DNA from: Fimbriosthenelais zetlandica
Taxonomy: Eukaryota
Assembly (NCBI GenBank): GCA_977030845.1
Contig: OZ365116.1
Coordinates: 18,476,001-18,540,000, forward strand
Direction: 5' to 3'
DNA: 64,000 nt
Shown here: one piece after another, positions 1 to 64,000 of the stretch
Numbering within the stretch: the first letter of the stretch is position 1
Layout of the letters: each line of letters starts with the position of its first letter
Made by a program: the position numbers and the translations under genes
The notes under the pieces: model-generated
Told to the model about the DNA's origin: nothing
Databases searched by the model: none
Seen by the model: only the letters and a program-made list of their open reading frames with translations

Positions 1-3000
1 CAATATAGAAGATAAGGACATGAAGCTATTCCTACCACGGCCACGCGGCGCCATGTCTTATCACATTTAATATGCTTTATCATCCAGTTTATATTGGATA
101 CAAGCTGCAGCAACATGCCCTCATCTGGGAAGGTAGACATATATAACCATATGGTGAACCATTCTGGATTTTGGATTTTGTTATCTTGATGATAATCTAG
201 AGATAACAAATAATTATCAGGGTGATGCAGAGAATAGAGACAATCTGCTAAAAAAAGGTGATTTTGATTATGTATGGTTGACGTGTCTGCAGACCTGAAT
301 ATGACTTAAATATTAGTGTAGATGAAGCAGGAGCTTCAGACAATGAGACGTGAGACCATCAGCTCTTAATTCATTCCTCCTACCTTGCTCACTGGCAGCG
401 AACAAGGGTTAAAGACCTGAGCAATTTCTTTCCTTCCTCTGTAGGAAATGAAGGGGTTAATGTCTTGGACGACCAAAATAACCTGATAATGATGATTGAA
501 GGATTCTCGGGGAAATGCCTGTAGGGAAAGACTTATAAAATCATTCTGATGAGATTTATTGCTCATTTTTAGAAGTATTCAGAATATTCTTCGAAAGAAT
601 ATTAAAATGTCATGCTTATTACACCTCCATATGTTTTGTTAAAGATCTAGGTCTAAACCAATGCATGTATGACAGTTATATACACGGTAAGATTACAGCA
701 TGTAATAAAGAGAATACCTGGACCCAACGTACAGGTAATTGAAGTACAAGCAAATCTTTCTCATGTCCTCTTATAAGAAACTATTCATGGTGAATTCTGC
801 TGGATCAATATTGAGAGAAAGGGATCGTATATGTCTATGTACGTATACTGCTGTCCTATATTGGCCTTCTGTGAAAGGCTATAGGATAAGTAATGTCTCA
901 CACAATCTCCTTGCGAAGATATCTCTCAATTTCCACTGAATGATGTATGTGGCATGTATATTATGGCAGGCCCCCTACCCATGATAAAGAATTAAAAATC
1001 TTTGGGTAAATTTTAAAATAATTCAACATAATTTATCTGACGTCGGTTGCCACAGGATGTTTTTACCCATGGAATAAAACCCCGACCAATACATGCTCTC
1101 ACAGACTTCAATGAGAGCACAATCCATGAACTTAACATCAAGTGTTCGTGCTTTGTTCTTATCAATCATGCTCTCATTTTATGACTCCTGTTGCACTTTG
1201 TGAGTGAGTCAGTGAGTGCATCCATTTAATAATATGATGGATGGATTTCCACGGTAGTATAAATACATTGTGAAGGAGGAATATTAATACACCAGTATAT
1301 AGATACTTCACTTTACTCTCAGATTGAATATCTTGGAAACACGTTCAATGAAATGAAATTAAAATCATTCCACTTAGACCTGACCTGCCTCCTTCAAGGC
1401 CAGATCAATCACCTGAGAACTCAATGACCAACGCCCCCTTAAAGCCCTTTTCTGAACAGGTTCTTTCACTCTTTGGTTGCCAATCGATATCGGATTAAGG
1501 CCGACTCTGGATATCGAGATGTCCTTGGTAAGATGAGAGTAATATCATGTATCTACCCTGGGCATGAAGTGGCTCGACCTGCACTCATTACTCCCGGTTT
1601 CTTGACCTTTATACTGACCCCCCACTGACCCTCACTCCTTGTACGACCAATACAGGGATGATGATCCATTACTGAACCCAGTCTACACCCATTAGCCCTG
1701 TATTGACCTTATAGTGTACGGCTTCTACCGTCTTGGGCTATAGTAATGCTTTCACTTTCTACCCAAACGAGTTTCGTTAGTGCAAAGGAATTCTTAAATA
1801 TTAACGGCATGAACAAGATATATAAATATTTTTCGCCATGTTCCCTTACTTAAACAGTAGAACTTTCTGATTGACCAGGAACTAAATGCCATTTTTGGCT
1901 TTTCACACGAGAGCATTGATTATATTTCATGCAAAACCACCGCAGTAGTATAGGGAAATGGTCCAGAGTCAAGGGCTTAGTCGGACCCGTGCAGACTGGG
2001 CATCGTGCCTGTGGGATCAATAGGTGGTACACATTTTATGTGGGTTCCCAGACCTGAGACCATCCCGCTATCACACTACACCATTTAATCACCTCCCATG
2101 ACTGGCTGAATCTGATCAGGCCAGCTTTTCTTTCCCTCTGAAATGCGATGCTTTGAAGTGCATAGGTATACACTCCTGTCGAGGAGTGAATTCAGTAGGT
2201 GTCACTGTCAGAACGGTCTTAATGGGTGGCTTGGATGACAGCTTGTAATGACCCTCTATGGAAAAGTCCTTTAGCTCCAAACACTGTTCCTGTAATTTAT
2301 CCTGCCCATTCATCTCTAGAGAAGAATATAACCGAAATTTTCGGTGAGATATTCACAATATAAATGTGAGATAATTGGCCGTTAGAAGTGGTGGACCAAA
2401 TACTAGTGATAGCTAACTGATTATATAATATGAAATAATGATATTACCACTGCCCTACTTTGTCTCATAATATAGCGCAGGTCTTGATTGGCAGGTGGGT
2501 GAATTATGTGATAGATTTATGCGTTAGATAATCAGATATATATGCCACAAAGACAGAATCATCAATATCTAGACCTCACATTATGTAGACCAAACAAAGA
2601 ATGCCTGCTATATGCTGTGTATTTACCTAACTGCTAAGCAGGGAAGTAAAGGTAAAGAACACAATTCACCTTAGATTGTAATTCTGATTTGGAAGGTAAA
2701 AATAACCACAGACCATTAAGAAAGCGTCAACAACAAGCTATATTGGTGACCACAATGGCTGCTGTGACCTCCATTAACCATTAACAATTGGCCTTCGGGG
2801 TTGAGTGAGGATTACATAACACTAATCTAATGGACATTGAGAGGGTTTTAACGACTGTATGCCGGACAGTTAATGGTTAATTAATGTCTTGTCTAACAGC
2901 TTTGATATCTATAAGGTATTCAGGGGTGATGTGTGGCAGTTAGAAAACAGAAATGTGTTAGAAAAATTAGCCTAATGTATCTCAGAATGTAGGAATATTT

Positions 3001-3800
3001 ATTTCGGTTTGGGGCTTTGTTCCTGATAGAGGCATTGTGTGCCCTTTACCCAAGGGATAATGACATAGAATAGACCTTAATGCTTGCGTCCTCAGAGACC
3101 CGTGTTATCCTATCACCGAGGACCACTTATAGCGAGGTCATTCTATTCCTTTCTCCTGTCTAATCTGCATCAAATCTCTCCCTCTATAATATAATATCAA
3201 AATAAGACTTGTTAACCACTGCATGAAACGTGAGTAATTTTGCAGCTTAGGAGTCACTTTGCTGTGGGCGCTCATTAAATGCCAAGAATTAAGATAAATC
3301 TCAGATTACAAAGAATTGATTCACAGCATCGACTTGCTTCAGGTGTACATTTCCTATAATGTATACAATGACCTTTGATGTCTTAGAAACTTCATCTATT
3401 CTTCAGACATGCATGTTTGAAATGGTTCCTTAAGGCTTAATGAAAATTTCCTAAAGGCAAACTTCGCCAAAGGAATACATTTCTTCAAACGAATACACTA
3501 TTCTTAAGCTTCTTTATTTTCAACTTTTAAGAGACTTGAGTGGTATGGTAGGCGTGAATAGGTCATAGTTTTAACAATTATGGCCAGGGGCATATGGTTG
3601 TTACTTTACTTGAGGGAACACAGACTCTCAGACTATAGGTAGAGGTCATTAATGTGCCTTTAGAATGTATCCTTTAAACACGTTGGTTTATCTGTCAGTG
3701 ACCCTTGCTTCTGACACACGTCTAGAACTTTCAGAATAATTTAATGTCATCATTTGTTTATATTTCCAGTCGGAGAGGGAGTATTAGGAGGAGGAGTATC

Positions 3801-6800
3801 ATGGATTATGGAGGAGATGAAGAAGGAGCAGGAGGGGGAGGGGGAGGTGGAGGAGGGATGTGGTCGTTAACTGGAGAACAAACCGATCTAGAATTCCTTC
3901 ATCAACAACAATTAGACGCTCTCGTCCCCCTCAAGGAAGACCTCTCAGACTGGCTCAATAAACTACTTGGTAATTATTTCATCTATTTTCTAACCTTCCC
4001 AATTTACCATTCTCATCTCAAGGTAGCTAAGATGGATGAGCTAGCCTACAGAGTGGGTTGGTTGCCCAGTTTCTGCCTTCCTGTAGGCCCCATGGGGACG
4101 TCATCTATTGCTTGGAATAAAGTATTAAGTTAACCGGTAATGCTCCCTGCTGGCGTCGTCCCTGTATTACCCCGGTATAATGGATTGGATCCTCTTTGGA
4201 AGTGACTGGCAACAACCAGTCATCTCACAATGATGGTTCACTGTGCTAAAATTACCTGGTCTTATTCTATACAATCATATTAATATCAGAGTTTGATCAT
4301 TTATTGTGTTTTGGACAACAAACCCCATGAACGTTCAGTTACTAAGGATTCACAAGAATGATCCTAATTGAAAAATGTACTTTAACATTGACTATAACCA
4401 ATATTTTCAGGTATTGATATCAATGAGGAGACGTTTATGGATGTACTAGATTCTGGTGTGCACGTCTGTAAATTAGCCAAACTGATACAGACGAACGCCG
4501 AGGCAGCTGTCAAGGAAGGGCGGGTCTTTGAGGTAAGAGCAATATTTACATCAACATCTCTTGAATTCTGTATCATATGATTCTTTTGGATCATAATTTG
4601 TTATTACCAAATGTTAATATTTTTCAGAGGCTATCAAAAACGAAACTGAGATTCAAGGAAAACGCTCGATCAGGGACATGGTTTGCACGAGACAACATCG
4701 CCAACTTCATCAAATGGTGCCGCGAGTACAAAATCAAGGAGGAATACATGTTTGAAACGGAAGGATTAGGTTAGTTTGTGAGAACTCATCCAATTCCTGG
4801 TTACATTTCATTTAAAACATACAAATCCAATATAAAAAATATAAAATGAAACATGATTCTAAAGTATTAAATCTCTGTTCTTTTCAGTGACACATTCCAC
4901 AGAGAGGAATTTCGTGCTATGTTTGTTTGAGCTTGGCCGCCTTGCCTACAAGTATGGTATGGAAGCACCAGCCCTGGTTGTCATGGAGAAAGAAATAGAC
5001 CGACTAGAACAAGGTTCTTGTTTTGGTGATGAAACGTTCACCTCAGAACAAGATGGCGGTATGTCAGGGAGAGACAGTCGTCCTCCCGCCCGCCGGGCGT
5101 CCATTAGTATTATGACAAACGGCTCGTCCTCAGAGAGCAGCTCTATAAGTACACTCACTGAGGCGCTCAGAGAAAGGTCAAAATCCAGGTCAAAATCCAG
5201 AAGTCCTGCTCAGAGGAGGAGATCCATCTCCTCTGTTGAAAATGACTCTATGATACCACTGTTTGTGGATACAAGAAGGCTGACTCCCAGCCCCAGGCGG
5301 AGGAGCCCCAGTCCAAAGAGGACCCCTAGTCCACGAGGTGGACCTAGTCCAAGGAGTAGTATACCAAGTCCTCGAAGTGGTATTCCTAGCCCAAGAGCTA
5401 CACCTAGTCCTAGAAGTAGTATACCTAGTCCTAGAAGTAGTTCTAGTCCAAGGCAAACGCCCAGTCCAAGACCAATGTCAGAGGCTTCTATTGAAACTAA
5501 TGGTGGCAGCCCTTCCCTGAAAAGGAGGAGTGCCACATACGGAACTAACACTTGTGATTTTAATGGTCAGGCATCGCCACGAAGACCACTGAGTTCCACT
5601 GGAGTGGGAACCGATACAAATGACTTTAATGGACGAAGTTCCCCAAGAGGATTGAGTTCCATTGGCATTGGTGCGGGGACTGATACTAGAGACTTTAATG
5701 GCCAGATGTCGCCACGTCCAAGAAGTTCCACGGGCACAGGAACTGATACAAATGACTTTAACGGGCAAATGCCTCGCAGGGGAAGGAGTTCCACTGGTAT
5801 AGGCACCGATACTTGTGATTTTAACGGACAAGTTTCACCCCGTGGGACCAGTTCCACCGGGACTGGTACTGATAGAGTGAATGGTACTGCAGTAGGCACT
5901 CTCACTGATGGTGACTATCAGGGTGAAAAAAGACAGTTAACTCTCAAATCTGATACCAATAGAAATAGCATAAGTGTGGGTACGAATGGTCCTCGGACAG
6001 TTGATACTGACACTAATGCTGGTATTGGTAATGGATACAGTGCAGTGGATGGTGCATATATGAATGGTGCTTCAACAGGGACTTCATCCCCGAAATCTGT
6101 GTGGAGAAGATCGTCCTCTCCTCACACTCCCAACACTAAAATACCCGTACCTACTGGAACCTCTGCTCATGGAACTCTCAGTCGTGGGGCGTCATCGAAT
6201 AGTATCAACTCATTAGGAACACCGATCAATGGGAACACGCCCAAGTCAGTGAGAAGGAGGTTCAGTTCAGCTGGAACTGGTAACTTCAATAGTGACAGTC
6301 CTAGAAGTGCCCTGTCTGGTACCAAAACACCGCGGCGTAGGTCCATGTCCAACAAGTCAGATAAGTCTGATGAACTGGACAAAGAGGTGAGAGTTCTAAT
6401 GATCAACTCAATGTTCTTATAAGATATCCAACTCCCCAAGTTTCTCAGTTCATGAGGTTTCTATATGTATCGAATTCTTTTTTAGGAAGAGGAACCACCC
6501 AGGAAAAAGGTTTGAGTAGTGCTGACTTTGTAGAATTTGACATTTAATTTGTTACTCTTTTGGTGTTGATATGTTACATGATCTTATATTTTATATTGCG
6601 TGAATCGGTTAGCTTTTCCTGGTGAATTGATACATCTTGATATGATATATAATATAGAAGTATGATTGACATTACATTCAAATGATTATTTATGAAATCT
6701 TATAAATTGAAATGATTGTGAACAAACGTAATATAAGTCTCCCTTCTCGTGTCTTCAGGTTCGCCGCATATCTGGAAGGTGCCAGTGCCCTCAGTGTTAT

Positions 6801-7565
6801 CAAATAGACAGACTATCTGAGGGTAAATACAGGATAGGAGAGAGGGTGGTCTTTGTACGGGTAAGTTTATCATTATGATCTAACGTTATCTCAATGTTAA
6901 TCCAATGATGATCTAACTTTCTCCATGAATCTCCATGTATTTGTCATGCAACTAATATCTCATTACTGAATTTAATGAATCAGAATTTGATATAATGGAT
7001 TGTTATAAATGGTTGTTTTTGTAGTTGTTGAAGGGGAAGCATGTGATGGTGCGTGTAGGGGGAGGCTGGGATACCTTGGATCATTACCTCGCCACTCACG
7101 ACCCGTGTCGTATCATGGAGGTACGGCGAGACCCCAGCTGTCACAGTCTCACTCACGAAGATGACAAATTCCTCTTCATTCATGGCAAATACAAGGTATG
7201 TTTTCCCCACATTCTCCTTCATTTTGTCCTGATAAATATATATCTGAAAAATTCCTATTTTAATTTTAATGAACCATACTTTGTATTCTCACCAATGGTA
7301 GGATATTATGCTGTTGTTCATTTCAGAGTTTCTGTCTTAACTGCGTAAGTTTCTCTATAAAACAACTGGTTTAAAAGTTCCACTTGGATTATTTGAGTTT
7401 AAGAAATCAAATTTTCTAAATACTGTTTCCATGTTATGAGAGACTTGGGTTGGGAAATTCGACCATGTAAATATTTACCCATTTTGAGATGTCAGATGGG
7501 ATGAGGTAGTGGAATGAGATAATGACAATGAGATTGATCTTTTACAGGGTGGATCTATATCTTGA
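3801..7565 (+). CDS. GAS2-like protein (calponin-homology domain, long S/P/R-rich linker, C-terminal GAR/GAS2 domain)
   Basis: Phase-compatible GT-AG exons: 3801-3969, 4411-4532, 4628-4769, 4888-6386, 6759-6860, 7025-7195, 7548-7565. The CH part reads [59 protein letters not shown]. The GAR part reads [63 protein letters not shown]. An acceptor at 3769 implies an upstream exon, so the start codon is uncertain. Confidence 0.92.
5281..5472 (+). repeat. Coding imperfect 18-21 nt repeats encoding (P)SPR heptads with SxIP motifs
   Basis: About 10 cctagtcc/cccagtcc units translating to [21 protein letters not shown] inside the GAS2-like exon 4888-6386. Confidence 0.85.
5536..5880 (+). repeat. Coding imperfect ~63-69 nt repeats encoding GTDTxDFNGxxSPRxxSSTGx (5 full units plus a partial)
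   Basis: Recurrent gatac..gactttaatgg and agttccac words; the repeats are visible in the ORF 4887..6422 translation. Confidence 0.85.
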
Positions 7566-10500
7566 CATGTCCCGAGAAACTGAACCATCTACAAGACTGC
7601 TCACCTGTCGACGACAGAGAACGACTGGATACTTCTGCCCTTGGTACACTTGAAGATCTTGCCACTTCAACAAACTTCTTTATCAGACACGTGCATGTGT
7701 TTCTAGAGCTTTGACTTTATATAAACGGGGAAATAATTAGGTATGAATTTAATGGAAACACATTAATTACCAAGTAAGTACGCTGGGTGTATGCATTACT
7801 CTTGCCATTGTATATTTGAAAGTCTAACAGCGTATAAATCAATCTGTTTAAAATTCGCGTTCTGATGGTAACGTATTGAAAAGCGAATATGACAATCATA
7901 TTTTGGGCAGTATTAAAAATCGTAGAGGGGACTGGGTCCAAGGAGGCGTTTAGACATCGACAGTTTTAAACTATATGATTATTCTGTCACTATCTTAACT
8001 ATGTAATCAAATATGTTAACCTTGGTTCATATAACATGCATGCGAGCCTGTGAATTGAGTTAACTAATGTTCATTATGAAGCAGTCATTTGTGAGGTATA
8101 TCTTATATGGTCTTATGTTGTCAAAATATGTTTTATTTGTGCTGGTCACACTATTTATATTTTATTATTGGAGAAAACCAATTTGGTGTCAATGAATTAT
8201 AAGTAGAAGATGCTCTTATAATATTCTTCCGTAATATTCTTCGGAAAGTAAGGGAATATGTCTAGTGATCTTACTTAATCATTTATTCCAGTTACATTTT
8301 GTTTATGTAATCAAAACTTTCAAGCCCGGTATACAAATGATATTACACAGATAAAGAGTGGGGACTGCTTTGGGATGAGCTTTTATATTTCCCATGTTAA
8401 ACAGTACATTATCCTCAATATATACTCCGTGATACTAGAAATGCTAGGATATTATCAATGGGCCTCAATACATATAATCCTCTGGTAGATTTTAAAATTT
8501 CTGTCAGATCTTGAGCAATAACAAACAAGCAAACTACACCAGGGGTGAATAGGTGAACATTAATCAGGTTATACATGTATATTAGGTCTTCTGGCTATTT
8601 ATCTTTGATAGACAATCAGATTAACGGATTACTTTTAGAATTTAAGGATTATTTTTAATCTAGTCAGTAATGAAAATAAATAAGAGGTGTTCCTTTGGCA
8701 ATGTTGAGTTGATATAATACCCCAAAACATCTCACTGTAAATGTCATGGATTGCAAAAAGCACAAGGGTATTATAAAGAATAATAGTTTAGCAATAAGAA
8801 GCCAAATAGAAACGAGGATTCCTCCAAGTGACGAGGATTAATGGTCAGAGAAACAGGTGAGAATGACCCAGTCCTCTTCATGCACAAGATAGATGCATGG
8901 CAATGTTATTGGCCAAAAGTTATTTCATTGAAAATAATTGAATTTAAATGTTACTCTGGATGATCCGAAAATGAAAACCAGTAATCTTTAAATGTATGTA
9001 ACTGGTGATGATGATTTTAAATGTCTGCTAAGCTGCGGCTTTTCCTGTTCGTGTGATTCTATTTATGGTTAATGAAGTTTACCTGCATTGCATTTCGAGA
9101 ATGGTTTTAAGATTTGTTACATTGGTAAATATTGTTGCTACTTAGGAAGTAAAAGAGATAATATCAAAGCCATACTATCTGTTCTTTGGCTTGTATGCAT
9201 TGAATTCTGTTAAGTCAATGCTTTGAGATGTGAGATGAAGTATCGCCTCAGAGGGATGGTTATGAATTGTTAAATAGTTCTAATTTTTGCCTCCACGAGT
9301 AGAACTTATTAAGTATGAAAATAGGTGGAATAAGGATGACCTAGCAAGCAGATGCTATCAATAACCGCTGTGTTTCAGTTAGAAATCTTAGGGCAAAAAC
9401 CTGTTATTGTTATTCTGCATACAAATAAGTATTTAATGTGATTCCTATGAAGTTGTGTGGAGTAAGATTGGGCTAATTCCTGTCTATATTGGCGTTTGTC
9501 AAGGTTTAGTGAGGGACTGGACCGCTATAGTTTAGGCCTGGTTTGGCTCTTCATCTTTGTTCAGCCTGCTTATCAATGACTCTTTGTGAAGGCATCCTGT
9601 CGTGGTCAATGTAGCCTCAACTTGTGTTCAGGTTTACAAGTCTGCTATAATTATAATAATTCAGTTCTGCTTCATGTATATTATGTATTATGTCACAATC
9701 ACTCAAGACGACAAGAGAAGACATTGAGTAGGTCATGGGATCTTCTGCTGTAAGTAGTTCACCTCTAGAACCGTTGTAAATACTGTCAATCAGATTTTGG
9801 ATCAATCATTAATAAAAGTGCATTTGGGATCCTTGATTTATTTTTTTTCACTAATAATCATGTCTGTTTCTGTATCTTTCAGCAAGTAGTTTTGCTAGTT
9901 ACCCACATTAGTAATGGTGAGTTCGAGATATAGGATTAAGAGTTTTTTGTTGCGTTCAAAGTTCACATTCTAAAGTTATACGATCAAAGGGAACTATCCA
10001 TACGTAGTTTTACATACATTCAAAATATGATAATTAGATTCAAACCATAAATATCTGAGTAAAACACGTTGAAATGGTTGGTTCCCTTTGTGTTGTTTTC
10101 AGAAGTTTATTGTTAATGTTATTGACATGTACAATGTGGAGTTACGTATAAAAATAACACAATTATTGGAAAAAAGGTAAAATAAAAAGGGTTGAAATAT
10201 GTAGAGACAGTAACCATAGGGACATACATTGACATATAATATATTGGTGGGAACTTTTGTTTACACCATTCTTCCTAAGAAACAAGTCTTACATAGTGGA
10301 ACTTTTTCCGAAGCAATCCCTCCCTCCCATGAACATCTTAATCCTCCATTGCTTAACCCCTAAATGTGACAAATCTATTGTCAGGTTTGCCTTAGAATGC
10401 AGTAAGGCGATCATAACATGCATTTCAAACTATTCCCTACTTTATATAATATAGGCCTACATGCACTTCAAAATCACTTGTTCACTAATGAAATAGCACC

Positions 10501-11231
10501 TCCAAGCAAGTCTTTTCTGTTTATATATATACATTGATCGCCACAAGGCTGCATACTCGACATATATGTGTGCGAGTTGAACTCTCATATAAATAACTCA
10601 TAAAAAGCTGGAAGACAATATATTCTGCCATGACCTCACTTCCACGCACCTGTACAATACTGATAATCTCAAAAGGTATGCTTTCAGTCATAATTAACCA
10701 GCTTCATTCGGGGATATAGATTGATATAAATAAATTCTGGCCAATATGAAATGATATACAAGTATAAGGAATATTGGGATTTCCTCACAAGCCAACAGGC
10801 ATTGGAATTTGACTAATCCAGAATTTGTATATGGATTCTTGCGTAAGCTGTGAGAGATAAGCCCGGGTAGAAATATCTCCCTGGATTTGAAAGCTGTCCA
10901 TGTGAACTATAGTATCTAAGAATATTTCCATTTAAAAAACAAAAATCCAATATTGCATGGTCCAGCCAAGTCTTTTTGGGGGCTACCACCACCACCTTTT
11001 GCGCTACAAGTAGCTAGTCTTTTACATCTATTTGAAATAAGTGCATTATCTGTGATATAATTAATACTCAGAACAATAGCCTTCCCTCGGTTCTCAACCA
11101 TATTCAGGCTCATGAATCACATTGTCATTACATCAGATGGCACCACTGTACCTTTTGGTCCTCATGAATATCACAAGTAAATTGGTTCCGGTGGATCACG
11201 CATATATATACGATCATGATCTCACTCTAGC

Positions 11232-14200
11232 TCAAGCCCTAGCAGTTCTGTAATCAAACGCTGAACTTTGAGAGTTAACAGGTGGAACATCACCTTCAAT
11301 TTGCATATAAACCGGCTCCTCCTCATTGACATGACCATATAGTCCATTTCTATCCATGGCATACTCGAGTTCGGGCTCCAGAATAATATATGCACTGCCC
11401 TTCTCCCGGCTGGCAAAGCGATACAGACTGTTCGTGCTAATGCCGCCAGAAGATTCATTATATCTTCTTGGAAGATAATGTTGGTCCAGATTCTCCATGC
11501 TCAAACTGTTTTGACCCAATCGCCTGCGATTATCTGACATATAGGGCGAGCGTCGTGAATCGTGGCGTGGATCAAAGGTGTCCCTCATCTGAGGAGCAGT
11601 GTGGGCAGGGCTGACCGGGGACAGGTATGGATCCTCCTGTACAGGCATCCAGGGGTTAGTATGTGGATCCATGGAATGATCCTGACCTATAGACGTCAGG
11701 TCATCCATGCTGAGGCTGGTTCGAGGCAGGCCTCGCTTCGCTCTATTTATTTGGATATGTGGCCGGGGGATGTGATGTGGTACCCAATCCAAACTGACAT
11801 TAGGATGATGCAACCTTTCCAAGCTGTTGCTTGCTCCCATCCCAGTTTGGTAGACCCTCCCCAAATGATGGTTTGGCCTTTCTCCGCTATGGTAAGTGCG
11901 CTCCAAGCTGTTTGATGGCCGATCATCTCTGAATCGTTGTCGTTCTAAGCTGTGATTTTGCTGATAATAAGGTAACCTCTGCAAGCTTTGGATGGGTTCA
12001 TTTACTTTGTGACTAGGTCTGTCTAAGCTGTGATGATGAAAGTCCTCCATTTCATACCCCATCCTGGGCCTCTCTAGAGACCGGACAAGCCTCTCATCAG
12101 GCACCCTGACAAGCCTCTCATCAGGCATCATCTGAGGACTTTCATACTCAGGAGGAGGAAGGTTGAGTGGCTCATCAAACGGTCCTTCAGGATATGGGGG
12201 TAGAGGAGGAGTTTCACTTCTCTGGTATCTTTCATGGTCATTCCCCTGCTGTACATGCTCATACTCAGTGTGGTTTTCATAATAGGGCTCTCCTGATGTA
12301 TCAGTTATTGCCCCCTCCATAAAAGAACGGTGCTGGCGCTCTTGACCGGGAGTCTGGGTGGCCATAGGCGCTATAGGATAATCCATTTTCTGGTTCATCT
12401 CCTGGATGGGACTTGGATGTGTCATATCTGGCACTATTGCCTCTGGATGGCGGATGGCTGGGTCGTCCAGCTCCATGTACTGCTGTTCTGGAATGGCCTC
12501 CACCTCGTCTGGTAGAGGGGTGGTTATCTGGGGATTGATGTACTCCTGCGGCCGCCCCATTGGCTTGGGCGGGCTGATTGTTGGCCTTTTGTTGTTCTTC
12601 TTTGCTTGTTTTCTTGCGGCGTTCTTCTACAAAGGTTGAGAAATGATAGTGTTAAAATGGTACAAAGGTTTACAGAAAAGGGAAACTCTTAAATGTATAT
12701 AGATTGTATTATTCAATCATGGAATTGTTGGATAAATGTCAAAAATTAAAGGAAAAACACCAGTTGGAACTATTGCTTTGTAAAGGTTCCATATTTTATC
12801 ATTCACAAAATTAAATAAAATATGGATAGAAGGCAAAGCAATCTGAGAATGGCAGCGAACATATATGGGAAACAAATGATACACCATGCACTTGTCAGAG
12901 CTCATTCTTCCATGCTTCTATTTTGGACATCCTTTATACAGGCATACTTCTCACTGATAACTTCATAAAGAGAGATTTTGAGATGTTGAGAGACTAATAT
13001 TATCAGGCCTGACCTTCTAAGCATGAACATCACATACATAAAGATCGTATACAGAAACGATTGTTATAGCTTACTACCATGCAAAGTCATTGGTGCCTTT
13101 AACAACACCAAAGCAGACATGAAGGTCAGAACCTCTAAAGCAGCAGTCAGGTTGTTATTAAAGTTGTGACTATGGGGATCTTTGGCCATTGCTATGTATA
13201 TTGTATATATTATAAGAATGGTGAACGGCTCGGAAACAATTGCTGCTATGCAAGGTCAAGCAAGAAAATTGTACCGCAGAAGCAATGAGAAAAACTTTAC
13301 ATTATTAATTATTTTTTATTATATAATTTACCCTCGTCAGGTATCACTGGATAGCTAGGTTGTACTGGATTCTATGACGATACTGAACAATCATTTAACC
13401 AAAATTGAAGTAACAAAATTCATTATACTGCATACCAAGACCTTCATCCAGCAGTTTGAATATATTATGCCAAAATATCCAAAATTAAATCAAAATAATT
13501 TCCCCCATAAAAGAAGAATCCTGTTTATAACACAGTAGCACATATCAAGATTCCTGAAGTTATTATCGGTATTTAGTAATAGTTTATCACAACCGCAGCA
13601 AGTTTGATGAAGAGAGTAAGAAGTATTAATTAATGAGTGTGTTAATAAGAAGCATACCTTGTCCGATTTATTGGAACCAGCTGACTTACGTAGACTAGAA
13701 GATTGGCTTGATCGTGAACTGAAGCGTTCAACTACAGCCTGACGCATCTGTAAAAAATAAAGTTAGATTTTTACCCTTGGGAAAATATCCAGTGACTAAG
13801 ATGGGGATAATACGAGAGGATTGAAGAAATATCAATTTTTATTCGCAAAATGTTCATATCCAGCACTATGCAGCTCTGCTTACCTTTTTATTCAGCGCGC
13901 AATGGAAGAAGAATATAAAGAATCCCTGAAAGTAAAAAAAAAAAAGAGGTTAACCAAATTGTACTTCAGTATAACCTAGATCTAAGCTTTTAGGGTGTTT
14001 AAAACAATAACAAAGCTGAGAAACTGCTTTCCCTCTCTCTAGCAGAGGCTATTCAGGTAATCAAGTACTCCATCCTTCAATCAGTACTAGGAGTAGTATA
14101 ATTATAAACGTTTTTTTAAATGTCTGTACCTACCTGTAGAGAATTGCATACAGCAAAGATATATTGGAAGTATATTAATTTGTCATTCACTGAGAATATG

Positions 14201-17200
14201 CCAAACACCCAGGTTAAACCTAAGAGTGGCATCATCACTGCTATATTCCATATTGTTGCTCTGGAAAACAAATAGCAGTACATATTATGAGTTGAACGAC
14301 CTCATGCAAAGAACCCAAATTATCTATATGGGAAATGGAAGAGGTGCTGTCTAATTTACAGAATCTATACTTACTTCAGCCTATTCTTTTTCTCTGAGCC
14401 TTTCGATTTGGCAATCGTCCGAAGAATTACACATAGGATGCAGAAGTTGACCTGTAAATCAATTTCAGGGTATAATAGTTTGGGGGCTACTGTTTAAGAC
14501 TGGTACAAGAACCATTTATTGTTCAATGTTGAGTTATTTTGACCCTCCTGAATAAATATAGGCGTATAAAAAAACCCAGAGCTATATATTTAGTCACGAT
14601 GAAGCTATTTATAGGCCTACTTTGTTCTGGAATGTAATCAAAATTTGAATGACATGTTCCTGACAAATTATTAAGTATAGCCTACTTACAAGCACAACTA
14701 GAAGAGCAGGCCCAGCGAAGGCCGCTATTAGACCATTATCTTTTCTGAGCCAACAACTGCAATTATAAAAGACAAGTTTTTAGTTTAAAGCATGGAACCG
14801 TGAAATTAACATTTATTAGAGAATTTAATGTGTATGTGACTTTTTTACCAGTCCCGTCTTTTTATCATTGGTAATTAGATGACAGGGATGAGTGAGGAGG
14901 TATGAGGAATGATTTTCCTCTATCTAGGATACTCACTACTTGTCTGTACCGTAGCCTTCGCCCTTCGTAATGCTCAACGTAATGGCCACAATCACTGCTG
15001 GTAAGACTGAAAATATATGTTGGTAGACGTGTTTTATATGTGAAATGTTTCTTTAAAAACCTTCCAGAGAGTAAATTCTATGAATGTTTAGCTTGAATAA
15101 GAATTTCATAGTTGGTATAATATCTTCTCCTAAAAACTTTACTTACACCAACAAGTCAGTATTAAGAGGAATGTTTCCTTCTTTCGGCGGACATGGAAAA
15201 CTTGTACCACGTAGAGAATGAACTGTACGCCATCAGCGAACATCATAAAGAACGCTGCGAGGTAGAAAAAGTGAAGCAGCCCCGCTATGGCCATACAAAT
15301 CACCTGTAAAGGAAGGAAGTCATATATTACACACCCTTTAGCACACAAAACACTACTATAAATAGATATATTGTCTACATCTTTAATGTTAACATTTATT
15401 GATATAATTTAATTGATGATTTCTGATGTGTACTCACCCTAGTTTCTGTTCTGTTCACACCAGCCAGGAATATCGTATTGGCGATGATGAGCGCTATACA
15501 CAAGTTGATAAGCACTGCAGCGTGGTGGGACTTAACCCGTCTACAAATAAGACCATCATGTATTGATTAATATCACACAACCAATGACAGGTAAGATCTA
15601 TTTACAGATTTAATTAAATCATTTAATTTGATTTAACAATTGTTATTGAAGTTCAAGAAGTCACTTACTTCCATGAGAGAATGTAGAGAGATATTGTAAC
15701 GAACATTCCAAGAATTGAAAGCAGACATCCAATAACAGAAATAAGACTGAGAATTGTTTCATGCATTCCATCCTGTGGGAAGAAAAGGGACATAATACAT
15801 TATACTGAATCTGACCACCCTAGAGTGGACGGCGAAACAAATTCAAATAGGCTATTTAGGGTAAAGTGGGTTTGCTTTTTGAATCTAAAATTGATGCATG
15901 ATTCAGTAACATACCAGAGCATACGGGCTGATGAGAACCGCAAAGTTGGTGAGATGGTCACATGCGCAGACTGTGCCACTAGAGTTGTGATAGAGGACTT
16001 GACAACCCTTTTCAGACCAGAATCCGCCTCCTAAACTGTTGTACTCCCAGTATTTACACTCTGGACCTGCTTCGACAGTACTCTGAAAAAATCAGCAAAG
16101 TATAAGTCAATATTGAAGTTTGATTTATTCTGTACATTCATATATAGATTGAGTCTTGAATAGTAAGTAATATATTGAAAAGTTCAGAAACTTACATTGA
16201 GGGCTGAGAAGTGGAGATGGACTGGCGGTTTTAAATTCTTTCCTCGTGGTAGACCCTTAATGCTGCAAGACTGTACCCGGGAGTTGAAGAAGTCATCCCT
16301 GCAGAATAAATATCAAAAAATAGTAAGAAGTCTGGTTGATGAATATGTGAGAGAATATTGTCAAAAGCATACAAAAAAAGAGAAAAATATACCATACCTT
16401 CCACTAGGTAGGAAATCATTGATCGTATAGTACAGGGTACTCCAAATGGCGATCTTTTCTCCAGGAATGTCTGCGAATTAATTGAAATCGATGAATTATT
16501 TTTAAAGTTCGGAAGCATTCTAAATCATAAAACTCTTATCTTAATATATTTAGTATAGGGAATGGCGCTGTAGAAAAACATTAGTTACCTTCTGATAAGG
16601 ACTCTATTGTCTTTGCGTCCACGAGGACCTTGTCTGGAATCATACCTGATGGAACACCAGGTGGTGTTCTAGGTGTGAATTCTACATCGGCTTTGGTACC
16701 TTTGTATCTGGACTCAAGTTGGATTTCTGTTTGTGTCAAATACATGTATGTATAATGATATGTGATGGATAATTTGCTCTAAATGTTACAATAAAATTAG
16801 TAAAGAAAAGAGGCAACAGTTTCATCCTAAAATAAAAATCCATTACTTGTACATGCATAAGGCTCCTACATACCAAGGTTTGACACTGAGTATTGCATTT
16901 GACTTCCAGGAGGAACTTTCCTTGATGCCTGCTCAGCGATACGGTCCACAGATTTCATGAGCACGGAAGCGCGGCCGGGATGTCTCTGGAAACAAGGTAA
17001 AAAATAGTCAATTATGGAATTCTAAACATTAACATTAGGTTTAAGGAAATTAACAATATAATTATAGCCTCAATGTAGATACTGATCATCCAAAAAGGAG
17101 GCTGTAACTAGTATTAAGCTAATAACACTTACTTCTCGAATCGCCTCCCATCCTGGAGTATTCTTTTTTGAAAGAACGTTCCCAGCTGTGTTGACCAGCC

Positions 17201-20200
17201 TCTGTAAGAAATATACAAGATTTTAGAAGATCCCAGGTACTAGAAATATTTCCATATTAATCCCATTTTGAATTGACATATTTGTCTCAGACGGCACTAG
17301 CCGTATATGAGTTGACTTACCGTTGTCTGGGCATCACTAAAGTTAAAGTCCTGATCATGTGGGAGGCTGGTTAGAATATCCAGCGCTTCTAAGGTAGCAT
17401 TCAGATCGCCTCCACTCAGCCCGTTATCCGTTTCCACGTCCCTCCTAACCTTGTTGGTAAGCTCATTGACAGCATCCTCTACAGCGAATGACGGAACATC
17501 CACTTTGCCAGGTTCCTTCTTCACTTCTATATTCTGAGCCTACAATAGAATTGCCACTTTGTCAGTATCATTTTCCTGGATACCTTGATAAAGTAAAATC
17601 AATTATTACACTAATATATTGGGATATATGCTATATAGATGTACTTACACTCTCCAGTATCTTTTGGAAGTCCTCTGATACACACAGATTTACAGGTGGC
17701 CTCCAAGCAGGCTTCCCCCTTGTACCTTCTACGCATTTACGAACATAGGATCCTAAACAAATATATGGATGGTAATTATTTGAAAATTCAATATATGAAA
17801 ATTCAATATTCAAAATTCTTCTAGCAATCCTCCCAAGGATAGTGTTAACGAAATATACCAAATTTATACTAGTGTACCAAAAATACCAATGTTGATGCAC
17901 TTTACTGAAAAGGGACATTTGTTATATTGAAATTATTTAATAGGAATAGTAGATTATCATCACATTTCATTACCTGACAGTGGTGCACAACGTTGTTCTA
18001 TCTCTGTCCCCACTGGCGTTCGTTTCCAAAATTTACCATCAAACGTATCATCTTGGCAATACATGATTTTTGTATCTAATAGATAAATAGATTACATTTC
18101 AATATGTATTATTCAAATGCTTCGTGAGATATGAGTTATTCAAATCAAGCCTAGCTACCATAGTGTAGCTTTAAGTTAATGACATGTCATGTATTCTGTT
18201 CTTGGCCTTGAGTTAATTCCCTCTGGTAATACTGGGTGATATTTCAATCCAAGCAGTTGTTAAGGATTAGAGAAATCATTGTAAACCGCAAAAAAAAATA
18301 GAGCTTAAGGATCCCAGGGTATAGGGATTAAATGCACCAAGTAAGGCCATGAGGAATGAGAATAGAATAGCCACATTTAGGACTAGCCTCTATGCATTCG
18401 ATCTCTAGAGGAGAATCTAATGCAAGCATGATTGTTGAAATAGTAAAGAAAATATTTGGTAACAGCAGTGTTGCGCATACACCGTGATTAGCACCAACAG
18501 AGAAAAAAGTTGGCACAAGGATGAGTAGATTATTATCTTCAACATGCATGTGGAACATGCTGGAACACTTTACCTCATTACCTCAGCTCTCCCATCATTG
18601 GTGTGCTTTGTTCTGCTAATATCTCAAAGAAATCCTTTCACTCACTGAATCAAATCTTTTTGGCTCACTACTCTTCCCAAAAGGAACTATTGTTTACTAT
18701 TTTGAAATGATAACAGAACTGAACTCTGAAACACTGTCCTAAGGAATCCTTCATTTATTTATAGAATATGACCAATCATGCACTAATTAGCTACTATGTC
18801 ACTCATAATAATTTAACCTTTAATCAAGCCTTCTATCTTGAGGGAATGTTGTCTGTGACTCAAAGTATTTATAAATATCTCCTTAGTCATATATTAGTAT
18901 CAAAATGATTGGCAATTTGCTGCACCTATCACTACCATTCCTCTGATAAAACATGGACTGTTGTCAATGTTATTTTAACTGAAGCTTACCTACAGTAGAT
19001 GAAGGCACTACGGTTGCTGTAGTGGTAGCCGCATTCTCAGTTGTTGACAGATCAGTAGACCCAGTTGTAGCATTAGTAATTCCAGCCATTGGGGTAGGAG
19101 TTACAGTGACTGCATTATCAACGTCAGGAAAACTGGTTTCCTCCGTTGTTGCGTCAGTGGTTGTAACTGAAGCAGAAGCCTCACTAATATTAGTAATGGA
19201 AGGAGAATAGGAAACCATGGGCATATTAGTTGACTTATCCTTATTTATCAATGTTGAGAATGAGCTAATAGTTGAAGTATTCTCTTGTACTGTGGTTTTG
19301 GGTAAGGAAGAAGTTGAGAAAGTGGAAGAGGATAAGGTCGAAGACATAGTGGGACGGGATTCAGTAGTTGATGAGATATTGGGGGTAGGGCTATGGGGGG
19401 TTTGACTATCTGGTGAAGAAAGGGGAGTGGAATCAGGGCCTGCATCTGTAGTTGATACATAGATCGGCTCGTCTGTCACAGTGAACATGGTGGTGGGGGT
19501 TTCTGTTAGAGTGGGGGTGACAGTGGTTGATGTGACAGTGTCAGAGATAGAGGTACTTGATAGGGACAGAGGTGTACTATCAGATTCTGGTGTAGAAGTG
19601 CTTGATAGGGACAGAGGTGTACTATCAGATTCTGGTGTAGAAGTGCTTGATAGGGACAGAGGTGTACTCTCAGATTCTGGTGTAGAAGTGCTTGATAGGG
19701 ACAGAGGTGTACTCTCAGATTCTGGTGTAGAAGCAGAGTCTTGAGTGGTGGTGGGTTCTACAGAGGTGGGGGAAGAGGACAGAGTAGTGGAAGGCAAGTA
19801 AGCTAGTGTAGTAGAGGAAGGGTCTGTGAGCATAATTTGTTTACCAGTTGTGGACTGTGTAATCACAGAAGGTGATGTTGATATTTTTGTTGGTGTGACA
19901 GTTTCAGTTGGCATGGGGCTTGTAACAACCTGTGTGGTTGGGGACAAGGTTTCCTCATTGTTGGTAGTAGTAGTAGTACTAGCATTCATACCATCCTCAG
20001 ACCTAAGTGTTGTCTCAGTTGTTATAAGCGTTACACTTGTTAGGTTAGTGGGCTTTTGCGACTGAGATGTTGATGAAAAAATCTCTCCACCACTCGTGCT
20101 CGCGTCACTAATATTCTCAACACTTGTTGTACCTTTTCGTGGAGATGATGTCGTCGTTGACGGTGGCCCTGATTTAGTCATTGGTGTGCTGTTCTTAAAT

Positions 20201-22040
20201 ATACTAGTGGGTATACCTGTAGTTATGCGGGTTGTTGTGCGAGTGTTCTCATCTTGTTTTGCCGGTGTACTCGTTGGAGTACTTGGGCGCCAGGTCGAAC
20301 GAGTTTTTGTCGTCTTAGAAACAGATTTCCTAGTAGGTGTATTGGTATAGATAGTTGACGGAGTGGAACGTGTTGTAGTGGAAGGTGTAACGGCAGATGT
20401 TGTAGTGGAAGGTCTAGTAGTATCGGGAAATAGTGGCAGTTTATCTTTACCATTACATTTCAGCGTTATACATTCACCCTGAGTGTCATTGACGCAGCTA
20501 CATGTCTTTACGTCATAAAACGTACCACTAGCACAGGACCCTTGCATCCAGATATAACCTAAGCACATGAAATGTCTACGACAATCTGTTGGATGCAGAT
20601 GGGTTTGTAATGCAGTGTCAGCATTACAAGTACTGTGATTCCTCCTCGTCGGGGAGTTACACAGTGAGTCTATTGTCATATTCTTGGTGATATCCACACA
20701 GACTGGGTATGCAGGTTCAGGGATCTCAGGTGTGGTCGTCTCTGTAACATAGGGAATGGAAAATGTAGGTGAGGCTTGGACATGAGTGGACGAGCTCACA
20801 GGTGTTACACTTTCACATGGAGGTGTGCATTCATACGATTTGTTAGCTCGCATACATTGGTTGATTCTCCAGTCAAAAAAGGGCTGAGTTTCAGGACATT
20901 GACCCCTTGCCCAGAATGCCCCACCAAAGCATAGGTAAAAAGCAGAGCAGTCATTTGGATCTCCTATGACTTTTTGATTTAAGCAAGGCAGTGGTAAATT
21001 ACATTCAATGCGTGTGTTAGGCAGCGGTGATGCTGATGTTATTGGTGGAGCAGTAGGTGATTTACCTGGGCATGGTAGTTGGCAAGTAGCCTCATGTGTA
21101 TGGTTACATTTAAGGGTGAGAGAATCAAACCGGGTCCCAGGGCTACAGGGCCTTTTAATCCAACGGTTGAAGACGCATTCTTGATAAAAATTACAATTAG
21201 AAGGGTCTGGCATGAGTGTTTGACTGGAACAGTTGTGAGAACTGAGATTACAAACAGGGTCGTCGGGATTAGCAAATGGTCCTGTTTGAGATATTTGAGT
21301 TGTCACCGTGGTAGATCCATTACCTATGTCAGGATCAGGTATATCAGTTGTTGTTTCACTTTGCCTTGGTGGAGTTGGAGTTGGTACTTCATCTCTACAG
21401 GTATAACAGATGGCGGTAGGGTTTTGTGTACATGACATGGTCCGCACATCAAACTTTTCTCTTCTAGTACAGGTTTGGTTTTGCCACTGATTTTGCTTGC
21501 AACGTGAAAAGCTTCTGCAGTTCAACGGATCAGGGAATAGCTCTGAAAGGTTGCAAAGATCTGGCCGAGGTATGCAGAAGGTTATATTATCAAAACGCCT
21601 GGGGAGGGATGGCCTGTTGTTTCCTCTATTTCCTTGACCAGGAGGAGTCCATCCAGGAGGTCGACCCGGTGGTGTACCAGTATCGTCCTCGTCACCTCCA
21701 GGTACTCCTTGACCAGGTCTCGTGTTAGGCACCCCACCAGCCGCCTTACCAGCACCTTGCCCTTGGCCTTGTACCATTGATATCAAGCCTGCAAATGGAA
21801 AAAGATCATGCACAAGGACATTAATGTTGCCTCTTTAATATTATATTAGACATCGACTCGTGATAAAAACTGATCTCATATTGAGTGCCAGTCATGGTAG
21901 AAAATTAGAAATTGCAATTGTGGAATGATATTTATATGTATCTGTAGGCTTATCTGATATGAGACATTTCTGACATAGGCCTACTTACCAATAAGACAGA
22001 TGATGAAGACAATTCGTAACCCAGCTGATGATAAATCCAT
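11232..22040 (-). CDS. Adhesion GPCR (7tm_2 family) with four N-terminal chitin-binding type-2-like domains, mucin stalk, HormR and GAIN/GPS; ~2056 aa
   Basis: 21 GT-AG exons with matching phases: 22040-21989, 21788-18990, 18075-17974, 17752-17649, 17539-17321, 17201-17133, 16985-16874, 16726-16589, 16470-16398, 16298-16196, 16082-15915, 15772-15669, 15540-15438, 15303-15147, 15006-14937, 14756-14690, 14451-14375, 14260-14134, 13925-13884, 13747-13658, 12626-11232 (sum 6171 nt, divisible by 3). Motifs: signal peptide MDLSSAGLRIVFIICLIGLISMVQG; HormR YCQDDTFDGKFWKRTPVG..RC..G.Y.RKC..W.PP..C; GAIN LSGGDL..FNSRV..L.PPV; TM motifs LHFFYLAAFF, CWL..GLIAAFAGP, PLLGLTWVFG, NSLQGFFIFFFHC. Confidence 0.9.
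15915..16082 (-). CDS. GPS autoproteolysis exon of the adhesion GPCR
   Basis: Translates STVEAGPECKYWEYNSLGGGFWSEKGCQVLYHNSSGTVCACDHLTNFAVLISPYAL: canonical C.W..W...GC..C.C.HL/TNFAVL, with an intact H-L-T cleavage site and Stachel-like sequence. Confidence 0.95.
19559..19733 (-). repeat. 45-bp coding tandem repeat x4 in the mucin-like stalk (STPESE/DSTPLSLSST)
   Basis: tgatagggacagaggtgtact(a/c)tcagattctggtgtagaagtgct repeated four times, near-identical. Confidence 0.95.
20455..21580 (-). CDS. Four chitin-binding type-2 (CBM14/peritrophin-A)-like domains within exon 2 of the adhesion GPCR
   Basis: Four units matching C..(D/H)PxxCxxF/YxxC..W..C..G..F/YD..C..C, e.g. PDPSNCNFYQECVFNRWIKRPCSPGTRFDSLTLKC, separated by Thr/Pro-rich linkers. 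Confidence 0.85.
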
Positions 22041-25000
22041 GATGCTCTTCTCACTTTAGTGGTTATCAGGCTGCTAACTTCTTACTGAAACATACAAATT
22101 CACAAACAAATATATATTAAGTAGTCAGGAACACAGAAATAAGAAGCGATAGAGTATCATTTCATTAGGATTTTAAATGCCTTCCCTCGTCATACTTCCC
22201 GCCCCCTGAATATATCAAAGATGTAAACTTGAATCATATCAAGGCACGAATAAGGATCAAAACAGGCAGATTTATTTTGTGACTCAGAGGTACTCAACTG
22301 TCTTTTTTTGGCACTTTGATCCCTCGTGCCAGGAGGGAGAAGGTTTGGTTATATGGAACAAGATCCATTTAAAATAAGGCGAGTACCCAATGTTTACTCA
22401 TCCTTAATAACTAGCTACTACTGATGAGTATGTATTAGTAAAAAGGGATGTCATGGTACCAAACGGAGAATCCTCAAAGGTAATCTTATTCAGTAGATGA
22501 GGTAAAGTTGTCATGTAAATAACCATCCACCCTGGCTTGTCAACGGCCTCTTGCCTATACATGCATTAAAAACACCTGGACTCTTAGATAAACTTTCAGC
22601 TATTTACTTCTTTACGGGGCTTGGCTTGGTGTGCCCTTCCCAATACCTTTTAAGGAAGTGTGGCGAGACCACTGCTTTGACTGTCACCTGTGGGTGGATT
22701 GACAAAGATGGGGTCCATCTTTGTGTGAGGAAATACCAGCGCCCCATTCTTACATATCCTCCTTCATTGTGTGTACATTGATTGTATAGGTATGTATATC
22801 TGCCTGAAGCCCACTCCAATCTATGGAGGAAAACATCCCGAGTTGGTGATGTCTATACAACAACACATGATGAGTGGGAGTCTTATTTTATTCTTCATAT
22901 CACAGAAAAACCTTCCTAGTTTAATCTGACCTAGATGCTCATCCACCGGCAACGGAGAAAATTGAGATCTAAAATTTTATGAGAATCAGAGCGTGGTATG
23001 ATTGTTTCCTTCTAGACCTTCTTTACTTTTCACTGATTCTTTACACTGCCCACCTGCTATCCAAATATATACATATTAGCTGTCTAATATGTTACACAAT
23101 CTATCAATTTATAATCCATCTATTAACAAGGGCTCATGTATTACGGTACCGGTACTCAAACATTAGGAAGAATTAGATATAGATCTATATAAAGGAAGCC
23201 ATGCCTCCATGAATATGTTAATGGCTTGAGAAACATATGTTCCATGTGATGCCATCGTATCCTGATACAGAGTGTAACTATCATTTGACAATAATTGTCC
23301 TATGTTCAACCCTGACTCTTTAACAATTGCCTTGATTACATTAAGACCTGACCCCAGATGATGCATGGCTTATATACGGTACATTGTGTATGCCTCAGTC
23401 GTCCCATTCACAGGGCTACTGTACATTAATGTCCCTGAGCTAAGCATGTCCAGGAGCATGCCGTCCACCTTGGCATGCATTCATTTTGTTGATCATGATG
23501 ATATCATTGTTTTTTTTTGTCCTGTCATGGTCCATTCATTGGTTCAGAGCCAATAATGCTAGAGATGAGCACTTGATATTTTACCATAATATTACCACTG
23601 TACTTTCCACTTCCAGTTTAAAAAAATCATGTCAAACAGGTGAAGGTGTAAGGTATGCCTCAACAAAGGCTCAAACACGATTTGTGTGAAACACCAACCT
23701 TTTTCAAAGAATGTATATAGTGTTCCTCGAGGGGGGAGTCACTAAAATTTGGCTCACTTGGCCAGAGTTACGGGCCCCGGAGACTTTTTTCAGTACTATA
23801 CTAACTTTGGATCAGTCGAGCATTGCGGATCACTCAGTAGTCATGTGTCGTGATAAAATATACCAACAGAGAAAATAAGATGTAATTACCAATATTTACA
23901 TGTCTTGACATGATGATTATTGTTATAAAAAGACCCATGCAATCCCCTAATATACCCTAATCTGGGGTAATTTATATATGTTGTGAGAGAAGATAACATC
24001 ACAGTTCATCTGTTTATAGTTATTTATATCAGGTTTTCTCGTGCGTCATTAATTACAGGGTGGTATTTACACTGATTTTACGTTGTTAGATGTGTTCCTT
24101 GTGATGATGTAAAGAGTTAAGAACGCTATACGTTCACTAACCTATCAGGACATACACGTCATACACGATGGCCAGGTATAATTTTGTTGCTTTTTAATGG
24201 CTTTTATGGAATCATGTTCTATTTTGGGACGCTTAAATATTCTTGGTCTATTTCAAGGAAGTATATTTCAAGGAAAATGTTCTTCAAAGTAAGGTTGAAT
24301 TCGAAAACATCTTCACTCTATTTCCTGACGTAATTTTCATAATTAAGGAATTATGTCATTCTTAATTGTATTTTACGTCTATAAAGTTACTTAAGACTTC
24401 ATGATCGCTGACAAATTCCAGACAAGGAAATTTATCATTTCAAATTGGTATCGGTCATCATGGAATATATCAACGGGAAATTTTCATATCCTTTCACAGA
24501 TTATTGAATGATGGACTACCACCCACACAAACCCTTATAAGCCGGAGGTGAAAGAGTACAGACAACCACAAAAGAACAATGATACACTGGGCCTCTGAGG
24601 GTTGAATGTGTTATTAATGTATGGAGGGTGGTAAAGTTAGGTGCACATTTCATGGACTGCAAGATTTGCACCTTGTCCATGCCCTCAAGCCAACCCACCC
24701 TAGCCGGGGTTTGGTACTGTCACACAATAGTGAAGTCCGTTATGACACATTAAAAAGTGATGCTAGCCACCTACACTCAAACGTCATCTTTCTGGAGAGA
24801 ATTTTTGTTTAAATCATAATAGAAAGGGTTATTATGTTGAGTATCTTCCAATACCACCCAATTATTATCTCTAAACTGCTTCCCTCAATCAGTGAAATCC
24901 ATTTTACAATCATCTCAGAGCATGGGAATATGAGCTGATAATTGCATGATAGAACTAAATCCGTGCCTCTCATGGGAGGAGACATGGATTTATGATCCAA

Positions 25001-28000
25001 TTTAAAGACTGCATGAAACATTTACCCCAGATTATACAGCATACACTCTACAGCAACTGGTGCGTGCAGGGAAGTTTGGCATTCGTCCTCGGAGGCAATA
25101 TAGGCCTGTAAAATAGAGGGACATTGTCCTCACAATGAAATCCATTGTGATCTTCCACCAGAGAAATGCCTTCTTGTCTGCTGACGCTGTATTACCATCT
25201 CCTATACTAGGATCACTCCACCCTCAGGCTACAGATGGGTGATAGGAAGGTGTAGGATTTCTCCTATTCATGATCTTTCTATCTGCCCGAGTCCTGACTT
25301 GAGCCAGGACTTCAGCATGCGCCTTTAAAAATGAAGTGAATCCAATGACATGCACATTGTGTACGATATGCGGTCATAGGCTTCCTTTGTGTGAAAATAA
25401 GACTAGTCAAATAATGCCTCTTGCTCCAACATTAATTGGTGGTAAAAACTCAGACAGGATTTACAGTTTATGTAGCAGAGAAACATGGCACTCCTTGAAC
25501 ACAGGCGCTGCTAGATAAGTACGCCATCTCACGCCATGTCGGCAGCAGAACTTAGAAATGCAATAATGCTAGACATTCCTCAAATACCTATTGTAGGTAT
25601 TCACCTAATCCTGTGTAGCTTTAATGTCCTCCCTCATTGCGCTACTTAATTGTGACTTAACTTGACAAGCATTTGTAATTTTGGCAAAATATGACAGATT
25701 GCCAGCCAGAATTAAATGATATTAAGTCCTCCTTCTATTGGATTTATATCACATTGCAATCTATATCTACTCAAGTCCACAAAACTACATCATATAGCCG
25801 GAGACTAAACAAAGCCGACATTGTTGTCAATGGTTTTATTGTATTCTCATCTTGAGGGGAATGGTCTGAAATCATGATACCAATGACATGCATTTCTCTG
25901 CATTTGGTGCACCATCCATGCAAGTAAAAAATGGCAACATAATTATTTGGTCGTTTATCACAGACTAAGAGCAATGGGTGAACCAGTTAAAGCTGACACA
26001 TAAGTGACATCAGCCTTTCAGGTGTGTGAGATGTGTATTAATTAAAGGGTGGATACTTTAAAGGTATCCAAGTTGGTGCCTGGATCTGGACCACATCTCT
26101 ACAGTTGTTGTGGTCAGTTGGAATAATGCAATATGAAAAATCATGATGCTCTGCTGTGCCAAATCATGACATCATATGAAATCATAATATGTTAGATTTG
26201 TTTGGTTCGAATTTGTTAGATTTGTTTCGAAAGTTAAAAGTTTTCAATGGATCCTTTCTCAGTCATCCGTATAACATACACATGTATGTGGAAAGACGAA
26301 AATAATATTATATCCATCTTTCAGTGGGTCGTAAAAAACAAAATTAATATAAATTCTTGGCAACTGTACCTGGGAATAATTAGAATTTCAATCCTAGTTC
26401 TTGGGAAACTAATATATAGCTAGGTCCTTCATAAATCCACTGTAATAGTTTGTAAGTCAAAATGACAAGGTTCTTATAAGCCATTTCTTTGTGTTGGAGG
26501 TGCCTATAGGGATACCAATGGGCGGACTGCAGGTGGGTTTCTGGGTAGGAGCATGCCTAAGGGGAATCCCCTTCTTTGGTCAGTCCCCGGGCGTATTGTT
26601 ATCCAGCCAAATAATTTACACTCCCATCATACATGGCTGACCTATTGTTGTTGGCCAGCATGCTGGCAGGTGGAACTACCTTGAATCATAAAGCTATGCA
26701 TTATTAATATCGAGGGATTAGTATATCTGTTGTTACCTAACTGATAATCAAAGGTATGTATTTAGTCACAAGTAAACTGAACAATGCTTTTGCATGAAAG
26801 TCATGAGTCATGCGACCTTCGACCTTTCTTGATTGTATTTCAATCTTAACAGAAAAAAAAGGTTTAAAGTCATAGGTTGAATAGACCATATACACTGGTA
26901 AGAGAAAATGAAGCTTAGCCTTTGGTGAGATTTCAGATTTGCAGTTATGTTGGCCCAGAAGCGGTACCTACTATAGGGAACTATTGACGTTCTGAAAAGT
27001 AAGATCTGAAAGACCTTGTGTGTTAAGGGATGCCTCAGTGGCGCCTCTATTCCTGTAGGTAGAATCCCATTGCCTTAAGAGGAAAAAGGTAAGAGGAACA
27101 GTCAGTAGAATCTAATGGGGAAAAACTAATGCTAAATTACGTGTTATCACCTGTAGCAGCAAGGCCTTCCGGTACGACAAAAAGTGACTAATGGAATGAA
27201 GGTAGTCAGACTGGATGCCAGGCCGTCCGTGTATATCTCATTATACAGGGGATCAGTTAGCATCAGCTATCACCTGGCTGCTGGCTTCTTCACCGCAAGT
27301 TTTGATCAGGTAAAAAAAACAAGTTGGAAAACAATATTTACCCAGAAATAGTAGATATAATACACCAGTATATGCCATAAATATTTGCCCCAAGTAGATT
27401 TACTTTTTATCAGGTTAATGTTTGCATGGGGGATCATAGAATAAAGGCCACTTGTTCACAGTATAGGGGATCACAGGAAGCTTTCTCTGCCAAGCAACTT
27501 ACTCTCATTCACATCTATCCCCGGCTTGACAATGGCTGTAAACAGTGGTAAGAATCAAAGAAAAATAAATAAACTTCTTTGTCACCTCGTAGGACGAATA
27601 GGGTGCATTAACCACTATACAAACATTTGTACATGTATTGATCAAGAAATTGGACTATAATACAATTTGCTTATCCATGAGACCCTCCCTGGAGGCCACC
27701 CGGGCTCATTATAAATCTAAAGGGAAGGCCGGCATATTTTGATACCTCACAAGTCTCCTGGACACGACTTTCTGTTAAAAAACATTAAGTCATTGCTTTA
27801 GGAAAAATACTTTCTTGGCACATTAGGAATGGAAAGGCAGACTTTATATACATGTGTTTGTCAGTTCAGGGGAATTGGCAGTGCTTTGTATCTTTCGTCT
27901 AGTGAGGGATGTTTAGGCCTGTAAATAGCCGCTGTCTGGCTAAATGCCATCTTTTCTTATGAATCCTTTGAGAATCATCTCTGTAAGGATCAAACTTCCT

Positions 28001-31000
28001 GTACATCCCACATTTCCTCTGTAGCTATACCAGGTAATTGTGCATGTTAATGTACTGCCTGGGTATATAAGGCTCTGTGCTAAGTTTGGTCTGCTCATTA
28101 GTCAGTTTCCTTATTTAGCCACGAGGGGGGCCGGGTTGGCACAAGCCAAGGATACATAATATGTAGGTGTACATACAAGAAGTAGAAATGGTCTGGGAGC
28201 TGTTAAAAAATTATCATATTTTGTTCTCAAAATACTTAATGTAACACAATATTTTACATCCGTTATAGTCATTGCTTCAGTCTAAAGAGGGGAGCTATAT
28301 AGAGTAAGTAACTGAAGGGCAGTTCCTTTTCAGCTTGATCCTTAAACAAATGGTGATAAATTTATACATTTATAGCAGGATACAGATGTGCTAGGTTAAA
28401 TCTCTTTAAGACCTTCTCTATTGGACCATTGGATCATCTGACTATTTTGGTTCATTATAAATGAGATCATCATGCCCAGAATTCATATGAAATCAACTTG
28501 TGAACTATTTCTGCCCTACATAGATTCTCTACACTCTGTTATTTCATAGATGATGATACAGGATGACGAGAAACTGTTTTCACATAATTTTAAAGTTGAT
28601 AAAATATAGACCACCCATTACACTCACTCTGAGTATAGTAACCACTGGTACGGATATGAGTAAAATCTGTGGTCGTGATGTGACAGTGTTTTCCTGAACT
28701 CTTCAATATTTGGATAACCCATCCAAGCTTTTTCTCTGCCCACACTTTCCCCCTATTTGATGGGATAATTCACCACCACCCCTCAATAATGAGCCTACAC
28801 TGTAGAGTAGAGTAGACACTCGCCCACTACTCTTGAGGTGTAGTATTACAGGTGAGAAGGTACAGGAGTACCCCATGGTATCATACAGGTAGCCACCTGT
28901 CAGACCGCCAGCCTGCCATTGAAGCATTGACACTACATTTGTTCACTGCTTCTTACACAATGTCCTCTGTCTCCATTATAGTCATTATACTTGAATTAAC
29001 TGTTACCTAAATATATTTATGTTATATATTTGAGAAGGTTGATGGCCATATGGGACGTTGTGAGCATCAATTACATAAGTGTCCCTTTCCAGTTGGAAAT
29101 CTGTAAGTTTTATTTCCAAATATTTATACACCTTACTGGATGGTGGATTAGAGATTACAAAGATTGATTCTTATGAAAACATCTTGAACTGGATCATGAA
29201 GTGGTGAATTTCCATGCATTACTTTCTGGGTCGAGTAAAGACATTCAGCCATTAATTCAAACAGGTCAGGGACATAGGTAGGCAGACATGTCTCAGGTAG
29301 CGCTGGCCTCATTCCCCACCAGAAAGGGGGTGAATTATCCGGTTCAGGGGTCATATTTAAAAGCACGACCCATCTGGGTGAATCATCATATATGCCATGC
29401 ATATAAACCCCTATAGAAGATCAGTGGGCAAATTAGCTGTAATATGGAGAGTCACATCTCTATATGATTCAATGTCCCAAGTATATTAACAGTATGGTCT
29501 CACTTTATATCAAAATGATCTGCTATCATGCATTGCTCTCATGGCAAGACATAAGATCTGTTATTTGACGAATGATAATGAAGATCCGAGCTATATAGAA
29601 GGTGTGTACCTTATTATGTAGTAATATCAGGGTATATTGGGTAATTTCAGACAAATAGGATGTGACTGGATCGTTGCCGTTGATTACCCCCCTCCTCCTA
29701 TCTCTCTCCGTCCCAGCCCCCCACCCCCACCCACAACCAATATAAAACCACCATTAAGAGTTTCAGGCCTCAGAGAAAGTGGATTAATCATGGCCTCTAG
29801 TTCTAATCCGAGCCTTGGAGTAGAGCATACAGCTTATACAAACACCCATTATAGTACTCTGTGATGTAACCTGCTATATAGTCCCACACCACCACATTCC
29901 ACTGTACGACAAAATAAAGAAGGTACAAAAATAAACCTTAACCAATTTACATTTCCGAAAATAATAAAGACATCAAGGGCTCAGTAACAACCAATACATA
30001 CTGTACTACACATAATAAGGGATTTAGACCATAATAACATTTTTCCTGTACCTGTGGCTAAATTAATTATCGCCTAAGGAATGTCCCCTTAAGGCATAGC
30101 ATGTATACATACCTAATTGAAGGTCTCCTATTCGCCTTTTTCTTTGGGTTGAAAAACAATTCCCCACTATATCGACAGACCATTTCACAAGATCATTTCA
30201 GTTAGGAATCCGTAATCCACAATGAGCGAATCTTTCAAGCGTACTCCTAAATCTTAAAGAAACTTCACAATATATGGAACACTTGTTGAGAGGGTAGAGA
30301 CTGTAGCAGAATAAGTTCCCAAACAGGCTTGTGTAATGGTCGCTGTAAGTATGAGGCTATCCGGGATGTAGAAGGATATCTATCTATGTGGATTTAGAGT
30401 GATCTTAATCCGGCCGTGGTAGTGTGGCTGAGGTATCCAGAGAGTATCTTGGAGTCAGGTAGTGTCAGGTATAGAAGTATATATGTGTATAACAGTGGCA
30501 ATTGGATGACTAACACATCCGCTTTGTCCTTTAGTCCTCCTTTTCCCCCAAAAGCAGCACCACTACAGCTCTAACCTGTGCCACTCCAGTTGCTTTGGTT
30601 TTCTCTACACATCTAACACACACACACATTTGGCGACACCACACACATACACATGCACCCACACTCCTCCACGCCTGGCTGATTCTAGGCGACTATACCT
30701 CGTCTCCTCATTCTGACGACAGCAATCCCTCTCATGACATGTTTGGCATGTTTGTGAGTGACATTCTTAGAATGCCCAACTTTTCCAATGCAAATCCCCA
30801 CCTGGGAAGAACTTTACCATTGCCGCTTATTACAATCCGTGACGGAATAAAAGTTTTTTTCTCCAGTTTAAGTTGTTTTCTTGGAGAAAATATGTTGGCC
30901 AGGTAAAGGTGTGTAGGTTTGTGTGGAGCCAGGACTGACTGGGAGGTATAAGATCTATATTTGGCACACCTGTGGCTGCACATATGGGTCAGTAAGGTCA

Positions 31001-31835
31001 ACAGTGCATGAAGAAAAGCATTTGTTCAGCCACCATGGACCCTGTGGTAGCCATAGGCTTAAAGCTGGAAAAAGAAGCAGCAGGGGTCTGGGGGACACTA
31101 TACGTCCCGCATATCCTTAAATCCCAATTATTGTTTATCCCAAGCAAACATAATACTTTTAATCCGTCCTAATCCTTTGTTTTCCACAAAATCCAGACTG
31201 TCTGACGCGTATAGGTGGCAATTGTTATCTGTAAAGTTTGTTCAGGTGCCTACCGAAATAACATTTCTTTTACCTCGTAATAGTGGCATAATTGCATACG
31301 AAATTTGTTGTTCACAGTAGAAGGCCAGCCAAAGGTGAGTTGCCTCCCACACTGAAAGTGTTGGTAGAATGCATAAAGAGTCGTGACTATGCGGGCACTG
31401 AATGTGAACCGCTGTATTATTTTTACTGAGCTGAGGCCTCAATAACTCCCCGCGAAAAATACAACTTCTGTTTATGTACAATGGTCACTTAGCAAGTCTA
31501 TACATGGCGCTGCCTTCTTAAACTCTATTTCCTATAGAATAATGTTAACAAAATATAAGGTACATTTGTTGATTCTGTATCTAATTTTATTTTGTTTGCC
31601 CGCTTTTGAATTGATCCAATTACCTATGATGGGTTTAAAAAGTATTTTGGGGTTTGAACTGGGGTTAAAATCAAGGACGAGGTCACTCCAATGACGTACC
31701 CAAAAATGGAAACCAATGTTCCCAGCTTAACACCCCTCCTCTATTTAAATACCTATGTTGGCAGGTAAAACACAATTGCCTCCCCGTACTTGCTGGTACG
31801 GTCGGCGACCGTGGTGTAACGATTCGTGCCTGTCT

Positions 31836-31970
31836 TCAGCCCGCCCCCGCTATCCACCCTATCGCCCCAGGTGGGTGTGGCCAGAAGTTAGCATGGCCAT
31901 GAGGGTCCTACACATAGGTGACAAGGCCATAGGTTCTGGTATAAAAGAAGCGAAAGTGTAATAGTCAGTA
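31836..31970 (+). promoter_or_regulatory. Candidate Pol II core promoter (GC box, TATA, Inr), possibly for TRPA1
   Basis: Locally GC/CpG-rich, cccgcccc at about 31840, TATAAAAG at 31940 and TCAGT at 31965 (about 27 nt spacing). An acceptor near 34110 upstream of the TRPA1 ATG implies an upstream 5' UTR exon. The link to TRPA1 is inference. Confidence 0.4.
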
Positions 31971-34169
31971 GGGAAGATTTTATATTGGAATTGTAGAGCT
32001 GCTATAGTATTGGAATGGGCCACAGATTAATTAGATAAGAAATTTACATGTCATTATGATTAAAGAAGGATAATTGACATACATATCGAGGAATCTCCAC
32101 GCCTCGTTTCCTTAAGTTTGGATACAAGAAATATTTGGAGGAGTTTCTTTAAATTTGAATCATCAATTTTGAGATGAGACGGAACCGAAAAATTCATTAC
32201 ATCATCCATAGTCTATATATTCTATATCAATTGTGCTTCATTCCTTTTGTCTTTGGCATCCGATCAGAGTGTCCACTGTGTATATATGTATATGGATCCT
32301 TGTGGTTTCCTCCTCCTTGTTCATTTCCAGGAACTGCTGCACTGTCTGTCATATAACAGCATCTCTTTCATGTTATTGGGGCAAGTCCGGCTATGAGACT
32401 ACATCAGTTGAAATGTCTCTGTCAGGAAACCATCACAGGTCACTTCTGTGGTGAAATGTCTTTCCTTTCGATCCTTTAAAATCAGAATTTCCTAAAATAT
32501 ATGAGATTATATTGAATCCGAATAATATCCGTGTATATGAATTTAAGATTTGCCATAATATAAACTCCCACTACAAAATCATGAAATAATGTCCGAAGAA
32601 ATTATAGATATATATCTAAAGCCCAATGATCTAGTCTAATTTAGAAACTTTAACTGTACATTGGTGCTGTTACTTTTACTGCTCTACCATCGCTTTTACT
32701 CCTTGGATCTTATGGATCGTGCTGCCACCTATCAGGATCTTAGTGAATCTGTGAGTTACTTCCACGATTTATTGGTCCTACACACTGGTATATATATAGT
32801 GAGAAATGAATCCTAGATGGCATTGGCGTTCTCCCAAGCTATAGGACTTCCTCCAGGGAATATATATGTAGAAGTGAATTCCACGAGGGAACTCAACCCT
32901 CACCATAACAATATATAATACCCTGGGCCAGTTGGCGTATAGTTCCCATAGGACATAGAGGTTCCATTGGTCTATAGTGTTATACAACACTTGTTTCCAA
33001 TCTCCAACTATCATGTCAATTCGAATCATGCTCAGGACATGCACATTATTCTGACCTTTTTTAAAGAATGTCCTTATTGTTTTATTCCTCATCCGTCTAC
33101 TTATATTGAAATGAGGTTTATTATATTGTTCATGAGATGAACGAACATTTGATGTGCTATTACGAATCATATTAATTACTCTTCATATTAATTCCTTGGC
33201 ATTGTCTCCTGTGGATTCATGTGCTCATGACTAATTGATGGGAGAATGCTGTCACTGTGTCAGTGACCAGTGTAGTACCGGTACTGAGAATATAGGGAAG
33301 ACCAGAAATAGGACTGTGTAGTTGTATCGAAGGCTGTCATACCATGGCCAGTTAAAGATCTATATTAAATTTACCTAGACATAAAGCGCCAACAGATCAA
33401 AAGATCAAAGGCTAGTCCCAGGATTTTAAAACAAGCGGCTATTTTCTATTTTGAAAGCTATAATAGATCCGTGTGTATTATTAGAGGTTTGCACCTGTAA
33501 TGTTGACCTGTCCCCTCGATCCCGCTCACCATGTATAAACACCAGTTGATATTGACATGAATGGTTTATAGACCTGCCTACACCTGGATATACTCACTAC
33601 CTCACACCGCATGTACAGGTTAATGTGTCCAATCAATCCTCTATATATAGCTTTATATGCCTGCTCACCTCCTCTCACCTCCAATTACGTCTCACCAAAT
33701 GGTCATGTGTTATAGGACACCTGGATTTTACATTTCGTTTGAAAGGACATACTATTGAGATGGTATTTGTGGATTCAGTGATTTGGGTGGCAGCTATTGT
33801 CTTATATGTATAGGTTAGTACATGTCTCCATGATTGTTACTCACTGTATACTGTATAGTATAGAAGGAACACGGTGAGCTCTTGAGCTTGTGCTTCCATG
33901 CTAGATTTATAATAACATTGGTGGCTTCCATTGTTTTGAGCTGTGTCATAACCAAGAGGTAACAAGTAGAGAAAGTTAGCCATTGCCCGTGCCCTTTTCT
34001 CCTATACTACTCTCGGGATACTTAGTCATACTTGCTCTTGGTCAAGTTGGTGGGGTGGGAAATAGATATCTTTCCTTTTAGGTATAAATCATAATTTTTG
34101 TTGCATTTCAGTCGTAAGTACCCAGAATAAAACTCTACACATGACGTAAGTAACATCGCTGGTAACAAC

Positions 34170-37100
34170 ATGGAAGATGGGAGTAACTCCGACGGCCTTG
34201 CAACCAAGGAAAATGATAAATACTGTTCTTCAGAAGAAGATAGTATTTATAATTTTGATGGTAATTATCCATGTGTTATTAACTTTGTGTTTTTTCTGCT
34301 CTTGTAATATAACTTGCTACATTTCATATCATGATTTGTTATTAAGCCTTATATTCTGTCATACTTTTTATAACAATTTTGCTATAGATGTTGAAAGACA
34401 TGAGGGATCATTGGGTTTTGTGAATGAAGTTCCTGCTTCCAATGGAAATAACCGGCAGAAAAACGCTATCAATGCTGAAGAAGACAACTCAAAAAATGGC
34501 CACTACAAGATGAAGAAAAAACCTGGATATCTACGGAAAATCAAGAGCAATCGCTTCCTATTAGGTAAATATAATTCCCTATAGTATTAAGGTATTTGGA
34601 GGGTCCATACAGTGTATTGTTCTCTATCGCCTTTGGATCTTCAGTAGGGAAATAGAGTATATATTTTAGGCATCGTAATTTTTAAATTCTTTCTTATATT
34701 GAGATTGTGCATTGGCTGTTGGAAAGTTGCCTCAGAGAGGAACCAATGAAGGGTCAGATTAGTGCACCAGTATTGACTCAGACAGTGAATCCTGATAGCA
34801 AGATATAGTGCTCCAGACATGGGAGTGAAGCATTGAACTCAGTACTGCTGGTGACCTAGGGAGAAGGTGATTCTAACAGGAGTCCTTGGTGCCTCTAGCC
34901 TATTGCAGCAGAAATCTCCGTCAGGGCCTGTCACACTATTCAATACAAAGCACCGGGTGGTGCAGACCGTCAGCTTTAATCAGTCCAATATTGATACGGG
35001 TATTACATGTATATGGTGTCTCCATTGGCAGTCCACCAGCAGGAATACATTAGGATTGAGGGAGTGCTGCAAATGGACATGAGGTTTTTACTGGTATTCT
35101 AACATTTGACCGTCTATAACTGCTATCAGTCAGCTATAGGTGGCCCTGTATTATAGACAGCATCGATTGTGTGTGAGTACATTGTGCGTCTATATGTGTC
35201 ATGACTGTCGTCAGATCCTCTGTCGTATGGGTACGGGCCAATATTCACACTCGCTAGAGGGTTAGTAAGACATTCCTGGAATCTAGATTGTGCAAGAGAG
35301 TGCCATGCTGCACGGATCCAATACTCAGTCATCATGGATGAGGAGCGCCAACCACTGAGACCAAGTGGGTTTACTAATTTACAGATAATCCTTTTTCATC
35401 AATCATCATACTATCTTTTTTTTCATTAAGAGCGATCTTTGGATTTAGAGCTTTAATATTTGTATTATAGTCCTATTTATTTAGGCCACTATCGTTCCAT
35501 CTCCAATATACTGTATGGCCCTTCTATATATCGCATTTTTAGAGTTTTGTTCGACTGTTGTACAGTACCAGTATGAGTGTATGGGGATTTATAGATGATA
35601 TCCACAGGCACAATGACAATATTAAGGCTTGCACATAATCATTTTTCAAATGCCCTGCTTTTACATCTGTAGGCCTTATATTATTTTGTGTTTTATACAT
35701 TGGTCTACCGATTCTACGCCACATGGCTTCAGCTATAATGTCAATTTCACTGCCGAGAAATGTAAATATTAATGTTTATTTAAGGAGTCAAAAAAAGTCC
35801 ATTCTTTACATCTTGTGTATAGAGAGAATTATGTTGTGAATGAAAGTCTATATAATGCCCTTGGAAATACTCAAAATAATGAACAACTTCTATTAGTTGT
35901 TAAACTCTGAAAGTAGTTAATCAATATTTCTGGCCAATTTCGTTTATTGAAAGATGCATACAGGTATAGGCACATATAGCTAGATTAGCTGGCTTTTAAA
36001 GCTGTCACACTATTAGTTCATGGCTTTACCAGCTGAGGGCAGACTAGTCGGTGAGCAAGCCGCTTAGATCAACTATAACAACCCACATACTCCCCACAAC
36101 CGTGTGGAGCTGTTGCTATTTACACCTGAGCACATGAAGCACCTTAATCGCTTACTATTGTGTAATCCACAGGTTCACCCAATGATCAGGAACCAACCTC
36201 AGAAGATAGCGACCTTATAAAGAAGAGAGGTTCCCGATCAGACTCACAGGACTCTAATATAGAGCAAGGGGAAGAGGAAGGGAGCGGCCGAGCTCCTTCA
36301 CCTACAAGTTCTACAACCAGTTCCTCACAAATCATACATGTACAGGGAATAACAAACACCGCCTCTCACTCTGACCCCCACGACGAGGAGGCCAGGCCTG
36401 ACGAGGGTGACGAGGAACAACCCAGGGTGATTATTATACCCCCCGAGGACGAGGAAGACGAGGGCAAGATGGAGGGTGAAGAAGAAGGGGTAGTACTTAA
36501 TGGGGTAGGTGAAGACACCCCGAAGAGGAGTTTACTGGGCACCCAGGGAGATGTGGTACAGATGGCCAGCCTTATAACGAACCCTGGAATGAAGCGAGCC
36601 GAGAGTATGGACATCATCCACGCTTCTCTTCATCAGGTAATTACCAAGAATTTTAATGTTCAGGGTTTTATTAACCCCGGACTAGAACCCATAGTTTAAT
36701 TGTATTGTCATCAGTTGTAAGCCTATATTAATTGCAACACAATCAATAATATTTGAGGGAAAATACCTCTATATTATTTATAAGCTGATGAGCCATTAGA
36801 GATCTATAAGAATCCTACATCTTCCTTCCTTGATACATGAATTATTCAGTTTCAGTTTATCTTGCCCATTCATCATTATTTCCCCAACCTCCTAAACCCA
36901 CATGTATATTTGCCCTGCTCTCCTTCTAGCACTAATGTTCACCACTAATATAAATAACTGACCTTAGCATTCCTGAATTGCCTGGCCCTGATCCATTAGG
37001 CTACTCTGGCCAATGGCCATTTTGCACAGTAATTTTGTAAATGACCCTGTACAATATATTATAGGCCCCTGCTGGTGAATCCTTCTAATATGTATTCTTT

Positions 37101-40100
37101 TTGTGTATTCCAAGATATCAATGAACTTATTAATTCATATGACATTATTTGTTTAAGGATAAATGGCAGTAACCATGTACATACATGTCAAATCATACTA
37201 CAATCATACAATTAGAGTGTTTTAGAATGGTTGATATACCCTCATGTAATGTGATGTGATGTTCATTGCATCCTGACTAGATGACATCTATACTCTGACC
37301 CACTCTCTGTGCTAACTAGCACTACACGGGCTCTGTATATGACGCCTCACTGTGATGTAGCACATTACAGACAAACTGTCCTCTACTATAGCACCTAGTC
37401 AGGGTCAGGATCCAAACATGTCATAACACATCTCTTTCCCCTTCACCTTGTCAACATATCATAAAGCCAAACCTACATGGCAATCTAATCTTTCCCTATA
37501 GATATTCAGCAATCTGGTATACAACTTATCTGGAATAAGTGATTGAATCCCAAATAAATTTAAATAAAATGACTGATAATGTACCAATCGTCTAAAAGAA
37601 TCTTCTAAGTATTCAGCGATTTTAGAAATGTTTGTTTCAATTTTTAGTTGGCCAGAGATGGAGATGTAGAAACTATGAAAAGATGGCTCGCTACACTCAA
37701 AGGGAACGTTAGAAAGAAGGTGAACGTCCATGATGAGATGGGCTTATCTCCACTCCACTATGCTGCCCGCTATAACCATGTAGCTTGTGTACAGACACTC
37801 CTAGATTATGGAGCTGGTAAGTTATTAAAATATCTCATTTCATTTTTGTAATATTGCCTTTCAACATTCGTTAAAATACCACAGAGTGTCATGATTTGTA
37901 AGGCCCTATATACAGAATGAAGACCCGCATACTGGCCTCGATTCACCTGAGTTGAAGCTCCATTATTTGTATACAGACATTAGTGTTTACCTTGGATTAT
38001 GACACAACCTATGGCGTGCTATTGGCACGAGATACCCAAGTGCTAACCTCCAAACTGCCTTATTCTCCTTAGGAGTTATACCGATAGAAGTTTTACCTGT
38101 TCTAATTTACTGCTACCCCCTCCCTGGTATATAGCCTATACATATAGCTCAGCCAGCCGATCAGGCAAGACGTCGCACATTCATTAGTTACTGAGTCTTC
38201 ACGTATACCTTGAAGCTTTTCTAAGGCGTGGCGCTAATCCATACCTGTCATTCTCCCATAGATCTATGGATAAATGCCGAGTGCTAGGTTATACAACTTC
38301 AAAATCCCTTAACTTATAGAATTTATTCCTCTCAGGCCTTAAAGGTCGATATAAATGTTTAAATCCAAAATTATCCTGAAATATTATATTGTGGCTTTAA
38401 TTTCACATGACCTAAGATGCACCTGATATATTCACAGTTATAATGATGGCCTTCCTTGTGTTATCTATGTTGTTTTAGACGCTATTGTTTGATGTAACAG
38501 AGTGGAAAATAGCTTCCTTGCCAAGTTGTGATTACTGAAACTATAGTACGCAATATTGAATATGAGGATTATACATTGCCTGAGAGAATATATTAAATAC
38601 ATATGAATAACGGCTTCTATTTCTGCCCAGTCTACTCAAACTGGCTGATAGAGCCCTCCACTTATCTCTCTACAAACTAAAAACCATTAGTTGTGCTAAC
38701 ACCATCATCGAGATCAACTCCTATAAGAGTCTCCATAGCAACCCTCTAATTTATACAAACAGTTCACACCGATCTACTGCGATATCCTACCCATATTATG
38801 ATAAATAAACTTCATGGGCAAAACCTTAGTTGCTTCTGTGTCAGAATTTGGTGTGTGATCTGTGACCGTTTTAAAACAACAGAAGCCTTTGACGTGTGTT
38901 TCTAATCCTGCCATTTGACGCAACGGGCAGAATCAGATTGCCCCATGTTACCCGAAATAGCTCTGGATGGAGATAAATATTTGACTCATTCTGGAGAGAC
39001 ATCCCAAAATAATACCATGAAGGCAGTCTGACTCACTTCAGTTACCCCAAAATAGATTCTTGATGACTCTGTTCGGACTTATGTAAATGTCAGATGATGG
39101 GTTGAAGTATGTAATCCTCACCCCAAACGGATCGATATTCTATTCCTGAAGCATATTAATTCTCATATATTAATTCTCATATATAGCCTGGAAATATGGT
39201 CTAAAAATGGCATCATACACCGACTCAGCTCTCTGACTCATTCATGTCTTTCTATTATTGTCATATCCTGATGTCCTTTTAGAATAATTTTCAATAAACA
39301 AGGCTTGAGGAGCAATTTTAACAATTTTATTCGTAGTTTCTACGATGTGATAGTGCTTATTTCGAGCCTTGATATGGAGAGTCTCTGACTGCGCAAAATA
39401 AGCGTCTCTTCCCTTTACTTCACTTTTTTGCCTCTAATGTCTTAAATTTCTAATGATTTTGTTAATGTCCTTTACAGTCACTGGTGATGTGGATGCAGAA
39501 GGCGGCACTCCTCTTCACTTCGCTGCTCGTTACAAGCGGATGCGCCTCACTGCCCAGTCTCCCAGTGGAGACGGATCTGGCGATGTAAGTTTACCATTTA
39601 TACTCATAAAACATGATACAGTGTAAATTCCCAGCGTGATAAATGTTCCTGTTGTGTGAAATCATCTTAACTCTCTAATTACTAAGTTTAAATAAGATGT
39701 GTGTTGTATTGTAAACAATTAAATGATCATTTAACTCCTACTCAGAGGACTAAGCTAAGAGTCTATAGTGGTCTTTGGATTAAGTCAATTTTCAAAAATG
39801 TTAATCTTTCTGTAATAAAAATGTATTTCCTCTCCTGGTTGGATTTCATACTTTAGATTTATAAGTTGTGTGCATTTCCGTGTGTTTTTCTTACTAATGA
39901 TATTTTTCATCCCTGTTAATAACCTCAATATACAGGAGGACGAACTGGTGAGAAATAATGAAGTTTATTTCTATAAATTTCTCTTGCTTATCGGCTCTGG
40001 GCACAACCTTTTTATGGCATGCATGGCTAATAACACAGCTGTTTTGCAATTCTTATTGTCAGAAGTAATAATTTATCTTTGATAAAGATGTTTATCTCTG

Positions 40101-43100
40101 ATAAAGTCCTTTGTATAAGGTAGATCTATTCCACGAAATTGGTGAATTCTCAATATAGATCTGTCGCTTGTCTTTTTTTTCCTATTTGGTTGGAACTTGT
40201 TATCTGTGCTACCTTTATTGGGTCGAGCCTAGTCTAAATGAGATTGAAATACTACACACAAATATTGTATTGTCATTGATTAATAACCTATATAGCGTAT
40301 TCCACACTGATATTAGTTACTAGGGGGAGGTTGGCTCACCTTTCTTTTCAGAATCTACTAACTACTTTAGTAGGTTCCTGCATGCCTTAGCATACCGTCA
40401 TATTATTAGTATCTATGTCTGTTAATCTAGAAAATCTGGAGGTCGTTAGAAAGACCATGGTAGCATCTAGATTCTATTGAATGCACATCTTGAATCAATT
40501 GAAGATTACACATTGGTGATGATCTGTGCATTTGTGCATCTTTGTAATTGTTAGTTCTAGAGAAAGAACTTGCTATCGTATAATTATAAATTAATTGTAA
40601 TAAAAATATACCTCATAAATAGCTTAAACACCTGGAGATGGTTTGACTAATGATGTGAATACTTCCCTTTCATTTAGGATGGACTCTCTCAGAGTGATGA
40701 TTTGGATCCAGAGAAAAGTGTCATATTGTACCTGATAAAAAAGGGAGCCAATCCTAATGCACAGGACATCTATGGCTGCACACCGCTCCACTTTGCTGCC
40801 ATGAGAGGCAACGAGGTAGCCACGAAACAACTCCTACATAGTGGCAAATGTTACATCGAGGTATGTATCAACTGATAATGTATAAAAACACCTCCTGATC
40901 TACAATGGTTTCAAATTGCCATTTATTAATAATATTAATAAATAAAGTGGACAATATGATACATGTATATTGATTGTACTTTTTAATCCCCTAACAGACC
41001 ATTGACAAGCAGAAGATGACGGCGCTACATCTAGCCGCGTCACATGATGAATCTGAGGTGGTACGCATGCTGATAGAGAAGGGCGCGAACCTACAATGTG
41101 AAGATGAAGAGAAATGTATCCCACTTCACTTCGCCTGTATGGAGGGCTCACTTGAAATAGTCAACATGATCCTAGAAGCTGCTGAACAAAAGGATGGCTG
41201 GGTGACAGTGTCTCAGATGGTGGCGTCACAAGATAACCAGGAGAATACGCCCCTCCACCTGGCTGTAGAGAACAGATCTCTAGATGTGGCCAACATCTGC
41301 ATTGAGAAAAGTTAGTTTTAAAACATCTTTTTCACCCTTTTTAAACATAAATGCATTTGAAATTGGAAAAGTTAGTTATAAAACATATTTCCCCCTTTTT
41401 TAACCATATATGTATTTAAAATTGGAAAAGTTAGTTTTAAAACATATTTTTCCCCTTTTTTAAACATAAATGCATTTAAAATAGATTTAAATAGATACAG
41501 AACATAACCGTATCTTTTGTCGTCAGACGCTGATGTGAACATGACCAGGAGTAACTACATGACGCCGCTTCACCTGGCTGCTGTGTCAGGAGAACTAGAG
41601 ATCGTCAAGTTACTGGTAGCTCATAATGCTCGAGTAGACGCGCTCAATATCGACCAGCAAACCCCACTACACTGTGCTGCCGAGTATGACCATGTCGATG
41701 TGGTGGAATATCTACTAGACAAGTAAGATGATTGGCTTTAAATCCAACCTGAAAAAGGCACTAAGCAAGATGATTTAGACATTCAACTCAGTATTGAAAT
41801 TGAAAGTTGACCTATCTTATGTTTTGTTATCCAGGGGAGCCAAGATCAACCGTCATGACAAAGATAACTACAGTCCATTACTACTGGCCGCTGTAGAGGG
41901 GAACCCCAGCACCCTGGGTACTCTGCTCAGACGAGGTGCCAATCTCTACGACGTGGATAAATGTGATAAAACGGCCCTATTCCTGTCAGCTGAACAGGAC
42001 CAGATAGAGGCCCTACGGGTACGGACTATATCTCTCTCATCTATGTCTTAATATCCTGAATAAATTGTGTTCAGCTCTCAATCTCTGAATTAAGGAACAA
42101 GTGATATTGTATTTGGCAGCTGATTATTAACAATCTCTTTATTTATTTCAGATTCTGCTGAGTCATCCGAAAGCTAAACGTCTCATGGATTTAAGTGATC
42201 GGTATGACAACACACCTCTCCATGTCGCCGCCCAAAATGGTTTCCTTAGTATTGTCAAGGTAGGCATGGACCTTTATTGTCTATTAGTTCTCTGGAGGTT
42301 GATAGTCTGCTGTTCCCTCCCTAGCACGGAGGGCGGTGAAGATGTCTATGATAATTAGCCTATTCCATAAGTTGAAAAACACATATATGTTATTACTTAT
42401 GTTCTATTACTACCCAATCATATTCTGCTTATCTTTGCGTATATATGTCTTGTTCCATACTTGATTGGTTTCCATTGGGAATGTCCTGTAGTCAGGTAAA
42501 ACTTGTGAGGTAATATTTAGAGAATCCACTCTTTCAGGAATTAATTAATGCTGGTGCTGATATGGAGTTTAAGAATGAGGAGGATCAGACGCCCATTCAT
42601 GTGGCTTCCATGAATGGCAAGACAGCGTAAGTCTGCAGTATTAGAGGCAAGGCAAGGTCTCCAGTTATGAACCACACGGGCTAAAGTAAAAACTTAACCA
42701 TCTTACCCTCTAAATCCTGAAAATTCTGTAAAATTTGTGATAGCATTCATGATCAACCATTCCGAGTTCTGTACCACAATTGCTCCAAAATTACTGCTAT
42801 TTTAATTGATTATTGACGATGGTTACTTTGCCCACTGTGGATCATATCATAAGAGGTCTTTATGGATGTTTTCAGCTTTAACTTTCCAGTCGTGAAGGCC
42901 CCACTTATTCCCCTAATCCCCTTTAAAATTAAGGTCCCTTATGCATTTTTCTATGACCCCATCCAATACAGTCGTCCACCAACTTTTTAAATCAATAGCA
43001 ATCTTTGTATCAATAGTCAAAGTGCAATGTTTCTTATCGTTTGGCTCCCTAATTTCTATTTAACTTTAGTTATCCTCACTTTGTAATTGAATGTAATTTT

Positions 43101-46100
43101 TTCCGATCTTTCTCAGTCTTTTCCCCATCCCCTCTCTTGTCCAAATAGTCTCTGACGAAGTATCACATGTTTGTCTTCCCCTTGCCTAACGTCTGGACTA
43201 GGCCTTTCATTCACATAACTGACCTGTATCATATTAAGATAGGATATACTTCATTACTTTAGGAGGGTTTTAACATGAGTGTGTTTTAGGTAGATGACTT
43301 ATTCTAACCTATGTGTGATAAAGTGTTTTAATGATAACAAGGGTATAACACAATGACTATCAATTATTTTTTTTTGCAGAATAGCGTGGAATGCATCCTT
43401 TATCTATTATCTCAGATTCTATTTCAGAATTACGGATTTGCTTTGTCCTCGATCAAGAAAACCAATGTTCGTGGGTTACCATCTGACCCCTAGATTGACA
43501 ACAATATTCTTGCATTGTTTTAACCATTTCTGATTTTACATGTAGGTTTGGATGGACCAGTCTGTGTCTACCTTCGTACATTTCAACTACAATATGTGTT
43601 CCCTAATTTCTGTTGATTACATACCAATCGTTGTTATACGCAGGAATTACTTGACGCAAATGCTGATATCGGTGCCAAAAATGAAGAAGAACAAACCCCT
43701 GTTCATCTAGCGGCTCAGAATGGAAAAACTAAGTATGGATCTAGCCTGGGTGGGGGTTATATAGCAAATAGTTGACATGGCGTCTATGCTTGCACCATTA
43801 TTAGATCCCTTCTGTTCTAGTTCTTACTCAGAAATTAGCTCAATGGGTCTGCTTTTTCTTTCCGTTATACACCTCACAATGTTTGGTTTTCTCGTCAATT
43901 GTGATTGCAAGCTGCAAGGTACAGACGCTAACAGTATCCTGATGAAGATTGCAGAAAGTTAGAAAGGCAGATACTGCTCTGATAAGACATGATAATCTAT
44001 GTGTTTGAGCATGAGAATCTAATCTTAGATACACTCTTATGTGCGTGGTAAAGCTTGCAAATCACAAAGGTCGGAATTCACGGTGCACATCAATTTTGTC
44101 AGTGTTGAAGTCTGTGGAGTTTTTTTTGTGTTTTCTGTGTGGTGAGTCAACCTGGGCTGATCAGTCTCGTAAACGGACAAGAAGTTCTTGAAAAAGATGT
44201 CTATCCAAGGTGAAGATTCCCTACCAGTCTCACTTTTGAGACTGTTGGCGTTATCTATTTGGGAAACTTGGAACTAAACTTGTCGAGACTTGGATCGTGT
44301 ACGCTCGAAGGAGTCTCACAATGCAATGACCTTTCACTGTAAGAGCTTTACTCGCTGATATGTCACCTGGAAACCTCTCTAATATACCTTCTTTTTACCA
44401 AGTTCTAACAGCAGGAATGTTCACAGCTTACGTCAGGAGTCCTTTAAGATTCATATTGGTATCCGCTTAAGCAGAAAACGCATATTTCTACCCATAACAC
44501 TAATTCTTTCTTTTGCTTTTTCTGGGAAATGGAGATTCGTTTTGAGTAAATAATGTCACTTTTTGTCCAGTTGTGTATCGATTCATTTGTACTTGTATGT
44601 AAATATTGTATGGTGATGGTTAGGGAATACTAGATTAATATCTCTTACATTTGCATGAATAACCCTTCATTAACCCTTGAATTGTATTTCTAATGCCACA
44701 TATTCTATAAGGTTATTGTCTGCGCTTTTGAAAAAAATAACTAAGTGAATTTATCCCTAATATATTCATACAAAATAATACAATTAGTAAATAAAGTAGA
44801 ACCTTATACACGTCATTTTTGTTAGCATATCTCTAATTAATCTGTGTTCAAATTTAACTGTTTTTTCTTCATCTCTCAGTGTGGTCAGGGAACTGGTGAA
44901 AAGGAACAAGACGGTAGTGAATCATGAGGATGAGGACTCTAACACAGCTCTCCACCTCGCTGCTCTCGCCGGTCACAATAAGGTGGTCCGTGAACTCATT
45001 GAGGCTGGCGCTGACATTGAGGCTAGGTACGTACAAACATCATTTCATTTCATTTCAAACCTTAGTTAAAGTCGGTACATTATATACAGAAAGCGGGAAC
45101 ATTTAACTGACAAGGTGACATGACTCATTGAGCATTCTGCAAACTACCAAGTCACATATACCATATATATTATTATGTTTCTATTCCCTATAGGAACACC
45201 ACATTATGGACACCACTAGACTGTGCTGCCGCTAAGGGCTGGCCTAAGGTCGTGAGGACATTATTAGAAGCCGATGCTCCAGTGGATCCCATGGACAAGT
45301 CTAAGACCACGCCACTCCACCTGGCGTGTAGGTCAGGCCATGTACCCGTGGTGACTATACTGTTAGAGTGGAATGCTAATGTCCGACAAAGAGACGCTGA
45401 TGGTCACAACTGTCTGGACCTGGCTATAGACAGTGGTAACAAGTAAGTTATACCAACCTAAAATATCATGATTTAGAGATCTTATAAGTTTACAAATAGA
45501 AAAGAATTTTTCGGGATATATTATGAATTTGTCTAGAAGGATGACATTTGATATCCCATTTTCTACTACATCTGGCAAAACTTTTATTCACTTTGTTCAT
45601 AGGGATGTTGCCATGACAATAGTGAACAGCAGCCATTGGAGAGAGGCCCTGAGAAATGAAACTATGGACCTTACGACCGGCCTACGACAGACTCCGATGA
45701 GGAAACTCATCAGGAAGATGCCAGGTAAGGTCCCCCTTAATGTGTATATTCCATAATGCTCTTAATGTGTGTAGGCCAATTATGTTGTTGGTATTTCCTT
45801 ATTTAAATGTTTCTATTGCTTGTGTTTTATCAGATGCGGCAGAAAGGGTGTTCAGCCACTGTACCACGTCTGAGATCAACAACCCGGACCACCCTGACTA
45901 CTCTATCAAGTTTAACTACGAGTTTCTGGATGACATGTATGCCAACTGGCGGGATGAGGGCGACTCCGTATCTGTCTCTGGTAAGATCCCTCAACATGCC
46001 CTTCCCTACCAACTATGTGACCTGCTCCATGTACTGTATCATGTATATGGTATCATACCTTGATAGTATATCATGTTTTACTATTGTAGAGAATGTGTAT

Positions 46101-49100
46101 AATGGGGAGCACCATGTACTGTATCATCTATATGGTATCATATCTTGATATCGTATCATGTTTTACTATTGTAGAGAATGTGTATGATGAGGATCACCAT
46201 GTCCTGGCCGGGGTGAACCCCTACTCATCAGATACGGGCGTCCTCCGTAAGAACCACCCTCTGATGATCATGGTGAGAGCCAACCAGGAGGACCTCCTGG
46301 CCCACCCGCTGGTCACCTCCCTCCTCCGTCATAAGTGGGACGGATTTGGTCGTTACGTCTACTACTCTAACCTCGCCCTCTACTGCGTCTTTCTCACCTT
46401 CCTCACCGCTTATCTCCTAGCCTCCACTCCCCCATACATGTACAAGCAAAGGTTGAGTGAACTTTTACCCAATGAAACAGCAGGCCTCACTGAATGTCAG
46501 AAGGTCAGAATGGTGAAGCAGTTCCCTATACATCCAGTGGTGCAGTGGCTCTTTATTAATATCGGCAAATACGTCATCATAGCTTTATCAGCTTTTGCAA
46601 TCCTTCGTGAGGTAAGTCATATCAGACGAATCATTTTTAAAAATTCAGTGACAACCGTTTAATAAGAGGGTTGGGATATGGATTGATAACATTTTCTTTT
46701 TGCAGATTTTCCAGATATTCAAGTCTCGGATGTCGTATATAGGCTGGGAGAACCTGATTGAGTGGCTGGTCTACATCATGTCTGTACTTCTCGTCATTGA
46801 TTTTGAGGCTTGTCAGCAGGAAATAGGAGTCAGAACTGTAAGTTAAACATTCAGGGATATTCTTCGCTTCAAATCATTTGAAGTTAGTGACAAAAACAGG
46901 TTCTTATGTGCCTTATGTTGTGTTTAGAATTGGCAGTGGCAGCTGGGTGCGGTGGCCATCTTCCTGGCGTGGATTGATCTCGTGCTCTTCATGCGTAAGC
47001 TGCCTCGGTTTGGGATCTACGTGGTCATGTTTACAGACATCCTGCGTACCTTCATCTCCTTCTTCCCCGTCTTCTTCCTCTTCATCCTCGCCTTTGCCTT
47101 CAGCTTTGCCGTCCTTTTCAGAAACCAGGTGAGTGCAAGTCACATTCATTTTCTTATCTGATATTTCACACTTTAACCTACAAAGGAATGAGTTTGATAG
47201 TTACTGGTTTAAATTAAGGTGTTTCGTTTTGTCATTTCAGTTTGAGTTTGCCTCAGTGGGTCGCTCACTGATCAAGACGTCTGTGATGATGATTGGAGAG
47301 TTTGAGTTCACAAATTTATTCTTCGAGGAGGAGGAATACCCTGGTGAATTCAGCCATAAAGTTATCTACCAGGAGGTGTCGTACCTCATCTTTGTGGCCT
47401 TCCTCATCGTGATGAGTATACTCATCATGAATTTACTGGTGAGTTACCTCTAGTCTCTGGTCTATACACTGACTCTTGCCTTACTTCTCTACCGTGATTT
47501 TCACATCTCATATCCTGGTTGTTTTAGGTCGGTTTGGCTGTAGACGACATTAAGGCTGTCCAGGAATCGGCTGTACTCAAGAGACTGGCCATGCAAGTAA
47601 GTACTTTTGATATTAGATTTCATTAATATAGAATTGAACATTGATACAATTCAACCGAGTTGATGTTTTCTTTGATTTATACTAATTGTTTTTTCGCATT
47701 ATTTCAGGTTGAGCTGGTGTTAGAGGTAGAGTCAGTGATACCTCAGTGGTTACGGAGGAAGCTCGTCAGACGTTATCGTGTTATTTATCCTAACCGTAAC
47801 CGCGGCTGTCTACGCCGCTCCTGTCCCGAGCTGGAATCTTCTACTCTCTCCTCCTCAGCCATCACTAAAGCTCTCAATCCGGAACTGGTGAGTAACTCCT
47901 TACACTTAAAATGTCCATTGATGAATATATAAAAAAATGTAACAGATTAAACTTATGAAAAATACATTCTTTTTGGATTCGCGACTTGCAGTGGTATATA
48001 ACTATAGATGTTATATAAGTACACAAAAGTACACCAAGCTGGGGAAGTACTAATATATTGATTTGTGACTTCTTTGACTGTCGGGGCTCCTAGCTTCAGG
48101 ATGTGACAGGGCGGGAGTATGAGCTATCAGCTCTACCCACTAATGCTGGCCCCGCCCAAGCTCACTATGAAATGGTGCTAGCCAAGAGTGAAACGGTATT
48201 CTCAACTGTCTCCTTCCATTCTTATAAAATTAATATTATTATAAAAAAAAGTCCTCTTGTGCACTATTATACTCTGTCTAACAAGAAATGGTGTGGAATA
48301 GATTTTATAAATGTAATCCTGTTTCATTTCATAGTGTGAGTTCAAACATTGAATGGGTTTGAGGTGATACCATGTCCCATTGCCTTCATCCCCCACTCTT
48401 CGTTGGTCACAATTTAACATTCTCCCGGCCTATCGCTGCTCCGATAAACTAAGAGGAATAAGCCTCTCAAGGTTAGACAGAGTAAAGGGAACAAGTTTGC
48501 ACTCATTGTGTAGATTACTATTTAAAGCTAAGCACATCATCGTACTTGATTGCTCAGCACCAATACGTCAAGCAATGCAGCAATTATGTAGCTCCAGGTA
48601 ATGACTTATAGTCTGATAGTCCATTTAAATTCTTAGAATTTAATAGTTGGGAGAGAACTAAAGGCCCTGCTACCAAATTTTTAAATTCTAGAAAACAATT
48701 TGTAGTGCCTTTATAGGATTTTAATCGGCATTTCATTGTCAGCTTTTAGTGATTCTAAATTTAGATCAGGTCTGTCTTTGGTCCTTGTTGAATCTAGCTC
48801 CAGTTCTATATTCATCAGGGGCCAAAGATTAAATTTCATTCAGCCTTATGCACCCATATTATCCAGCATGCCTTTTGTCCCTAACCTAGTTTTAAATTGT
48901 TGTTTACTCGTTTATGTTCCACTAATTCTTTGATCAATATATATATTTTATGCCTCTATCCTAATTAGGGGTTATTAAAATATAATCTTGAAATAATATA
49001 ATGTAAAAGTGATCGCTTTCTGATATTGATAAATCAGTTGCATTAACTTACTTCCTTCTATTTATTTTAGGATGAGTTGGAACAGGTCCAAGAAGCTCAG

Positions 49101-49250
49101 GAAGAGATGAAGACTCAGTTGAACCAGCTTCGTGGACGGATGAAGAGCATGTCCCAGAACCAGGAGACCATGACCAACATGCTGACAGCCCTACTCAAAC
49201 ATCATAATGTAGAATGGCAGGAGGAAGATTTCCAACAGGAAGATTCTTAA
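34170..49250 (+). CDS. TRPA1: Transient receptor potential channel, TRPA1 type (about 17 ankyrin repeats, 6TM, TRP-like helix, coiled coil)
   Basis: Exons: 34170-34260, 34388-34564, 36173-36636, 37648-37816, 39478-39584, 40678-40860, 40998-41310, 41527-41722, 41835-42018, 42152-42259, [42538-42626 or 43644-43732], 44880-45026, 45194-45442, 45603-45724, 45834-45980, 46175-46611, 46706-46837, 46928-47128, 47241-47438, 47528-47596, 47708-47887, 49071-49250; phases are compatible. Motifs: repeated TPLHxAA, TPMRKLIRKMP, LLAHPLVTSLLRHKW, FGIYVVMF, pore MMIGEFEF, MNLLVGLAVDDIKAVQESAVLKRLAMQVEL. The first three (acidic, low-complexity) exons are less certain. Confidence 0.93.
41311..41475 (+). repeat. 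~60-bp intronic tandem repeat x3 that duplicates a TRPA1 splice donor
   Basis: gaaaa|gttagtt recurs at 41311, 41371 and 41430. Confidence 0.85.
42538..42626 (+). CDS. TRPA1: TRPA1 mutually exclusive exon A (ankyrin repeat 12/13 junction)
   Basis: ctttcag|ELINAGADMEFKNEEDQTPIHVASMNGKT+GC|gtaagt; 89 nt, phase 0 to 2. Confidence 0.85.
43644..43732 (+). CDS. TRPA1: TRPA1 mutually exclusive exon B (ankyrin repeat 12/13 junction)
   Basis: acgcag|ELLDANADIGAKNEEEQTPVHLAAQNGKT+AA|gtatgg; 89 nt, phase 0 to 2, paralogous to exon A. Confidence 0.85.
46027..46202 (+). repeat. 85-bp tandem duplication spanning a TRPA1 splice acceptor
   Basis: ccatgt starts at 46027, 46112 and 46197; tatcatgttttactattgtag|agaatgtgtat occurs with AG ending at 46089 and at 46174. 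Confidence 0.9.
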
Positions 49251-51845
49251 ATATCAAACCATCCTTCCTTGCTCCCCCTGATCCTCCTCCTCTGCCCACA
49301 TCTACCTAGAGATCTCTGAATGCAAGCATTTATTGACTACAAACTTTCATACAAAATAATTAAATGAATGTAGAGGTGGGCGGAGTATAGGGTTCACGCA
49401 TGAGGATGGTTTGATATATTATACTCATCAATAATTTAATTAGGCGCTTTTTCAAGACTTATTCAACATGTTTCCTCCAGTGAAATGAAACTTTAAATAG
49501 TTTTACTGAATATGCCAAAATTCGGTGTATACCAGGGACTTTTATGGCGGGTCGATAATCGTCTCATTACCATATATATGTTGTATTCAAAACATTAACC
49601 CAGACATGTATACAGGGTTCTATCGGTATTAAATCTGATCTGACTATATTGAAGTCCTGGTCGGGCATTGTGTATTACATCAGCGTATTTTAACTAATAA
49701 GTGAGTTAGTGTATATAGGTTAGCTCTGGTAAAACATATTTATACATATTGTACTTTGAATAATCTGTAGGTTCGACCCGAGAACTTCATGCAACGACAA
49801 ATGATCTGAAAAATACATGTCCTATATAATAGGTAGGCAGCAACTATTGCCTTTATTTATGTTCAGTGAAATATTCTATTTCCTAGAAAAGAAAGAAGTG
49901 TTCTTAATCCAGACAAAACTACAGATATGCCTTGATATATTTTTCTTCTAATATTCCCTAAAAGGTATTTCTCTGTCCTGATCCGGTTTTATCCTGTATA
50001 GGTCTTCTATTTTCTATAGTCTATGTCTATATTTTTTTTTTGAACATTTATCTATTCTATGACCATGTTATCTTGTACATTTTTACCACGGAAATTGGAT
50101 GCAATACACTGGTATTCAGGATTTTTGAAAAAGTGAATGCAAAATGACTGGGCGTCTCTGGTACTTTGATTTAAATACAGGGAATACTATCAAAACCTCT
50201 GTGCATAAAGCACCCGCTGGTTTACTACCATGACAAAGTATATATTTACTTTTACTCTGCCCCATGTACGGTGTCCACATATTCACCCTCGAATTTGGGG
50301 GTAAATTTGGTATATTTGAAATCAGTTTGTTCTTGCCAAACTACAAACATAGCTTCAACCCGAGATTTGGTACAAAGTGTATATTATGTGTTACCGTAGA
50401 CCTACTGCTTGATCAAAACATTTGTGAATTGCTATTATTTCACACAAAAAGGTGCAAATGAAACGGAAACTAGAGAAGTCATTGTAATACTTTATACGGC
50501 TTCTGTACATGGGATAATTGCCTTTTGAATGAGAAAGATTTGTATAGTATAATTAATTATTCCGGAATTATTTTATTTGAATCTTGTCTATTCATGGGTA
50601 AATAATTGGAAACATGTATTTTGATGACAATTTGAGATTGTTCTGCCTTATAATCAAATTATTAGAATATAGAATTTCATTCGAACAAAAATCTTCGTAC
50701 TCTTGAAGCAAGCCCCGAGGAGCAAGCTTCTGTTATTTAGTGTATCTGTGATATAGGCTTGTACTTGAATACCAAATCCATGGCTTCATTTAATACTGCT
50801 GGTTTCATTTGTTTACTTCTCCACTCGTTTAAACAATTTATAAATATTCGGTATAGGCTGGAACTTCAACTGATCTTTTAAATGGTGAATATTTATCCCT
50901 GCATTTAACGTGACCTAGCTTGGAGTTGTATGGTTACCGAAGCTTATATTATAAGGACAGCTAGTGTGTATTAATATAAAAGAATATTGTAGTAGGCCTA
51001 GGGCCTATACACAAGGGAGTTAAAGAGATTATCTAAATAATTATTCGTTATATCTTTTCCAGGGAGATGTGTTTACCCAAAGGACTGGAAACCCAGGTTT
51101 TATGATGTACCTTCCGTAATAAAAGTGTTATCCGTACGTGAATACTCATTTCAGCTTTATTTAACCATAGACATAAAGGAGAGGGACCGCTGACTCCCGA
51201 GCGGCCCTATATTTTATTAAAGCAAAAGATTTGTTTTATGTAATGAATGCCCTATTAAAACGAATTGTTATTTCTCATATCTGCTATGGGTGCTTTATAA
51301 TGTTGTTTTTATTACAGTAACTTGTTTAATAAATGTCTTTAAAATGATGTCTTTTTGAACATAGAATGCTGAGGAACAGTCAGACGGTGAACATTGAGCA
51401 CAAACTTGCACACCCAGTTTAGTTGGAAGTACCCCATGGATTATATTGGTTGTGTTCGAGAACCGTCGTCCTAGTAGTAAATAGTAGTTAAATATTGACA
51501 ATTTTATTTTGTCAATTTTTCATCTTTTGCTTCTGATTAAATTCTTAAAAATGGCATAAGATCCATTATAGGCAATGTTTAAGTCATTCCACGCGGAAAA
51601 AATACAACGTCAATGGGATATTATTGAGCACTCAGCACTACAAATTTCTACACGATAGAGTCTTTTTCCTTCTTAGTGTGGGGCCCTGATTATTTGCACA
51701 TACATGTGGCGTCAAGCCTGTCACTTGGTATACCTTGCAGGCCTACAGAGGCCTAACTGGGGCCGATTTGACTATAGCTTCTGCCTCCCACCAATACCAC
51801 ATGTTTTCACTATTTCAACACTAGATGGCAACCCGTACTGTACTG

Positions 51846-51963
51846 CACTCTGTGGGTTAGTTCATGGAACTGCCACTATAGGCAGCACTGTAGTCAGGCA
51901 GCACGCACTCTGTGGGCTAGTTCATGGAGCTGCCACTATAGGCAGCACTGTACTCAGGCAGCT
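51846..51963. repeat. 60-bp tandem duplication
   Basis: cactctgtggg(t/c)tagttcatgga(a/g)ctgccactataggcagcactgta(g/c)tcaggcagc occurs twice. Confidence 0.85.
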
Positions 51964-52605
51964 TGAGTCTTACAGAGGAAGTACCATGTAGAGCGGCTAG
52001 GTGGCGCAGTGGAACCCTGCGACATGTCCACCCATCATCATTGATCCACGACCAACATAATACATGAGCAAATATGAAAAGAAGTCTTAATTCCGGGCAA
52101 TCTAGATTTAATCAATTAATAATACTGATAGTGGGATGTTTTGATCCATATAGAAGCACTCTCCCACTGTTTAGAGCTGTGATGTGGTTTACTATGGCGG
52201 GAAGTTTGACCATTGGTCGCCCGGCCAGGTGATCCCCCCTCCCCCTCCCCCCCCCCCCCAACTGACGGGTTATATATACACCTCACCTACCAATGCGCAG
52301 CTCTCTCACCTACTGCCTGACCACTGCCTGGTAGAGGTGGGAGAGGTATAGCCTATAGGCCTACTCTTATTTAGGACAACTAGGCTACAGCGCCTTACAA
52401 ATCAACTCAACTTCAACCATAATTAAAACACGCCAAGTGAAGGAGGAACAGAAGGCGCAATATAAGGTAGGTTGATATATTCATGTATAATTTACTGTTT
52501 TGAGGTGTGTGTGGCTGGCTTTGTTTTTTCCGCTCCATTGAACACCCGCTCCACTACACACACTCTCCACTCACAGTCACTTCTTCTAATTACATTTCAT
52601 TCCTG

Positions 52606-54419
52606 GGCCCGTATTCATAAAACCTCACTAACCTAGTTTCCTGCTAGGCCTTAGCAATATTCTAAATTGACTAGAACTTTACATTCCTAGTAGTTGGATA
52701 CTGAATTATAATTCATAAAATCATGCTAGAGACATTGCTAACAACTTAGTCAGCCCACACAATCGATGACGTTCATAGCGGTTTGCTGTATTGCTGAAAG
52801 AAATAACCGCCAAAAGCTACAAGCATTTAAGGTGCCAGGGTAGAGGAGGCGAATATGCTCACCCGTATAAAGAGAAAGTAAGGATATCTCAACAAAATAA
52901 CATGAATTATCCCAATAATGTTTAATATGTATGACCTGTATACAGATATGCTATCAATACAACTAGCATGTACATGTGCATATTTATCTATTATAAAATG
53001 TAATACTAAAAGAGGGCGTCTTATCCCCCCATGGGGGCTAATGGCTCTCCGTCTTCCAATTAAGATGCCCCACGAAGTAATTTGGATTGGCGGTATAGAT
53101 TTTTTCTCCTAGCTATAGGAGGCTACAGCTAGGAGAAAAAATGTATACTACAAATCATACAGCAACCTCCACTACAATCTCACACTCTAGAGCACCCCAA
53201 TATCTTTGTCTCTCCCCATACACAACCCACCACAAATGGGCTTGACTTCAAATCCAACATGCTTGGTGACCCGACTCGTGTCTAAGTATTTAATCCAATC
53301 AATTGGCTCAAGCAGAGACCAATCTGGAACCAAACCCAATACAAAGGGAGATAGCTTCTAAACAATCACTACAATGGTAAGCCCTACATCATGTGATGCA
53401 TCTGTAATTTAAGAACAAAGAAAATCGCTAACTACCCCTGGGTTTTTACAACCGGACTAGTACGTTGAGAAACACCTACTAGCCTTTGGTCATATCACAC
53501 ATGCATGTCCATGGTGACCATGGCCCTATATGTCAACGCATATGTGTATAAAAAAATGGTAGGAGACATTTTCAGTGGTCGTTTTGATACTGGACGCTCT
53601 AGAACCAGCCCCGTCAACTCCATTAATTTGGATTGGCGACCACTGAGGCCAATGGAAATGGTGATATAAATTAAGATGTATACTTAACAAAAAAACTATG
53701 ATAAAATATAAAGGTATTATTTTCCCATTTTCGGCTAATGTAGCCTAGGTAATTATTAAGGCTTACTAGACATCAAAGATTATAATGAAATTATAACCCA
53801 TTGAAGCGAGATCCATTTGTGTAGATATGGTCCGCTAAAAGTGTAAAAGGAAACCCCCAAACCCAAACCAAGATAATTAGGCCTATGCTTACACCTTCTG
53901 CTTAAAGAATGCAATCTCATGTTGGTTTCAAATCATAAGAGATACTTAAAGATACATATAAGACAAGTAAGAAATATTCGTCATACAGGCACCGGCGCAT
54001 TTCTCCTATAGCCTACCTCTATACTCTATTATACACGCGAGTAGAAGGTGGCTTTTTGCGACAGTAGTTTGATATACATGTAGATTGTCCAAACACTAGT
54101 GAATGGACAAATATTCCACCTCGAGAAAATCGGTATCGAGGGTATTCTGGGAAAGTCGAGGGTATTCTGGGAAAGAATACCCTCTCCATCCGCCCCCAAA
54201 CCGATAATTATAGCATTCTTATCTAATTGTTGTACCTGTGCTAGTTGAATACTAGTGATTTAGAGGCACCCATGATCAATTCTAAATTTAGCTGGCAACA
54301 TGGAATGTAACTAATTCTAGTTTTGTTTTATGAATAACATTTAGCAATTAACTAGTGTTAGCTGGTAACTATCAATTTAGAACACAACTAGCCTTAGCAG
54401 GCTTTTATGAATATGGGCC
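52606..54419. mobile_element. Non-autonomous PIF/Harbinger-like DNA transposon, ~1.8 kb
   Basis: TIRs GGCCCGTATTCATAAAA and TTTTATGAATATGGGCC (16/17 match), flanked by a 3-bp direct repeat CTG (52603-52605, 54420-54422). Inner attcataaaa/ttttatgaat copies near 52711 and 54327. No transposase ORF. Confidence 0.75.
53094..53147. repeat. Hairpin with 21-bp arms and a 12-nt loop
   Basis: tatagattttttctcctagct ... agctaggagaaaaaatgtata (20/21 paired). Confidence 0.9.
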
Positions 54420-54701
54420 CTGGTGTGTACACCATTAATTTTACACCAACCTTTCTATCAATTTCATGTCGCAATTATTAATAATTGGCCGCCTGACAAT
54501 ACATTGTAGAAATGGAATTGGTGAATATAAAAGGCTTATTAAACTTCAAAATATTTTATTTTATACAAAGCTGACCGCGTCCGTGCATTCTATGACCTGA
54601 CCTGGGTGTAGCTCTAAAGCTCTATAATGTCTACAATTTATGTTTCAGTAAAGGGATAGAGCTCTGCAGTATTTCCACTACAGCTGCTGTGAGCTGACAT
54701 A

Positions 54702-54842
54702 GACAGGGTTGAGCCATGAGCTACCATTGACAGGCCTCAGCTGCCATTGACAGGGTTGAGCCATGAGCTACCATTGACAGGCCTCAGCTGCCATTGACAG
54801 GGTTGAGCCATGAGCTGCCATTGACAGGCCTCGGCTATCACT
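54702..54842. repeat. 47-bp tandem repeat x3
   Basis: gacagggttgagccatgagct(a/g)ccattgacaggcctcagctgccatt. Confidence 0.9.
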
Positions 54843-55031
54843 GACTGGCCTTGGCTTCCACTGCTGAGGAAGGGCCCATGCCACCACCCGCACCACCACC
54901 CGCACCACCGTGGCTCAAGGTTCAAGCCACCAACACGACTGGTGTGGCGCCACCATCGCCTGTGCCACCACCAGAGAAAAGCAACGTCGTCACTAAATCT
55001 TCAGATTCACAGGCAGCCCCCCCACCCCACC

Positions 55032-55195
55032 CCCCACTCCCCAACCTCAGCCATTCCCCACTCCCCAACCTCAGCCATTCCCCACTCCCCAACCTCAGCC
55101 AATCCCCACTCCCCAACCCCAGCCAATCCCCACTCCCCACCCCAGCCAATCCCCACTCCCCACCCCAGCCAATCCCCACTCCCCACCCCACCACA
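55032..55195. repeat. C-rich ~24-bp tandem repeat (G-quadruplex-prone on the minus strand)
   Basis: cccactccccaacc(t/c)cagcca(t/a)tc repeated about 6 times, degenerating rightward. Confidence 0.85.
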
Positions 55196-55927
55196 CTACC
55201 CACCCCCTCCCACCTCTTGCACTGAGAGGCTTGGAAAACTCACCACAGACAACCTGGGTAACCCCCAGAAATGTAGACTGATCTCCAGTCAGCGGTGAGA
55301 GAACGCCCCACTGAGAGGCCAGAGTAACGACCAAGACGAGACAATCAGGGCATGGCCTACTTCAGGCCTACTTCAGGCCTACCTCAGTTTCAACTTGGGC
55401 CACCCCCAAGAAAATGCCTGGGTAACCCCCATGGTACCTGAGAATCAGGCCCTTTCCCCACCACCTTCCTCCCCTTTTCCCCAACTCCCTCCAACCCTCA
55501 CACCACACATGCTTGTCTTGTGAAATCAACCTTCTCGCCGTTCTTCAATCTTGCTACAGGAATGTGAAAGTGCTAAAATATGTGAAAGTGCCTCAAGTAG
55601 GCATATGTGAAAGTGCCATATGTGAAATTTGTGAAATGGCCAAAAATGCCTGTTAAAAGGCAAATGTGTGTGAAATGTGCCTGGATTATATTCAAGTTTG
55701 TGAGTACAGAACTTTACATCCGTTTATCTAGATGGGCCTGCCAGGGCTTACTAATGTCAATTGTTTTATTTTTCAGCTCTTTTTCCCTTTATTTTCAGGA
55801 ATTTAGAGGTTTATTTTGTTTGTATTGTGAATTATTTTGTGAATTATTTTGTTTGTATTGTGATATTTAGGATCTATCTGGCAGGCCCTCTAGTAGGTCA
55901 GGGACCCAGCACCATCAGTTTAGTTAA

Positions 55928-55988
55928 CCCTCTCTATCCCCTCTCAGATGTCAGGATGTTGGGTAGGTGATAAACGGGCCTCAAAGGG
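55928..55988. mobile_element. Possible 61-bp piggyBac-type remnant/MITE
   Basis: TTAA|CCCTCT...AAAGGG|TTAA. The ends are very short, so a chance match is possible. Confidence 0.35.
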
Positions 55989-57472
55989 TTAAACTCTGGA
56001 TACAATTATTAACTTATTTTCACACCAATCCAAGCTTAAATTCAACTTGGAAATTTAAAAATTAAACGTATCCTAATTAGTCAGGCTAGGTCTGCTGATG
56101 GTGCTTTAGCTTCTCCCCATGTTTGATGTTTATGAGGTTGGGGGGAGGAGGGGTCGGGGTCCCACCAGGACTAGATTAGCTCCTTAACGTAACAAACCAT
56201 GGCCTGTTTCATAATATTAACCCAGACTTATGAAACAGGCCTCAACACTACAGGACTCCATCTCGTGCCTGTACTTTATATAATCATCCTCAAATACTTG
56301 ATACAGAATATGACAACTATCTTGCTATACAAATACATTTTTTCTTTTTTTTATGTACCTTTTCTAAAAATCTTATATTTATTCAATCCGCAAAGAAGCG
56401 ACCATGATAATGAGTTCACAAACATGACTGATAGATTCACAATAGAGAAATATTTAATTATAAATCCGTGTACATACATATAGATCTATACATCGGACTT
56501 CGCCTAGGCTTTTTTGGTTGTAACAAGCCTAGGAAAAATCCATAACAGCGAACGAAAAACACAATTTAGGTGTTTCTACCACCCGGTGTACTCACTTTTT
56601 ATAGGCGTTTTATAAAATGTTGCGACAGTAAACCGCTTTGCCGTGTTCGCATCGTAAGATAACGCGTCTTCTGCCCGCTTGTTTCACTACGTTTCAAACC
56701 ATCATTAAATCCGCGTGTACCTTAACTTGGCTGTGTATAATCAAGTTAAGTAGTACCACTCTTTACCGTTGCTTTCTTTGATAATTTTCATCTCAAAATT
56801 TACGGTTTAATTTAGTTTTATATTTCTTGTCGCCTTTTCGTAGCCTTATCGCGATTGTTTAACTCGCGTTTTTCATCCATACCGCCCCTCCTCGTCCAGT
56901 GTTTGTCCCATTTTACGAGTTTGTCTCATTTCTGTCCCGTGTTATTTAATTTCCTCACGGGTAAGTTGAGACTTATTAATCAAAATGAGTTTCATTTCGT
57001 TTCAATCTTTCACTTTATGAAATAATTGATAAAAATTGTAGATACTGTAGTTTATACTGTAGATTCCGTGATTAGAATTAAAATGAAATTATGAATTACT
57101 AGTTTAAAATTTCATCTATCATTTTGTACTTTAAATTTTGAATTTCAAGTTTAAATTATACATTGTACTGTTTAATGCTCTATATTGTATTAAAATGTTA
57201 GTAATCCATTTATGTTGCAGCTATTTAATTTTAAATAATACAATCCGATGTAAATTTAATGAGTTTCATTTAAAATAATCTAAAGAATTACAAATATATA
57301 ATCTAGCATATCAGAAACATTTCGGATTAGACTTTAAACAACTTCAAAATTTAGACTATCAGCATTTACAAGTAGAGCTCTTTGATTTTTTATTTCACCT
57401 GTTTATCTTAAAACAAGTGATCAACTGTACTGTTTAGGTGCTTATATGAATCTGTTATTTGTTGTCTTGTCC

Positions 57473-57529
57473 TGTGTACCATGCTGTGTACCATGCTGTG
57501 TACCATGCTGTGTACCATGCTGTGTACCA
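57473..57529. repeat. 12-bp tandem repeat (tgtgtaccatgc) x~5
   Basis: Directly visible; it produces the spurious VPCC and LCTM ORFs. Confidence 0.9.
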
Positions 57530-57746
57530 TTCTGTATTGTCCTGTATTGTCCTTGTTTAATGTTTGGCTGTGTGGCCTTTCTGTGTCTCCATTTTCTCTG
57601 GCCCATCTGGTACTCTTTCTCCTGTATTTTTATCTTCCTAGTCTTTCTTCTTTACACCCCTTCTCTTCTCTGTGGCCCCCCTTCTCTACTCTGTGGGCCC
57701 CCTTCTCTTCTCTATGGCCCCTTCTCTTCCCTGGTGGCCCTTGTCT

Positions 57747-57855
57747 GCCCCTTAAATTGTCACCGCTCTGCCCCTTAAATTGTCCCCCTTCTACCCCTTA
57801 AATTGTCACCGCTCTGCCCCTTAAATTATCCCCCTTCTGCCCCTTAAATTGTCCG
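57747..57855. repeat. 23-bp tandem repeat x5 with two alternating variants
   Basis: ccccttaaattgtcaccgctct alternates with ccccttaaatt(g/a)tcccccttct. Confidence 0.85.
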
Positions 57856-60666
57856 GGACCGCCTTTAATTATTAGTCCCTGTAGAGTGGGTCCGGGGGAG
57901 GGGCACATTCAACCAAGGTGGGGTTCGATGCTGTAACCAAGGTAGGGCGTCATAATCCATTGTTACTTATTAATTTATTATGAAATAGGCCCAGGTGAAG
58001 TGGTAGCTATAATATACAAATGTTTTGAAAATTGAATTTGCAAGTTACTTGAAATTAAAAAGAAATTGTATTTATTTATTAATGTATGATTTCAGGTATT
58101 GGTGGCTGTTGCCATGGTGATGTGTTGGTTGTTGTTGCCATGGTGATATTGGTTCTGCTGTAGTTTTTCTCTTGTGGATGGAAACTACTCAAGGTATCCA
58201 GGTATGGATACATGTCATTGTACATGTTCCGAATGTATAAGAGTAGGTTTACATTTTAGTTGTAAATTAGTGGAGTATTCATTTCTCTATTTGCTAGTAA
58301 TTCATTGCCGGTCAGTGTTAATTAGCCTCGTTCGTGTAATAATTTTATTGTTTTCAGGGCGTGTGGTGACATCTAGCGGCGTGGTGTGAGTGGTCCTCTG
58401 ATTGACACACGAGATGTGTACTCCTGGCGGCAACGGCTGAACTAAACTCGTATATGATAGATCACAAAACTTGTGATAGCGATGGAAATTTTAAAACCTT
58501 AAAAGATATCCTTGTTTGTTTGTATGTTTGTTTGTTTGTATTTGTATGTTAGATTCTGTTAAGAAAGTTCCCTTTCAGCAATACAAATTTGAAACATTTG
58601 ATTTAACTAACTTTTCGGTCTGGAGACCGAATATTTTAAGGTGACTGCCGACAAGTTCTCCTTGACAGGATGGTGAGAGGAGAGTGATGGCCCATTCATG
58701 AAGACACTGCACCCTCCACATCACCTGTATCTCTGGGAGTCAAGCAGATAATAGATAGGGGAATTATATGCTCAACCCAAGGTAAGCAAATAGCATTGGT
58801 ATTTGATTTTCTGAATCAAATAGCATTGGTATTTGATTTTCTGAATATTCATAGTTTCTGAATATGCATATTCAGTTCTAATATCTTGAACTAATTTCAG
58901 TGAAGCTGACCAGTTCAGAGTGATCAAGTTTGTCATCAAGTGCTTTGGACTTCCTTTCTTCAGGGATTCCTTGTATGAGTATCAAATTGAATTATACAAG
59001 GAAATGAAGTAAGCTTTTATAAATATTAACTTAGCCCCTGGTAATATATATTATGGTCATAATTCCCTCGATTTATTGCATTATTTTATATGAACATTCG
59101 TTTGATAAGAGCTTGAAATCAACCAGCTAAATATCATCTAGACAATTTGTGAGGGGTTAATTGCCTTCAGCAACTCGTATCCATGGACAACTGGGGACTA
59201 GTGGAAGCGATGTTAGATCTTGTTCAATGAGGAGACACTATATCCATAGTTTACACCCTAGGTATCATTTAGCCAGAGTTAATTTACAATGGTGAGGTGA
59301 CGGTCCCTAGGTCTCAATTAGCCAGGGAGTTATCAACCTCCTCATGTGCAAGTTCTACTGTCGTTTCTCTGGTTTCCATTTGTCATATAATTTGCATCAA
59401 CTTTCTCTGGCCCAAATTCTAACTTAAGTCTCAAGCTCTTATCATATTGTTTGTTCTTACCAAATTGAATTTACCTTCTGAATTGAACATTTTAGATCAT
59501 TTTATGAATCTCATGTGTGTTGAGTATCTTTTCAGTGATTTATGAGGGGAACGTTTCTGGTGATCTGCTATATGGACCTTGATCAACCACAGATGTGACT
59601 GGACGATTGGAACGCTTGACTAGATGATAGGAACACCTGACTAGATGATAGGAACACCTGACGACATGATTGGAACACTTGAATGGACGGTTGGAACACT
59701 AGCAAAAAGTCACCCAAGGTAAGCTCAGCAGATCTGCTTCAGAATAATCCCTTATGCCTCAAATCACTTTAAATTCTCCTGAATCAATAACATTGCATTT
59801 TTTAGTTCTATGATTTTGATTTTAGAGATGTCCTCAATCAGCCATAGATGTGATGATCTATAGACTCTCCACTAGCGATCTATGATGTGATGAATGATTG
59901 GAATACTAGCACTGATACGACTTCTAGTACCGGCCCCCTTTATATGGAAGACGATTGAGATGCTGTATTTATATTATAAATGTTAAAATTGAATCTAATT
60001 TGTAAATCGAATGCTAGATGTTTCATTTGTAAAAGTAGCTTCTCAGACACAGGCACGAGTATCCGACAAAATGTAGACACTCCTGTGTACAGAAAATGGT
60101 GCAATAGTACTACAAGTTTGGGTATTTTTTCATAGCATTTTCTTCATTTTTGGTTTTACATGCATACATGTACATAAACCATCTGACTCCCACGCTCCGA
60201 TTCCAATGCCTGTCTGCCCTCTGACTCACTTAACACTTGTTGAAAGGTTACGTTAAAAAACCATCAACAATTACAATCTAACACTTACTAACTACTAACA
60301 TATAATCAATTAACATTAACCAAGTCAGAGGGCTGCCAGGCTAGGATGAGAGGCTATTTAACTCCTATCCCCACTTCTCCCAGACCATCCCAATCTCTCC
60401 CCTTCTCCCCCATGTATGTAAAACTAAAATGAAGAAACATTTTATGTAGAATCAAAACTTATCATGATGTGGGCACTTCTATCTTTACATATGCGGTCAA
60501 TAATTAATATTTAATAGAAACAATTATTTAATAGATCGCATTTTTGACAAAATTAATGCACCTAAGTTTGTCCATAAGAGTGCCTGCAATTTGAAGAATT
60601 ATACACATCTTTCAAAGATGGTTTAGCTTTTTGTTTTCTTGTGAGGATTTAAATCAAACTTATCAT

Positions 60667-61193
60667 TTAAATCCATATGACAATATATATAAGTTATATC
60701 TTCAGATATCATATTGTTATATGGATTTAAGTTATATCTTCAGATATCATATTGTCTTATGGATTTAAGTTATATCTTAAGATATTATATATTTTCATAT
60801 GGATTTAAGTTATTTCTTCAGATATCATATTGTCATATGGATTTAAGTTATATCTTCAGATATCATATTGTCTTATGGATTTAAGTTATATCGTCAGGTA
60901 TCATATTGTCATATGGATTTAAGTTATATCTTAAGATATCATATTGTCATATGGATTTAAGCTATATCTTCAGATATCATATTGTCTTATGGATTTAAGT
61001 TATATCGTCAGGTATCATATTGTCATATGGATTTAAGTTATATCTTAAGATATCATATTGTCATATGGATTTAAGCTATATCTTCAGATATCATATTGTC
61101 TTATGGATTTAAGTTATATCGTCAGGTATCATATTGTCATATGGATTTAAGTTATATCTTAAGATATTATATATTTTCATATGGATTTAAGTT
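60667..61193. repeat. 38-bp minisatellite, about 13 units, with a 3-unit higher-order period and an inverted partial unit at the left end
   Basis: Consensus atggatttaagttatatcttcagatatcatattgtcat. The variants cttcag/cgtcagg/cttaag cycle three times. 60667-60686 is the reverse complement of the unit core. Confidence 0.95.
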
Positions 61194-61857
61194 GAGATGT
61201 AATAGATAGAGACATAATATAAACGCTAGTGCTTGTTCTGCGATAGGCCTACTTTTGTAATCTCCTCACAGAGATAGTATGATGCTATTAGTCATGATAA
61301 TTTTATAGTCTCATTTCCGCATCATTGTTACAATATAATATGATTAATGTTTTTATGATTAATATCCCGTACTGTCTTTTTATATTACTTGAAAGTCTTT
61401 TAGGGTGATCGCTAAAATTAGAACAAAACATAGGCCTAATTGAACATTTTGGGTTTTTGTATATTTTTGTTAATGTATGCGAGGTTTTAGTTAAAATGTT
61501 ATTATATGAACTGATATGGTTGAACATGTAAATAATTATGCAATTATGCAACTATGTAATCAATTAATTAATTGAATTATATCGACCACCACACTGTAAT
61601 GTGGAAATGGTTGAATACTTGATCGTGTCGTATGTACAAAAACATTCCTCAGAAACAATTAACAGGGACCTAAAACTAATAAATATTGTAAAATCAACTG
61701 TTTTCGGTGAATATTGTCATGTGTAGTTATTTAATAAAGCCTGACCAGCTATCCCACCATACATCAGAAACCTAGATCTTTAATAGAGTACTTATAAATG
61801 TGAATATTCACATTATTAACATCTTTATTTTGAGAACTCCCCAGCCATAGACATACC

Positions 61858-62445
61858 AGTATTCGAACCCGGGTCCCTCCGATTGGGAATGCAACTAGGC
61901 TAAACACCAGGGGCAGTCACTGTGCAATCTACGTCCCTTTTGTAATCCACCTGACCCGGAAGAAAAAAAAACAACCACGAGCGGGACTCGAACCATCCAC
62001 CTTCCAATAGGGAAGCCAACGCCCTACCAACTAAGCTATCAAGACTTGCACTCCCCGAGCATGCACCCCATCCCTCATATGCTAGTAATATGTAATCCTA
62101 GCCAGAGCTCGGCCTGAAGACTCCAAATACGGAGGATCTACTCTGACCACTAGAATGTGGCGCCATCTGACGGGAAACTACCGCTACTAGGCTAAACACC
62201 AGGTGGCAGTGCAGTCTACGTCCCTTTTGTAACCCACCTGACAAGAAAAAGATCAACCACGACTGGGACTCGAACCAAACAACTTCCGAATGGAAAGCCA
62301 ACGCCATACCAACTAATCTATCAAGACGGGTACTATCCAAGCATGCACCCCACCCCTCATAAGCTTTATGTAATCCTAGGCCTGAAGACTCCAAACACGG
62401 AGGACCTGGCCACTAGAATGTGGCGTCATCTGACGGGAAACTGAG
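61858..62445 (-). mobile_element. Two tandem ~290-bp tRNA-derived (SINE-like or pseudo-tRNA) units plus a partial unit
   Basis: The minus strand shows an A box (TAGCTTAGTTGG or TAGATTAGTTGG) and B box GGTTCGAGTCC at 61973-62044 and 62255-62326, each followed by an oligo-T run. The acceptor and anticodon stems do not pair. Unit marker actaggctaaacaccagg is at 61894 and 62186. Confidence 0.65.
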
Positions 62446-62828
62446 TGAGCTGATAGCGCCCCGTACCACGACACCACCCGCGGCATAAGTGTGAACTATC
62501 GCTCAGTGCTAACTCTATGGAATAAGGGTTATCAACCCTTTTATCAAATATTCAGCAGTTGCCTAGCGTCAGACGCCATGTATGCAGGTTTATATACATT
62601 TTATCTATTCATATTATCGTATTTTGACTCCATCGAAGTGTATTTTCTCTCGGACAACACTCTTTGTATTATACTCCTTTTCGTCAGTGCGAATCCAACG
62701 AGAACAAATTTTAGGCAACATTTATAAAACATTTAGCCATTTGTATACCTCCAACTACATGAGTCAAGAGCGGGTCGTTTTAAGTCGGGCCAAAGACTCC
62801 CCGAGCCATAGAAACACAGACAGGATTT

Positions 62829-64000
62829 ACCGTGATACATGAGCCCTTGTTAATAGATTGATTATAAATTGATAGATTGTGTAACATATTAGACAGCTAA
62901 TATGTAAATATTTGGATAGCAGGTGGGCAGTGTAAAGAATCAGTGAAAAGTAAAGAAGGTATAGAAGGAAACAATCATAGGCCTACCACGCTCTGATTCT
63001 CATAAAATTTTAGATCTCAATTTTCTCCGTTGCTGGTGGATGAGCATCTAGGTCAGATTAAACCTAGGTTTTTCTGTGATATGAAGAATAAAATGAGACT
63101 CACACTCATCATGTGTTGTTGTGTATAGAGAACATCACCTACTCGGGATGTTTTACTCCATAGATTGGAGTGGGCTTCAGGCAGATATACATACCTATAC
63201 AATCAATGTACACACAATGAAGGAGGATAATTATGTAAGAATGCCTTGATATGATTCGAGTTTATATTTTCGATATATTCAGGGGGCGGGAAGTATGACT
63301 AGGGAAGGCATTTAAAATCATAATGAAATGATCCTCTATCGCTTCTTATTTCTGTGTTCCTGAAGTACCGATGACAACTCATAATAAAAGGACTACTTTA
63401 TATATATATTTGTTTGTGAATTTGTATGTTTCAGTAAGAAGTTAACAGCCTGATATCCAATATAAGTGAGAAGAGCATCATGGATTTATCATCAGCTGGG
63501 TTACGAACTGTCTTCATCATCTGTCTTATTTGTAAGTAGGCCTGTGTCAGAAATGTCTCATATCAGATAAGCCTACAGATACATATAAATATCATTCCAC
63601 AATTTCAATATATAATTTTCTACCACTCCGGCACTCAATATGAGATCGGTTTTTATCACGAGTCGATGTCTAATATAATATTAAAGAGGCAACATTAATG
63701 TCCTTGTGCATGATCTTTTTCATTTGCAGGCTTGATATCAATGGTACAAGGCCAAGGGCAAGGCGCTGGTAAGGCTGCTGGTGGGGTGCCTAACACGAGA
63801 CCTGGCCAAGGAGGTGACGACCCTAGCGCCATCTGGACCATTATATCTCAAACAGGACCATTTGCTGATCCCGACGACCCTGTTTGTAATCTCAGTCATC
63901 ACAACTGTTCCAGTCAAACACTCATGCCAGACCCTTCTAATTGTAATTTTTATCAAGAATGCGTCTTCAACCGTTGGATTAAAAGGCCCTGTATCCCTGG
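62829..64000 (+). other. Inverted, diverged segmental duplicate of ~21095-23149 (upstream region and exons 1-2 of the adhesion GPCR)
   Basis: Long reverse-complement identity, e.g. 62881 gtaacatattagacagctaatatg vs 23073-23097. The copy lacks ~22245-22745 and carries small indels. Confidence 0.95.
63480..64000 (+). CDS. 5' part of a paralog of the chitin-binding adhesion GPCR (or a truncated chitin-binding protein); runs off the window
   Basis: Exon 1 63480-63531 (MDLSSAGLRTVFIICLI, gtaagt donor). Exon 2 from 63730 stays open to the window end: LISMVQGQGQGAGKAAGGVPNTRPGQGGDDPSAIWTIISQTGPFADPDDPVCNLSHHNCSSQTLMPDPSNCNFYQECVFNRWIKRPCIP. Confidence 0.75.

Follow-up and report, generated by a model that had tools for sequence, protein, structure and literature searches.

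A predicted adhesion GPCR with a peritrophin- and mucin-like N-terminal fragment encoded by a compact 21-exon gene

The locus considered here raises the question of whether a tandem array of CBM14 modules and a mucin-like stalk, encoded by one long exon, belong to the same polypeptide as the seven-transmembrane (7TM) core of an adhesion GPCR (aGPCR) encoded downstream and, if so, what such an ectodomain might bind. The aGPCRs are regarded as receptors that sense force or contact via their ectodomains, and to our knowledge the ligands of most of them, above all those of the invertebrate receptors, are unknown. A peritrophin-like chitin-binding array in this position would suggest a ligand that is defined, abundant and easy to use in experiments (chitin beads, chito-oligosaccharides), and also a class of extracellular matrix that has not yet been tied to GPCR signalling.

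Within the window, i.e. the whole stretch of 64,000 nucleotides that was analysed, a splice search combined with translation gave a model of one 21-exon gene at 22040-11232 on the minus strand, on which all elements of the gene described below also lie, with a predicted product of 2,056 aa. In the predicted gene model the coding sequence of 6,171 nt contains a single stop, which is terminal, and all 20 introns are of the GT-AG type, with donors scoring 6-8 of 9. With its start codon at 22040 and its stop at 11234-11232, the model agrees with the gene limits given in the original prediction, all of whose elements were recovered on the minus strand where it had placed them. From N- to C-terminus the product comprises a signal peptide, a Gly/Pro-rich tract, the four CBM_14 modules, a stalk, an HRM-like domain, a GAIN region with its GPS, the 7TM domain and a tail; scanning the spliced model for hydropathy shows the signal peptide and seven TM segments. 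Exon 1 (21989..22040) encodes the hydrophobic core of the signal peptide, and its start codon has a favourable Kozak context, with A at -3 and G at +4; the exon ends in a phase 1 donor (TTG/GTAAGT) and is conserved in an inverted paralogue. Intron lengths range from 99 to 238 nt, except for two of about 1 kb, and as the introns are short the two halves of the gene lie nearer to each other than typical neighbouring genes do.

Exon 2 (18990..21788; 2,799 nt) encodes the end of the signal peptide, the Gly/Pro-rich tract, the four CBM_14 modules and the mucin stalk. The claimed architecture hinges on the junction made across intron 2 (18076..18989; 914 nt), which has the donor GTAAGC and the acceptor TATTAG. 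The open frame of exon 2 runs over 954 codons (21834-18973), bearing out the earlier claim that no stop precedes the GTAAGC donor at 18989; the exon itself ends at TAG/GTAAGC (18990/18989), six codons ahead of the closure of the frame. Exon 3 begins at 18075, immediately after its acceptor (TATTAG/ATA), and intron 2 is flanked by phase 1 on both sides, just as had been proposed for the join of 18990 to 18075. Exon 2 is symmetric (phase 1-1), a property that the original prediction does not mention; it lacks a signal peptide of its own and depends on exon 1 for it. A search of intron 2 for a separate signal-peptide exon that might serve the receptor half yielded no credible candidate; ORFs with hydrophobic starts at 18558 and 18545 in this intron were considered as the receptor's own start and rejected because of their poor donors. 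The splice logic read from the sequence favours the placement of the CBM14 and mucin-stalk ectodomain on the same predicted polypeptide as the 7TM domain.

The four CBM14-like domains and the Ser/Thr-rich mucin stalk of the original prediction are both upheld. The Pfam CBM_14 profile matches exon 2 in four stretches (E 1.8e-20), and each module exceeds the gathering score of the family (22.1 bits) alone: D1 (21388..21591; 30.6 bits, E 3.8e-7), which was recognized also by its Cys spacing, D2 (21061..21267; 35.2 bits) and D3 (20806..21018; 24.2 bits) have 8 Cys apiece, and D4 (20446..20676; 27.3 bits) has extra Cys residues. Six Cys are invariant in an alignment of 45 CBM14 sequences. An AF2 model of D2, the only module that was folded, has a pLDDT of 85.3, and its top 14 Foldseek matches in the PDB are all CBM14 domains (including the CHIT1 CBM14, Avr4, tachycitin, Der p 23, Blo t 12 and EHEP), which confirms, at the level of the model, that D2 has the CBM14 fold. 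The stalk (18990..20442; 489 aa when spliced, with the last few residues in exon 3) consists of 58% Ser, Thr and Pro, contains no Cys and has no match in Pfam. It includes a tandem array (19548..19733) of a 45-nt (15-aa) unit in 4.1 copies with 97% matches, and the stalk is probably O-glycosylated.

Downstream of the stalk the original prediction had called a HormR domain, a GAIN domain, an intact GPS and a complete 7TM; the GPS and the 7TM stand, the HRM is matched in just one half and below cut-off, and the GAIN region gives no significant match. The HRM-like domain (17649..18075) is encoded by exons 3 and 4 (18075-17974 and 17752-17649) and has four Cys and, by eye, the W, T..G, R.C and W landmarks of the family. 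As a half-exon query its first half matches positions 3-28 of Pfam HRM (E 0.0067, 17.2 bits, below the 26.2-bit cut-off), its second half alone has no Pfam match, and PDB searches with each half-exon gave no matches. The GAIN region (exons 5-11, 15915..17539), about 280 aa from the HRM to the cleavage site, is assigned by its position and by the GPS; the best Pfam hint from its exons taken separately (17201-17133, E 0.18) is not significant, and exon limits such as 17539/17533 and 16726/16645, among others, are provisional. The GPS motif (15936..16067), with four Cys, two Trp and H-L/T, covers positions 1-45 of the 45 of the Pfam GPS profile (E 9.2e-16). The best solved match of the GPS exon is ADGRL3 (E 3.5e-11, with CxCxHLTNFAVL aligned). 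Cleavage is predicted between model residues 1301 and 1302, about 13 residues ahead of TM1. The Stachel (tethered-agonist) segment that follows, TNFAVLISPYALD (15770..15950), is split by intron 11; with both H-L/T and the T-x-F-x-x-L-(M/I) core intact, this is a candidate site for autoproteolysis and tethered agonism.

The 7TM domain is of the 7tm_2 type (exons 12-19, 13884..15769, with the TM7 exon at 13925-13884) and carries the CW of ECL2, the PLLGLTW of TM6 and the NSLQG of TM7. Four exon pieces match 7tm_2 with E-values of 1.3e-4 to 4.6e-6, at profile positions 28-70, 73-122, 142-187 and 202-246 of 250; the TM1 and TM4 exons alone match no Pfam family. The solved structures matched by the 7TM exons are all aGPCRs, with ADGRL3/L2 and ADGRD1 as the best. 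The cytoplasmic tail (exons 20-21, 11232..13747; 494 aa) has no match in Pfam and contains a PPxY motif, several PxxP motifs and four SLER repeats.

To place this architecture among known proteins we consulted several sequence collections and the literature. In a library of 1.84 billion representative proteins the best match among the CBM14 relatives has 32% identity (E 1e-26), and at so low an identity the protein itself, as well as any relative of at least 50% identity, is absent from the representatives library. Among the 220 CBM14 relatives, the best 150 include no protein with a GPS, a 7TM or several TM segments. A word-indexed protein search with the CBM14 part gave no match at E <= 0.001. 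A two-row alignment of exon 2 and the GPS exon, designed to draw in aGPCRs through their GPS words and to score them for CBM14, returned 7,725 candidates among proteins of up to about 1,630 aa, none of them significant; with an insensitive single-sequence CBM14 profile this counts as a weak negative. In the ESM Atlas exon 2 retrieved CBM14 clusters only, and the GPS exon GPS fragments only. An exact search of metagenome contigs for the spliced junction 18990/18075 gave no match, and neither did one for an exon-internal control, so that this blank carries no weight, the animal being missing from the collection. Searches for sequencing runs, with exon 2 among RNA runs and with the last exon and the 3' end among runs of any kind, listed none. 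The literature searched does not describe a combination of CBM14 with an aGPCR, in agreement with the earlier claim that it is not found among characterised aGPCRs. On this basis the predicted protein appears to combine a known receptor class, the aGPCRs, with an ectodomain module that is new to it.

The predicted protein resembles several known designs. With the latrophilins (ADGRL; Cirl in Drosophila) it shares a putative HRM-GAIN-7TM core: the best solved match of the GPS exon is ADGRL3 (CxCxHL/TNFAVL), and those of the TM3 exon are ADGRL3 and ADGRL2, whereas the TM6-7 exon is nearer to ADGRD1 than to the latrophilins. The rhamnose-binding lectin and olfactomedin domains of the latrophilins are absent, and their place is taken by the CBM14 array and the mucin stalk. 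Latrophilins work by a tethered-agonist mechanism, and a mechanosensory role of latrophilin in Drosophila was reportedly described by Scholz in 2015. The EGF-module aGPCRs follow the same general plan, with tandem disulfide-rich modules at the tip, a Ser/Thr-rich mucin-like stalk, GAIN (putative here) and 7TM, and the best solved matches of the GPS and TM exons include ADGRE5; here, however, the modules are CBM14 and not EGF, the stalk of 489 aa is much longer and a putative HRM is present. Finally, the peritrophins and CBM14 mucins have the same tandem modules with C-x11-C-x5-C-x9/10-C-x12/13-C-x7/8-C spacing and Thr/Pro linkers, followed by a mucin domain, and they are the nearest relatives among the 1.84 billion representative proteins (best 150 of 220 matches). 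They differ in being secreted without a membrane anchor or signalling part, and the modules described here have an extra outer Cys pair each.

In our assessment the locus probably represents a single compact gene whose 21 exons encode a 2,056-aa aGPCR with a peritrophin/mucin-like N-terminal fragment, predicted from its sequence to work by release of a tethered agonist. The cassette, made up of four CBM14 modules joined by Thr/Pro linkers and, behind them, the 489-aa stalk, would be carried by one exon set between the signal-peptide exon and a latrophilin-like core, and this layout of a single phase 1-1 exon suggests exon shuffling or a fusion with a secreted CBM14 mucin gene. The GAIN domain would cleave itself at HL/T; the CBM14 array might bind a polymer or matrix outside the cell, for which chitin is the first candidate, and so tether the N-terminal fragment there, and the stiff stalk might hold the binding modules far from the membrane. 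A pull on the N-terminal fragment, or its loss, would then free the TNFAVLI tethered agonist, which in turn would activate the 7TM domain and a G protein. What such a receptor would sense is speculative, chitin-tethered mechanosensing and the sensing of foreign chitin both being conceivable. A more specific version, which we entertain only tentatively and consider improbable as it stands, has the receptor anchored to the animal's own chitin (chaetae, jaws, radula, shell matrix or gut lining, depending on the lophotrochozoan host) and turning strain or damage into G-protein signalling via agonist release. If this anchored-receptor reading were true, it would be the first direct link from chitin to a GPCR in animals. 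The gene would also illustrate clearly how domains can be gained by way of a single symmetric exon. We put the whole forward as a well-formed hypothesis drawn from a single genome.

Chitin is the ligand of most characterised CBM14 proteins, chitin-binding examples are present in the Foldseek list for D2, and all four modules retain the aromatic positions that are conserved in the family. These points weigh against a reading in which the receptor is indeed fused and its modules bind a ligand other than chitin (polyphenols as in EHEP, another glycan or a protein), making it a chemosensory or cell-matrix receptor. So do the long Thr/Pro linkers, which suggest peritrophin-like beads on a string and not the compact three-domain pocket of EHEP. 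The modules are nonetheless a divergent 8-Cys variant reaching only 24-35 bits each, and EHEP of Aplysia kurodai (25 kDa, PDB 8IN3/8IN6) is their closest solved relative by both sequence (E 7.2e-7) and fold (best Foldseek match for D2, with 33-36% identity). EHEP is a small secreted digestive protein whose three modules form a triangle around tannic acid, and it shows no chitin binding (PMC10619976). For two proteins of this fold, EHEP (a peritrophin-A polyphenol binder) and Der p 23, a lack of chitin binding has been reported; more generally, the chitin-binding residues are not conserved across the CBM14 family, some members of which do not bind it (PMC10619976). The statement in the original prediction that CBM14 domains bind chitin is thus unsafe when applied to these modules and, because the closest solved relative binds polyphenols and not chitin, we can only infer chitin binding. 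On balance we regard a non-chitin ligand as possible, though not probable; were the modules to bind polyphenols as EHEP does, the receptor would become a candidate chemosensor instead.

The remaining rival readings concern the products of the locus. It might give rise to two of them, with exons 1 and 2 encoding a secreted peritrophin-like mucin that ends at a stop at 18972-18970, exon 1 spliced to exon 3 encoding an ordinary HRM-GAIN-7TM receptor, and the fused form absent or rare. Because exon 2 is symmetric, a transcript that joins exon 1 to exon 3 without the cassette would be equally in frame; read-through past the exon 2 donor meets a stop after six codons, beyond which lie ATTAAA (18824) and AATAAA (18759), and the nearest relatives of the cassette (best 150 of 220) are all secreted proteins with CBM14 domains only. 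Yet intron 2 contains poly(A)-like hexamers at no more than the chance level (2 seen against 1.4 expected), and every other internal exon of the gene likewise meets a stop soon past its donor. GTAAG has a frequency of 0.0008 per base and occurs just twice in the 2.8-kb exon, one occurrence lying six codons before the end of the frame, where about 0.016 would be expected by chance in a 20-nt stretch and one third of that in the right phase. That the open frame ends right by the GTAAGC donor, which has the phase needed by the next exon, argues for splicing into the receptor, and we consider the two-product reading unlikely. Less likely still is that the locus is a silent or decaying young duplicate, intact-looking but unexpressed. 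An inverted copy, 96% identical, lies 40 kb away at the end of the window and is a young duplicate; the two resemble each other to the same degree in exons and intron, so that the pair gives no indication of constraint. Against decay, the 2,056 codons extend over 21 exons without a frame break and with every splice site intact, and the copy at 22040-11232 is the more complete of the two, the other having lost CBM14 module D1.

The window is animal DNA with a G+C content of ~39% and no N, and its minus strand carries a gene that probably encodes, to judge from the sequence, a single fused protein in which a CBM14 cassette is joined to the receptor half of an adhesion GPCR. The model comprises 21 exons with introns that are all GT-AG, and its CDS of 6,171 nt specifies a protein of 2,056 aa. 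Translation starts at the ATG at 22040 and meets its sole stop at 11234-11232, which reproduces exactly the gene limits of the original prediction (22040-11232). Exon 1 (from 22040, minus strand) contributes 52 nt, which encode the hydrophobic core of a signal peptide, and ends in the phase-1 donor TTG/GTAAGT, compatible with the acceptor TTTGCAG at 21788. The 19 exons downstream of exon 2 were joined by splice-site scores and frame, with provisional acceptors at 17539 or 17533, 16726 or 16645, and 15006 or 14997. Most introns measure 99-238 nt; only introns 2 and 20 are long, at 914 and 1,031 nt, respectively.

Exon 2 (18990-21788, minus strand) lies in an open frame of 954 codons (21834-18973), whose first 470 residues match the Pfam CBM_14 family (peritrophin-A chitin-binding domain) in four stretches with an E-value of 1.8e-20. 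Scanned singly, these modules, D1 to D4, score 30.6, 35.2, 24.2 and 27.3 bits, each above the curated cut-off of 22.1 bits, so that the large stop-free exon with four CBM14-like domains before a GTAAGC donor stands as originally described. Every module displays the six-cysteine register C-x11-C-x5-C-x9/10-C-x12/13-C-x7/8-C together with an additional outer cysteine pair, and all four retain the aromatic positions of the family. Six cysteine columns are invariant when D2 is aligned with the other three modules and with 41 domain segments taken from related database proteins. An AlphaFold2 model of D2 (mean pLDDT 85.3) was compared with the PDB using Foldseek, and the best 14 matches were all CBM14 structures, including EHEP (a peritrophin-A protein of the sea hare Aplysia), the chitotriosidase CBM14, Avr4, tachycitin, Der p 23/Der f 23 and Blo t 12. 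The remainder of the exon forms a cysteine-free stalk of 489 aa that is 58% Ser+Thr+Pro and returned no family match in a Pfam scan. Within it lies a tandem array (19548-19733, minus strand) with 4.1 copies of a 45-nt (15-aa) unit, STPESxSTPLSLSST-like, at 97% matches, which is likely to be a length-polymorphic mucin-type VNTR.

Within the receptor half, the exon encoding the GPS gives E-values of 9.2e-16 against the Pfam GPS and 3.5e-11 against human ADGRL3; in the latter alignment four cysteines, two tryptophans and the CxCxHL/TNFAVL motif are all aligned, which bears out the intact GPS claimed earlier. The 7TM region is likewise complete: four exon pieces together cover positions 28-246 of the 250 in 7tm_2, and a hydropathy scan of the spliced model shows seven TM segments in addition to the signal peptide. 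Characteristic motifs include CW in ECL2, PLLGLTW in TM6 and NSLQG-FFIF in TM7. The solved matches of the TM3 and TM6-7 exons are adhesion GPCRs without exception, the nearest being ADGRL3/L2 for the former and ADGRD1 for the latter. Profile scores for the HormR and GAIN domains named in the original prediction are weaker. The first half of the HRM-like domain gives an E-value of 0.0067, below the cut-off, and the second half was matched by eye only, making this assignment less certain. Approximately 280 aa separate the HRM from the cleavage site, a size and position that fit a GAIN domain, and the exons of this region, scanned separately, yield only a hint at an E-value of 0.18. The cytoplasmic tail of 494 aa (11235-13747, minus strand) has no family match in Pfam and contains a PPxY motif (PPEY), a PxxP cluster, four (N)SLER repeats and a duplicated PDERLVR, which may serve as docking or phosphorylation motifs.

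The unity of the gene depends on the junction between the two halves. Exon 2 ends TAG/GTAAGC with its final base at 18990, and exon 3 begins at 18075, preceded by TATTAG; both sides are in phase 1, as had been proposed, and the predicted product reads ...SSTV-D-TKIMYC.... Across the window the frequency of GTAAG is 0.0008 per base; the 2.8-kb frame contains just two, one of which sits six codons ahead of frame closure. For a 20-nt stretch, chance predicts ~0.016 such sites, a third of them in the correct phase. The improbability of such a donor near the frame end indirectly favors one gene, and a stop a few codons beyond the donor makes exon 2 resemble the other internal exons. Two separate genes are further disfavored because neither half appears self-sufficient: the cassette requires exon 1 for secretion, since no signal peptide is encoded within exon 2, and the HRM exon begins in phase 1, with no credible signal-peptide exon to serve it found in intron 2. 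Intron 2 also contains poly(A)-like hexamers at no more than chance level (2 observed versus 1.4 expected), which likewise favors one gene.

Insertion, duplication or skipping of an exon made up of whole codons in phase 1-1 leaves the reading frame intact. As exon 2 is of this type (2,799 nt, exactly 933 codons), splicing of exon 1 directly to exon 3 would preserve the frame. The locus might also yield a cassette-free isoform of the receptor, or an isoform that is a secreted mucin.

A HMMER search with the CBM14 part against 1.84 billion representative proteins recovered 220 at E ≤ 0.001. As the top match (E-value 1e-26) shares only 32% identity, this library holds neither the protein itself nor any relative of at least 50% identity. 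Of the best 150 of these 220, none carries a motif resembling the GPS, is similar to the GPS-7TM part or exceeds three hydrophobic segments, and eight of the listed relatives scanned against Pfam contain CBM_14 domains exclusively. Adhesion GPCR ectodomains evolve by domain shuffling and invertebrates possess numerous unclassified subfamilies (Pharmacological Reviews 2026; reclassification paper 2019; eLife survey 2025); chitin is absent from all three of these articles. In the literature searched, no paper combined chitin-binding with a GAIN domain, and co-mentions of adhesion GPCRs with chitin-binding concerned unrelated subjects, consistent with the earlier view that characterised adhesion GPCRs lack this domain combination. 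Word-indexed protein searches gave no match, and the ESM Atlas returned CBM14 clusters only, both being weak negatives.

Most characterised CBM14 members bind chitin, and the Thr/Pro linkers of this gene are nearer to those of peritrophins than to the compact pocket that is a feature of EHEP; for both reasons we infer chitin to be the first candidate ligand of the array. Among solved structures, the one most closely related to the modules is nevertheless EHEP, both in sequence (E-value 7.2e-7) and in fold (33-36% identity), and this protein uses three peritrophin-A domains to bind phlorotannin (PMC10619976). Both EHEP and Der p 23 are reported to be devoid of chitin-binding activity, and the residues critical for such binding are not conserved even across chitin-binding CBM14 members (PMC10619976). 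Belonging to the family is therefore no proof that this protein binds chitin, and the general premise of the original prediction that CBM14 domains bind chitin is not safe here.

The predicted overall design parallels that of the EGF-TM7 receptors, with modules at the tip, a mucin stalk, GAIN and 7TM, on a latrophilin-like core. In the proposed mechanism, the N-terminal fragment would be secreted and glycosylated, and the GAIN domain would cleave itself at HL/T. The CBM14 array might then bind chitin or a related matrix, with tension transmitted through the long stalk; displacement of the fragment would expose TNFAVLI... and activate the 7TM. Speculatively, the receptor might function as a chitin- or matrix-tethered sensor.

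At the window end (62828-64000, plus strand) lies an inverted, head-to-head paralogue that spans the upstream region, the first exon and intron, and the beginning of exon 2 before running off the window. Exon and intron alike are ~96% identical, pointing to a young duplicate, from which module D1 has been removed by in-frame deletions and in which the split codon at the exon-1 donor is changed from Gly to Cys. Elsewhere, a 47% G+C stretch (54851-55298, plus strand) contains overlapping open frames with Pro-rich PLPNLSHS-type repeats. An open frame of 511 codons downstream of the receptor 3' end (4887-6422, plus strand) probably represents a large exon belonging to a neighboring gene. Its product, without a match in Pfam, has a high content of Ser, Arg and Pro, shows SPR/SPSPR runs and repeats a G(T/I)GTDTxDFNGQ motif in five to six copies.
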